Shown here piece after piece: positions 1-46,549 of a DNA stretch of 46,549 bases; within the stretch, counting starts at the first letter, position 1, and each line of letters begins with the position of its first letter. The translations under genes were made by a program, and so were the position numbers. Below the pieces are notes generated by a model that saw nothing but the letters and a program-made list of their open reading frames with translations, did not search any database and was not told the origin of the DNA. The stretch is taken from assembly GCA_964416925.1 (NCBI GenBank), contig CAYQFQ010000001.1:1-46549 (forward strand). The letters run 5' to 3'. This stretch comes from an uncultured Candidatus Saccharibacteria bacterium. Its GTDB lineage: Bacteria; Patescibacteriota; Minisyncoccia; Phycocordibacterales; GWA1-40-21.

Positions 1-13
1 CCTACTGGGCGCA
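1..13 (+). tRNA. 3' end of a tRNA cut by the window edge (identity unknown)
   Basis: CCTAC-TGGGCGC-A reads as T-stem 3' strand, acceptor 3' strand and discriminator. It is followed by the same hairpin plus anti-acceptor trailer (TGCGCCCA at 46-53) seen after four complete tRNAs. Confidence 0.4.
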
Positions 14-339
14 CAAATGAAAAATATGTAAATATTTTTCATTTGTGCGCCCAGAGTAAGCAATATGAATTGCTTACGTTAGGGGTCGAACAGCGGAACT
101 ATGTTTTTCTAGTAAGAAAAACAAGTGAGCTGGTGCCCAGACTTTTCCGAGTGGCGACGAGGAAAAAGTCGAGGGAGAAAGTGTACTCACGTCCCCTATT
201 TTAGGAATGTGACCACAGACATTAAAGATAGTTAGGATACTGTCCATGTAATGGAAGACTCCCTACTGAAAAAATTAGATTGGGCGGGGTCGCGAGATTT
301 TCTAGCAAGAAAATACTTGTGACCACAATATTATGTGAT
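14..339 (+). ncRNA. tRNA-trailer structured block: hairpin, anti-acceptor, GTAAG hairpin, then module 81-197 and further hairpin modules
   Basis: Hairpin 14-45. TGCGCCCA at 46-53 is complementary to 6-13. Hairpin GTAAGCAA..TTGCTTAC at about 56-78. Module closed by AGGGG (81-85) and CCCCT (193-197), containing a U-rich stem with AGTA loop (104-121), a hairpin with 12-nt loop GAGTGGCGACGA (140-170) and the motif GGAGAAAGTGTACTCACGT. Hairpin 288-324 contains G:T wobbles that pair only on this strand. Confidence 0.5.
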
Positions 340-421
340 GCACGGGTGGCGAAATTGGTACACGCACTTGCCTTAGGAGCAAGCGGAGCAATCCATGGAG
401 GTTCAAGTCCTCTCCCGTGCA
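340..421 (+). tRNA. tRNA-Leu(UAG)
   Basis: Cloverleaf read by eye: acceptor GCACGGG/CCCGTGC, anticodon loop CTTAGGA, long variable arm, T arm GGAGG-TTCAAGT-CCTCT. No encoded CCA. Confidence 0.9.
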
Positions 422-734
422 CAGACAAAAAAACACTTTATAAGTGTTTTTTTTGTGCACGGAGTAAGTGCTTAATAGCACTTACGCGAGAGGACTTGAA
501 AAGGTTGAATATATTTTGATTAGTGAACTCACAAATCTAAATATGAAACCTATACCGAATCTGTAAGATTCAAGACCCCTCTCTCGCGCACAAAAAACTT
601 AAACGAAATGCGACTAAGCATTTCGTTTTTTGTTTTTACAGCGAGAGAGGGCTCGAAAGCCGGAGGCAGACGTGCCGAGGCGAGGTCGCGGGTTTTGCTA
701 GCAAGCAAAAACCTGTGACCAAGTCTTCCTCGCC
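422..734 (+). ncRNA. tRNA-Leu trailer: two consecutive mirror modules with a pseudo tRNA-Leu 3' end between them
   Basis: Hairpin 427-453. GTGCACGG (454-461) is complementary to CCGTGCAC of the tRNA. GTAAGTGCT..AGCACTTAC hairpin follows. GAGAGGACTTGAA (487-499) is complementary to T loop plus T stem TTCAAGTCCTCTC. Degenerate direct copy of the tRNA 3' end, TTCAAGACCCCTCTCTCGCGCA (about 569-590). Second hairpin, then GCGAGAGAGGG (641-651), then hairpin 684-720. Confidence 0.5.
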
Positions 735-785
735 CACATAATAATTCTTAATAAAAAACCTTTATTTAGGGACGTTTTTTATTAC

Positions 786-814
786 TTGACTTTTAACATC
801 AAATATGCTATACT
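786..814 (+). promoter_or_regulatory. sigma70-like promoter TTGACT-N17-TATACT
   Basis: TTGACT at 786-791 and TATACT at 809-814, upstream of the 54-aa ORF. Confidence 0.55.
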
Positions 815-868
815 TGTTAAGGATTTAAAAGTGGTGGAAATATCAATCAAACTCAAACGGAGGACGAT

Positions 869-1033
869 ATGGCAAACAAGAAACAGGAAAACAAGTTCAC
901 CGACAAGGACCTCGAGCGCATCGATAAGAAGCGCCAAGCGAAATTTCGGCGCCTTCTGCTCCTGATCATCGGTTCCCTCTTCGCAGGCGGTCTGGTGAGC
1001 GGCATCTTCACGAGTATCGCTTATTGGGGTTAA
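869..1033 (+). CDS. small C-terminally anchored membrane protein, 54 aa (not in the ORF track, which lists 60 aa or longer)
   Basis: ATG at 869 lies 6 nt after GGAGG. Translation: MANKKQENKFTDKDLERIDKKRQAKFRRLLLLIIGSLFAGGLVSGIFTSIAYWG. Consensus promoter upstream and GC-rich terminator downstream. GC-rich relative to flanks. Confidence 0.6.
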   Translation: MANKKQENKFTDKDLERIDKKRQAKFRRLLLLIIGSLFAGGLVSGIFTSIAYWG

Positions 1034-1047
1034 CCCCCAGAAGAGCA

Positions 1048-1079
1048 AATGGCGGGTTCCTACGGACCCGCCATTTTTC
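1048..1079 (+). terminator. rho-independent terminator
   Basis: GGCGGGT..ACCCGCC stem followed by TTTTT. Confidence 0.7.
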
Positions 1080-1110
1080 ATTTCCATATCTTCCCCACTT
1101 TATATCTGTC

Positions 1111-3393
1111 TCACACTATTTCACAAGTCCCTCCCGCACATGCAAGCTCCTTTTTCACTTCAGTCTCATCTTGTCTCTCGTAAGTAATTAATTTCGCAAA
1201 ATCAATTGTTCCTAAAGCTTTAACCATCTCATTATATTTCTTTTCATCTATTTCTTCATAAGGCGCAAGTTGATATACATGATCATTTCTTGGTAAGAAT
1301 GATAATCCCCCGATTATGTCCCAATTTTTGTAAAGCCAATTTGCAACATCTATCCACTCACTCTCTCCGACATAAATAGTCACTGATGGATTGTGTTCTG
1401 TGTAATTTTCCTTCACCATCTTCCAAAATTCGAGTTGATCAAGTGCAGTCAAGTCATCTTTAAACTTAGAATTTTTTGGAGCCTTAACTGGAAATTCAAA
1501 CACATAAGTCATTGCACTTTCTTTCGACTGACCAACCTCTGGATAGTAAGGAACTCCCTGATCTCTCATCATCTTAAACAATGAGTCTGTGGTCGAAATT
1601 CTTATTCTTCTAATATAATACTGTGAATATCTTGTATGCATTCCTGAAGCGCAATCTACGGTCTGAGATACTGTTCCGGATGGCTTAACGCAAGTTGTAC
1701 AAGTTGCTTCATTTATCTTAAATCTCTTAGCGTAAGTCTGGTTTGTCTTTATTACCTCTTTTCTGAGTTTTCTTAGAATCTCTGGGTTCCTAACTGCTGG
1801 ACAATCCCATTGACCCGTAATAGACACACCAATCAATCTCTCTTTTTTACAATTCTCTGTCCACTCTTTAGACAAATAACCAAAATTAGTGAGAGTTGCT
1901 TGATATGTTCCAAGCATAGTAGCTAGTTTTATTTTTCTTAATAATGACTTCTCATCATCTTCATATCTTGCAACAACCTCAGAAAGATTACAGAACTGCT
2001 TATTTTGCAGAATGATTTCTCCACAAGGATTTACACCCATCTGTGTGACATCATTGTTTAAAACTTTTAGTCTTCTCTCTGGCAAAGCCTTTAAAAGACC
2101 TCCCTTATTGAAAATTCCTCTTTCTCCAGATCCGCTCTTCATCAAAGCAATCCATTCTTCCAAGAATTCAGTCGAAGAAGGTTTAGAGACATAAACGACT
2201 GAGTTATTTGCAATACTTCTTTGTGGTTCAGTAAGATAAAACTGTCCTTTCTTTGCATCTCTCATTAGTTCATCATCAAGATCTGAAAGTGAAATCAAAG
2301 CACTTCTTCTAACTCCACCTGAGACGACACAGTCACCAATCGAACAGACAATATCATGAACATCCAAGTTGTTTAATCTTCTTCCCTGTTTAGACAAGAC
2401 CTTCTTCTTAACCAAATTTATCAATCTTATAAGTGGTTCCGGTCCAGAAGCTTTTCCACCCATCACTTTCAACCTAGCACCAGCTGGTCTAACTTTTGAG
2501 TAATCAATTTCAACATCATTTCCTTCAAACCATGTCTTCATTGCAAAGACTAGTGCATCTGCCCAACCTTCTTTGCTGTCAGGAACAACAAAATTTGGAA
2601 GTTTCTTACCGGACTGAAATTTTATCTGTGGCAACTGTTGTACGTATTGGCTTTCAACAGAAAAACCCACACCTGTTCCACACATTGAGATATACATTAT
2701 TTCTCCAAAATCTTGGATGGCCATAGGAGCTATAAAAGAACAATTGTAAGCGCAGACATTTGTCTTCTCAGCAGCAGGACCAGCAAATTGCAAAAGCCTC
2801 ATTGATGGCATTACTTCCTGTTTAAGAATTCCCTCTCTTAACTCTGCATACTCTGCGTCCTTAATTAAGTTGCCCATCTTACCTTTCATGAACGCCATAT
2901 ATCGATCAACTGTCTCAATCCATGTTTCCCTTCTTCCTTCCGTATCTATCCATTTTGAATATGATCTGTAATATACAAACTCTCCCAATTGATTATGAAA
3001 ATATTTCTTGCTTTCCTCTGCAAGCTTTCTTAAATTTGCAGGAACTTGTACCCCCTGCTCTCTAAGTTTATTTCTTTCTTGTCTGTATATGATATATTCC
3101 TTCGCAGATTTAACATATTCACTCAAAATAAGTTCTTTTTCAACTATATCTTGGACACCTTCTACATCTGGAACAAAATCTTTGAACTTTTTTATTATAC
3201 GAACAAGTTCCGCATAGACCTTTGTAGCAACTAGTTCTGCTTCTTCGTAGGTTCCCTCATTCATAACGGTCATCGCCTTGAAGATTGCGTTGGCTATTTT
3301 TGTAACATCAAAAGGAGCAAGTGACCCGTCTCTCTTTTTAATATTTTTAATGAATACAATCTTACCTTTTGGAGTCTCGTTGCTCTTTACCAT
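1111..3393 (-). CDS. nrdJ: class II (adenosylcobalamin-dependent) ribonucleotide reductase with N-terminal ATP-cone
   Basis: ATP-cone-like N-terminus (IKKRDGSLAPFDVTKIANAI). NPCGEI...FCNLSEV and CVKPSGTVSQ motifs. C-terminal CAGGTCEIV. Start moved to MVKSNE (3393), because the first 42 aa of the ORF look like read-through. Confidence 0.85.
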   Translation of the reverse strand: MVKSNETPKGKIVFIKNIKKRDGSLAPFDVTKIANAIFKAMTVMNEGTYEEAELVATKVYAELVRIIKKFKDFVPDVEGVQDIVEKELILSEYVKSAKEYIIYRQERNKLREQGVQVPANLRKLAEESKKYFHNQLGEFVYYRSYSKWIDTEGRRETWIETVDRYMAFMKGKMGNLIKDAEYAELREGILKQEVMPSMRLLQFAGPAAEKTNVCAYNCSFIAPMAIQDFGEIMYISMCGTGVGFSVESQYVQQLPQIKFQSGKKLPNFVVPDSKEGWADALVFAMKTWFEGNDVEIDYSKVRPAGARLKVMGGKASGPEPLIRLINLVKKKVLSKQGRRLNNLDVHDIVCSIGDCVVSGGVRRSALISLSDLDDELMRDAKKGQFYLTEPQRSIANNSVVYVSKPSSTEFLEEWIALMKSGSGERGIFNKGGLLKALPERRLKVLNNDVTQMGVNPCGEIILQNKQFCNLSEVVARYEDDEKSLLRKIKLATMLGTYQATLTNFGYLSKEWTENCKKERLIGVSITGQWDCPAVRNPEILRKLRKEVIKTNQTYAKRFKINEATCTTCVKPSGTVSQTVDCASGMHTRYSQYYIRRIRISTTDSLFKMMRDQGVPYYPEVGQSKESAMTYVFEFPVKAPKNSKFKDDLTALDQLEFWKMVKENYTEHNPSVTIYVGESEWIDVANWLYKNWDIIGGLSFLPRNDHVYQLAPYEEIDEKKYNEMVKALGTIDFAKLITYERQDETEVKKELACAGGTCEIV

Positions 3394-3618
3394 TTTTTTA
3401 TTATTAATTATTAAATTTACACCTAATTTTACATCAAATACGCGCGAAAAAAAGTCTAACAAGGCTTTAGAAACCAAAAATAAGAAAGTGTAAAGAACGA
3501 CCTCTAAATAGTCTCTCAAATTATGATTTATTTACTCAAAAAAAAATAAATTTCCAAAAGACTTTTTTTTGTTTAGAAAATTTCCCACAAAAAATACCCC
3601 GTAAATGGGGTTTCTATA

Positions 3619-4107
3619 TTATTTTTTGACAATTGAAATAATATTTCCCACCTTAATACTGTTTTTTTCTACAAAACCATCGCTAACTTCTAAAACGTAT
3701 TTTGAATCAAAAACTGTTCCATAAACTTTCGGAAAAGTACTAGGTGAAAGAGATTTTTCTATACCGACAACCTTAAAATCCTGGTCTAACCAAATAATAT
3801 CGATTGAAAAATTCATATCCTTCATCCAAAAGCCATAATTACCCACAGAGTCAAATACAAACAGTATTCCTTGGCCTTCAGAAATTCCTGATCTCCCAGA
3901 AAGACCGAGCTCTTTCTTACAATGATCATCTGCAATCTGTGCAAGAATCTGTTTTTCACCCAAAATGAGAGTTTGGGTGTCATATTTACCACAAATATTA
4001 TCAGAGTGACCCAAACAATACACTATGACAATCACGATAGCGATAAACAAGAGAACACAAATCGATACTTTCTTATATGTTTTAATTAAATATGTAAAAT
4101 TACCCAT
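3619..4107 (-). CDS. DUF192 family protein with N-terminal membrane anchor
   Basis: GLSGRS...GILFVF...FWMKDMNFSIDIIWLD...VLEV pattern typical of DUF192 (COG1430). Start ambiguous (4134 or 4107). Confidence 0.7.
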   Translation of the reverse strand: MGNFTYLIKTYKKVSICVLLFIAIVIVIVYCLGHSDNICGKYDTQTLILGEKQILAQIADDHCKKELGLSGRSGISEGQGILFVFDSVGNYGFWMKDMNFSIDIIWLDQDFKVVGIEKSLSPSTFPKVYGTVFDSKYVLEVSDGFVEKNSIKVGNIISIVKK

Positions 4108-4124
4108 AATGTGATTAAATTTTT

Positions 4125-4292
4125 CTAATTGCAATCGTTAATCGGCATATCAGAAGATGGGTTCCCATGTTTTATCCATCCACCTTCAACACAAATCCAA
4201 GAATCTTCTGAACCTCCTAAAATAATTTTTATTCCGAAAATTGCACCGAGTATAAGTATGATCAAAATAATAATTGTGCCAGTCCATTTCAT
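4125..4292 (-). CDS. small signal-anchored protein, 55 aa (not in the ORF track)
   Basis: Translation: MKWTGTIIILIILILGAIFGIKIILGGSEDSWICVEGGWIKHGNPSSDMPINDCN. TATAAT lies 6 nt upstream of the ATG, so the mRNA may be leaderless. The ORF abuts the DUF192 gene. Confidence 0.4.
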   Translation of the reverse strand: MKWTGTIIILIILILGAIFGIKIILGGSEDSWICVEGGWIKHGNPSSDMPINDCN

Positions 4293-4370
4293 AAGTGAAT
4301 TATAACACTTGGATATGTAAAAAACATTAAAGGCTCGGGGACAACTGTCCCCGAGCCTTACTGCTTTGCC

Positions 4371-4589
4371 TTACCTCGGAATAGGAAAAGGATGCTGCGC
4401 GACGAGCAAACCATTTTCAAAGATACCGAGATGTATCGGATGTACTCCATTCTTCGCCGTAACAATCGGGATATCATGAAGAGCATGTTCTAGTTTACGA
4501 TGATCACCGTAGGTTCTCCCCATAAGGAGTGTTCCAGGTTTAGCTGGGTCAGACTTCTTCATAGCAATAACGAACGGACGTTGACTCAT
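4371..4589 (-). CDS. hypothetical 72-aa protein in a GC-richer cassette
   Basis: GGAGAGGGG Shine-Dalgarno 6 nt before the ATG. TTGACT -35 at 4668-4673. GC-rich terminator at 4331-4358. Confidence 0.6.
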   Translation of the reverse strand: MSQRPFVIAMKKSDPAKPGTLLMGRTYGDHRKLEHALHDIPIVTAKNGVHPIHLGIFENGLLVAQHPFPIPR

Positions 4590-4709
4590 GTTTTCCCCTC
4601 TCCTCTTTCTGTCTCTAACTCATACTCAAAAAACATCTACTAAAATGTTATAAGAATACGGAACGAAAGTCAAACCACATAACACAACAAAATCAAAGAC
4701 AAATATATA

Positions 4710-5867
4710 TTAATTGCTCTTAAAAGTCTTAGCAACTGCTTTGACTACTCCTTTATCAAAAGGTTTAGGTAAAATATTATCTACAGTAGGCTTTTTCACA
4801 CACTTTGCCAAAGCCTCCGCAGCTTTAACAAACATTTTTTGCTCAAACTGTTTAATATTGTTATCCAATATTCCGCGGAAAATTCCAGGAAAACCCAAAA
4901 CGTTATTCAGTTGGTTTGGAAAATCAGAACGTCCTGTAGCGACGATAAATGCTCCAGCACTTTTTGCGATATCGGGCATTATTTCTGGTATTGGATTTGC
5001 CAAAGCAAAAATTATCGGCTTTTCATTCATTGTCTCTACCATCTCTTTTGTAACAAGCCCTGCTTTACTAACCCCAATGAATATATCTCTTCCTTTAATA
5101 GCTGTCGCTAAATTGCCTGAAATCTTTTCAGATCCTCCTGTCTCTTTTTTTACCAAACTAATCAGTTCTTTCTTTTCGATATTAAGATCTTTTCTATCTT
5201 CAGAAACAATTCCGTGACTGTCAGCAAAAATTATTTTCTTAAACCCATAACCGACGAGCATCTTAGTAATTGCTGTACCAGCAGCACCAATTCCGTTTAT
5301 TAATATCTTTGCATCTTCTTTTTTTATCTTCCTCAACTTCAAAGCATTTATTAGCGCCGCCAAAACCACAGTAGCAGTTCCATGTTGATCGTCATGCATT
5401 ACGGGGATGTCTAGTTCCGCCCTCAATCTTTTCTCTATCTCAAAACATCGAGGTGCAGAAATATCTTCAAGATTTATTCCACCAAACACGGGGGCAATCT
5501 GTTTAACAACTTTTATTATTTCCTCGGTGTCTTGAGTATCAAGACAAATTGGAAATGCATCTACACCTGCAAATTCTTTGAACAAAAGCGCCTTCCCCTC
5601 CATGACAGGTATTGCACCTTTCGCGCCGAGATTGCCCAAACCCAAAACAGCTGAACCATCCGAGACAACGGCAATCATATTTTTCTTAATTGTGTATGTG
5701 TAAGCTAGTTTCGGATCTCTTGCAATCTCAAGACATACCTGTCCAACACCAGGAGTATAAGCTAAGGACAAATCATCTTTATTCTTTACAGCAACCTTTC
5801 CTTTTATTTCTATCTTACCTGAGAACTTCTTGTGTAAAGCTAAAGATCTTTCATTTACGTTTTTCAT
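4710..5867 (-). CDS. maeB: NAD(P)-dependent malic enzyme (short form)
   Basis: LAYTPGVGQVC, VVSDGSAVLGLGNLG and PVMEGKALLFKEFAGVDAFPICL are characteristic malic-enzyme motifs. Confidence 0.85.
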   Translation of the reverse strand: MKNVNERSLALHKKFSGKIEIKGKVAVKNKDDLSLAYTPGVGQVCLEIARDPKLAYTYTIKKNMIAVVSDGSAVLGLGNLGAKGAIPVMEGKALLFKEFAGVDAFPICLDTQDTEEIIKVVKQIAPVFGGINLEDISAPRCFEIEKRLRAELDIPVMHDDQHGTATVVLAALINALKLRKIKKEDAKILINGIGAAGTAITKMLVGYGFKKIIFADSHGIVSEDRKDLNIEKKELISLVKKETGGSEKISGNLATAIKGRDIFIGVSKAGLVTKEMVETMNEKPIIFALANPIPEIMPDIAKSAGAFIVATGRSDFPNQLNNVLGFPGIFRGILDNNIKQFEQKMFVKAAEALAKCVKKPTVDNILPKPFDKGVVKAVAKTFKSN

Positions 5868-5971
5868 AATAAAATTAGTATAACACTAATCAATAATGAT
5901 ACAAAAATGGAATTAAAAAACCGCCCCAAGCTTTCGCAAATGGAGCGGCGGTTAAGTAACGACACTTAGAA

Positions 5972-6730
5972 CTATCTGACCCCCGTGCCAACGAGAGAGT
6001 TGATCTCTGCCAACTCTTTCAATGCACCAGTGGTACCCTCAACCAATCGAATACGATTCTCGAGTTTCGACCCCAGCTTATCCGAAGCCGAATGTGAGAG
6101 TTTATTGATTGCTATACACCACTGAACCGAAGGTGGCTTTGTCGTCTGACGACCTCTCTGAAAAACCAAGTCCAAACTAAACGCACTTGCCCTTTCGCGA
6201 AGTTCGGTCTCTTGTCCCGGCAAGAAACCGTACAAAAGTACCCGCACTTTACGACTCGAGGGCGCTGGCTGGACCACAGCGTTCGGCCTGCTTTCCGCCA
6301 AATGACCGTGAGGCGTTGCGGGTGGCGCAACCATACGGTCACGACTTTCCGTAACCACCTTCCCCAGAACATCAACAAGAGACGCAAGACGCCCTATCAA
6401 AAGCCCGGTCAATCGCTCCGTTGAGACTTCATGTAACACTTCATCAACAGGCTTCTCCACCAAGACTTCATTCGTAATGTTGACCTGAAACGGAACGCCC
6501 CGTTCGAGAATTTCTTGCCGTAATTGGAAGAACTTCTCAAGAACCATCTTGCCGACCCCCGCACGTCCGGCAATGGTCCGCTGACGTTCTACAGGGAGAA
6601 CTTTTTGACCCTGAGCAATAAACGCCCAGGCGAGTTCTTTGTCTTCGAAGAAATGCTTCACCGCAGACTCGACAACCTTCGACACTTCTTCTTCTGTCCA
6701 GGAAACCCTAATTTTTCTCTTGCCTGTCAT
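5972..6730 (-). CDS. hypothetical protein, about 252 aa, GC-rich cassette. The C-terminal part resembles DUF2325-type domains (weak).
   Basis: Long ORF at about 50% GC. Start taken at MTGKRK, preceded by AAAGGA. Promoter TTGACT-N17-TATACT at 6795-6823. GC-rich terminator at 5915-5952. Confidence 0.6.
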   Translation of the reverse strand: MTGKRKIRVSWTEEEVSKVVESAVKHFFEDKELAWAFIAQGQKVLPVERQRTIAGRAGVGKMVLEKFFQLRQEILERGVPFQVNITNEVLVEKPVDEVLHEVSTERLTGLLIGRLASLVDVLGKVVTESRDRMVAPPATPHGHLAESRPNAVVQPAPSSRKVRVLLYGFLPGQETELRERASAFSLDLVFQRGRQTTKPPSVQWCIAINKLSHSASDKLGSKLENRIRLVEGTTGALKELAEINSLVGTGVR

Positions 6731-6925
6731 ACGCACATCCTTTCTATATTTTGAAGAACACAAACTCATTTACTTAGACTTTTTCCCCATGTCTAGTATA
6801 ACACTAGACAATTACAAAGTCAATACCACCTATTAGGAGATTTTGACCACTTTATATAATAAAAGTTTCAATTCAAAATCAAAAATTATTAGTTTGTTTT
6901 TTTAATATGAAGACGAGAAAATTTG

Positions 6926-7444
6926 TTATTTTTTAATATTATCAATTACAAAATGTACTCTCTCCTCGGGTGGCAAAACTGGTACTGTTATTATTGAGTA
7001 TCCATATTCTTCATATCCTTCCTTTATTGCATCATGAATAGCAAGGGCTGTTTCCCTATCCTCGAAACGAGACTCATCTTGTGTATATGAAGGAAGTGGA
7101 TCTAACAAAAAAACCTTATCATATCTATTATGACCGAATTCTTCCAAGAGTTTTGATACGGGCATCTTGTAGTGGATAGAGTAACCATAATTATCTACAA
7201 TTCCCCTATCTAGAAATACTTCATCTGTAGTTATTTTAGATTCTAATTCTATTTGACGTCTTATGACCTCCTGTTGAAATAATTCAGGATTATTTGCTGG
7301 AGAAAAATCACTATCCACCTTTTTCTTTTCCTCAATAAGTATTCTAGATACTTCAGGAACGATGACAAATCCAAGTTTAGAAAGTAATTCAATAAGTTTA
7401 GTTTTTCCAGTACCAGGACCACCAGTTATGACATACTTTTTCAT
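6926..7444 (-). CDS. P-loop ATPase (AAA_28 / NadR-like, COG3911-type)
   Basis: Walker A GGPGTGKT. Start set at MKKYVITGG, because the longer ORF runs into tRNA-Ser. Confidence 0.6.
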   Translation of the reverse strand: MKKYVITGGPGTGKTKLIELLSKLGFVIVPEVSRILIEEKKKVDSDFSPANNPELFQQEVIRRQIELESKITTDEVFLDRGIVDNYGYSIHYKMPVSKLLEEFGHNRYDKVFLLDPLPSYTQDESRFEDRETALAIHDAIKEGYEEYGYSIITVPVLPPEERVHFVIDNIKK

Positions 7445-7445
7445 A

Positions 7446-7534
7446 TGCGGAGGGTAAGAGATTTGAACTCTTGATGGAGTTTCCCCCATGCCACCTTTCC
7501 AAGGTGGTGCACTAGACCGCTATGCGAACCCTCC
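7446..7534 (-). tRNA. tRNA-Ser(GGA)
   Basis: Acceptor GGAGGGT/ACCCTCC, anticodon loop TTGGAAA, long variable arm, T loop TTCAAAT. No mirror trailer. Confidence 0.85.
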
Positions 7535-7644
7535 CTAAATCAAATCTAAAGATTTGATCGGGCGAACCATTTTAAAAAAATGGTTTTAGCCCTCAGCCCA
7601 TTAGATACTACAACAAAAAAGTTGTTTTTCCAAACAACTTTTTT

Positions 7645-8559
7645 CTATCTTCCAATTAAAGCTTTGATTCTATCTTCTACCGGTGGATGAGTACTAAATA
7701 AATTTGTTATTTTTCCTGCCCCGTCAAATTGTCTTTTTATTTGACTGGGGTTACCTGCTGACCCGAAGGGATTTGAAATAAAAAGATGTGCAGTAGCTTG
7801 ATTTGGATTTTTCATTGGAATATTCACAGAATATATTTTCTGCAATGCTGAAGCTAGGCCTTCAGGATATCGAGTAAGCAATACTCCAGAGGCATCAGCT
7901 AGAAACTCTCTCTTTCTTGAAATAGCAAACTGAATAAGCCTTGCAAAAATTGGAGACAATATTATAAAAATCACACCGACTATCATCAAAATTCCACTAC
8001 CCTTATTATCTCTATCCCCACCTCTCATACCGCTTCTCATAAAAATATTTGCAAGAATTGAAACAAAACCAACAAGCACCACAACAATAGTTGAAAGTAA
8101 TATATCTCTATTACCAATATGAGAAAGTTCATGAGCAATCACCCCTTCCAATTCAGACCTATCTAATATCTTCATAAGGCCAGTCGTAACAGCAACAACA
8201 GCGTGTTCTTTATCTCTACCTGTTGCAAAAGCATTTGGTGACGGATCTTCTACTATATATATCTTTGGCATAGGAAGCCCGGCAGTAATAGAAAGGTTCT
8301 CTACTATGTGATACAAGTCAGTATATTTATCATGCTCTGCTGGAATTGCTCCAGACATAGACAAAACTATCTTGTCTGAAAACCAATAACTCAAGACATT
8401 CATAAAAATACTAAAGGCTACAGCAACATACAATATGATAGGACTTTGATAGTAATAGCTAATGAAATATCCAAGTGCCACAATTATCACAAAAAACAAG
8501 GACATCAAAAACCATGTCCTTCTTACATTATTATCTTGTTGTGTATATAAAGTAGCCAT
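7645..8559 (-). CDS. htpX: M48 family zinc protease HtpX
   Basis: HELSHIGNRD (HExxH), four TM segments, typical length. Confidence 0.9.
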   Translation of the reverse strand: MATLYTQQDNNVRRTWFLMSLFFVIIVALGYFISYYYQSPIILYVAVAFSIFMNVLSYWFSDKIVLSMSGAIPAEHDKYTDLYHIVENLSITAGLPMPKIYIVEDPSPNAFATGRDKEHAVVAVTTGLMKILDRSELEGVIAHELSHIGNRDILLSTIVVVLVGFVSILANIFMRSGMRGGDRDNKGSGILMIVGVIFIILSPIFARLIQFAISRKREFLADASGVLLTRYPEGLASALQKIYSVNIPMKNPNQATAHLFISNPFGSAGNPSQIKRQFDGAGKITNLFSTHPPVEDRIKALIGR

Positions 8560-8565
8560 ATCTTA

Positions 8566-9039
8566 TTAAATATCACCTTTTAGAATTTTGTCCACCATCT
8601 CGATTTCATCCCAAATCCCTTCAATAATATCGTATTCTTTTGCCTCTGCTAAAGTAACCCACTTATACTCAGTACTATCTTCATCAAGCTTTACATCACC
8701 AGATTCATATTCAGCATAGTAGCTTAATACTATACACGGTACACCTTGCGGGGAGATGAACGCCAAATCCAAAAGATATGTTGGTTTTTTTATTTCAAGA
8801 TTCACCTCCTCCTTTACTTCTCTTCTCAAGGTTTTTTCAATAGCATAATACCACTGACCAGAAACCGTAGAAGGTTTGAGATTCATATAGTCATCGACTT
8901 CCATTCCTCCACCCGGCACAGTCCATTTATTAGGAAAAGATTTTTTAAAAGGGGCACGTTTTGTTATAAGATATTTTCCATCTTTATAAATAATAGCCGT
9001 AACTGCAATCCTATGAAGTTCTCTGTCTTTAATTTCCAT
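8566..9039 (-). CDS. NUDIX hydrolase
   Basis: Nudix box GGGMEV...LRREVKEEVNL. Confidence 0.8.
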   Translation of the reverse strand: MEIKDRELHRIAVTAIIYKDGKYLITKRAPFKKSFPNKWTVPGGGMEVDDYMNLKPSTVSGQWYYAIEKTLRREVKEEVNLEIKKPTYLLDLAFISPQGVPCIVLSYYAEYESGDVKLDEDSTEYKWVTLAEAKEYDIIEGIWDEIEMVDKILKGDI

Positions 9040-9087
9040 AATTATACATTAAAACCCATTTCGCCTTTTAGACGAAATGGGTTTTAA

Positions 9088-9639
9088 TTAGAATTTTACT
9101 TCAACCGGCTTCTTTGCAGCTTCCTCATCTAGAGTAAAGAGCTCCATTTTTACGAAATTAAATATTTTTGCAATAAGATTACTTGGAAAGGCTTCGATTG
9201 CGATATTTAAGTCTCTAACATTTCCATTATAAAATCTTCTTGAGGCTTGTATCTTGTTTTCTGTATCTGATAGTTCAGACTGCAATGCTAAGAAACTCTG
9301 ATTTGCTTTTAGATCTGGATAAGCTTCTGCGACAGCAAAAATTGTCTTCAAAGAAGATGTAAGCATATTCTCTGCTTTACCTTTGTCTGCAATATTCTGT
9401 GCACCCATAGCTGCAGCTCTAGCTTGTATAACTCTATCAAAGGTCTCACTCTCATGTGTAGCATAGCCTTTAACTGAATTTACCAAATTTGGAATAAGGT
9501 CATATCTCCTCTTAAGTTGTACGTCTATATCTGACCAGGCTTCTTTTGCTCTGTTGATAAAGGTTACAAATCTGTTATATGAAATAACACCCCACAATAC
9601 CAATACCACCAAAATTCCTAATATTATATATATTGTCAT
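9088..9639 (-). CDS. lemA: LemA family protein
   Basis: N-terminal TM plus YNRFV..AWSDIDVQLKRRYDLIPNLV signature. LemA is commonly paired with an HtpX-type protease. Confidence 0.85.
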   Translation of the reverse strand: MTIYIILGILVVLVLWGVISYNRFVTFINRAKEAWSDIDVQLKRRYDLIPNLVNSVKGYATHESETFDRVIQARAAAMGAQNIADKGKAENMLTSSLKTIFAVAEAYPDLKANQSFLALQSELSDTENKIQASRRFYNGNVRDLNIAIEAFPSNLIAKIFNFVKMELFTLDEEAAKKPVEVKF

Positions 9640-9764
9640 AGTTTTATATTAAGCAAGTTACAAAACACTGCTAAAATCTTGCCCGTCTATTATATCACAA
9701 TTATATACAAAAAACATATCCAAAGAGTTGCTTTAGTATTCTTTTCTGCTATAATGGCAAAGCA

Positions 9765-10001
9765 ATGAATACCTTGGTCAATATATTACCTTATATCCAG
9801 CTAACACTTTCTGTGCTTATTATTATATCTGTCTTACTACAACATTCCGAAGCAGGAGCCGGTGGTTCATTTGGTGGTGGAGATAACTGGAATAACGCAT
9901 ACCACACAAGAAGAGGTTTCGAAAAATTCACATTCAATTCAACTATAGTTTTGGGAGTACTTTTTGCTGTTTCTGCCATTTTGGCACTGTTTTTCAAATA
10001 A
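9765..10001 (+). CDS. secG: preprotein translocase subunit SecG
   Basis: 78 aa with two TM segments and an LLQHSEAGAGGSFGGG loop. Confidence 0.75.
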   Translation: MNTLVNILPYIQLTLSVLIIISVLLQHSEAGAGGSFGGGDNWNNAYHTRRGFEKFTFNSTIVLGVLFAVSAILALFFK

Positions 10002-10058
10002 ACAGATCCTCCTCTTTAATTATTAGTTTAAGTTTTTACAAAGCTTTTTTTTAATCTT

Positions 10059-11825
10059 GTGAAAGAGAAGATCAAACATATTATTGGAATAAAATGGGAA
10101 ATGCCCGGCTCAGAAATGATAAAAAATATCATCGCATCTTTTAGTTCAACCGAAAAAGCAATTTTTTACATTTTAACCACACTTTTTATAATTTCTGCCC
10201 TATTTTTACTTTCTCAGACAAATCAAAATTATCTAATATCTGTACCGGCTCGCGGTGGAACTCTAACAGAAGGGATTGTAGGGTCACCTAGGTTCGTAAA
10301 TCCCCTGCTCGCTACGTATGATACCGACAAAGATCTTGTATCTTTGGTTTACTCTGGATTGATGAAATCAACTTCCGCCGGTAGTCTTATTCCGGATCTT
10401 GCAAAAGAATATAAAGTTTCTGACGATGGTTTAGAATACGATTTTATACTAAAAGACAATCTTACTTTCCAAGACGGAGTAAGACTAACAACTGATGATA
10501 TAGAATTCACAATCAAAAAAAGCCAGGATCCAGATCTTAAGAGTCCAAAGAGGCCAAGTCTTTATGAAGTCAAAGTACAAAAAATAAGCGACAAGGAAAT
10601 CAAATTTACTCTCAGTAAGCCTTATGCACCTTTTCTTGAGACTATGACTCTCGGTATCTTACCAAAGCATATCTGGAGCAATTTCAATAGTAATGAATTC
10701 TCTATGAGCCAATATAATGTTGAACCAATTGGCTCAGGACCATATATGGTTAAAAAAATGGACATCGTAAAAAAGAACATGCTCATTACGCCTGTTTATT
10801 ATGAACTTTCTCCTTTTAAAAATTATGCATTGGGAGAAGCACTGATAAACAAACTTATAATTCGATTCTATTCGAGCGAGAAAGACCTTGTTAGCGCATT
10901 TAATGGCGGAGCTATAGAATCCATGAGTGGAGTTTCAAAAGAAAATCTATCAAAAATCGATACGAACCTTTTTAATTTGAACACCTCTCTTTTGCCTAGA
11001 ATATTTGCCGTATTCTTCAATCAAAATCAATCAACTGTTCTTGCAAATAGAGAAGTAAGACTTGCACTCGATACAGCAATCGATAAAAACAAAATCATTT
11101 CCGAAGTCCTTGGTGGCTATGGTGTCACCATAGACGGACCTGTTCCAGCAAGACTTATAGACTTAAAAGAAGAAGATGAAGCTAAAATTGATGAAGCAAC
11201 AAGAATTCAAGAAGCCAAGGATATTTTAATAAAAGGAGGTTGGGTATATAACGAGTCAAATAAAGTATGGGAGAAAATAGCAAAGAAAAAAGTAACCCAA
11301 ACTTTGAGTTTTTCTGTTGCTACTGCAAACAGCCAAGAACTACTTGGAGTCTCAGAAATAATCAAAAAAGACTGGGAAAAAATCGGAGTCTTTGTAGATA
11401 TCAAACCCTATGATTCAGGAGACTTGCAACAAAACATAATAAGACCCAGAAAATATGATGCGTTACTCTTCGGCGAAGTTATCGGAAGAGACATGGATTT
11501 ATATGCTTATTGGCATTCATCACAGAGAAACGACCCCGGCTATAATGTCTCTATGTACACAAATAGTAAGGCAGACAAGCTACTTGAAGACGCCAGAAAA
11601 ATCTCAGATCCGATAGATAGAAATGCTAAATATCAAAGTTTTTATAGCGAGGTGCAATCAGATATACCAGCCATTTTCCTCTACTCTCCAAAGTTTACTT
11701 ATGTAACACCGCATAAGGTCAAAGGATTAGAAATAGATGTCACAACTTCCCCATCAGAAAGATTCTTGGATGTTAACAAGTGGTATATCGAAACTAACGA
11801 CCTTTGGAAAATATTTATTAAATAA
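10059..11825 (+). CDS. ABC transporter substrate-binding protein, family 5 (peptide/nickel type), membrane-anchored
   Basis: SBP_bac_5-like motifs (RFVNPLLA, LTFQDG). GTG start in the track; true start uncertain. Confidence 0.7.
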   Translation: MKEKIKHIIGIKWEMPGSEMIKNIIASFSSTEKAIFYILTTLFIISALFLLSQTNQNYLISVPARGGTLTEGIVGSPRFVNPLLATYDTDKDLVSLVYSGLMKSTSAGSLIPDLAKEYKVSDDGLEYDFILKDNLTFQDGVRLTTDDIEFTIKKSQDPDLKSPKRPSLYEVKVQKISDKEIKFTLSKPYAPFLETMTLGILPKHIWSNFNSNEFSMSQYNVEPIGSGPYMVKKMDIVKKNMLITPVYYELSPFKNYALGEALINKLIIRFYSSEKDLVSAFNGGAIESMSGVSKENLSKIDTNLFNLNTSLLPRIFAVFFNQNQSTVLANREVRLALDTAIDKNKIISEVLGGYGVTIDGPVPARLIDLKEEDEAKIDEATRIQEAKDILIKGGWVYNESNKVWEKIAKKKVTQTLSFSVATANSQELLGVSEIIKKDWEKIGVFVDIKPYDSGDLQQNIIRPRKYDALLFGEVIGRDMDLYAYWHSSQRNDPGYNVSMYTNSKADKLLEDARKISDPIDRNAKYQSFYSEVQSDIPAIFLYSPKFTYVTPHKVKGLEIDVTTSPSERFLDVNKWYIETNDLWKIFIK

Positions 11826-11862
11826 TTTTTAAACTATTTTTATCAGCATTAATAACTAACAC

Positions 11863-13878
11863 ATGGAAAAAGATTCTAACAAAAGCGTAGGGGTGACAAG
11901 TGGCGGACAAATATCTCATTCGAATTCAAGTGACACAAGAAAAGTTTTTAAGAAAAAACTAGTTTTTGTGCGTAAGACTGGGGATAATCAAAGACAGCCT
12001 TATAGTGCCGGACATTCAAATACAACACCTCATACAGTACACAGCCCTGTATCGCATGCTCCTGCTCACACAATGAGCTCTTCGGCACATTCACCATCGA
12101 GACATAGAGGATTACCTCCAAAAAGAAAAACAGTTTCCAAGAACACCTCTGAACAGACAAACAGAAAACAAGCCGAATACACGATTCCTGCTGTTGGAGA
12201 CAATATTAGAATCATTCCTCTCGGTGGTGTTGAAGAAATAGGAAAAAATATTACCCTTCTTGAAACAAAAGATGACATTATCGTTTTTGATATGGGTTTT
12301 CAGTTCAAGGACGAAAACACACCCGGAATTGACTACATCTTACCCAATACAAAATATTTAGAAGATAGAAAAGGCAAAGTCAGAGCAGTTATTATCACTC
12401 ATGGTCACTTGGACCACATCGGTGGAATTCCTTATATTATGGAGAGACTTGGTAATCCCCCACTTTATACTAGAGAGCTTACATCTCTTATGATTAAAAA
12501 GAGACAAGAAGAATTCCCTCATACCGCACCACTCAATATTAAAGTCGTTGAAGCAAATACAAGTATAAAAATTGGAAATCTTTCAGTTGAATTTTTCTCA
12601 GTCAATCACACAATTCCAGATTCAATGGGAGTTATCGTAAAGACCGAAGCTGGATTAATCGTTAATCCTGGTGATCTTAGAATTGATAACATAGAAGGTA
12701 TACCAACTAAGGAAGAAGAAGATTACTATAGTCAAAAATTTGGCAATCAAAAGACTCTTCTTTTAATGGCGGATTCTACATCAGCTGATAACCCAGGATT
12801 TAATGCATCTGAAAGTATTGTCTGTAAAAATATTGACGAAATCATTAAGAACAATACAAGAGGAAGACTTATTATTGGAACTTTCGCATCTCAAATCGAG
12901 AGAATGATTAGTATGGTAGAATCTGCAGAAAAGTACGGCAAGAAAGTTGTCGTTGAAGGTAGAAGCATGAAGAACAACATTGAGATTGTGAGAATGGCCG
13001 GAAGACTAAAAGCTGACAAAGGAACAATTATCACAACAGAAGAAATGGACAAATACCCTCCAAACAGAATCGTCATTATGGCGACAGGTGCTCAAGGAGA
13101 TGAATTTGCTGCTCTCATGAGGATGGGTAACAAATCGCACAAAAACATCAGGATTGGAAAAACAGACACAGTCCTTCTATCTTCTTCTATTGTTCCGGGA
13201 AATGAAAAAGCTGTTGCAAAACTAAAAGACAATTTAGCTCGACAAGGTGCAAAGCTGGTTACTTATAGAACATCTGAAGTTTACATTCACGCATCCGGTC
13301 ACGCAAAAGCAGGTGAACTTACTTGGATCTACAATAAAGTTAAACCAAAGTTCTTCGTTCCGATTCACGGAAGTCACTTTATGCTTAGAGCAAATGAAGA
13401 GGTTGCTATAGCTGCAGGAATAAGAGCAGAAAATATTATTGTTCCAGATAACGGAATAATTATTGAAATTGATAAAAATGGAGAAAAAATAACAGCATTA
13501 AAAGAAAAAGCCCCTGCTTCACTTGTTATGGTAGATGGATTTTCTATTGGTGACGTTCAGGAGGTTGTTATTCGAGACAGACAGATGCTTGCTCAAGATG
13601 GAATGTTTGTCATTATCGCAAGTATAGATATCTCGGAAGGAAAACTTAGGAAATCACCAGATATCATTTCAAGAGGTTTCGTCTATTTGAGAGAATCACA
13701 AGAACTTCTTAAACACACGAGGTTCATAATTAAAAAAACACTTGAAGACGGTGTAAAAAATATGAATCCTGTAAACTTCGATTACCTCAAAGATCAGCTT
13801 ACAGATAACATAAGCAAATATCTTTTCCAGCAGACAGCAAAAAGACCGATGGTGATACCTGTGGTGATAGGAGTGTAA
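11863..13878 (+). CDS. rnj: ribonuclease J with an N-terminal extension of about 114 aa (basic, His/Ser/Pro-rich)
   Basis: Metallo-beta-lactamase HGHLDHIGG and beta-CASP region. The core starts near IRIIPLGGVEEIG. Confidence 0.9.
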   Translation: MEKDSNKSVGVTSGGQISHSNSSDTRKVFKKKLVFVRKTGDNQRQPYSAGHSNTTPHTVHSPVSHAPAHTMSSSAHSPSRHRGLPPKRKTVSKNTSEQTNRKQAEYTIPAVGDNIRIIPLGGVEEIGKNITLLETKDDIIVFDMGFQFKDENTPGIDYILPNTKYLEDRKGKVRAVIITHGHLDHIGGIPYIMERLGNPPLYTRELTSLMIKKRQEEFPHTAPLNIKVVEANTSIKIGNLSVEFFSVNHTIPDSMGVIVKTEAGLIVNPGDLRIDNIEGIPTKEEEDYYSQKFGNQKTLLLMADSTSADNPGFNASESIVCKNIDEIIKNNTRGRLIIGTFASQIERMISMVESAEKYGKKVVVEGRSMKNNIEIVRMAGRLKADKGTIITTEEMDKYPPNRIVIMATGAQGDEFAALMRMGNKSHKNIRIGKTDTVLLSSSIVPGNEKAVAKLKDNLARQGAKLVTYRTSEVYIHASGHAKAGELTWIYNKVKPKFFVPIHGSHFMLRANEEVAIAAGIRAENIIVPDNGIIIEIDKNGEKITALKEKAPASLVMVDGFSIGDVQEVVIRDRQMLAQDGMFVIIASIDISEGKLRKSPDIISRGFVYLRESQELLKHTRFIIKKTLEDGVKNMNPVNFDYLKDQLTDNISKYLFQQTAKRPMVIPVVIGV

Positions 13879-13899
13879 AAACAAGTCTAAAGAAAAAAA

Positions 13900-13924
13900 C
13901 CGGAGGCTTAACCTCCGGTTTTTA
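13900..13924 (+). terminator. rho-independent terminator of rnj
   Basis: CCGGAGG-CTTAA-CCTCCGG followed by a T run. Confidence 0.75.
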
Positions 13925-13929
13925 TATAT

Positions 13930-14305
13930 AAAAAAATCCACCAGTGCACTGGTGGACGTTCACTATGTTTGAAAGGATCTTACTGAAGGACCCAAACACC
14001 CATGTGAACAAAAATGGTAGGTTTGCTCTCCGTAGAGCGCTCGATTTTATTGTAGGTCCGAGCAACCCGTCATGATTCGTCTCCGCTGCCAACACCTCCT
14101 AGGCATCATGCGAAAACTACCTCGAGCGAACAATACCCTGTTACACAGTTGGGTATCGTTTGACTTTGTCGATCACCGCCAATCTAGCCTTAGCCAGAAA
14201 GTCGATGTCTTGCTGTTCGCCTTAGCAAGATTTCCCGTAACTATCCAGTTTGTCGTCTCTGGAGAAGGGATTAGTTCCATATAGTGGGAACCGCACTTCA
14301 ATTTC
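13930..14305 (-). ncRNA. candidate structured ncRNA, about 370 nt, or sRNA with a tiny ORF
   Basis: Promoter TTGACT (14335-14340) -N16- TATACT (14313-14318). Terminator CCACCAGTGCACTGGTGG plus T run (13930-13956). About 50% GC in an AT-rich context. Several stems by eye, e.g. AACGATACCC/GGGTATTGTT with a G:U that pairs only on the minus-strand RNA. Longest minus-strand ORF is 35 aa with no SD. Confidence 0.45.
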
Positions 14306-14430
14306 TTATACTAGTATAGCATATCCAAAAATAAAGTCAAGCTTTTTTATATTTAATCACTTATGATTACAAAATACCCTTATTTTATAAGGGTATTTTT
14401 ACTTTTTACTTTCGACTTTAAACTTTTCGC

Positions 14431-15588
14431 TCATCTCGTATCCTTAATTCTTGAAACAGTCCAGACTCCGAGCAACATTGAAATACCAACACCGATAAAC
14501 ATAAGTCTCATATCTACCCAGAACAACAACACAGAAAATAGAGCAGGGCCAATTAGATAAGCTAACGGGTTTGCCATCCTAAACACACTTATAAGACCAG
14601 TATCAGAAGAATTTATATTCTTGAAAAAGTATGATTCAGACAATATTTCTACCGCACTAGCTCCAACTCTTGTTATGAACAAAATGATTGCCCAAATTAC
14701 CAAACTTTTCACTTCAACAAAAGCAATCATCGCAGTAGAGACGGCCATAATAAGAAAACCTGAAATAAGCATTTCTTTCTCCCCTAGCACCTTATCAGCC
14801 AATCGTCCAAAAGGAATTTGAAATAAAATAAAAGGTAAAAGCATTATGGTAAATATAGGTCCGATTTCAGAAAGAGAAAAACCAATATATTTATTCATAT
14901 ATATTGGAGTATATATCACCATCCAAGAATAAAAAATCTGAAGGAGGAAAACTGCCCAAAATATTCCTGATAAATTTTTATTTTTGTATGTTCTTTTAAA
15001 CGCAGCGATAATAGATGTGTCTGAACTCTCGGTATCTTCAAATTTTCTTATTTTCCATGAGATTATAAGCAGAACAAGGAAAGTTAAAAGAGACGATGCT
15101 AAATAAACTTTCCAAAAATCATTGCCATTTCCTACGAGTAATCCAGCAAGTGTTGGAGCAAGGGCCCATGCAACGTTTAAGCATGTAAAGTAAATACTTC
15201 TAATCCTTCCTGTTGATGCATCCGTGGAAAACTTTTCAATAAAAATATCAAAACAAATATAACTCATACTTGTAGATAAAAGCATCGCCAAGAAAAGAAT
15301 GATCAGGGTGATTGGGTTATTTGCTAGAGCCAAGCCGAGTATTGATATAAAACCAAGAGTTAAAAAAGTTACAGCAACTTTATAAGCCCCAATCTTTGCC
15401 AAAATCTTTGGCATAAAAAGTAGAAAAAGTAATATTATAGCTGCTCCAACTGTATAAACATAACCAACAAAGTCTTCAGGAACAACATTACCCAAGAAGC
15501 TTGAGTTTAGATATGACGGGATAGCTACTCTTAATGAAAAGAAAAAACTTGTAAGATACAGTAGTGTCAACATCTTCTTGTTCTTCAT
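14431..15588 (-). CDS. MFS transporter
   Basis: About 12 predicted TM segments and typical length. Confidence 0.75.
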   Translation of the reverse strand: MKNKKMLTLLYLTSFFFSLRVAIPSYLNSSFLGNVVPEDFVGYVYTVGAAIILLFLLFMPKILAKIGAYKVAVTFLTLGFISILGLALANNPITLIILFLAMLLSTSMSYICFDIFIEKFSTDASTGRIRSIYFTCLNVAWALAPTLAGLLVGNGNDFWKVYLASSLLTFLVLLIISWKIRKFEDTESSDTSIIAAFKRTYKNKNLSGIFWAVFLLQIFYSWMVIYTPIYMNKYIGFSLSEIGPIFTIMLLPFILFQIPFGRLADKVLGEKEMLISGFLIMAVSTAMIAFVEVKSLVIWAIILFITRVGASAVEILSESYFFKNINSSDTGLISVFRMANPLAYLIGPALFSVLLFWVDMRLMFIGVGISMLLGVWTVSRIKDTR

Positions 15589-15595
15589 AAGATAA

Positions 15596-16357
15596 TTAAA
15601 TTTTGATTATATCTAATAATAAAAACATAGGGATTTCCTTTCTTGCTTTGTCCTCAGCCTTCTGACGTGGGCCAAGTTGGCTTTTTCGATTTGAACTCCA
15701 TTCCTCAATATTACATACCGCTAGTCCGTTTTTCTGTAATATTTTAAAATAAGTTTGTAGAGATTTGTGAAAAGTCACAGTGTATTCTTTTTTCTCTGGA
15801 TCTTTTTCTCCAGGATTCATCTCAATTTTGGTCATTATATCTGATGCATACGCATCAACCCTTCTATACTGGAGATCTTTCTTTTCATCAAAACCCCAGT
15901 CACTTTTCTTTGGTATTCTAAAGCATGGATGATTCAAAACAATATATGCATGCCCTTTGGATTTTAATACTCTTGAGACTTCTGAGAAAGCACCACTAGT
16001 ATTTTCGATATTTTGAAGCGCTAAAACAATCGAAAGTTTATCAAAAGTAGAATTTTCAAAAGGAAGCTTATCTGCCGGTGCGACTGAAAGCTCAATATCT
16101 TTTGGAGATTTTTCTTTCGCGATAGAGATGAGTTCCTCAGAAATATCGGTACCAGAAATACTTGCGCCAGATTTTATATACTCCCTTACAAAGAAGCCTT
16201 GACCGCATGCAACATCCAGGACCTTCTCCCCTTTTTTGAGAGACATTAGTCTAAGTAGATTCGGTAAAATCACTTCTTTTTGATATGTGTTATCACTATT
16301 TGTGAGTAAATCATCGTACCAATCTGCAACTTTTCCCCATGAGGTTTTTGTTTTCAT
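15596..16357 (-). CDS. class I SAM-dependent methyltransferase
   Basis: Motif I VLDVACGQGFF. Confidence 0.85.
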   Translation of the reverse strand: MKTKTSWGKVADWYDDLLTNSDNTYQKEVILPNLLRLMSLKKGEKVLDVACGQGFFVREYIKSGASISGTDISEELISIAKEKSPKDIELSVAPADKLPFENSTFDKLSIVLALQNIENTSGAFSEVSRVLKSKGHAYIVLNHPCFRIPKKSDWGFDEKKDLQYRRVDAYASDIMTKIEMNPGEKDPEKKEYTVTFHKSLQTYFKILQKNGLAVCNIEEWSSNRKSQLGPRQKAEDKARKEIPMFLLLDIIKI

Positions 16358-16450
16358 CCTGTTAAATACAGTTATCTTTAATAAAGTTATTCAATTATGA
16401 TTTTCTCATTATACTCACTTTTTCCTAGGTTGGTGTGTATATTTAACAGG
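16358..16450 (-). repeat. intergenic cassette copy A, with terminal inverted repeats abutting the start codon
   Basis: CCTGTTAAATA (16358-16368) and TATTTAACAGG (16440-16450). Paralogous to 16917-17007. Confidence 0.7.
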
Positions 16451-16472
16451 ACAAGTTCGTATATATGTTATT

Positions 16473-16916
16473 TTATCTCGCAAATCTGACTGGTATACTT
16501 ATACTGTCATCATTTTGTGGTAACCCTGAAGGATTATCCTTTTTTAATATCAATTCTCCTATTGTTATTGATGTTCCAGTCGCTATATTGAAATCCAAGT
16601 CTGCAGTAAAGTCTACAAATTCTGTTGTCATCCATTCACCGTCCGCAGTAGCAATACCTTGAGACAATACATTACCATTTATATCTTTTAGCTCGATGGG
16701 AAAACTTGCTTCAAAGAACCAAGTTCCTCTAGCTTTCCCAAAAATGTGAAGTGGACTTTTTATTGTAGAATTTGGCTCTGGATAATTAACCTGAATTAAA
16801 TCAGACTTATCTATCACAGGGATTACAACCGCACCTCTTCTACCCCAGTCAAGTGCTAAACCAAGACCTATTACAATGACAGCAATTAATCCAATTATAA
16901 TTATAATATTTCTCAT
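16473..16916 (-). CDS. Gmad2 immunoglobulin-like domain protein, membrane-anchored
   Basis: PLHIFGKARGTWFFEASFPIELKD matches the Gmad2 pattern. Confidence 0.6.
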   Translation of the reverse strand: MRNIIIIIGLIAVIVIGLGLALDWGRRGAVVIPVIDKSDLIQVNYPEPNSTIKSPLHIFGKARGTWFFEASFPIELKDINGNVLSQGIATADGEWMTTEFVDFTADLDFNIATGTSITIGELILKKDNPSGLPQNDDSISIPVRFAR

Positions 16917-17007
16917 CCTGTTAAATACAATTATTTTAATAAAATTATTTTATTGACCTTTGTTGAGATAATCACTTTTTCACATATCCACGTGTAGATT
17001 TAACAGG
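16917..17007 (-). repeat. intergenic cassette copy B
   Basis: CCTGTTAAAT (16917-16926) and ATTTAACAGG (16998-17007). Fills the space between the stop of the upstream gene and the next ATG. Confidence 0.7.
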
Positions 17008-17017
17008 ACAGGTGTTT

Positions 17018-17389
17018 TCAATTCCCAGAAATCGGTAACTCACAACCACTCAATTTTGAAAGATTTTCTAGACCTTGTTCACCCTCATAGATATTTTCCC
17101 CAATTATCCAAGACGGAAAATTTTTAATCTTTTTTTCAGTACATAAATCTGCATTGTCTGGACACTCAATATATTTTACATATTGGAAAGAACTACCAAA
17201 TCTTTCTTTTTCTGCTTTACAATGTGCACACCACTCTGCACCATACATAGTCACATCTTTACTTGCGAGGCACTTCGCAAAATTATCTAAGTTAACCTTC
17301 GGTCCCCTGTTATTAAAGAAATAAAGACCCCATATTGCTATAATGAGAACTATCGCGACGCTAAGTGAAATGTAGGTATTTTTATTCAT
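17018..17389 (-). CDS. membrane-anchored thioredoxin-like protein (VKOR-associated Trx type)
   Basis: YGAEWCAHCKAEKERFG CxxC motif with the downstream ..C....FPSW pattern. Confidence 0.7.
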   Translation of the reverse strand: MNKNTYISLSVAIVLIIAIWGLYFFNNRGPKVNLDNFAKCLASKDVTMYGAEWCAHCKAEKERFGSSFQYVKYIECPDNADLCTEKKIKNFPSWIIGENIYEGEQGLENLSKLSGCELPISGN

Positions 17390-17888
17390 TACAACAATCA
17401 ACGAGCTTAGCTACTATATCCTGTAACTTCCAAGGCTTTGCTTCTTCTTCCTTTGACATATCTTTAATCTGACAAATATCCAAAACCTTCAATCTCAAAG
17501 CAAAAAATATTGAATACATTTTGTAAGAATCATCAAAAAATTCTTTTGCGAGTTCTTTTTTACCCTCAGCCAAGAATTTTGTTCCGACTTCCATAAGTCT
17601 GTATGATGATGCAAGTAAGTGTTTTGAAATACACCATGTCTCACCCTCTGTCTTGTCTATCATCCTCTTAAGGAGCTTTGTTCTAAGAGTTCTAACTTCG
17701 TTTAGGACATCAAAGTACTCATCTTTCCCTGTCTTTTCTCCGGTAAAGAAAAGGTGCTCTTCAATCCCAAGAAGATTCATAATGGCAATGCTTAAATCTT
17801 CTTCTGTTGAAAGATCTACAGTTCCAGACTTTCTCATCTCTTCTACCCTTTTGATAACATCTTCAAATTTTGTGATTTTTTCGCTCAT
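17382..17888 (-). CDS. hypothetical protein, 168 aa
   Basis: Clean ORF between redox genes. No motif recognised. Confidence 0.5.
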   Translation of the reverse strand: MSEKITKFEDVIKRVEEMRKSGTVDLSTEEDLSIAIMNLLGIEEHLFFTGEKTGKDEYFDVLNEVRTLRTKLLKRMIDKTEGETWCISKHLLASSYRLMEVGTKFLAEGKKELAKEFFDDSYKMYSIFFALRLKVLDICQIKDMSKEEEAKPWKLQDIVAKLVDCCNE

Positions 17889-17919
17889 ATCAATAATTAA
17901 TTAATTTCTAATACTAAGA

Positions 17920-18699
17920 TTATAGCACGAAAATCAAGGCCCCCAAACCTATCATGATTAGCGATAAAATGACTCTAGAACGCTTCGTTCCGCCTCTCCT
18001 CACCTTATCTATAGTTTCAAGCATTTGCTTGTTTGCAACAGCAAATAGAGCGAGAACTAGCGGTAATACGAAGATAAGATTGTATATTATTAAATAGATT
18101 AAACCCCTCATAAAACTCGTCTGGTCGTGCAAAAGACCAAGCACAAAAACATACGGTCCTCCGGTACAAGGGAATTCAAATAGTCCAACAAGTATTCCCA
18201 TTATGAATGATGCAGGTACAGAAGCCTTTTCAATATAGGTAGCTATTTTTTGATGAGTAAATTCTGGTATTTTTAACTTAATCGGAAAATTTGGGAAAAT
18301 ATCCCCAAGAAGACCAATGAATCCAAAAACTATAATAAAGATCGCTCCCACCTTCCCCATTATGTTTGATATACCAAACACATCTAAAACCTTTAGCGCA
18401 CCGAGACCAATCAAAACGTAAGTTAGAAAAATTCCCAATATATATACGAGGCCAATTTTGATAATTTTATCTCTCAGACTTCCAAGGCTAAAAAGAAATG
18501 CGATTGTAAGGAACAATACTGAGAAGGCGCATGGATTTATACTATCCACAAGTGCTGCAGCACCCACAAGAAGTGGTAGCCAACCTTTGAATTCTTTAAT
18601 GCTTGGCAAATCTATATTAATGAGACCGGTAGAAATGAAAACCGTGAGGAGCACAAGTATGGTCAGGGCCAAAATACTAAAGAAAACTTTTTTGTTCAT
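17920..18699 (-). CDS. ccdA: cytochrome c biogenesis / thiol-disulfide transporter CcdA (DsbD TM domain)
   Basis: INPCAF and FPCTGGPY motifs in a polytopic membrane protein. Confidence 0.8.
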   Translation of the reverse strand: MNKKVFFSILALTILVLLTVFISTGLINIDLPSIKEFKGWLPLLVGAAALVDSINPCAFSVLFLTIAFLFSLGSLRDKIIKIGLVYILGIFLTYVLIGLGALKVLDVFGISNIMGKVGAIFIIVFGFIGLLGDIFPNFPIKLKIPEFTHQKIATYIEKASVPASFIMGILVGLFEFPCTGGPYVFVLGLLHDQTSFMRGLIYLIIYNLIFVLPLVLALFAVANKQMLETIDKVRRGGTKRSRVILSLIMIGLGALIFVL

Positions 18700-18768
18700 A
18701 GCTGAAGTCTATCAAAAAAATAGCTTGAACAAAAGCCTTTTTTTAGGTATTATGAGCATCTTAACCAT

Positions 18769-18839
18769 TGGGGGATCGTCTAATGGTAGGACTTCGCCCT
18801 CTGGAGGCGAGTATTTTGGTTCGAATCCAAGTCCCCCAG
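18769..18839 (+). tRNA. tRNA-Gln(CUG)
   Basis: Acceptor TGGGGGA/TCCCCCA, anticodon loop CTCTGGA, T arm TTTGG-TTCGAAT-CCAAG. Promoter TTGAAC-N17-TATTAT upstream. Confidence 0.9.
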
Positions 18840-19029
18840 CAAATTAAAGGCCGAAAGGCTTTTTTAATTTGCTGGGGGAAGTGAGTGATAGTATCACTCA
18901 CGCCTTGGATTCGAACGCCGGAATACATTTTTCTTAGCAAAGAAAAATATGAGGCGGTGCCTAGACTAATCATACGCGACGGCGTATGATTAAGCCGAAG
19001 GAGAAAGTGTATTCACGTATCCAAGTTCC
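18840..19029 (+). ncRNA. tRNA-Gln mirror trailer (cleanest member of the family)
   Basis: Hairpin 18841-18870 with GAAA loop. TGCTGGGGGA at 18870-18879 (anti-acceptor, 10/10). Hairpin 18880-18901. CTTGGATTCGAAC at 18904-18916 (anti-T, 13/13). U-rich stem with AGCA loop at 18927-18948. Hairpin 18967-18992. GGAGAAAGTGTATTCACGT. Closing ATCCAAG at 19019-19025. Confidence 0.55.
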
Positions 19030-19149
19030 ACAATAAACACTCATCAACATATTTGTCAGTACAAATTCTGTCACAACACACAAAGCAAATAAACCTAGAA
19101 ATTATCTGGTGAAAAAACAACAAGATTATCAGATTAAATAATTAAAATA

Positions 19150-20676
19150 ATGGAAACCCCAAAAGGACTTAGTTACAAAATAACAAATCCCGAATACAAA
19201 CTTAACCAAAAAGATTTACAAGAGGCAGAATCTCTTATTAAAGGAATTAATTATGACGAACGCACAACAAGACGGAGAACTGCTTTCATAGGTGACGGTT
19301 ATCGTTATGCATCGGAAGCTGTTCACAAACGTTGGGGATTAAACTATTGTTTTGTCGAGTTAGGACACGAAGAAACTAAAATTAGATATTTTTCTTCCTC
19401 AGTTAATAAACAAGCAGGGCATGTCTGGTGGAATAAGATTAAAAGCGACAATAATTTTATAGACAATATCATTAAAGAAACTACCAGTCTTCTTAAGCTG
19501 GGTGAGCTTAATAGGTATTTAGTTTTTAACGATAATTTTTCAAAATCAGAATTGAGCAAAAATATAATCAATTATCTTAATTGGACTGTTAAAATTCATG
19601 AATTCTCACAAATGTGGGCTGGTATCGATTATCTTAAGGAAATGGTTGACCATGAAGTGAGGGGCAGCTGGAATGGTACAGCAGACGAACTTGACAGGTT
19701 TATCTCTTCGATTTATCTTCCCTCTTCTATACCTCTACCAAACGCAGAAGAACGTGATTTATTGAAACTAGTACATCTAAGTGGTGATGACTTAAACTCA
19801 CAACTTGAAATTCATTTCAACAAATATAAGCATATTACCGTAAGGAATATAGATGACCCATCCTTGAGTTATGAATACTATTTGGATAGATTGCGAAGTT
19901 TAAAGATAGACAGTGAATATGAAAATATAAATAAAAAACTGAGTGATTTTGATAACCAGATAATTACAGCCGACAGACTTGTTAACGAGAGTAATTTACC
20001 AGAAAAAATAAAGAAAAGTATAAGTTTTATTAGATGGTTTTTATTCTTTCGCACTGAAATATCTGATTATTTCAGAATAACGAATGGTGTCTTTAGACCA
20101 GTTTTTTTGGCGCTATCAAAAATTTTTGGTGTATCATTTGAAGAAGTACTTAATATGACATACAAAGAGATTCTAGATTCGCTCGATATGGGATTATCAG
20201 ATAACCAAGAATTAAGAGAAACGATTTCAGATCGTACAAAAAATGGATATGGCTACTTAATCATTACACCACCGTACAAATCTTTTTTGGTTACAGGTAA
20301 AGAGATTGATGCTGTTGATATTTTTTTTAAGAAAAACACAAAGACAGAACAACCAAATACGATCAAAGGGAAATCGGCCTTTAAAGGAATTGTAACATCA
20401 ACAGCTAGAGTCATTATAGACAAATCGAAGGCAAATGAGTTAAAGGAGGGAGAAATTCTTGTTACACCAATGACTTCACCAGAGTTCTTTCATGTTATTA
20501 AAAAGTGTGCAGGTATCATTACTAATGAAGGAGGGATAACAACTCATGCGGCTATAATGGCCAGAGAGTTTAGTCTTCCTTGTGTCACAGGAACTCAAAT
20601 AGCCACGGAAATTATAAAAACCGGAGACAATATTACTCTTGATGCTGATACTGGTATTATTACCATTAACATTTAA
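19150..20676 (+). CDS. PEP-utilizing-enzyme mobile (phosphohistidine swivel) domain protein with a helical N-terminal region of about 400 aa and no ATP-grasp domain
   Basis: C-terminal GKSAFKGIVTSTARVI...EGEILVTPMTSPEF...GIITNEGGITTHAAIMAREFSLPCVTG is the PEP-utilizers domain with the TTH histidine. Confidence 0.75.
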   Translation: METPKGLSYKITNPEYKLNQKDLQEAESLIKGINYDERTTRRRTAFIGDGYRYASEAVHKRWGLNYCFVELGHEETKIRYFSSSVNKQAGHVWWNKIKSDNNFIDNIIKETTSLLKLGELNRYLVFNDNFSKSELSKNIINYLNWTVKIHEFSQMWAGIDYLKEMVDHEVRGSWNGTADELDRFISSIYLPSSIPLPNAEERDLLKLVHLSGDDLNSQLEIHFNKYKHITVRNIDDPSLSYEYYLDRLRSLKIDSEYENINKKLSDFDNQIITADRLVNESNLPEKIKKSISFIRWFLFFRTEISDYFRITNGVFRPVFLALSKIFGVSFEEVLNMTYKEILDSLDMGLSDNQELRETISDRTKNGYGYLIITPPYKSFLVTGKEIDAVDIFFKKNTKTEQPNTIKGKSAFKGIVTSTARVIIDKSKANELKEGEILVTPMTSPEFFHVIKKCAGIITNEGGITTHAAIMAREFSLPCVTGTQIATEIIKTGDNITLDADTGIITINI

Positions 20677-20767
20677 TAAGTTTTGATTTATTTTATATCA
20701 ATGATAATATGAGAATATTGAATATGGTTATTGACAGTTTTCTTGTTTAGGGCCTAAATAAATTATT

Positions 20768-21928
20768 ATGGAAAATCAAATAGAAAAAAAATTTATCAAT
20801 CCAGAAATTAACGATAAACCAGAATGGAAACTTATAGCTAGGTATGTAAAGTTTTTTCTAGAAAGCAGAACTATGGGAAGACGAGCCCATTCATGGGACC
20901 ATACTTTGTTCACAGCGAAACAATCTCTTGAAATTTTAGATAGATACCACAAAGACCAACCAGCTTCTGATGATGAGAGATTCTCAGTGTTCATCGCTTC
21001 CCTAATCCACGATATTATCCAACCAGATGATATAGTAAACAATGAATTATCTGAGCAAATGGAATCGGAATGGAATTTTAACAAAAGTGGCAGTGAATAT
21101 ACTGAGGGTGTAAAAGCATTAAATTATTTTGTTGATGAACTCAATAGGAAATCTGAAACTTTAAAAACTAGTGACGTCCAAGATAAATTACTAGAGATGT
21201 TAAACAGAAACAAAGATAATATATTAAAAATCTACACTGAAAAAGAAGCCAAGAATTTAAATGAATGGGAAAAAATTGGTGAGTCTTCTAAAGTCTTAAC
21301 TATCTCGGATATCCGTGGAAATTGGAATTCAGACGCAATTGTTAAATTGGCAGTAGCATATACATATATATATGGTAAAGACCCTTCAAAGAAATTAGAC
21401 GGAGACAACCTTATTGATTTACTGTCAACAAAAGTACTGAATAAATTAACTGTCTCGCCAAAAAATAAGGAGGACAACCCAGCCAAGTCGTTTTACTACG
21501 ATTTTTTTCATAATGAGAAAACAGTACAAGAAATCAAAGACATTTCACCAGAAACATATAAAGATTTTTATGAATCTATTAATCAACTCGAGGCCTTAAA
21601 ATTAGAAAAAGGATTACTTGACGATATGCCTGAAATTAAAGATATCTGCAAGAAAAACGGTATCGGAATATTTGGAATGGTTCATTTTTGGCATGATTTC
21701 GAAACTAAACATCACAATTCAACTTCACAAGAAGCGTATGCGGAATTTGTAAAATTTCTTTCTGAGAGGAAAGACGTAGATAGTATCATCGAGAAATATA
21801 ATCTTACTTCTGATGAAGCTGACATATTGAAAAGATTAGATATCGAGACAACAACAATCATGAATAAAATTAAGTCTTTTCAGGACGATCTTACTAATGC
21901 AGAAAACTATTTTGATGTTAAATTATGA
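20768..21928 (+). CDS. HD-superfamily phosphohydrolase-like protein
   Basis: HSWDH ... SLIHDI (H...HD) arrangement. The rest is unassigned. Confidence 0.5.
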   Translation: MENQIEKKFINPEINDKPEWKLIARYVKFFLESRTMGRRAHSWDHTLFTAKQSLEILDRYHKDQPASDDERFSVFIASLIHDIIQPDDIVNNELSEQMESEWNFNKSGSEYTEGVKALNYFVDELNRKSETLKTSDVQDKLLEMLNRNKDNILKIYTEKEAKNLNEWEKIGESSKVLTISDIRGNWNSDAIVKLAVAYTYIYGKDPSKKLDGDNLIDLLSTKVLNKLTVSPKNKEDNPAKSFYYDFFHNEKTVQEIKDISPETYKDFYESINQLEALKLEKGLLDDMPEIKDICKKNGIGIFGMVHFWHDFETKHHNSTSQEAYAEFVKFLSERKDVDSIIEKYNLTSDEADILKRLDIETTTIMNKIKSFQDDLTNAENYFDVKL

Positions 21929-23028
21929 TTAATTTAGAACAAATCAAAAAAGAAAATTACCAACGAGCATTCTTTTTTAAAAATCTCGGATATCTTTTTG
22001 TTGACTGTGCATTTGCTTGGTATAAAAATAGAGATTTTCTTGCCGTTTATCAAGATGGAATGCTAGGTCAATACATAAGTAACAATGCAGCAGATAAATG
22101 CCTAGAGGATGGGAAAAAAATTTTTAACAGCGAAAGAAATTTTCATCTATTTGAACAAGGTTTTCGTGAAGTAATAAAGGAAATAGAAGAATATTTACCA
22201 AAAGCTAAAAAGTTAGAAGAAGTAAAAATAAACGACTTTTTTGACCTAAGGGCCTTAACCAATAAAACCTTCTATTATTTTGAAAAAACAGAATTTTATT
22301 TTACCGACGGTTGTTATGCCGGGGAGATGAATAAACTACTACAAAAAAATTTATTAACACTTGGTGATGATTTGAAAGTAAAGGCCAGACCACTACTTGT
22401 AGAGTTACTAACAACAATTCCATATAAATTCACTGAAATAATTGCCCAGAAATACAATTTGGACAAAGAAGATATGAAATCTTATTCCTTTGATGAAATT
22501 CAAAAGTTAATACAGATAAATGAGCCGTTAGACCATAAAGTCATTGAAGAAAGAAAAGAATCATACGTGGTTTATTGCGAAAATAAATCAGTTATTTCAC
22601 AGGAGGGAGAAAATAAAAAAATAATATTAAAGAGATTTAAAGAACCAGACTATTCACAGACAACAGAATTTAAAGGTACTGTAGCTAGCAAGGGCAAAGT
22701 TATAGCTAAAGTAAAAGTCATATTACCCGAACTTCATCAAGACTACAATCTTTTTATAAAAAAGTTACATTCAATGGATATGGATCAGGGAGATATTTTG
22801 GTTACAGAGACAACCTCACCTGATTTTGTTCCTTTAATGAAGAAAGCTGGGGGTATTATTGCAAATCAAGGAGGCTTAAATTCCCATGCAGCGATTATGT
22901 CTAGAGAGCTTGGTGTTCCATGCTTGGTAGGAACATATCATGCCACTGATATTTTGAAAACTGGTGATTTGGTTGAACTTGATGCTAACAACGGAGTTGT
23001 TAGAATTTTAGAAAAAATTTCGAAATGA
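21925..23028 (+). CDS. PEP-utilizing-enzyme mobile domain protein (paralog of 19150-20676)
   Basis: C-terminal GTVASKGKVIAKVKVI...GDILVTETTSPDF...GIIANQGGLNSHAAIMSRELGVPCLVG. 4-nt overlap with the HD gene. Confidence 0.75.
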   Translation: MINLEQIKKENYQRAFFFKNLGYLFVDCAFAWYKNRDFLAVYQDGMLGQYISNNAADKCLEDGKKIFNSERNFHLFEQGFREVIKEIEEYLPKAKKLEEVKINDFFDLRALTNKTFYYFEKTEFYFTDGCYAGEMNKLLQKNLLTLGDDLKVKARPLLVELLTTIPYKFTEIIAQKYNLDKEDMKSYSFDEIQKLIQINEPLDHKVIEERKESYVVYCENKSVISQEGENKKIILKRFKEPDYSQTTEFKGTVASKGKVIAKVKVILPELHQDYNLFIKKLHSMDMDQGDILVTETTSPDFVPLMKKAGGIIANQGGLNSHAAIMSRELGVPCLVGTYHATDILKTGDLVELDANNGVVRILEKISK

Positions 23029-23062
23029 GATTCCGTCTTTATAAAACTCACACCTTGATTTT

Positions 23063-23590
23063 ATGCTCACAATAATTTTCGAAGCCCACGGCACAACATT
23101 TGATAACGAAGCACACCTATCATCAGGTCACAATGATGTGGCTCTTTCCCCTCTCGGTGAAAAACAATCTCTTGAAATGGGCGAACGATACAAAGACGAT
23201 CGTTTTGATGCTATTTTTGTATCAGATTTACAACGAGCGGTAAGAAGTGCCGAGATGGGTTTTGGAACTAAATGGCCTATTATAAAAGACGCCAGACTCC
23301 GCGAATGTAATTACGGAGACTTCACCCAACACCCAAGCGAAGAAGTTGATATACAGAAACCACTCAGGATCAATGAACCTTTTCCAAACGGTGAAAGCTA
23401 CACCCAAACAACAGAAAGAATGAAATCTTTTCTTGAAGATTTAAAAAAGAATTATGACGGAAAAAGAGTGATGATAATAGGTCACAGAGCCACACAATAC
23501 GGTCTTGATAATATAATCAATGACGTGTCACTTGAAAAACTCACAACAACTCATTTCAAATGGCAACCAGGATGGAAGTATAATTTCTAG
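23063..23590 (+). CDS. histidine phosphatase (phosphoglycerate mutase-like) family protein
   Basis: FEAHGTTFDN, LSPLGEKQ, SDLQRAVRSAE and IIGHRAT match the family. The usual RHG reads AHG. Confidence 0.7.
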   Translation: MLTIIFEAHGTTFDNEAHLSSGHNDVALSPLGEKQSLEMGERYKDDRFDAIFVSDLQRAVRSAEMGFGTKWPIIKDARLRECNYGDFTQHPSEEVDIQKPLRINEPFPNGESYTQTTERMKSFLEDLKKNYDGKRVMIIGHRATQYGLDNIINDVSLEKLTTTHFKWQPGWKYNF

Positions 23591-23669
23591 TCAAATAATT
23601 TTATTCCTCTATCAACTCAGTTCTAAAATCGAAATAGATTTATCTTTTAACTAGATATATAATAAATAA

Positions 23670-24395
23670 ATGGAACAAATAACTATTAAGGAAACTAATC
23701 TCGAACAAGTTTATAGGCATTCTGAAATCGGAGACTTAGAGGAAGACGCAACATCCTTAATTGAGAAATTAAAAGATAAAATTGATCAAGGATTCTATAC
23801 ACTCTTAGTGAGCGACGAAACGGGAGGGCGATTACCAACCCTTCTTGTTAGATCAATCATAAAAAAAATACATCCTAAAGCTAATTTACAAACGCTTTTT
23901 ATTAATGGAGGAAAAATGCTCCATATGTTAATACAAGACGACAAGCCTGATGAAGAAACAAGCTTCACTGAATATATAAAATTCATCACCGAAGAACACA
24001 ATAATGCATTGGTGGTAACTCAGGTAATGAGATCGGGATCGTCTTTGGCAATTTTAGCTTCAATGTTAAAAAATAGTGGTTGCAACCATGTTGATGTCGC
24101 AACAATTAGATCTGTTTTCGACGATATTATATACAGCGAGGACAAAAACCGAATTGGAAGTGGCGAGGTCTTTATCGGAAAAGAATATGCAGATACAAAT
24201 GAGTTTGATGATAAAAATAGAGAACTATCAGGTGTAACAAAAGTTGAAGGTTCGGTTGTCCATCCTAACTCAATAAAAAAACTTGTTGGTGAAGACGAAG
24301 CAAAAAAACAACAAATACAAGCAACAATAAATGAAGCTCGTGATGATATCAAGATTATGGCGGATCGAATTTACAGAAAAGTTTGGCATAAATAA
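23670..24395 (+). CDS. phosphoribosyltransferase-like protein (degenerate PRPP loop)
   Basis: LLVSDETGGRLPTLLV and ALVVTQVMRSGSSLAIL resemble type I PRTase motifs, but the acidic pair is TQ. Confidence 0.5.
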   Translation: MEQITIKETNLEQVYRHSEIGDLEEDATSLIEKLKDKIDQGFYTLLVSDETGGRLPTLLVRSIIKKIHPKANLQTLFINGGKMLHMLIQDDKPDEETSFTEYIKFITEEHNNALVVTQVMRSGSSLAILASMLKNSGCNHVDVATIRSVFDDIIYSEDKNRIGSGEVFIGKEYADTNEFDDKNRELSGVTKVEGSVVHPNSIKKLVGEDEAKKQQIQATINEARDDIKIMADRIYRKVWHK

Positions 24396-24399
24396 CTAA

Positions 24400-25173
24400 A
24401 TGAAACTAATAACTTTAAACACATGGGGTGGTAGAGCAGGAAAAGAAGGTCTCCTGTCATTTTTTGATAAATATAAATGCGACACGGATGTGTTTTGTTT
24501 ACAAGAAATATGGTCTGCTCCCCACGAACATCTCGAAGGGCTAAATGTTGGTGGAAAGAAACTAGACCATAAAAATATCATGGTTCATGGTGTTCAGGAC
24601 ATCTCTACTCTATTGTGTGATCATAATAAGTATTTCAGACCTCACCTTGCTGACCATTATGGGATAATGATACTTATTGATAATAAATTTGAAATTGTTG
24701 ATGAAGGTGAAGTTTTTGTATATAAACAAAAAGGTTACATACCTGACGGCGATGTTGGTAATCACGCAAGAAATATTCAATATGTCACCACAACATTAAA
24801 TGGTAAGCCAATAACTATAATAAATTTTCATGGATTGTGGAACGGCAAAGGCAAAACAGACACAGAAGACAGATTAAACCAGTCAAAGAATATTATAGAA
24901 TTCACAAAAACCCTAAAGGGAGATTTTATATTGTGCGGGGACTTTAATCTCCTCCCCTCCACAGAAAGCTTAAAACTTTTTGAATCCCACGGACTAAGAA
25001 ATCTAATTAAGGAATACAATATAACTTCTACCAGAACTTCGTTTTATGAGAAACCAGAAAAATTTGCTGACTACGTCTTTGCGACAGAAGGAATAAAGAT
25101 AAATGACTTTAAAGTACTCCCCGATGAAATCTCCGACCATGCTCCCATATTTTTAGATTTTGATATTATTTAA
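24400..25173 (+). CDS. endonuclease/exonuclease/phosphatase (EEP) family protein
   Basis: TLNTWGG, FCLQEI, CGDFNL and SDHAPI motifs. Confidence 0.8.
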   Translation: MKLITLNTWGGRAGKEGLLSFFDKYKCDTDVFCLQEIWSAPHEHLEGLNVGGKKLDHKNIMVHGVQDISTLLCDHNKYFRPHLADHYGIMILIDNKFEIVDEGEVFVYKQKGYIPDGDVGNHARNIQYVTTTLNGKPITIINFHGLWNGKGKTDTEDRLNQSKNIIEFTKTLKGDFILCGDFNLLPSTESLKLFESHGLRNLIKEYNITSTRTSFYEKPEKFADYVFATEGIKINDFKVLPDEISDHAPIFLDFDII

Positions 25174-25203
25174 ATTTGTTGTCACTTCAAACTTCATCGC
25201 CCT

Positions 25204-26283
25204 ATGCCCCTTCACATCACCAACCCTATCCTATCTTCTCAAATATTCATAGCACTTTTTGTCTTGTGTTTACTATTTTCTTTACGAAGAAAAACCACCG
25301 AAGGCTTATCACTTTCTGTGACTCAAGATTTAAAAGGCTTTGCAATACTAGCTATCATTTTTGCACATATTGGATATTTTCTTGTTAGTGACAATAATTT
25401 CTTATATCCTCTCTCAATACTTGCTGGGGTAGGTGTCAATCTTTTTTTGTTCTTATCTGGTTATGGACTAACAATAAGTTCACTTACAAAAGATTTTTCA
25501 TTAATAACATATTTCCGTCACCGCTTGTCTCGCTTATATATTCCTTACTGGCTTATTGCGATTGTCTTCCTTCTTCTTGATTTTATAATTTTGGGTATTT
25601 TCCGAGATTGGGGCACAACTTCTCAGATAATTCTTGGATTTATTCCGCGCGCAGACATATTTTTAGACTTTAACTCTCCTCTTTGGTATTTCACTTTCAC
25701 TATCTTTTATTCCTTAATATTTCCTTTTGTTTTTTCAAAAAAATATCCATGGATCTCTGCAATTATTTTGTATTTAATTGGCCTAATTCTCGTCTTCTCT
25801 AATTTACCAATCATACAAGAAGTGATACACCTATATAGAGTACACATTTTAGCCTTCCCCTTAGGAGTCTTACTCGCTGGTCTAATATTTAAATACAATT
25901 TACTTGCAATCCAAGCAAAGGAAATACTTACCAACACTAGATGGAAATATTATACATTTGTCGGCCTACTTCTTTGTACAATATATTACACTGCTATTCA
26001 CTCTAACGTTGGAGGGTATCCATTATTTGAAGAGCTAACAAGTTTGATTACTATCGGAGCACTTATACTACTATTTATTATTTCAAAAATAGAAAGCCGT
26101 TTATTTTTCTGGTTTGGAATATTTTCATACGAGATTTATCTATTCCATTGGCCAATTCTTTCTCGCTTTGATATTTTTTACAGATTTATCCCTGCTTGGC
26201 TTGCTACTATTCTCTATCTAATATTATTTATACTATTGGGTTGGGCAACTAACGTTATCGTAAAAAAAATTATTAAGTCGTAA
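25204..26283 (+). CDS. acyltransferase family 3 (OafA-like) membrane protein
   Basis: About 10 TM segments with N-terminal GFAILAIIFAHIG. Confidence 0.7.
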   Translation: MPLHITNPILSSQIFIALFVLCLLFSLRRKTTEGLSLSVTQDLKGFAILAIIFAHIGYFLVSDNNFLYPLSILAGVGVNLFLFLSGYGLTISSLTKDFSLITYFRHRLSRLYIPYWLIAIVFLLLDFIILGIFRDWGTTSQIILGFIPRADIFLDFNSPLWYFTFTIFYSLIFPFVFSKKYPWISAIILYLIGLILVFSNLPIIQEVIHLYRVHILAFPLGVLLAGLIFKYNLLAIQAKEILTNTRWKYYTFVGLLLCTIYYTAIHSNVGGYPLFEELTSLITIGALILLFIISKIESRLFFWFGIFSYEIYLFHWPILSRFDIFYRFIPAWLATILYLILFILLGWATNVIVKKIIKS

Positions 26284-26383
26284 TATATAAATTTCATAGT
26301 ACCAGTAATAAAGAAAGCAATCCGTCTTAATTAATCTGGTTTGCTTCGTCATTTCATTCCTCGCAAAGACAGAATAAAAAAAA

Positions 26384-26419
26384 GGAGCCCCTTCCGCGCA
26401 ACAAATGCGGTGGGGCTCC
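26384..26419 (-). terminator. rho-independent terminator of the GC-rich minus-strand unit
   Basis: GGAGCCCC..GGGGCTCC stem followed on the minus strand by T8. Confidence 0.7.
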
Positions 26420-26525
26420 GATGGACTCTTCTTCAACCGATGGTTCTTATTCTGATGTTACTCAGTAGTGACCTTCAGTCTAGCCTGTGTCCTATTGGGC
26501 TTTTGAGACTCGTGCGGCCCGCCCG

Positions 26526-26654
26526 TTACTCGTTCTTGACGAGGTGCCGGATGGTGCACGTGGCCGGGATGGCGGCGCCGATCGCGATGGAGGTGGAATT
26601 GGCCGAGCTCTGGCGAATGGTGATGCCGATCTGACCCGAATTGAACTGGCTCAT
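26526..26654 (-). CDS. possible 42-aa sORF (not in the ORF track)
   Basis: Translation: MSQFNSGQIGITIRQSSANSTSIAIGAAIPATCTIRHLVKNE. Weak SD (GGAAAG). About 60% GC. May instead be part of an ncRNA. Confidence 0.3.
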   Translation of the reverse strand: MSQFNSGQIGITIRQSSANSTSIAIGAAIPATCTIRHLVKNE

Positions 26655-26827
26655 GGCTTTCCGTAATTATCAACAGCATAAAACTATGGCTATAAACAAG
26701 GAGTCGTTTAAAGAATTAATAAGGGGTTGGTTCCGTAGAACCAGCCCCAGTTTGCCTGACAGCACTTCAAGTCTCAATCTTGTCTCAAATGAGCTTTACG
26801 CACCATCAAGTGGGTTCGCCGATTGAT

Positions 26828-26983
26828 TTAGAACACGACCACCTTGGCCTGACCCGAATCAAAGGCGCCGCTTGCCGTTTCGATCGTCTTGCCCGCCTCG
26901 TGGGACATCGTGATCGCCGCTGCCTTGATGAACATCGCGCATCCGCCACCCGAATCAAACCGCCACTGACATACCTTCCTCAT
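26828..26983 (-). CDS. possible 51-aa sORF (internal start of the 80-aa track ORF)
   Basis: GAGGAGAAGG SD 5 nt before the ATG. Translation: MRKVCQWRFDSGGGCAMFIKAAAITMSHEAGKTIETASGAFDSGQAKVVVF. Promoter TTGAAC-N16-TATAAT at about 27030-27057. Followed by hairpin GGGGCTGG..CCAACCCC. Confidence 0.4.
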   Translation of the reverse strand: MRKVCQWRFDSGGGCAMFIKAAAITMSHEAGKTIETASGAFDSGQAKVVVF

Positions 26984-27135
26984 ACTCGCCTTCTCCTCGT
27001 TTACCCCCAAAACAACTTCAGGGGTATGTTTAGTCTTTATTATATACAATCGATTAATTCGTTCAACCATAAGTTATCAACATCATAATTACTTATAAGA
27101 GATAATTAATCTTTATACAAATCAATGGTAGACTG

Positions 27136-27699
27136 TTGTGTATGCAAGAAGTTATAGGTCATATTATATCTAACAACCAAATACTTGGCCCTTTGGCTTT
27201 TATTGTTTTCAGAGCACTCGCCATAATTATTCCACCAATTCCTGGAGTTATTTTTGATCTAGCAGGATTTATGGCCTTCGGACCAATATTATCTTTCTTA
27301 TATGCTGAAATTGGGGTCGTCATTGGCGCAATGATCACTTTTTTTTTAGCGAGGTATTTTCGAGAACCGCTTGTCCATAAATTCGTTGCAGTAGATAAAC
27401 TTAATAAATGGCAAGAGCAACTTTCAAGTAAAGTAGAATTTTGGAGCTTGGTTGTTTTACGCTTTATGGCTAATCCGATTTTTGATTATCTAGGATACAT
27501 ATCCGGTCTAACAAAAATATCTTGGGTACGTTTTTTGGTAACGACAGTCATAGGGGTTACACCTCAACTATTCATAATTTATTATTTCGGTTTCTTATCA
27601 TTTAATAAAAATATATATTATGGTGGGGCTGGATTGTTGTTTGCAGTATTTTTACTATATTTTGCGGTACCTTATGTGATGAAGAAATTAAGGAAATAA
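27136..27699 (+). CDS. TVP38/TMEM64 (DedA-related, VTT domain) membrane protein
   Basis: IIPPIPG..., G.G and F.ARYF pattern in a polytopic protein. Confidence 0.7.
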   Translation: MCMQEVIGHIISNNQILGPLAFIVFRALAIIIPPIPGVIFDLAGFMAFGPILSFLYAEIGVVIGAMITFFLARYFREPLVHKFVAVDKLNKWQEQLSSKVEFWSLVVLRFMANPIFDYLGYISGLTKISWVRFLVTTVIGVTPQLFIIYYFGFLSFNKNIYYGGAGLLFAVFLLYFAVPYVMKKLRK

Positions 27700-27707
27700 T
27701 ATAAAAT

Positions 27708-27742
27708 AGCCCCTCACCAATTTTCTTAATTGGTGAGGGGCT
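27708..27742. terminator. bidirectional terminator between convergent genes
   Basis: AGCCCCTCACCAATT-TTCTT-AATTGGTGAGGGGCT with flanking A and T runs. Confidence 0.75.
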
Positions 27743-27751
27743 GTTTTGTTT

Positions 27752-28675
27752 TTAATATTTAAGGTATTTTCTAACTGCAAGGAAACTGGCTGCCAAACCT
27801 AACACAACACCGGAGCCCACGATAATGAAGAATACATAAGCAAAGTGATTAGCAAGATATTTCAAAAAACTGAAACCTGCAAAATATTCAGAACTATACT
27901 GATTGAGCCAGAGGAAAACAAAAATGAGTAACAATATTGTTATCGCCGATGAAATCAAACCGCACAAAACTCCAGAAACAAGAAATGGCCCTCTGACATA
28001 TCCATGACTTGCACCAACAAGTTTCATTACGGAGATTTCTTCTTTCGATATAAAGATTGACAATTTAATCGTATTAAACGTTATCACGACAGACATAAGA
28101 ATAAAAATCACCGTAAACCACAAAGCTATAGTCTGCGCAGAATTTACAATAATAGTAAGTCTATCTATTACGACTTTATTCTGATTATAATTTACCTTAT
28201 CAATTATATTTACCCCATCTTTCATTAAAATGCTTGGATTCTCTAGAAACTTTGCGACACCGGCATATTGTGATGGTTCCTTCGCTTTGATATTTAAAGA
28301 AGCCTCAAGTGGGTTTTCTCCGAGCTCCTCCAGGGCCTGTAGCGTAGAAGCATCATTTTTTCTCCTCTCTGTAAAATCTTTCAATGCTTCTTCCCTTGAA
28401 ACATAGCTAACCTGCGAAACTTCTGGTAACATCTCAAGTGACTTTTTTACGGCGAAAATATCATCCTCCGTAGCGCTTGTCATAAAATACACGTTCACAT
28501 CAACCTTATCTTTGACTTGAGTAATTGTAGAATTAAAGAAGGCACCTAAAAAGATAACAGACGCAATAATACACAAAGTGATAGTCATAATCGTCACAGA
28601 AGAAAGAGAAACAAATCCGTTTCTGAAGAAATTGGTCCAGCCTGAATTTAGTATTCTTTTAATATTTGTCCACAT
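27752..28675 (-). CDS. ftsX: cell division permease FtsX
   Basis: N-terminal TM, periplasmic domain and three C-terminal TM segments. Lies downstream of ftsE. Confidence 0.8.
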   Translation of the reverse strand: MWTNIKRILNSGWTNFFRNGFVSLSSVTIMTITLCIIASVIFLGAFFNSTITQVKDKVDVNVYFMTSATEDDIFAVKKSLEMLPEVSQVSYVSREEALKDFTERRKNDASTLQALEELGENPLEASLNIKAKEPSQYAGVAKFLENPSILMKDGVNIIDKVNYNQNKVVIDRLTIIVNSAQTIALWFTVIFILMSVVITFNTIKLSIFISKEEISVMKLVGASHGYVRGPFLVSGVLCGLISSAITILLLIFVFLWLNQYSSEYFAGFSFLKYLANHFAYVFFIIVGSGVVLGLAASFLAVRKYLKY

Positions 28676-28854
28676 GATTGTTTACTTAGTGAACGGAGTG
28701 AACTTAGAAAACAATCACCCCTTCACCAATTTTTAATTAATTTATTTCTGTTAAATATCAACGCTTCATTCTAACTCTCAAACGATAAACCACAAGGTCT
28801 TTATATAAAATTGGTGTGGGGGTCTAGCAAAATATAATCGTAATACTCTTTATT

Positions 28855-29538
28855 TTACAAGACGTACCTTCCTTCTTTGTCGTCCCTGACTATCTTGCCT
28901 TTATCCATACTTATAACCCTTTTTCCTAGTGAATCGATTACCCCTTTGTTGTGAGTGGTCAAGATAACTGTCGTACCCAAATCATTTATCTTTTTTAGAA
29001 TCTGAATAATTTCGAAAGTGTTTATCGGATCAAGGTTACCTGTTGGTTCATCAGCAATTATAATATCTGGCTGATTCACAATGGCACGTGCAATCGCTAC
29101 TCTCTGTTTTTCTCCTCCCGAAAGTTCTTTGGGAAAACTATTTGCTTTCCTTCCTAAATCTACTAATTCTAAAACATGTGGAACATCAGCCGCAATCTCT
29201 TCGTCTGACCTTCCAGCAGCCTCCATTGCAAATGCGACATTTTCATAGACTGTTTTGTTTGGTAATAACCTATAATCCTGAAATACAGTACCAATCTTTC
29301 TTCTATATTTATGTAGTTGTTCGTGTCCAAGTCGATGTATATCAACTGATTCAAAATACACCCTACCAGAGGTTGGTTTATCTTCCGCCAAAAACATTCT
29401 TATTAGTGTAGTTTTACCCGCACCAGAATGGCCAACAATAGAGACAAATTCCTTTGGTTCAATTGTTAATGTAATGTCAGAAATCGCTGGTGTGTCCTCG
29501 CCAGGGTATATTTTTGTTACTTTATCAAAAAAAATCAT
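28855..29538 (-). CDS. ftsE: cell division ATP-binding protein FtsE
   Basis: Walker A GHSGAGKTT, signature LSGGEKQR and Walker B IIIADEP. Confidence 0.85.
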   Translation of the reverse strand: MIFFDKVTKIYPGEDTPAISDITLTIEPKEFVSIVGHSGAGKTTLIRMFLAEDKPTSGRVYFESVDIHRLGHEQLHKYRRKIGTVFQDYRLLPNKTVYENVAFAMEAAGRSDEEIAADVPHVLELVDLGRKANSFPKELSGGEKQRVAIARAIVNQPDIIIADEPTGNLDPINTFEIIQILKKINDLGTTVILTTHNKGVIDSLGKRVISMDKGKIVRDDKEGRYVL

Positions 29539-29563
29539 TACTCTGATTATATCACAAGTTACT

Positions 29564-30436
29564 TTAATTCAAATTATTTTCTGCATCAATAAATTCATCT
29601 AAATCACCTTCAAGAACCTTATCTATATTGCTAGTTTCCACATCTGTTCTGTGGTCTTTTATCATCTTATATGGATGAAATACATAAGAGCGAATTTGAT
29701 TACCCCAATCAATTGAAACTGACTTACTAATGAACAAACCTCTTTCTTGAAGTTTCTTTTCTTCTTCCCTCTTTGCAAAAATTTTACCTTTCAAAATCTG
29801 AATTGCTTTTTCTTTATTTTGCGCTTGAGATCTTTCATTTGCGGAACGAACAGAAATACCAGTAGGAATGTGAATTACTTTTACTGCAGTTTCTCTTTTG
29901 TTCACATTTTGCCCTCCTGGGCCACCAGCCTTAGACATCTCAAATTTCAATTCTGTTTCTGGAACATCTAAGTCAGTATTTTTATCAATCTTTGGAACTA
30001 CCTCAACCATCGAAAAAGAAGTCTGTCTTAAACTTTTTGAATTGAAGGGCGAAAGACGGACTAGACGGTGGACACCAGATTCTTTTTTTATTTCACCGTA
30101 AATATTTTTTCCAGAAATTTCCAATGTTATATTCCGGTATCCTCCGTGATCATTCTCAGTTTCATCTATTACTTTATAACTCCAGCCCCTATTTGTAAAA
30201 AACTTTCCGTACATCTCGAAAAGAATTCGTGAAAAATCTTCGGCATCATCACCGCCAGCACCTGAGAAAATAGTCATAATAGCGTCACCTTTGTCATATT
30301 TATCTTTGCCTTCGATTTCATCCTTGAGAGATTGCATTTCCTTTAGTAATGACTGAGCTTTAATCTTATCAGCCCAAAAATCAGCTTGTAACATGAGCTG
30401 TTCTATTTCCATTATTCTTTTCTGCTTGTCTTCCAT
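29564..30436 (-). CDS. prfB: peptide chain release factor 2 (short; no programmed frameshift seen)
   Basis: SPF tripeptide (RLSPFNS) and GGQ (GPGGQNVNK). 290 aa, with domain 1 shortened. Confidence 0.85.
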   Translation of the reverse strand: MEDKQKRIMEIEQLMLQADFWADKIKAQSLLKEMQSLKDEIEGKDKYDKGDAIMTIFSGAGGDDAEDFSRILFEMYGKFFTNRGWSYKVIDETENDHGGYRNITLEISGKNIYGEIKKESGVHRLVRLSPFNSKSLRQTSFSMVEVVPKIDKNTDLDVPETELKFEMSKAGGPGGQNVNKRETAVKVIHIPTGISVRSANERSQAQNKEKAIQILKGKIFAKREEEKKLQERGLFISKSVSIDWGNQIRSYVFHPYKMIKDHRTDVETSNIDKVLEGDLDEFIDAENNLN

Positions 30437-30489
30437 AGGACCAATATAGCAAAAAAACGAGTATAAAAAAAGTCATAAAATAAACAATG

Positions 30490-30562
30490 AGCCAAGGGCG
30501 AGGATCGAACTCGCGACCTGTGGTTTACGATACCACTGCTCTACCAACTGAGCTACCTTGGC
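30490..30562 (-). tRNA. tRNA-Thr(CGU)
   Basis: Acceptor GCCAAGG/CCTTGGC, anticodon arm GTGGT-ATCGTAA-ACCAC, T loop TTCGATC. No mirror trailer. Confidence 0.9.
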
Positions 30563-30756
30563 AAAAATACACGGAAGCCGTTGACCAGGAGACTAGGAAG
30601 TCTGATTGGTCACAAATTTCTTTCGTCGTCACTCAAGAAATTTTCGACCCCAGCTTGTATGTTTTTTCTACTGAAAAAACATTACTTCGCTTTTCAATCC
30701 TGACACGTGTGCAAAGCAGTTTGCACACTCAACAGCACCCTCCGTTACACTACGGG
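30563..30756 (-). ncRNA. tRNA-Thr(GGU) mirror trailer ending in a 15-nt copy of the tRNA 3' end
   Basis: Minus-sense order: GCTGTTG (anti-acceptor, one G:U), hairpin GTGTGCAAA..TTTGCACAC, CAGGATTGAA (anti-T), U-rich stem with AGTA loop (30662-30679), hairpin with loop GAGTGACGACGA (30608-30649), TCCTGGTCAACGGCT (30576-30590). Confidence 0.55.
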
Positions 30757-31006
30757 AGCCGTTGACCAGGATTGAACTGGTGACCTTGTCATTCGTTTAC
30801 ACCTCATCTTACGAGAGGACTAGACTGTATCTTTCCGCCTGAGGCGGACCCTTGTCAGTCGTTCGAGCGCTTTTTATAGCGCTACGGTCTTGTCCTTTTT
30901 AAAAGGAGATTAACCGTAATTCGGGATTCATATAAAAGTTACCAATTATATGGGCAGGGGTTCACGACCCACCAATGACATGCTCTACCAACTGAGCTAC
31001 AACGGC
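30757..31006 (-). tRNA. tRNA-Thr(GGU) interrupted by a 177-nt intron (30794-30970) after anticodon position 36
   Basis: Exon 1 (31006-30971): GCCGTTGTAGCTCAGTTGGTAGAGCATGTCATTGGT. Exon 2 (30793-30757): AATGACAAGGTCACCAGTTCAATCCTGGTCAACGGCT. Joined, they give a canonical 73-nt cloverleaf with loop TTGGTAA. Promoter TTGAAA-N17-TATTCT upstream. Confidence 0.8.
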
Positions 31007-31111
31007 AAAACAACACTTCGTAAGAATAGCTTATTTATTAAACTTTTTCAATCTAAAAACCACACCGTGCTGGTGTGGTTTTTTAAACTCTTGCGAGCTT
31101 GACCCATTACT

Positions 31112-31285
31112 CTATTGAACTAGAGTTGATACATTTGAAACAGCATGCTGACCTATTGAAAGCGCCATCTGCAAAGTATCGAAGAACATAAGAAGGGTCT
31201 TCTCGAATGCGTGAAAAATTTCAGGCATGAGAGATCGAATAAAAATGATTGCCAGAGCTAAACCGATTGCTCCCAGGATTCTCAT
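31112..31285 (-). CDS. possible 57-aa hydrophobic sORF (not in the ORF track)
   Basis: Translation: MRILGAIGLALAIIFIRSLMPEIFHAFEKTLLMFFDTLQMALSIGQHAVSNVSTLVQ. Followed by hairpin CCACACCGTGCTGGTGTGG. No clear SD. Confidence 0.3.
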   Translation of the reverse strand: MRILGAIGLALAIIFIRSLMPEIFHAFEKTLLMFFDTLQMALSIGQHAVSNVSTLVQ

Positions 31286-31470
31286 AAATTTATTAAAATT
31301 ACGAGAGAAACTTTGATCTGCCCGACAAGCAAATCCTCTGGCTAATCACCAGATGTCCCCTCTCAAATGGAAGCTTTTTATAAACTTTCATTTGAGAGGG
31401 CATCTTTTTCCCTTTTCAAATAACCTTCCCTATCTGACACTATTATAGCATAGAACTAAATAAAAAGCAA

Positions 31471-31600
31471 CCCAGTAGTGAATTTTGGCTTTGTCCCCTG
31501 ATGATACTAAATAACCATTTCCCCTTGTAACTTAAAATATAATTACTGCTATTTATATAAAATTTGAAGGACATCTTCTAAGCCAAAATCTACTACTGGG
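31471..31600. repeat. 130-bp element bounded by 20-bp inverted repeats (18/20)
   Basis: CCCAGTAGTGAATTTTGGCT (31471-31490) and AGCCAAAATCTACTACTGGG (31581-31600). Confidence 0.7.
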
Positions 31601-31646
31601 CAAGCATAAAAATAGGGCTAGACACTCGTGTGTCTAGCCCCCGGTT

Positions 31647-32300
31647 TTAAACCCGACTGGTAAAGCCCATTGCTGCAGCTTTTTCGCTATACTTCTTCGC
31701 CTCCTCAGAGATAGGCCGATTCAGTTCATCAAGTTTTTGCTTGAGCTCCATAATAGAGATTTCAGGGTCTCTATCGTTATTGATGTGAACAGTCCTTCCG
31801 GGAAATTCCGCGGAAAAACGTTCGATGGCTGGGACCGTAAGTTGCTCGTAAACACCAAACCTGTTTTTCAGAGCTACTTCTTTGTCATCGGTACGAACCC
31901 CTCTATCGGCGGGATTTTTCCCGAGCCTCCTCCAACAAGCTTCGGTCGGAACATCCACCACAATCTGAACGACTTCATAGATGCCTATTTGTCTTATCTT
32001 GTCGGCAATCTGGCGCGCTTGATTTGATGTCCGAATGCATCCATCCAAGACAACGTCAGTCTTGCCATGCTCAAAGGCGTCAAAGGCAGCCATAAATTCC
32101 GGCAGAGTGACATCATCGGAGACGAGATTTCCGGAATCCATTGCTTCCCTGACGGCTACTCCACAAATTGGGGAATCCCTCAGTTTCATGAGAATCCCAC
32201 TCATTGGAAAAACCCGAGCGTCTATTCCGATTCTGGGCAGGAGTTTTATCAGCGTGCCCTTACCACAAAACGGTTTTCCTGCAAAACTATATACAACCAT
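31647..32300 (-). CDS. adenylate kinase-like nucleoside monophosphate kinase (divergent, GC-rich, stand-alone)
   Basis: GKPFCGKGT P-loop. MDSGNLVSDDV, VLDGCIRTSNQA and RTDDKEVALKNRFGVYEQLTVPAI align by eye with adenylate kinase motifs. Start set at MVVYSF after GGGGG. Terminator at 31615-31640. Confidence 0.65.
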   Translation of the reverse strand: MVVYSFAGKPFCGKGTLIKLLPRIGIDARVFPMSGILMKLRDSPICGVAVREAMDSGNLVSDDVTLPEFMAAFDAFEHGKTDVVLDGCIRTSNQARQIADKIRQIGIYEVVQIVVDVPTEACWRRLGKNPADRGVRTDDKEVALKNRFGVYEQLTVPAIERFSAEFPGRTVHINNDRDPEISIMELKQKLDELNRPISEEAKKYSEKAAAMGFTSRV

Positions 32301-32384
32301 AAAGAACCCCCATAAACTTGGACGCCACATTAGCGTCCTTCCTGTGAAAGATTAGCAACTTATAATAAATAAATCAAATAGTGA

Positions 32385-33062
32385 TTAATGGGCGTGAGAT
32401 TCTTCCTCTTCTTCCATACGAAAGATTTTTCTTTTTGCATAACTTGCAAATCCGGCATGAAAAGCGACGAACAATATTAAAATAATTGTAATTATAATAT
32501 AGGTATATTCAAGATACGTTCCACCAAGGCGATAAGACTGACCAAGGAAATAACCGCACATCATTATAAAACCATACTGAAAAATAGTTACAACTATAGC
32601 ACTGCTGATAAACTTTCTATAAGAGACTTTAGTAAAACCAGCACTCACAATAAAAGGAACACTTAGACCGTAAGCTAGTTTTATTAAAAACATCGTCGTC
32701 TTAGTATGATTTTCCCAGAGTTTTTTAACAACATCTTTCTTCACTAAAAGTGAGGTAAATTTTCTAGTGAAAAAGCTGACAAAAAAATTATCTTGGCCAT
32801 ATCTACCAATATAGTAATAAATAGTATCAGGGATAACGTCACCCAAAATTAAAATGCCGTAGGCCGGCAAAACGTTGAAATCCCCTTTAAATACAAGAAA
32901 TCCTGCGATAAGTGATGCCATCGGACCCTGAATTGCAGCGATTGGAAACAAAACTAAATATTTATATTTTATAAGCAATAAAAGAATCTCTTCCACTTGA
33001 GGATTATAACATTTTGGTGACAAACTTTCAGCTAGTTTTAGTTGATAACCAAACCCAAACAA
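32385..33062 (-). CDS. DedA family membrane protein
   Basis: YKYLVLFPIAAIQGPMASLIAGFL plus polytopic topology. Confidence 0.7.
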   Translation of the reverse strand: MFGFGYQLKLAESLSPKCYNPQVEEILLLLIKYKYLVLFPIAAIQGPMASLIAGFLVFKGDFNVLPAYGILILGDVIPDTIYYYIGRYGQDNFFVSFFTRKFTSLLVKKDVVKKLWENHTKTTMFLIKLAYGLSVPFIVSAGFTKVSYRKFISSAIVVTIFQYGFIMMCGYFLGQSYRLGGTYLEYTYIIITIILILFVAFHAGFASYAKRKIFRMEEEEESHAH

Positions 33063-33109
33063 AAGTAAAACCCCACCTAATAATTAGGTGGGGTTTTACT
33101 AAAATTTCT

Positions 33110-33757
33110 TTATCTATTAAATCTTTTTACAAACCAACCAAAGAGACTGAATTTACTTTCATTTGTTTTCACAAAAGTTTCGATCTTAGTCTGATGATCT
33201 TCTAAGGCTTTTATATCCGCCAAAATTATTGTTTTGTCGGTAGAAGATGCCATTTTCTCTAATTCTTTGTTTAGCTTTTCAATTCTGTTCTGTGTCTTAA
33301 CAATATTACTTCTTATTTGCCCTAGATTCTTATAATCCGAACCAATAAGAAATGTTTTGAATCCATTTCTTCTTTCCACCTTTTTAATTGCATCTACTGT
33401 CTCGTCTGTCGAACTTGACTGCTCACGCGCAATCTCTCTAACTTGTTTTCCTACTTTTAAATTCCTGTCTGAAACATCATTTAAACCCTTCACGAACTTA
33501 GATACTTCACTTCTGTGCTCGTCCGATTGTGACCACTCTCTCGGGGTTGAAGTACTTGTACTTGCCAATCCTCTATTATTATTTTCCCAACCATCACCAC
33601 GAGGAGATGTTGAAGCGTTTACACTTACTAACATTTTACTCTTTTGACCATTTCCTTCACCGTTTTGATTCTCTTTTGCATAAACGCTTAACGACAAAGT
33701 TAAAGCTAGAAACATAATTACTAGACTTGACCACAATACTTTATTATTTGATTTCAT
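33110..33757 (-). CDS. secreted hypothetical protein with a coiled-coil C-terminal half
   Basis: Signal peptide (LALTLSLSVYA) and a low-complexity middle region. Confidence 0.55.
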   Translation of the reverse strand: MKSNNKVLWSSLVIMFLALTLSLSVYAKENQNGEGNGQKSKMLVSVNASTSPRGDGWENNNRGLASTSTSTPREWSQSDEHRSEVSKFVKGLNDVSDRNLKVGKQVREIAREQSSSTDETVDAIKKVERRNGFKTFLIGSDYKNLGQIRSNIVKTQNRIEKLNKELEKMASSTDKTIILADIKALEDHQTKIETFVKTNESKFSLFGWFVKRFNR

Positions 33758-33929
33758 ATATTAATTTATTAATTAATAAAGACACGTAGATTCACTGGCT
33801 TCTATTTCGACCAGAAATAAACCCCACAACCTAATTATAGCATTAAAATCAGATGTTAAGACGACGATAATGCAAACCTGGTTATACAATGATATAATAC
33901 TCATTAATTACTAGTTAAACTTAAATAAC

Positions 33930-34340
33930 ATGGCAATTACATGGACACAAGACTATAGCGTCGGAGTAAAAGAGATTGATCTACAGCATCAACATTTTGT
34001 TGACTTAATGAACCAAGCTTACGAGGCGATATACAGAAATGAACCAAAGGAAAAAATTCTTAGCCTCGTAGAAGAAATATTCTCACATGGAGCCATACAC
34101 TTCCATACAGAGGAAGGATATTTTGACAAATTCCAATATCCCTATGCTGAAATGCATAAAGAAGCACATAAAAATTTACTTGAACAAACAAGCGTATTCA
34201 AATCAAAGATTGGTAGTGAGATTGACTATAAAAAAGAAGTGTCAAATTTAATAGACTTTCTAGAAAATTGGCTAGTTGAGCATATGCTCACCCACGACAA
34301 AAAATATACAAAATTCTTTAATGACAATGGTCTATTCTAG
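33930..34340 (+). CDS. bacteriohemerythrin-like protein
   Basis: W..DYSVGV.EID.QH, H..EE and H..H spacing typical of the hemerythrin cation-binding domain. Confidence 0.8.
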   Translation: MAITWTQDYSVGVKEIDLQHQHFVDLMNQAYEAIYRNEPKEKILSLVEEIFSHGAIHFHTEEGYFDKFQYPYAEMHKEAHKNLLEQTSVFKSKIGSEIDYKKEVSNLIDFLENWLVEHMLTHDKKYTKFFNDNGLF

Positions 34341-34711
34341 GCTCTAACGCAGTTTGATACATCAGAAATTATCTGCTCAAGCTTGAAATCTGATTTTGTG
34401 AAGAATCTCTTAATCCCAAGAGATAAATATGATTTCACTTTATCTAGTGTCGCTGTGTTTGATACTACAAAGATCGGTATATTTTTCCACAAATCATTGG
34501 TTTTTAATTTCAATACTAAATCTAAACCGTTTTCTTTTCCCAAAAGATAATGGTCAAGCCAAATAGCATCTATTGGTTCTTTTGACAAAATATCCACCGC
34601 CCCACCCACAGACTTAGCACTAAAAGTAGAGAAGTTATTTTTCTTTAATTTACTTATTATCGCCTCAGATAGTGACCTCTCATCTTCTACTACCAAAACT
34701 TTTTTGTCCAT
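34337..34711 (-). CDS. stand-alone response regulator receiver domain
   Basis: KKVLVVEDE...D...K pattern. Start set at MDKKVLVVEDE. Confidence 0.75.
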   Translation of the reverse strand: MDKKVLVVEDERSLSEAIISKLKKNNFSTFSAKSVGGAVDILSKEPIDAIWLDHYLLGKENGLDLVLKLKTNDLWKNIPIFVVSNTATLDKVKSYLSLGIKRFFTKSDFKLEQIISDVSNCVRA

Positions 34712-34745
34712 ATAAGTTTTTATTAAATAATCTATTAAAATAAAT

Positions 34746-37109
34746 CTAGACCAACGGCTTGGCACCAACCTTCTTCTTCATACCCTCAAAAGGTATAAGT
34801 GCAAAGAAAGTTGTACCCCTGTTTTCCTCAGACTCAAACCATATCTTTCCATTAGCACCTTCTATTATAGACCTAACAATATATAGTCCAAGCCCTGTAC
34901 CCTCTGATTCATATTCAGTCGCATTATCGGCTCGGAACAACTTTGTGAACATTTTATCTTTATCTTTTGCAGGAATCCCAAGTCCATTGTCTTTAACCGT
35001 TATCATAATACCTTTGTCCGAAGTAAACCCTACAACCTTATCAGTATGGGTCTTAATAGATATTTCTACGATTCCTTCATCGTGCGTATATTTGACAGCA
35101 TTGGATATCAAATTTTGAAATACTATGTGAATTAGTTTAGGGTCTAGATTTATTTTAGGTAATGCTTCTAAGTCTTCTTTTATTTTAATATTTTTCTTTG
35201 AAATTTTTTCTTGTAGTTCACTCAAAACATTTTTTACAACGTCCTTCAAATCCACAGGCTCAGGTTCTACAGTGAAAGTGCCAAGGTCGATCTTAGAAAC
35301 ATTAAGGAGAGAATTGACCAACTCAACCATTCTTTTGTTAGCTGAATATATTTCATCCAAATACTTCTTTTGATCCTCTGTGATGTGTCCTACATCGCCA
35401 TCTAGGATCATTTCGGCGTACCAATTGATAGTAGATAGTGGAGTGCGCAATTGATGGGAGGCTAGAGATACAAATTCTGACTTAGCTTTATCAACCTGTC
35501 TTTCTTTGGTTATATCTATGGCCATTGCAGAAATACCAACGATTGTACCATTTAAGTTTATTATGGGTGATAGGGACAAAGATACATCAACAATTGAACC
35601 ATCCTTTTTAAGTCTCTGTGTAAGATAATGTTCTATTCTATCGCCAGAAATTATTCTTTTAATAAGTTGATTCAATTCATCAATTTTGTCTTTTGGTACA
35701 ATAATGTCAACCGGTTTATTAATCATTTCTTCAGCCTTATAACCATACAATTTTTCAGCACCTTTATTCCAACTTGTTATCTTACCATTTAAATCTTTAC
35801 CCAAAATTGCTTGGTCTGAATTTTCCACTATTGAAGCCAATCCCTCAGCTTTTACTTTCTCTTCCTTAATATCCTCGAGGATATTCAAAACCGCGGATCT
35901 TTGTTTTTCTAGTTCTTTACTTTTATTTATTATATCTCCTGTCTGGTCTGATACTTTTTTATCAATTTCAGCTCTAGATTCTGCTACCACATCAGCCATT
36001 TTATTGAAAGACTGCCCCAATTCTCCAACCTCGTCTTTACTTTCAATTTTTATTCTATATTCTTTATCACCATTTATATATTTCTTCGTTGCTTCAACAA
36101 ATGAAAAAATTGACTTAATTATCTTATTAATTGACAGAATAATTATTAAAATAAAGATAATTAAAGAAATAACAATATAGATCCAAAAATATGCAAGGAG
36201 CGTATATTCATCCTTTAAGGCGTCTGTTTTATCAACTTTCGTAATAAGACACCACTGCGTGTCTGGTAGATAAGTATGTGTCGAAATAACATCTACACCC
36301 CGATAATCTTTATTTTCAACCGCATCTGTATGACCAGAAACATTTTTTAATCCACTATATCCATTTTTAACAATATATTCTACTTCATTTATATCATAAC
36401 AAGCTCTAGCATTTTCTGTGTCGATCTTAGTATTTAATATCTTTGTCTCATCCAAAAATTTTACTGACGACAAAAGAACAAGGTCCTTACGAATTATAAA
36501 ATTTTCTTCCGTTTCTCCAAGACCATTTTCATTAATGATGATTGGGTATAAACTTTTAGGCGAATATCTTAAAACCGAAACCCCAAGAAAGGTTCCATCA
36601 TTGTCTTTCACAGGAGACGAGAAAGTAAAATTTAATTCTTTTGTTGTTGAAGAATAATAAATATCTTTAAAATAAACTTTTTCCTTTGAATTTAAAAAAT
36701 ATTCGTCCTGCGATTTGTCCTTGCCCACCTGGGACGTGTCAGACGAAGAAACTATCTTCCCTTTTTTATCTAGGATAAAAGTTTCAATAATATCAGTGTC
36801 TGCATCAAGAGTTCTTAATAATCTTGCATCTACTTTTTGTTTGATTCCTTTATATGGAAGGCTTGTTTCTGGTTCCTTCAAAAAATCACGATAAACTGAC
36901 GTAGCAGCTAAAATATCAGAAGTTATCCTTTTCTCTTTCAAAAAGGTAATTATGTGCTCAGCCCTGGCCCTTCCGCTTGAATACAGATAAGAATAAATCG
37001 TTCTCTTTGTATCTTTTAAGGAGTTATACTCAACCAAAAAACCCAAAACTGAAAAACAGATGACTGCCCCAACAATAAAAGTCAGATTAATTTTAGTTCT
37101 TATTTTCAT
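34746..37109 (-). CDS. sensor histidine kinase (extracytoplasmic sensor, HAMP, PAS, HisKA, HATPase_c)
   Basis: H-box FVSLASHQLRTP, N/G boxes (NLISNAVKYT, DNGLGI, GTGLGL), and a PAS segment with coiled coil. Confidence 0.85.
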   Translation of the reverse strand: MKIRTKINLTFIVGAVICFSVLGFLVEYNSLKDTKRTIYSYLYSSGRARAEHIITFLKEKRITSDILAATSVYRDFLKEPETSLPYKGIKQKVDARLLRTLDADTDIIETFILDKKGKIVSSSDTSQVGKDKSQDEYFLNSKEKVYFKDIYYSSTTKELNFTFSSPVKDNDGTFLGVSVLRYSPKSLYPIIINENGLGETEENFIIRKDLVLLSSVKFLDETKILNTKIDTENARACYDINEVEYIVKNGYSGLKNVSGHTDAVENKDYRGVDVISTHTYLPDTQWCLITKVDKTDALKDEYTLLAYFWIYIVISLIIFILIIILSINKIIKSIFSFVEATKKYINGDKEYRIKIESKDEVGELGQSFNKMADVVAESRAEIDKKVSDQTGDIINKSKELEKQRSAVLNILEDIKEEKVKAEGLASIVENSDQAILGKDLNGKITSWNKGAEKLYGYKAEEMINKPVDIIVPKDKIDELNQLIKRIISGDRIEHYLTQRLKKDGSIVDVSLSLSPIINLNGTIVGISAMAIDITKERQVDKAKSEFVSLASHQLRTPLSTINWYAEMILDGDVGHITEDQKKYLDEIYSANKRMVELVNSLLNVSKIDLGTFTVEPEPVDLKDVVKNVLSELQEKISKKNIKIKEDLEALPKINLDPKLIHIVFQNLISNAVKYTHDEGIVEISIKTHTDKVVGFTSDKGIMITVKDNGLGIPAKDKDKMFTKLFRADNATEYESEGTGLGLYIVRSIIEGANGKIWFESEENRGTTFFALIPFEGMKKKVGAKPLV

Positions 37110-38622
37110 TTTGGTTATTCTTATACCTTAACAATTCACCCTTTAGTTCAACCATCTTAAGTTCCCTATCCGACATAAAATTTATTAAACGCTCGGATTC
37201 TTTAACTTTTTCCCGGATTAATTCTTCTTTATTTTTACTTTCAGTAATATCACGTACTATTACTTGTAATAAGTTTGAATTATTAACTAAACGACTCAAA
37301 GAAACGAGAGCTAAAAATTCTTGACCATTTAGTTTTTTGTGTGTCCATTCAAACTGATTGAAACCTTTTCCCATAGCCAAATCAATCATTTCTTTGGCTT
37401 TATCCTTTGATAGTCTGCCATCAGGCTGATACTGCGGTGATAAATCAGACGGATTCAAATGACTTAGATCCTCTGGTCCACTTAAACCAAATAGTTTTAC
37501 TGAAGCTAAATTACCATCAGAAAAACGTCCGTCTACTGAACTTAACATCAAAATAGCATCCAAAGAATTATTAAATAAATCTTTATATTTTTTCTCCACA
37601 CTAAAACTTTTTCGAGACAATAATACCGAAATCAATAAAGTAAACAGTAATAAACCAAGCACAACTAGCTCAATTTTTTCTATATAACCATTTACCGAAG
37701 CAATATCAGAAGATAAATCATAGTCTAACAAAACTACTCCAACAGCTTTATCCGATGCATCTAATAGAGTAAAGCCAGAACAGGCCCTCGCTGTTTCTAG
37801 ATTTATAATTGAATTGTACTCTAATTCAGAAAGAAATATTTTTTTTGCATTCTGCTCATTAAAACAAGAAACATATTTATTAGCCTTGTCATTTTCTATG
37901 TTGACCGTACTATTTGTCAAAATCATATCGGAAAAATCATTCCAATTATCGGCTTTTCCAGAATTTTTTCTCGTAGCCTCCCAATCTACAGGATTTAGCT
38001 TTTCTTTATCTACAAAAATTGAGAATTCGTTATTCGTTTCCTGTTTTAAAATACTTAAAAAGTGGTCAATTTCTTGTCCAAGTTCAATATACCCAATTAA
38101 TTTGTTGTTATCATAATATGGCTTTACCACTCTTAAAGCAAAGGCTGTTTTACCTAATTCGATACCAGAACCAACACTCTTTGATTCTACAGCCTGTCTA
38201 AAGGTGACTCTGTTATTCAAATCCCCTTTTACTGCCTGATTGTGTAAACGAAGAAAAATAGTCCCATCTGGCAACATAAAATAAAAATGTGTAATTCCAT
38301 ATCCAGTTTTTAATTTCTGAAACAAAGCCTCTCCGTATTGATATAATGCATTAGAATCTTTCTTTAAAAAAACTTCTTTAAAACCTGGATCTTGTAAAAT
38401 ACTATCTAATGTAGCAGACAAGGCCTTGGTATCCTGTGACTCAAATGTTTTAAAATAACTACTGGAAAAAACTGTAACATCTTCTACTCTTTCTTTGAGT
38501 AATATCAACTCATTCGATTTACCCGCATAATAGACAAAAACAAACAAGGCAACTAATATAGCTATGAGAGCATATATAAATAATGATTTTTTTTTCATAT
38601 AAAAAAACAGATCCCTACTCAA
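37093..38622 (-). CDS. membrane sensor protein (Cache-like extracytoplasmic domain plus PAS) lacking a transmitter domain
   Basis: Two TM segments flank a domain of about 290 aa. Cytoplasmic PAS-like region and coiled coil. No H-box or ATPase. 17-nt overlap with the kinase gene. Confidence 0.6.
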   Translation of the reverse strand: MSRDLFFYMKKKSLFIYALIAILVALFVFVYYAGKSNELILLKERVEDVTVFSSSYFKTFESQDTKALSATLDSILQDPGFKEVFLKKDSNALYQYGEALFQKLKTGYGITHFYFMLPDGTIFLRLHNQAVKGDLNNRVTFRQAVESKSVGSGIELGKTAFALRVVKPYYDNNKLIGYIELGQEIDHFLSILKQETNNEFSIFVDKEKLNPVDWEATRKNSGKADNWNDFSDMILTNSTVNIENDKANKYVSCFNEQNAKKIFLSELEYNSIINLETARACSGFTLLDASDKAVGVVLLDYDLSSDIASVNGYIEKIELVVLGLLLFTLLISVLLSRKSFSVEKKYKDLFNNSLDAILMLSSVDGRFSDGNLASVKLFGLSGPEDLSHLNPSDLSPQYQPDGRLSKDKAKEMIDLAMGKGFNQFEWTHKKLNGQEFLALVSLSRLVNNSNLLQVIVRDITESKNKEELIREKVKESERLINFMSDRELKMVELKGELLRYKNNQNENKN

Positions 38623-38682
38623 AAACTTTTAAAAATTAACCTGGGTTTAAACATTTTGTCTATAAAATCCCGACAAACAAAA

Positions 38683-39042
38683 TTACTTCAAAAAATCTTT
38701 TATCTTTTGGATTATCTCAACAATCGGAGTGTTTGATTTTATGAAATACTTATTTGCTCCAAGCTCTATGACCTTCTTCTCATCTTCTGCTTGCGATAAA
38801 TTCGAAGTAACAATAATTGGGGTCTTTATTCCCTTTGCTCTTACAGTTCTGATTATCTCAAAACCATCAAGTTTTGATAAGACAAGGTCTGTGACAATAA
38901 GGTCATATTGATTTTTATCAATGCTCTTTAGCGCCTCTACTCCATCATAGACATTTTCAACTTCAAAACCCTCCTTCACAAGTTTGAGTTGTAAAGCTCT
39001 TGCCATTGGTTTTTCATCCTCTGCAATCAAAATTTTCTTCAT
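38683..39042 (-). CDS. stand-alone response regulator receiver domain
   Basis: KILIAEDE...DLIVTD...K pattern. Confidence 0.8.
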   Translation of the reverse strand: MKKILIAEDEKPMARALQLKLVKEGFEVENVYDGVEALKSIDKNQYDLIVTDLVLSKLDGFEIIRTVRAKGIKTPIIVTSNLSQAEDEKKVIELGANKYFIKSNTPIVEIIQKIKDFLK

Positions 39043-39090
39043 CGTTGCTTTATTATATCATAACTTAATTACAAAAAACCACCACAATTA

Positions 39091-39474
39091 TCAAGGATTT
39101 TCCTGCCAACTTGAAATAACTATTGGATTAAAACTACTTGTTGTGACTTCTAACTTACGAGTAACGGAACCCACTGAACCTGTATTACTAATTGACCTGT
39201 TATCTCCCCCAGTATTAGTCACCGTATAATTACAACTATTTGTACCAATTGTAATACTATTACTACCTGTATACGAATTATTTTCTCTCATAGCTTCTAA
39301 GGCCACCTCGGCACAAGCCTCAACTAAAGATCTTGTCTGCTGAGAATTCTTAAGATTGATACCATTTTGAATGGACCAGAAACTTCCAGTAGATAGCCAT
39401 AAAGAAAGACTGAGTACTATACTCCCTATTATTATTACTATATATAATGTTCCAAATCCTTTTTGTTTTTGCAT
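39091..39474 (-). CDS. PilX-like minor pilin / pilus assembly protein
   Basis: N-terminal hydrophobic helix KGFGTLYIVIIIGSIV (no Glu5). Lies in the pilin gene string. Confidence 0.5.
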   Translation of the reverse strand: MQKQKGFGTLYIVIIIGSIVLSLSLWLSTGSFWSIQNGINLKNSQQTRSLVEACAEVALEAMRENNSYTGSNSITIGTNSCNYTVTNTGGDNRSISNTGSVGSVTRKLEVTTSSFNPIVISSWQENP

Positions 39475-39478
39475 TTGA

Positions 39479-39988
39479 TTATCTTCTTATTCCCCCACTA
39501 CCATAAAAACTATTCGTATATCTATCATTTGAGCTTGTAGCCATGTTTCCTACTGTATAACTAAACTTAATAACACCAGGAGTTACAGGTTGTGAATAAT
39601 TTTCAAAAACTAAGTTACTAACCAAAACTTTGTTGTTTGTAAGTTGAACGGTGTCTTGAGATCCTTCAGTAATGTATAAAGTTCCAGCACCACCCAAAGA
39701 GAAGACTGTCGGATTAATCGTACTAGATGCCATCTCTAGACTCAAAATTGTCGAGGTTGATGAAATCGTCGGACTATTGATTGCCGTAGCATTGTGAATT
39801 GTTGAGGTTATCAATCTTGATATCCTTGAACCCTGATCGTTTACTTCAAGAATTAATTGGCTGTGTTTCTTTGAGGCCTGCATTGTTCCAACAAAAGAAG
39901 CAAGTGCTGTCACAAGAATACTAAAAATAAAGATATATATTATTGTCTCTATTAGGGTGAATCCTTTAGTTTTTTGTAATTTTTCCAT
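39479..39988 (-). CDS. prepilin-type N-terminal cleavage/methylation domain protein
   Basis: KGFTLIETIIYIFIF class III signal. Confidence 0.8.
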   Translation of the reverse strand: MEKLQKTKGFTLIETIIYIFIFSILVTALASFVGTMQASKKHSQLILEVNDQGSRISRLITSTIHNATAINSPTISSTSTILSLEMASSTINPTVFSLGGAGTLYITEGSQDTVQLTNNKVLVSNLVFENYSQPVTPGVIKFSYTVGNMATSSNDRYTNSFYGSGGIRR

Positions 39989-39989
39989 T

Positions 39990-42710
39990 TTATTGCGATT
40001 TTATTTCAAGCACACGGGTCATCCATCCACCGCTTGTTCCACCGACAACCACATTTCGCGCGCTCCACGAGGAAACACCACCATTAGTATCATGACCAGC
40101 AACTTCTGCTGTTGCATCAACTCGAGTTGTTCGTTGTATCATGCCTGTTGGAGGATTTTGAAGATTTGTATTAGTATTTCTGTGCCCAGCAAAACCTATC
40201 ACCCAGGAAGTTCCGTTAGTAACACCAAGAGTAAGCGCGGGGTAAGTAACCGTGGTGCCGGAGCTAGATTGAACACCGTTTACACCAATAGGACTTGCGG
40301 ATTGCCCACGATATACATGAGTAACAATTTCACTTGCTCCTGTCCAACCATTACTTGAATCTGCACCTGTTGCTATCCTATAAGCAAGAGTGCTTCCATT
40401 GGCATTGCCCCCACCAGACGAACTAATAACTGTCCAACCAGAAGGAGTTGTTGGACCAGTGGCATTTCCATCTCTGTAAGCAAAAGTTATAAGCAGATCT
40501 CCAACGTTATGGGCTGGAATAGTAGCATTAACTCCTTGAACAGCAGAGGATGCCACAAAGGTAATTGTGCTACATGCTGACGTAGTAAATGTAACATCTG
40601 ATCCATAACTAGTTCCAACAGAATTTGTGGCATAAGCACGAACATGATAAAGGGTATTACAGGTTAGTGCTGTAATACTGCTTGTAAATGATCCGGTACC
40701 CGTTCCATCTGAAGTCTTTGTTGGAAGAGCAATTGTTGGATTGATTGATGTACTCCAAACAATACCTCTTGATGTAACTGACGCCCCGCCATCTGAAGTA
40801 ACATTACCTCCACCAGTTGCTGTCGTTCTGGTAATACTTGTAATCGGACTAGCGGTTGTAACTGAAGGAAGAACCGGTGTTACAGAGCATGAGGTATTTG
40901 TATATGTTCCTGACATCGTCCCCGCTGTACACGTTCTTGTCTCTGGAGTACATGAGCTTGGATAAGTAACTGAAGATGAAAGATACGCGGTATTGAAGTA
41001 TCCACTTATTACACTCCCCCAAGGAGTTCCGGTACATCCAGCTGTACAAGTTGTTGCTGTATAGCTTCCTGACAAAGTTCCATTTGTACATGTCCTCAAT
41101 TCAGAGATACATGCACCGGACGGAGATGATGACGCATATGCTGTGTTGGAAGTTCCGCTTGTCATTGTGCCCCAAGGAGTTCCAGTACAGCTAGCCGGTA
41201 ATGTTGTAAATGTTCCATCGGCAGAGTATCCCGTCCCGGTACTATTTGTTGCATAACCTCGATAATAATATGTGGTACTTGCTGTTAGACCTGTTCTAGT
41301 CTGAGTAAATAATCCCGTGGTCGTAGCTCCTTCAGCGACACAATTTGTTGTTGGTGCTGGTGTAGCTCCGTAACATGTTCCACGTGCCGTTATAGAAGCT
41401 GGAGTTCCAAGAGATGAAACTGTGGCTCCGAGAATAGCACTCGATGTTGAAACAGAAGTAGAAGTTGGAAGTGTTACTGTTGGAACAACATAAACAATAT
41501 TTTCCTCGTTTGTTATGGAACAAGTTTTAGAACTTCCAGATGTTAAGGTGACCACACCAGAAGAATTACAGTCCCCAGCAAATGTTGTTGTATGTGTAGA
41601 AGAAGTTGCTTCTGTTACGGTATATGTTCCAGAATCAAAAACAGTGGAAGCACCAAGAGTAACTGTTGTGGCGCCCACTTTGTATGGAGCAAAATCAGAA
41701 GATGTTTTTGTTCCACCGTGATTGATAACTGTTTTATTTACAGTTAGATATGCAAGCTTTTCTTCGTTTATGATACTACAATTTTTTGTTTGATTTGGAA
41801 CAAGAGTGACCGCTCCACCAGAACTACAATTACCACCAATGGTGGCTGTATAATCAGCATTAGAACTTTCAGATACTGTGTGTGTACCAGAATCAAAAGT
41901 ATTTAAGTCACCCGAAATAACAGGAACAGCATCAACATAAAGAGTGAAATCTCCAGCAGTTTTATTTTGTCCATGATTAACGACTGTCTTGTTTACAATA
42001 ATTTTAGCTGGTTTTTCTTCGTTTGTTATTAAACAAATTTTAGCATCACCGGGAACAAGTGTTATAACTCCAGAAGAATCGCAGTCACCTGTAAATGACT
42101 CTGTGTAATCTGAAGAAAATGTCTCTGAAACAGTATAAGTGCCTGGTGAAAAAGATGTTGAAGAAGCTAAAGTTATTGTGGTAGTACCAACAGTAAATGG
42201 TGCAAAATCAGAAATAACTTTTGATCCACCGTGATTGATCACAGATTTTGTAACAGTTAAACCTGCTGGTGGTGTGATCTTTTTCCAGTGAGTTAGATAC
42301 GTACTCGCAGTCACAGAATTTGAATTCGAAATCATGTCGGGCCATGTAACTAAAACATCTATCTTTTTCTGGTTTGTATTTATCGTTGAGATGGTGAGCT
42401 GTCGAGTAAAAACACCTGAATTGTCAGATGAACCAGAAAGAACCCATTGCCCAGTAGAAGTTGAAAGACCATATGTGCCATCTATAAGATTACTAAAATT
42501 ATTATCTCTAATATTTCTAGAAACCTCTACAGCTTCACCTACTAAAATACTCGCACGTTCAATATTTGAAGCGTGAACCATCTGCCTATTTACACCTACC
42601 GTTGTGTTCATTATTGCAGATACAAATACCAAAAAAATCGAAATCGAGATCAAAAGCTCGACAAGAGAAAATGCTTTTAATTTATTAATAAATAATTGTT
42701 CCCTTTTCAT
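39990..42710 (-). CDS. 906-aa pilin-like protein with a modular repeat-rich extracellular region
   Basis: KAFSLVELLISISIF N-terminus. Three repeats of about 80 aa (VINHGG..DFAP..GTYTVSE..GDC.SSGV.TL..), two FN3-like segments, two Cys-rich CTGTPWG..RTCT.GT.SG.YT repeats, and a C-terminal domain of about 200 aa. Confidence 0.8.
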   Translation of the reverse strand: MKREQLFINKLKAFSLVELLISISIFLVFVSAIMNTTVGVNRQMVHASNIERASILVGEAVEVSRNIRDNNFSNLIDGTYGLSTSTGQWVLSGSSDNSGVFTRQLTISTINTNQKKIDVLVTWPDMISNSNSVTASTYLTHWKKITPPAGLTVTKSVINHGGSKVISDFAPFTVGTTTITLASSTSFSPGTYTVSETFSSDYTESFTGDCDSSGVITLVPGDAKICLITNEEKPAKIIVNKTVVNHGQNKTAGDFTLYVDAVPVISGDLNTFDSGTHTVSESSNADYTATIGGNCSSGGAVTLVPNQTKNCSIINEEKLAYLTVNKTVINHGGTKTSSDFAPYKVGATTVTLGASTVFDSGTYTVTEATSSTHTTTFAGDCNSSGVVTLTSGSSKTCSITNEENIVYVVPTVTLPTSTSVSTSSAILGATVSSLGTPASITARGTCYGATPAPTTNCVAEGATTTGLFTQTRTGLTASTTYYYRGYATNSTGTGYSADGTFTTLPASCTGTPWGTMTSGTSNTAYASSSPSGACISELRTCTNGTLSGSYTATTCTAGCTGTPWGSVISGYFNTAYLSSSVTYPSSCTPETRTCTAGTMSGTYTNTSCSVTPVLPSVTTASPITSITRTTATGGGNVTSDGGASVTSRGIVWSTSINPTIALPTKTSDGTGTGSFTSSITALTCNTLYHVRAYATNSVGTSYGSDVTFTTSACSTITFVASSAVQGVNATIPAHNVGDLLITFAYRDGNATGPTTPSGWTVISSSGGGNANGSTLAYRIATGADSSNGWTGASEIVTHVYRGQSASPIGVNGVQSSSGTTVTYPALTLGVTNGTSWVIGFAGHRNTNTNLQNPPTGMIQRTTRVDATAEVAGHDTNGGVSSWSARNVVVGGTSGGWMTRVLEIKSQ

Positions 42711-43143
42711 TTATAAAAATATTTCTTACTTCACCATTATTGTTGGTTATGGTTGTTGTACCGGTACTTAATGCAGAACCCGTTGTTTTTTCAAAAACGA
42801 CTTCAGCAAGCCCACCAACAACAATTCCACTGGGGAAACCCACTATTTGATCAGAAGAAGTAGTTCGTGAAAGATAATTTACTCCTTTAAATACTACCGC
42901 TCTATCTGAAAAGATTGCTGTGCCCCATACAGAATCACCTTGCACCTGTTCTGAATTTGTCTGGGCATGTCTAAGTGCTTGTACATAACCACTGACAGAG
43001 ATGTCTAAGCTATTTCTAGAGCGAAAGTTGGTATATACAGAATCTCCAACAACTATCAACAATATTAAAATACCAATTACAACAATTAATTCCACGAGGG
43101 AAAATCCCTTTATGTTTTTTTTAGAACTGACTAGATAAACCAT
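42685..43143 (-). CDS. prepilin-type N-terminal cleavage/methylation domain protein
   Basis: KGFSLVELIVVIGILILL. Start set at MVYLVSS, which gives an overlap with pilC. Confidence 0.75.
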   Translation of the reverse strand: MVYLVSSKKNIKGFSLVELIVVIGILILLIVVGDSVYTNFRSRNSLDISVSGYVQALRHAQTNSEQVQGDSVWGTAIFSDRAVVFKGVNYLSRTTSSDQIVGFPSGIVVGGLAEVVFEKTTGSALSTGTTTITNNNGEVRNIFINEKGTIIY

Positions 43144-44254
43144 AGATTGGTCCAATAATTCCTGAAACAACTAGTCCAACAATCAAACCAACAATAAGTA
43201 ATACAATTGGTTCAAGAATGGAGGAGAGATCTTGTGACATCGCTTCTGTTTTTTCTTCAAAAATAATTCCTATTTTCATTAATGTTTCCGGCAATCTTCC
43301 GGACTTTTCTGCAGAAACAATAAGCTGCTGAATCGGTAGAGGAATCAAATTATCCGATTTTGGAAAAGATGCGAGAGCTGACTTGAATGAATCTCCATGA
43401 AGGATACTTTTCTGTAGATGAGCGTAAAGTTTACGATACATATGGTGTTCTGTTCCATCCAAAAGTGAACTGAGTGCTTCATTTGCTTGAAAACCAGCTT
43501 GAAGTAAGGCTCCTAAAATATAACCAAAACGGCCAAGCTCTACCCCCTTAACCAAAGTATTAATACCAGGAATAATAAATAAAACCTTTTCACCAATAAA
43601 TTTTGTTTTTCTAAAAAAGAAGACGAAGAAAATCATCAGAAAGATAGCAACGATAATAGTCGGCACAGCAATGGCTCCAAAATCTCTGAGAAAATTACCA
43701 AACCAAAGTAAAACCTTAGTAGTAATAGGCAGTGCACCCTGGGACTCATTAAAAATTGAAACGAGATTAGGTAAGATAAACCATGCCCCACCTATAGCTA
43801 AGATAATAGCAAGAGACAGAACAATACCGGGATACAATAGAGCTGATCTAAGCTTAGATCGAAAAGCTTTTTCCTTATGTTGTTGAACAGTCACAAGATT
43901 TAAATGCTCTGGTAATCTACCGGACTCTTCTCCAGACCGTATAAGCGAAATTACCCTCTCAGGTAAAATTTGTGTCTCAGATAATGCCCTCCACAGTGGC
44001 ATTCCAGAGACGACCAAATTTTCAATGACAGTAATCATCTTTTTCATTTTCCACGATTTTACTGATGCGCTCAAAGTAGACAATGCATTTGAAATACCCA
44101 TCCCAGAAGCAATAAGCAAACTTAGATTTTCTACAAAATAATCTCTCTCGTCTCCAAAACCGATACTTAGATATGGCCAATCTGATCTATATTCAAAAAC
44201 CGGTGATTTAAATCCCTCTTTTTCGTAAGATTTTTTTAATTTTATATTATTCAT
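43121..44254 (-). CDS. pilC: type IV pilus platform protein (GspF/PilC family)
   Basis: Two T2SSF repeats and three TM segments. Confidence 0.85.
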   Translation of the reverse strand: MNNIKLKKSYEKEGFKSPVFEYRSDWPYLSIGFGDERDYFVENLSLLIASGMGISNALSTLSASVKSWKMKKMITVIENLVVSGMPLWRALSETQILPERVISLIRSGEESGRLPEHLNLVTVQQHKEKAFRSKLRSALLYPGIVLSLAIILAIGGAWFILPNLVSIFNESQGALPITTKVLLWFGNFLRDFGAIAVPTIIVAIFLMIFFVFFFRKTKFIGEKVLFIIPGINTLVKGVELGRFGYILGALLQAGFQANEALSSLLDGTEHHMYRKLYAHLQKSILHGDSFKSALASFPKSDNLIPLPIQQLIVSAEKSGRLPETLMKIGIIFEEKTEAMSQDLSSILEPIVLLIVGLIVGLVVSGIIGPIYGLSSQF

Positions 44255-44265
44255 TCTTGATTAGA

Positions 44266-45912
44266 CTATGGATTAACCACCCTCAAAAGTTCTTCAAGAG
44301 TAGTAATCCCCCCTTTAACTTTTTGAACACCATCTTCAAACATAGATTTGAAACCCTGTCCCCTTACGAGTGTCGTGATATCTTTTGTTGATGGGTTCTT
44401 GGCTATTAGGTCTTGCAGCTCCGGAGATGTAACAATATATTCAAATACTCCAACCCGTCCCTTATATCCAGTTTGTGCACAAACATCACAACCCTTTCCC
44501 TTATAAAGAACCAAGGATTTTTCCGGAAAAAATTTAGAAACGTCCGGACCAAATTTATCAAGATCCTTTTTTGACGCAGTAAAGCTATATCTACAAGTAT
44601 CACATATTTTTCTAGCAAGTCGCTGAGAAAGAATAAGCTCAATAGTTGAACCTAACATAAATGACTCAATACCCATATCCATAAAACGTGGAATTGCGGT
44701 TGCTGCGTTGTTTGAGTGAAAAGTAGACAACAGTAAGTGCCCTGTTAGTGCTGCATTTACAGCAATATCAGCTGTTTCAAGATCTCTAATTTCACCAACC
44801 AAGATAACATTTGGGTCCTGTCTCGCTATAGCACGGAGTCCTTTTGCGAAAGTTAAATTTGTTTGGGAATTTGCTTGGATTTGATTTATACCCTGAATCT
44901 TATACTCTACTGGATCTTCGATCGTTGTTATGTTGATTTTCTTGGTATTTATAACCCTGAGTAATGAATACAGTGTTGTTGTCTTTCCAGAACCAGTTGG
45001 ACCAGTAACAAGAATCATTCCAAAAGGTTTGTGAGCACTCTTAACTAATTGTTCCTGAAGTTCGCTAGATAGACCGAGGTTACTTAAGGTTAAATCTTCT
45101 ATGTATGAAGAAAGAATTCTAATGGCCACTTTCTCGCCATCAAGTGTAGGAATTATAGAAACTCTCAAATCTACTGGTTGAGCATATTCCTTTGAGCTAA
45201 ATCTTATTGCGCCGTCTTGTGAGCTAAAATGTTCATCAATACGAAGTTTAGCCAAAACCTTAAAACGGTTTACGATATTTTCATAAAATTCCTTTGGTAT
45301 TTTTCCTGCTTCATGCAAAACACCATCGACTCTAAAACGAACCACAACTTCTGTCTCCTGAGGTTCACAATGAACATCTGATGCTTTAAGCGAAAGTGCA
45401 TCTTCGATAATCTGGTCAACAATTTCAGGCGTTGCTTTACCTTTACTCTCAAGAAGCTTAAGAAATCTTGTATTTAGTCCATTCGTATAGTTAACAAATA
45501 GATCATCTATTTCTTCTTCTAAAGCAAAAGCTACTTTAATTTTTTTATTAGGGAAAATACTCTTTAACACGTCTGGTAACTCTGCGTTTTTTGGATCATT
45601 TGTTGCAAAAACTATTTCGGTTTTTTTCTGTTCATATATAACAACATTAAACTTCTTGGCTGTATCCTCAGGAATCATTAAGACAACTTCTTTCGAAGGA
45701 GCATTAGAACTTAGGTTTGCGTATGGTACACCTAGAGACTCAGCAATAGCTTGTCCAATTATATTTTTAGATATTAGCCCTTCAAATAACAAATAATCAA
45801 TAACCGATCCCCTACGGTCTTGAGCATACCCCTCTGCTTTTTTTATGTCATCAGCAGTAATATAATTACCTTCAACAAGAATCTTTTCTATAGCTGATTC
45901 ATCAAATTTCAT
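44266..45912 (-). CDS. pilB: type IV pilus assembly ATPase (GspE/PilB family)
   Basis: Walker A GPTGSGKTT, Asp box, Walker B VILVGEIRD, His box and tetracysteine CDTC...CDVC. Confidence 0.9.
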   Translation of the reverse strand: MKFDESAIEKILVEGNYITADDIKKAEGYAQDRRGSVIDYLLFEGLISKNIIGQAIAESLGVPYANLSSNAPSKEVVLMIPEDTAKKFNVVIYEQKKTEIVFATNDPKNAELPDVLKSIFPNKKIKVAFALEEEIDDLFVNYTNGLNTRFLKLLESKGKATPEIVDQIIEDALSLKASDVHCEPQETEVVVRFRVDGVLHEAGKIPKEFYENIVNRFKVLAKLRIDEHFSSQDGAIRFSSKEYAQPVDLRVSIIPTLDGEKVAIRILSSYIEDLTLSNLGLSSELQEQLVKSAHKPFGMILVTGPTGSGKTTTLYSLLRVINTKKINITTIEDPVEYKIQGINQIQANSQTNLTFAKGLRAIARQDPNVILVGEIRDLETADIAVNAALTGHLLLSTFHSNNAATAIPRFMDMGIESFMLGSTIELILSQRLARKICDTCRYSFTASKKDLDKFGPDVSKFFPEKSLVLYKGKGCDVCAQTGYKGRVGVFEYIVTSPELQDLIAKNPSTKDITTLVRGQGFKSMFEDGVQKVKGGITTLEELLRVVNP

Positions 45913-46020
45913 AATAATTTTTATTATTTGTTTTTAAAAAAAACTTTTGCTTTTACTAGTAATATTTTAACATAAATTTAAATATATTGTATATAGTAAA
46001 ACTATAACATTACAAAATAC

Positions 46021-46470
46021 TTAGACCTCGCTATGCTTTGTGTTCTCCGGCTTTCGAATCCCACAAGAATACGACCGGTTGGAATTTCGACCATTACATG
46101 GTCAGTACCCTCATTGGATTTTTTGTTTCGCTCTGCTCACAAAAAATGCTCAATGAGGCTTCGAATCCCAACGCAAGTGAATACTGAGGGGATTCGGCTA
46201 TTACATAGCCAGGTACTTTTCCATCTCGAAGACTCGATAAGGAAAAGTCTTTCGAATCCCACACGGAGGCAAGCAGTTGCGAGACTAGCGGGATATATTC
46301 GGTCACGAGTTTTTTGTTCGCCGTCGCTCACAAAAACCCTCGACCCCGACTCGCTATTTTTCCTGCTAGAAAAATTAGCTCCGTCTTTCGAATCCCAGCG
46401 TGAGTGAATACTTTCACTCACTCCGGTCGCGCAAATAAAATAGCCCCCTTTTGGGGGCTATTTTTATTTG
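46021..46470 (-). ncRNA. tRNA-Asp trailer: mirror segment followed by a tandem array of at least four stem-closed modules
   Basis: Minus-sense order: hairpin 46436-46468, TGCGCGACCGG (anti-acceptor, 11/11), hairpin GTGAGTGAA..TTCACTCAC, TGGGATTCGAA (anti-T, 11/11). Then modules closed by GGGATTC/GAATCCC-type stems. TTCGAATCCCA recurs on the plus strand at 46053, 46160, 46251 and 46387. Confidence 0.55.
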
Positions 46471-46544
46471 CGCGACCGGTGGGATTCGAACCCATGACCT
46501 CTCCCGTGACAGGGGAGCGCTCTAACCAGCTGAGCTACGATCGC
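46471..46544 (-). tRNA. tRNA-Asp(GUC)
   Basis: Acceptor GCGATCG/CGGTCGC (one G:U), anticodon loop CTGTCAC, T arm ATGGG-TTCGAAT-CCCAC. Confidence 0.9.
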
Positions 46545-46549
46545 ATTAT

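Follow-up and report, generated by a model that had tools for sequence, protein, structure and literature searches.

The array downstream of tRNA-Asp

The window, by which we mean the whole stretch of DNA analyzed here, is a 46.5-kb contig, and the array under study occupies the 450 bases downstream of its tRNA-Asp(GTC) gene. This gene is encoded on the minus strand at 46471-46544 (Rfam RF00005, 64.3 bits; ARAGORN places it at 46470-46544), and the array is described below in the sense of the tRNA, which is the minus strand. The contig ends 5 nt past tRNA-Asp and starts within another tRNA 3' end. The last 22 nt of the tRNA, TTCGAATCCCACCGGTCGCGCA (46469-46490), form the block, termed A-B, that is copied by the units of the array. 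The 11-mer TTCGAATCCCA is found exactly on the minus strand within tRNA-Asp (46480-46490) and exactly on the plus strand, inverted relative to the tRNA, at 46053, 46160, 46251 and 46387. Allowing up to one mismatch, it has nine matches in the window, compared with a mean of 1.03 and a maximum of 4 in shuffled sequences. An earlier reading made from the sequence alone (hereafter the sequence-only reading) had reported these four inverted copies as a re-use of the T-loop sequence of tRNA-Asp; the match is exact, but the 11-mer is only part of a longer copied block, since each unit carries ~20 nt of the tRNA 3' end twice, once inverted and once direct, and the copied stretch in some cases extends into the trailer.

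The tRNA is followed by a spacer palindrome at 46434-46468, an unstranded terminator-like hairpin with arms AAAATAGCCCCC and GGGGGCTATTTT that was identified by repeat search and as a terminator-like match. Spacer, tRNA 3' end and the B' segment of the first unit together make up an inverted repeat with 23-nt arms (46418-46440 and 46462-46484). The first unit, u1, is the complete one, and all of its segments lie on the minus strand. It begins with B' (46423-46433), which reads TGCGCGACCGG in tRNA sense and is an exact inverted copy of the acceptor 3' strand together with the discriminator and CA. There follow a conserved 22-nt hairpin, hp (46400-46421, GTGAGTGAAAGTATTCACTCAC), which is helix 1 of the covariance model described below, and A' (46387-46397, TGGGATTCGAA), the inverted T-loop and T-stem 3' strand. 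The cargo domain (46294-46386) is of type II, with the layout AGACGGAG-hairpin-GCGAGTCGGGGTCGAG-hairpin-CTCGTGACCGAAT, and its pattern, which matches at 46383 in u1, also matches in seven metagenome loci. The unit closes with a degenerate direct A-B copy (46277-46293), TCCCGCTAGTCTCGCAA compared with TCCCACCGGTCGCGCAA in the tRNA. On the plus strand, the segment next to tRNA-Asp reads TTCGAATCCCA (46387-46397)-GC-GTGAGTGAATACTTTCACTCAC (46400-46421)-T-CCGGTCGCGCA (46423-46433); the hairpin does sit at the T-stem/acceptor junction as had been proposed, with GC rather than a single G as the linker. The predicted fold of u1 is more stable in the sense than in the antisense direction (-55.6 versus -45.0 kcal mol−1), and the AGCA-loop hairpin at 46356-46375 contains, as claimed, a U.G pair in tRNA sense, giving seven pairs in the sense fold and six in the antisense fold.

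The second unit, u2 (46187-46261, minus strand; model match 31.3 bits), consists of A' (46251-46261), a type III cargo and a direct copy, and is without a spacer, B' or hp of its own. Its cargo is built from a long hairpin P3 (46215-46248), ACCT and a GTA-capped hairpin P4 (46196-46210), and the unit is closed by the direct copy GAATCCCC (46188-46195). The Y-shaped structure GGGATTC...GAATCCC that had been drawn for this unit (46188-46261) folds as predicted, at -30.2 kcal mol−1 with z = -5.7. A remnant of the 3' half of hp, AGTATTCACTTGCG (46172-46185, minus strand; direct repeat D2, 88% identity to 46387-46412), marks a deletion between u2 and u3. The third unit, u3 (46070-46170, minus strand; model match 75.5 bits), has A' at 46160-46170, a type III cargo of P3 (46109-46159), GTACT and P4 (46089-46103), and a terminal direct A-B copy, GAAATTCCAACCGGTCGTA (46070-46088), that was detected as repeat D5 against tRNA-Asp. 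In the sense fold, u3 is closed by a G.U pair; the closing stem is lost in the antisense fold. The fourth unit, u4 (46024-46063, minus strand), is truncated, with A' (46053-46063) followed by 29 nt from the start of a type I/II cargo (AGCCGGAG...CGAGGTC). Beyond it lies the AT-rich pilB promoter region, with promoter-like sites at 46015-45911. Spurious ORFs arise from the units, one example being 46033-46407.

The array is heterogeneous, with cargo types II, III and III followed by a truncated type I/II stub. The sequence-only reading had described at least four stem-closed modules, a description that holds for u2 and u3, which close cleanly, whereas the stem of u1 is weaker and u4 is cut after ~29 nt. 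Four equal modules are not what the array contains: u1 is complete, u2 and u3 are internally deleted and u4 is a stub, with two or three cargo types among them. The GTA-capped hairpins are present, at 46089-46103 and 46196-46210 instead of 46091-46105 and 46197-46211 as first given; of the two reported at other loci, the one at 557-571 was recovered, whereas 248-260 is TCCATGTAATGGA, with a shorter stem. Perfect 5-bp Y-GTA-R hairpins occur only three times in the 46.5-kb window, all on the tRNA-sense strand. A CRISPR array would have regularly spaced direct repeats of 23-50 nt and unique spacers of similar length. Here the shared block is 11 nt, its copies are spaced at 107, 91 and 136 nt, and the sequences in the position of spacers are structured units homologous to one another, in agreement with the earlier argument against CRISPR.

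Related units at other tRNA genes of the window

The unit grammar recurs at five tRNA loci of the window. Of the seven tRNA genes that lie in the contig or at its edge, five are followed by the elements, which amount to ~1.5 kb of the 46.5-kb contig (~3%). Apart from the tRNA-Asp array, one locus (1-339, plus strand) lies behind a tRNA beyond the left contig edge and comprises a spacer palindrome, B', hp, A' and a type I cargo, then type III-like and type II-like modules (model matches 55-148, 31.0 bits, and 180-265, 25.2 bits). Behind tRNA-Leu(TAG) (423-735, plus strand), a type III unit at 463-580 (66.1 bits, E=1.2e-15) is followed by a second spacer hairpin and a type II-like unit. One type I unit is found behind tRNA-Gln(CTG) (18841-19035, plus strand; match 18880-19011, 38.8 bits), and one type II unit lies between tRNA-Thr(GGU) and tRNA-Thr(CGU) (30563-30757, minus strand; match 30729-30637, 26.7 bits). 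The Thr locus is without a terminator-like spacer and ends in a 20-nt direct repeat (95%) of the upstream tRNA 3' end and trailer. By alignment, the Gln locus has an ortholog in the metagenome locus L126, in which the two spacer arms have been replaced together. The units of the window are old and diverged from each other, and for this reason the evidence for mobility presented below applies to the family and not to these particular copies.

Unit grammar and covariation of the helices

A complete element is ~110-190 bp long and has, in tRNA sense, the order spacer hairpin (palindromic and often terminator-like), B', hp, A', cargo and A-B, where B' is the inverted acceptor 3' strand, A' the inverted T-loop and T-stem 3' strand, and A-B the tRNA 3' end copied in direct orientation. 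Across the family, hp has the consensus A-GTRAG...CTYAC-G. Three kinds of cargo domain were recognised, the commonest of which is type III, a long hairpin and a short hairpin with a GUA loop joined by the junction GUACUG. Invariant bases are found at GUACUG, at GUA and in a 5'GA/3'GAA internal loop; such conserved unpaired junction bases, together with long-term covariation, also fit a functional RNA.

A covariance model, R1, was seeded with metagenome copies only and contained no sequence of the window. It nevertheless matches the window at 75.5, 66.1, 38.8, 38.4, 31.3, 31.0, 26.7 and 25.2 bits, in every case in tRNA sense. The best match is u3 (E=4.4e-18), and u1 (46422-46292, 38.4 bits) and u2 (46286-46187, E=1.6e-6) are also recovered along with four other loci of the window, which bears out the proposed link between the array and the other trailer loci. 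In 710 kb of metagenome loci the model identifies 204 units. Among 131 distinct sequences, 96.9% of the cells in the model pairing are paired, compared with 63.3% in shuffled and 32-48% in slid alignments, and changes on both sides of a pair are observed in 690 cells versus 184 when shuffled. Helix 1 (hp) is paired in 98.7% of cells, with nine of nine pairs covarying. The helices of the family are real, and the covariance test that the sequence-only reading had called for comes out in favor of structured, tRNA-sense units.

The stems are almost purely Watson-Crick, such that the hp pairs comprise 406 Watson-Crick, no sense G.U and two antisense G.U pairs, and in hp and P4 less than 1% of the pairs are G.U. 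That one particular strand folds is shown by a single conserved G.U pair (34 sequences) and by an excess of G.T over A.C (17 to 6), as would be expected for either an RNA or a folded DNA strand. Three structural assignments were considered and rejected. A true T-loop motif in the units was discarded because the conservation of TTCGAA is largely forced by the search pattern and by the nature of A', which is reverse-complementary to the T-loop of the tRNA at its own locus. A K-turn in the cargo is incompatible with the bulged strand, and an H/ACA-like guide would have no unpaired target bases left. To our knowledge, bacteria lack an H/ACA guide system.

Distribution, copy number and near-identical copies

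The grammar is present in at least 120 metagenome contigs that derive from many samples and assemblers and that appear, judging from homologs of the window's own sequences, to belong to CPR bacteria. A tRNA on the same strand ends 6-56 nt upstream in 59 of the 126 pattern matches listed. Compared in fixed register, the complementarity between B' and the tRNA end is perfect in 15 of 51 loci. The downstream direct copy is identical to the tRNA end at 15-16 of 16 nt in 18 of 47. The helix between A' and A, P2, has 4-7 bp in all 45 scorable units; the helix formed by B' with the unit's own 3' copy, P1, has at least 7 bp in 21 of the 45 and is at approximately background level in ~19. The direct repeats extend beyond the tRNA end into the trailer, and this, combined with the near-Watson-Crick stems, is a signature of copying at the DNA level. 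Some units lie inside tRNA operons without a terminator (the Thr locus of the window, L114 and L123) and must therefore be transcribed there; transcription of the units in tRNA sense is likely.

Does the number of units vary, as the sequence-only reading had asked? Contigs L109 and L226 have one unit where L181 and L205 have two exact tandem units, with the same flanks in all four, and the count therefore varies between near-identical assemblies. In addition, 24 pairs of units in at least six groups are at least 95% identical while their contig flanks are dissimilar on both sides, with the qualification that near-identical copies in different contigs may in part represent different genomes instead of different sites of one genome. 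In these pairs identity begins right after the left B-like sequence and ends after the element's own A-B copy. An element and its downstream gene are joined to different upstream DNA in L229 compared with L209 and L228, and contigs L230-L232 end inside the element.

R1 has no matches in 107 kb from relatives with 70-83% PilB identity, in which no tRNA-Asp adjoins pilB, and a search for exact matches to the window's own PilB turned up no other contig. No copy was found in the viral contigs and phage genomes searched. Used as a probe, the 17-nt type I cargo motif GGAGAAAGTGTAYTCAC gave only chance matches to unrelated bacteria in the genome collection and was abandoned. All-against-all clustering of 931 ORFs from 120 loci yielded no linked protein family; the clusters were all of housekeeping type, the largest of them covering 11 of the 120. 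No integrase or transposase was found among the 18 window ORFs tested. The loci compared contain no excised form, empty site or target duplication. A search for empty sites through the gene downstream of a non-tRNA copy returned more filled sites and a rearranged left flank; one ortholog without the element was retrieved and is too diverged for reading the insertion site.

Comparison with known elements

To which known class could such units belong? Interspersed structured repeats include REP/BIME (REPIN) sequences of enterobacteria, BOX and RUP elements of pneumococci, Correia elements and Rickettsia palindromic elements. A REP/BIME (REPIN) repeat is an imperfect palindrome of 20-40 nt with a conserved head tetranucleotide, found in clusters of alternating orientation and associated with a RAYT gene. 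The units described here resemble this group of repeats in being short, non-coding and hairpin-built with no internal gene, in their intergenic location at gene 3' ends where they are often terminator-like, and in being modular, variable in number between strains and more conserved in structure than in sequence. They differ in that the arms, unlike the fixed termini of those repeats, are copies of the last ~20 nt of a tRNA and are specific to that tRNA. Moreover, the 110-190 bp units all have one orientation relative to the tRNA, and their cargo is a multi-helix junction and not a single palindrome. No RAYT-type transposase was seen among the 18 window ORFs or the clustered proteins of 120 loci, and no Y1 transposase was found within the window. 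Repetitive hairpin-forming elements are also reported from sponge mitochondria (PMC2800124).

Like MITEs, the elements exist as near-identical copies at unrelated sites, namely the 24 pairs in at least six groups. In place of element-specific terminal inverted repeats they have arms that copy the local tRNA and vary with it, and no short target-site duplication could be defined. Integron attC sites and the attP hairpin of CTX phage, on which XerCD acts, are recombination sites that function as folded single strands. The common features are an inverted repeat that would fold one DNA strand into a duplex, a structure conserved with little sequence conservation, tolerance of branched tips, and tandem arrays. 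Unlike attC and attP, the units have tRNA 3' sequences at their ends instead of RYYYAAC / GTTRRRY cores or dif halves, their duplex reproduces a tRNA gene end, and no integron integrase was found in the window.

Phages and integrative and conjugative elements of the tyrosine-integrase type target tRNA 3' ends, and their gene-less derivatives, CIMEs, accumulate by tandem accretion (reviewed in PMC5704250). The location at tRNA 3' ends, the flanking direct repeats, the tandem stacking and the resemblance of secondary to primary sites are all shared with the units. Since an integrative element carries a copy of the tRNA end, the tRNA gene stays intact, and direct repeats beside an intact tRNA are observed in 18 of 47 loci and, in the window, at u3 (D5) and the Thr locus (20 nt, 95%). 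However, the units are 100 to 1000 times smaller (~0.1-0.2 kb) than integrative elements and contain an additional inverted attachment copy split by a conserved hairpin; no recombinase was found in the 18 window ORFs, and no protein family is present at more than 11 of 120 loci.

With the Rfam tRNA model, only the five real tRNAs of the window score, with no match in 46020-46468 at E-values up to 10, and Rfam returns nothing besides tRNAs in the window and 20 loci. tRNA-like RNAs include, as a further kind, viral tRNA-like structures. Among those excised by tRNA enzymes are mascRNA of MALAT1 (PMC8457004) and bacterial YrlA (PMC4201824). As in these RNAs, the units may have a stacked helix like that of the acceptor and T arms with a 3' strand resembling that of a real tRNA, and they probably lie within longer transcripts from which tRNA enzymes could conceivably release them. 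Unlike these RNAs, the units fail the tRNA model, are without D and anticodon arms or a free discriminator end, match the adjacent tRNA base for base, and are repeated and truncated.

Models for the origin of the units

How could elements with one grammar and covarying helices, which belong to one family, are polymorphic in copy number, occur in unrelated contexts and have no linked gene, have come to lie behind tRNA genes? We lean, with moderate confidence, toward the explanation that they are non-autonomous mobile repeats specialised on tRNA 3' ends in Paceibacteria-type CPR bacteria. In this model the elements would be moved by an enzyme encoded elsewhere, through site-specific insertion beside sequences that resemble a tRNA 3' end. 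The inverted and direct copies would fold one strand, either the tRNA-sense DNA strand or the transcript, into a duplex (P1 and P2) that reproduces the 3' end of the tRNA gene, and this folded duplex may be the attachment site of the element. Because the tRNA 3' end is copied anew at the end of each element, the next element could dock behind it. Heterogeneous arrays may build up by such docking and later decay by deletion, and the array behind tRNA-Asp would represent this state. The array would be co-transcribed with the tRNA and removed with the trailer. A family of hairpin-rich repeats trailing tRNAs is apparently undescribed, in that no description of such tRNA-end repeat elements was found in the literature. 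The interpretation offered by the sequence-only reading is partly supported overall, and the evidence points to proliferating DNA repeats in preference to a dedicated RNA machine of the tRNA trailer.

A bolder version, which we regard as speculative and less likely than not, is that the elements are a new kind of mobile DNA carrying both a split guide (B'-hp-A') complementary to its target and a copy of that target. The target would be the last ~20 nt of one particular tRNA gene, and the strand would fold into a duplex replica of the tRNA gene end from which two structured domains protrude. A host enzyme encoded elsewhere would use the replica for inserting the element behind that tRNA, possibly from single-stranded DNA taken up via the competence pilus. 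In a variant of this proposal, the same fold would exist as RNA, be released by tRNA-processing enzymes and have a cellular role. A reverse-transcription primer-binding site was considered as another explanation for the copied tRNA end and was rejected, as the copied end is the genomic ...GCA-trailer and not CCA.

An alternative hypothesis, and to our minds a serious if tentative one, is that the units are functional tRNA-like non-coding RNAs that are transcribed with the tRNA and excised by RNase P and RNase Z. P1 (B'/B) and P2 (A'/A) would imitate the stacked acceptor and T arms of the neighboring tRNA, with hp in place of the D arm and the anticodon arm, or of a long variable arm, and the cargo in the T-loop position. 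For an enzyme specific to the upper half of that tRNA, the RNAs may be decoys, regulators or substrates. Such a role would be consistent with the position of the units, always downstream of a tRNA, in tRNA sense and in some cases within tRNA operons with no intervening terminator. The covarying helices with their invariant junction bases (GUACUG, GUA and the 5'GA/3'GAA internal loop), the more stable sense folds of u1 and u3, the strand preference seen in the conserved G.U pair and the G.T versus A.C bias, and a 3' strand often identical to the tRNA at 15-16 of 16 nt can all be read in the same way. However, P1 with the unit's own 3' copy is at background in ~19 of 45 units, and where P1 does form it pairs through the discriminator into the trailer, leaving no free NCCA-like end. 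The units receive no score from the Rfam tRNA model, they contain less G.U than would be expected of a functional RNA (<1% in hp and P4), and three unrelated cargo types share one scaffold. Absence from relatives and strain-variable copy number do not suggest an essential role, and truncation or internal deletion affects many units, u2 to u4 among them.

The mobile-repeat model must also be weighed against passive replication errors, in which template switching at a hairpin behind the tRNA gene would duplicate the tRNA 3' end first in inverted and then in direct orientation; the resulting structures would be functionless and unable to move by themselves. The direct-inverted-direct layout (A-B ... 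B'-A' ... A-B) with repeats reaching into the trailer, the near-perfect palindromes, the joint replacement of the spacer arms in L126 and the exact tandem duplication are what such errors would leave behind. They would leave unexplained the conservation of hp and cargo across hundreds of units behind different tRNAs and the identical elements at non-tRNA sites with unrelated flanks, and we consider this explanation improbable.

More improbable still is that the units act as self-cleaving ribozymes, or derive as DNA copies from a viroid-like circular RNA, with the arrays as rolling-circle multimers. The sequence-only reading had suggested self-cleavage from the three-way-junction shape of u2 and u3, the units are arranged head to tail, and a unit with its spacer would fold as a branched rod. 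Yet Rfam searches gave no ribozyme signature, with no match at the gathering threshold in the window and 20 loci or, in 45900-46549, at E-values up to 10. Direct reading of the unit sequences shows no hammerhead core CUGAUGA, and the cargo type changes between neighboring units of an array, as it would not among rolling-circle copies. That the array is a degenerate CRISPR array, or arose in assembly from collapsed tRNA repeats, is scarcely credible: assemblies do break at these sites, as this contig does at both ends, but the same architecture recurs in over 120 contigs that come independently from many samples and assemblers, an independent ortholog exists for the Gln locus, and the segments shared within the array are 11-31 nt and imperfect, with an irregular period and an 11-nt 'repeat'.

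If the elements are mobile, they would show how an element without genes can specialise on a tRNA gene, namely by containing the target sequence as well as its complement, and strain variation could be followed with them as natural markers. If they are RNAs, an uncultured lineage would possess a new and abundant class of tRNA mimics. In either case they affect how such genomes are assembled and annotated, since they break metagenome assemblies at tRNA genes, create spurious ORFs and are missed by Rfam. The genomes of CPR bacteria are among the smallest and most streamlined that are known, and despite this streamlining the elements take up ~3% of the contig.

Anatomy of the tRNA-Asp array

The sequence 3' of tRNA-Asp(GTC) (46471-46544, − strand) is, we conclude, a decayed array of repeat elements that are small, structured and probably non-autonomous and that specialise on tRNA 3' ends. 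The 11-mer TTCGAATCCCA is present in exact + strand copies at 46053, 46160, 46251 and 46387 and in a single − strand copy, within the tRNA gene, which bears out the array inverted relative to tRNA-Asp that a sequence-only reading had described; with up to one mismatch, the window holds nine matches versus 1.03 expected from shuffles. Read on the − strand (tRNA sense), the tRNA 3' end is A-B, where block A is the T-loop plus the T-stem 3' strand, B is the acceptor 3' strand plus discriminator, C is the trailer, and primes mark inverted copies. A spacer palindrome (C, loop, C'; 46434-46468) lies 3' of the tRNA, and four units, u1 to u4, are numbered outward from it. Unit u1 comprises B' (the exact reverse complement of B), a single A (T on the + strand), a conserved 22-nt hairpin termed hp, GC, A', a 93-nt structured domain or cargo, and a degenerate A-B copy (46277-46293). 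On the + strand its tRNA-proximal copy runs TTCGAATCCCA (46387-46397), GC, the 22-nt hairpin (46400-46421), T and CCGGTCGCGCA (46423-46433), that is, the last 22 nt of tRNA-Asp with a hairpin inserted at the T-stem/acceptor boundary, as the earlier reading had it except for its linker of G in place of GC.

Unit u2 consists of A', a Y-shaped cargo (the long hairpin P3, ACCT and the short GTA-capped hairpin P4) and the A copy GAATCCCC. The 3' half of another hp (46172-46185, repeat D2) lies between u2 and u3, which contains A', P3, GTACT, P4 and the A-B copy GAAATTCCAACCGGTCGTA (repeat D5), and u4 retains A' and 29 nt of cargo before the AT-rich pilB promoter region. Because of the parts read along u1-u4, the array is one complete unit, two that lack spacer, B' and hp, and one stub; the Y shape once proposed for four stem-closed modules holds for u2 and u3, but the modules are not equivalent. 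Perfect 5-bp Y-GTA-R hairpins occur at 46089-46103, 46196-46210 and 557-571 and nowhere else in the whole window, and bear out the GTA-capped hairpins noticed earlier at these places, with coordinates that had been off by 1-2 nt in the array. A 124-aa ORF (46033-46407, +) crosses the array on the strand opposite the tRNA and overlaps the four structured units; it is almost certainly spurious and a possible mis-annotation by gene callers.

Further loci in the window

The order palindromic spacer, B', hp, A', cargo, A-B was found behind four further tRNAs: at 1-339, where the tRNA lies just beyond the left contig end, at 423-735 behind tRNA-Leu, at 18841-19035 behind tRNA-Gln, and at 30563-30757 behind tRNA-Thr(GGU). 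At each window locus A and B match that locus's own tRNA, and by summed locus coordinates the family occupies ~1.5 kb of the 46.5-kb contig. Three kinds of cargo were distinguished, namely type I (...GGTGCCYAGAC-hairpin-...GGAGAAAGTGTA...), type II (AGACGGAG-hairpin-CGAGTCGGGGTCGAG-hairpin-TCGTGACC) and the Y-shaped type III. Similarity between units within the window is low, and these units are old copies.

Comparison of the Gln locus (18841-19035) with its ortholog L126 shows tRNA-Gln and the 5' half of the unit to be identical, while both spacer arms and, in the distal repeat, the trailer portion are altered jointly. Direct repeats also reach beyond the tRNA end into the trailer, and these two observations are evidence of copying at the DNA level. 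In L126, unrelated sequences that still pair stand in place of the spacer hairpin and of one hairpin within the cargo, the hairpins being exchanged whole and not compensated point by point.

A family in metagenomes

Named homologs of the window's PilB come from Paceibacterota, Taylorbacteria, Lloydbacteria and Liptonbacteria, and the source organism is therefore a Parcubacteria-type CPR bacterium. A metagenome scan whose sole requirements were hp, a short linker and GGATTCGAA matched at least 120 contigs, with at least 126 matches representing at least 84 distinct units, and the family grammar is present in all matches listed. Among these, 59 of 126 lie 6-56 nt downstream of the end of a tRNA on the same strand, and 11 more lie farther downstream of one; Ser, Pro, Gln, Asn, Tyr and Met tRNAs are among those represented. 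B' is fully complementary to the tRNA end, in a fixed register, at 15 of 51 loci, and the downstream direct copy equals 15-16 of 16 nt of the tRNA end at 18 of 47 (both among the matches listed). By far the most frequent cargo is type III, with 135 occurrences of its motif in 80 of the 120 loci listed versus ~24 expected by chance on our estimate.

A covariance model of type III units (R1), seeded with 43 metagenome units to the exclusion of the window sequence, matched both the tRNA-Asp array and other window loci, in a test of the kind proposed earlier. All matches are in tRNA sense: u3 (75.5 bits, E=4.4e-18), the Leu unit (66.1 bits), the Gln unit (38.8 bits), u1 (38.4 bits), u2 (31.3 bits) and three additional window units (31.0, 26.7 and 25.2 bits). 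Across the metagenome loci R1 found 170 + 34 = 204 units in 710 kb. In a model-fitted alignment of 131 distinct sequences, which is biased toward the structure, 96.9% of cells were paired versus 63.3% in shuffled and 32-48% in slid controls, both sides had changed in 690 cells versus 184 when shuffled, and 20 of 20 pairs showed compensatory change. MAFFT/RNAalifold recovered these helices too and showed compensation at 16 of the 20 pairs.

Evidence for proliferation, with nesting of modules

Behind one tRNA-Gln(UUG), L109 and L226 carry one unit whereas L181 and L205 carry two exact tandem spacer-plus-unit copies in flanks that do not otherwise differ, so that unit number does vary between assemblies, a point the sequence-only reading had raised. 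The identical 174-bp element is also found at a non-tRNA site (L209, L227, L228), preceded by the merely tRNA-end-like TGTTCCAACTTCGTACCAGACGGCTAGC, and at a third site with a different spacer (L112, L119). At least 24 unit pairs, in at least six groups, are ≥95% identical with no detectable flank similarity on either side; identity starts directly after the left flank's B-like end and ends past the A-B copy of the unit itself. The pseudo-sites on the left are far more diverged (~70%, by eye) and look like older resident sites. L229 and L209 share the element and downstream gene but differ in upstream DNA, and 107 kb from relatives whose PilB is 70-83% identical contained no units.

In L214, L215 and L225, modules are nested within other units, inside their long hairpin. 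A small hp-like hairpin with a P3/P4-like module (GAAGTGACTTAATGTCACTTCGCAAGAC...) lies in a type III long hairpin or in tandem in the cargo in these loci and in L118 and L132, and such nesting suggests that modules can insert into one another.

Arrays that lack a preceding tRNA are headed by a leader, S0 (L108, L110, L112/L119, L129 at about 1495, L130, L144, L179, L193, L196, L209, L215, L220), of the form GTTCGAAC-like sequence, ~12 nt and a B-like end, e.g. GGTTCGAACGTCCTCTACCCAGCGGAGCA. It usually sits directly past the terminator of the upstream gene, copies at separate sites are related yet diverged, and some arrays terminate in ...GTTCGAAC; it may be what is left of an old unit, a tRNA end that has decayed or a functional leader. 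At many loci (e.g. L129 at about 1880, L173, L203, L168, L190) the final A-B copy lies 4-6 nt before a CTTGACA box (...GCGCAC-ATAC-CTTGACA-ATAC...) that resembles a −35 element in the promoter of the downstream gene.

Three contigs (L230-L232) terminate within the element that L229 and L209 share. The window, itself a complete NCBI contig, starts (1-60) within a tRNA 3' end (cctactgggcgca...) plus that tRNA's spacer palindrome and ends 5 nt past tRNA-Asp (46545-46549). Assemblies seem to break at these repeats, and tRNA genes with their arrays may therefore be under-represented in CPR bins.

No protein family is common to more than 11 of the 120 loci listed, the shared families being housekeeping; no recombinase or transposase was seen in the 18 window ORFs scanned, and no elements were found in IMG/VR contigs or phage genomes. 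Near the four-unit array of L144 lies an IS30-like transposase ORF (+ strand from ~114, 237 aa, ...FTRPYRSTDKALVENTNRWIRMFVPKGTDL...), a single case recognised by eye.

The folding strand and the origin of the elements

Evidence was obtained that the tRNA-sense strand is the one that folds. One helix pair is G.U in 34 sequences, isolated P3 mismatches are G.T 17 times and A.C six times, and the tRNA-sense fold is more stable than its complement in u1 (−55.6 kcal/mol, z −4.9, versus −45.0) and u3 (−32.6, z −4.0, versus −27.4), with u2 at −30.2 (z −5.7) and −30.0. All three lie well under shuffled controls in the folding test suggested earlier. Is the selected fold RNA or DNA? Stems of hp contain 406 Watson-Crick pairs, no sense G.U and two antisense, those of P4 239, three and one, and the stems are capped by GNA triloops (Y-GTA-R in P4; GC-GAA-GC or GC-GCA-GC in P3). 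Such triloops are typical for DNA mini-hairpins of high stability and are also compatible with RNA. Neither these near-pure Watson-Crick stems nor the triloops are what one expects of a typical functional RNA. Units within terminator-less tRNA operons (the window Thr locus, L114, L123) must be transcribed; the selected fold may be either RNA or single-stranded DNA.

The main alternative is a functional tRNA-like RNA freed by tRNA-processing enzymes, for which unit orientation, tRNA-operon contexts and invariant junction bases speak, yet many units lack P1 (the B'/B stem), the discriminator end is not free, G.U pairs are very few, distribution is patchy and truncation is frequent. Replication error alone does not explain the units, since it leaves the conserved hp and cargo, and the copies at unrelated sites, unaccounted for. 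Ribozyme, CRISPR and assembly-artefact readings are without support: the self-cleavage once suggested finds none, with no Rfam 15 family for these elements, while the earlier case against CRISPR stands and the artefact it had allowed for is likewise unsupported.

For repeat elements specialised on tRNA ends, we infer that the inverted copy allows one strand to mimic the duplex of the tRNA gene end, because B'/B (P1) and A'/A (P2) can pair; known folded-strand recombination sites likewise use a duplex formed by one strand. P2 is 4-7 bp in 45 of 45 scorable units, and P1 measures 7 bp or more in 21 of 45, with ~19 of 45 at background level. The A-B end of each element would regenerate the docking sequence, which would account for arrays of differing cargo types behind one tRNA, and the remaining array features may have arisen by tandem duplication and deletion between repeats.

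Extragenic hairpin repeats (REP/BIME, BOX), folded-strand recombination sites and tRNA-like RNAs are each partly alike, as are integrative elements that target tRNA genes and pile up in tandem (PMC5704250), but none has the full combination of features, and full-text literature searches gave no earlier description. What is distinctive is a gene-less 0.1-0.2-kb unit that joins a direct and a split inverted copy of the neighbouring tRNA end to interchangeable structured cargo.

Other features of the window and related contigs

In the closest pilB relative (L101, 83% identity) the region upstream of pilB contains no tRNA-Asp array; another hairpin repeat, GAGTTTGGG(T/A)TGG(G/A)CCC(C)AAAGGA, is present there in two copies (positions 1-205). 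A second tRNA-Thr, anticodon GGU (30758-31006, −), carries a ~175-nt insert in its anticodon loop between a 5' part GCCGTTGTAGCTCAGTTGGTAGAGCATGTCATTGGT and a 3' part ...AATGACAAGGTCACCAGTTCAATCCTGGTCAACGGCT, and was missed by ARAGORN and the Rfam tRNA model. The insert looks like a small group I intron; Rfam Intron_gpI matches 30802-30980 with 18.8 bits (E=0.02), short of the gathering score of 50. In L196, positions 6887-7126 (−) hold a bona fide group I intron (Rfam 65.6 bits).
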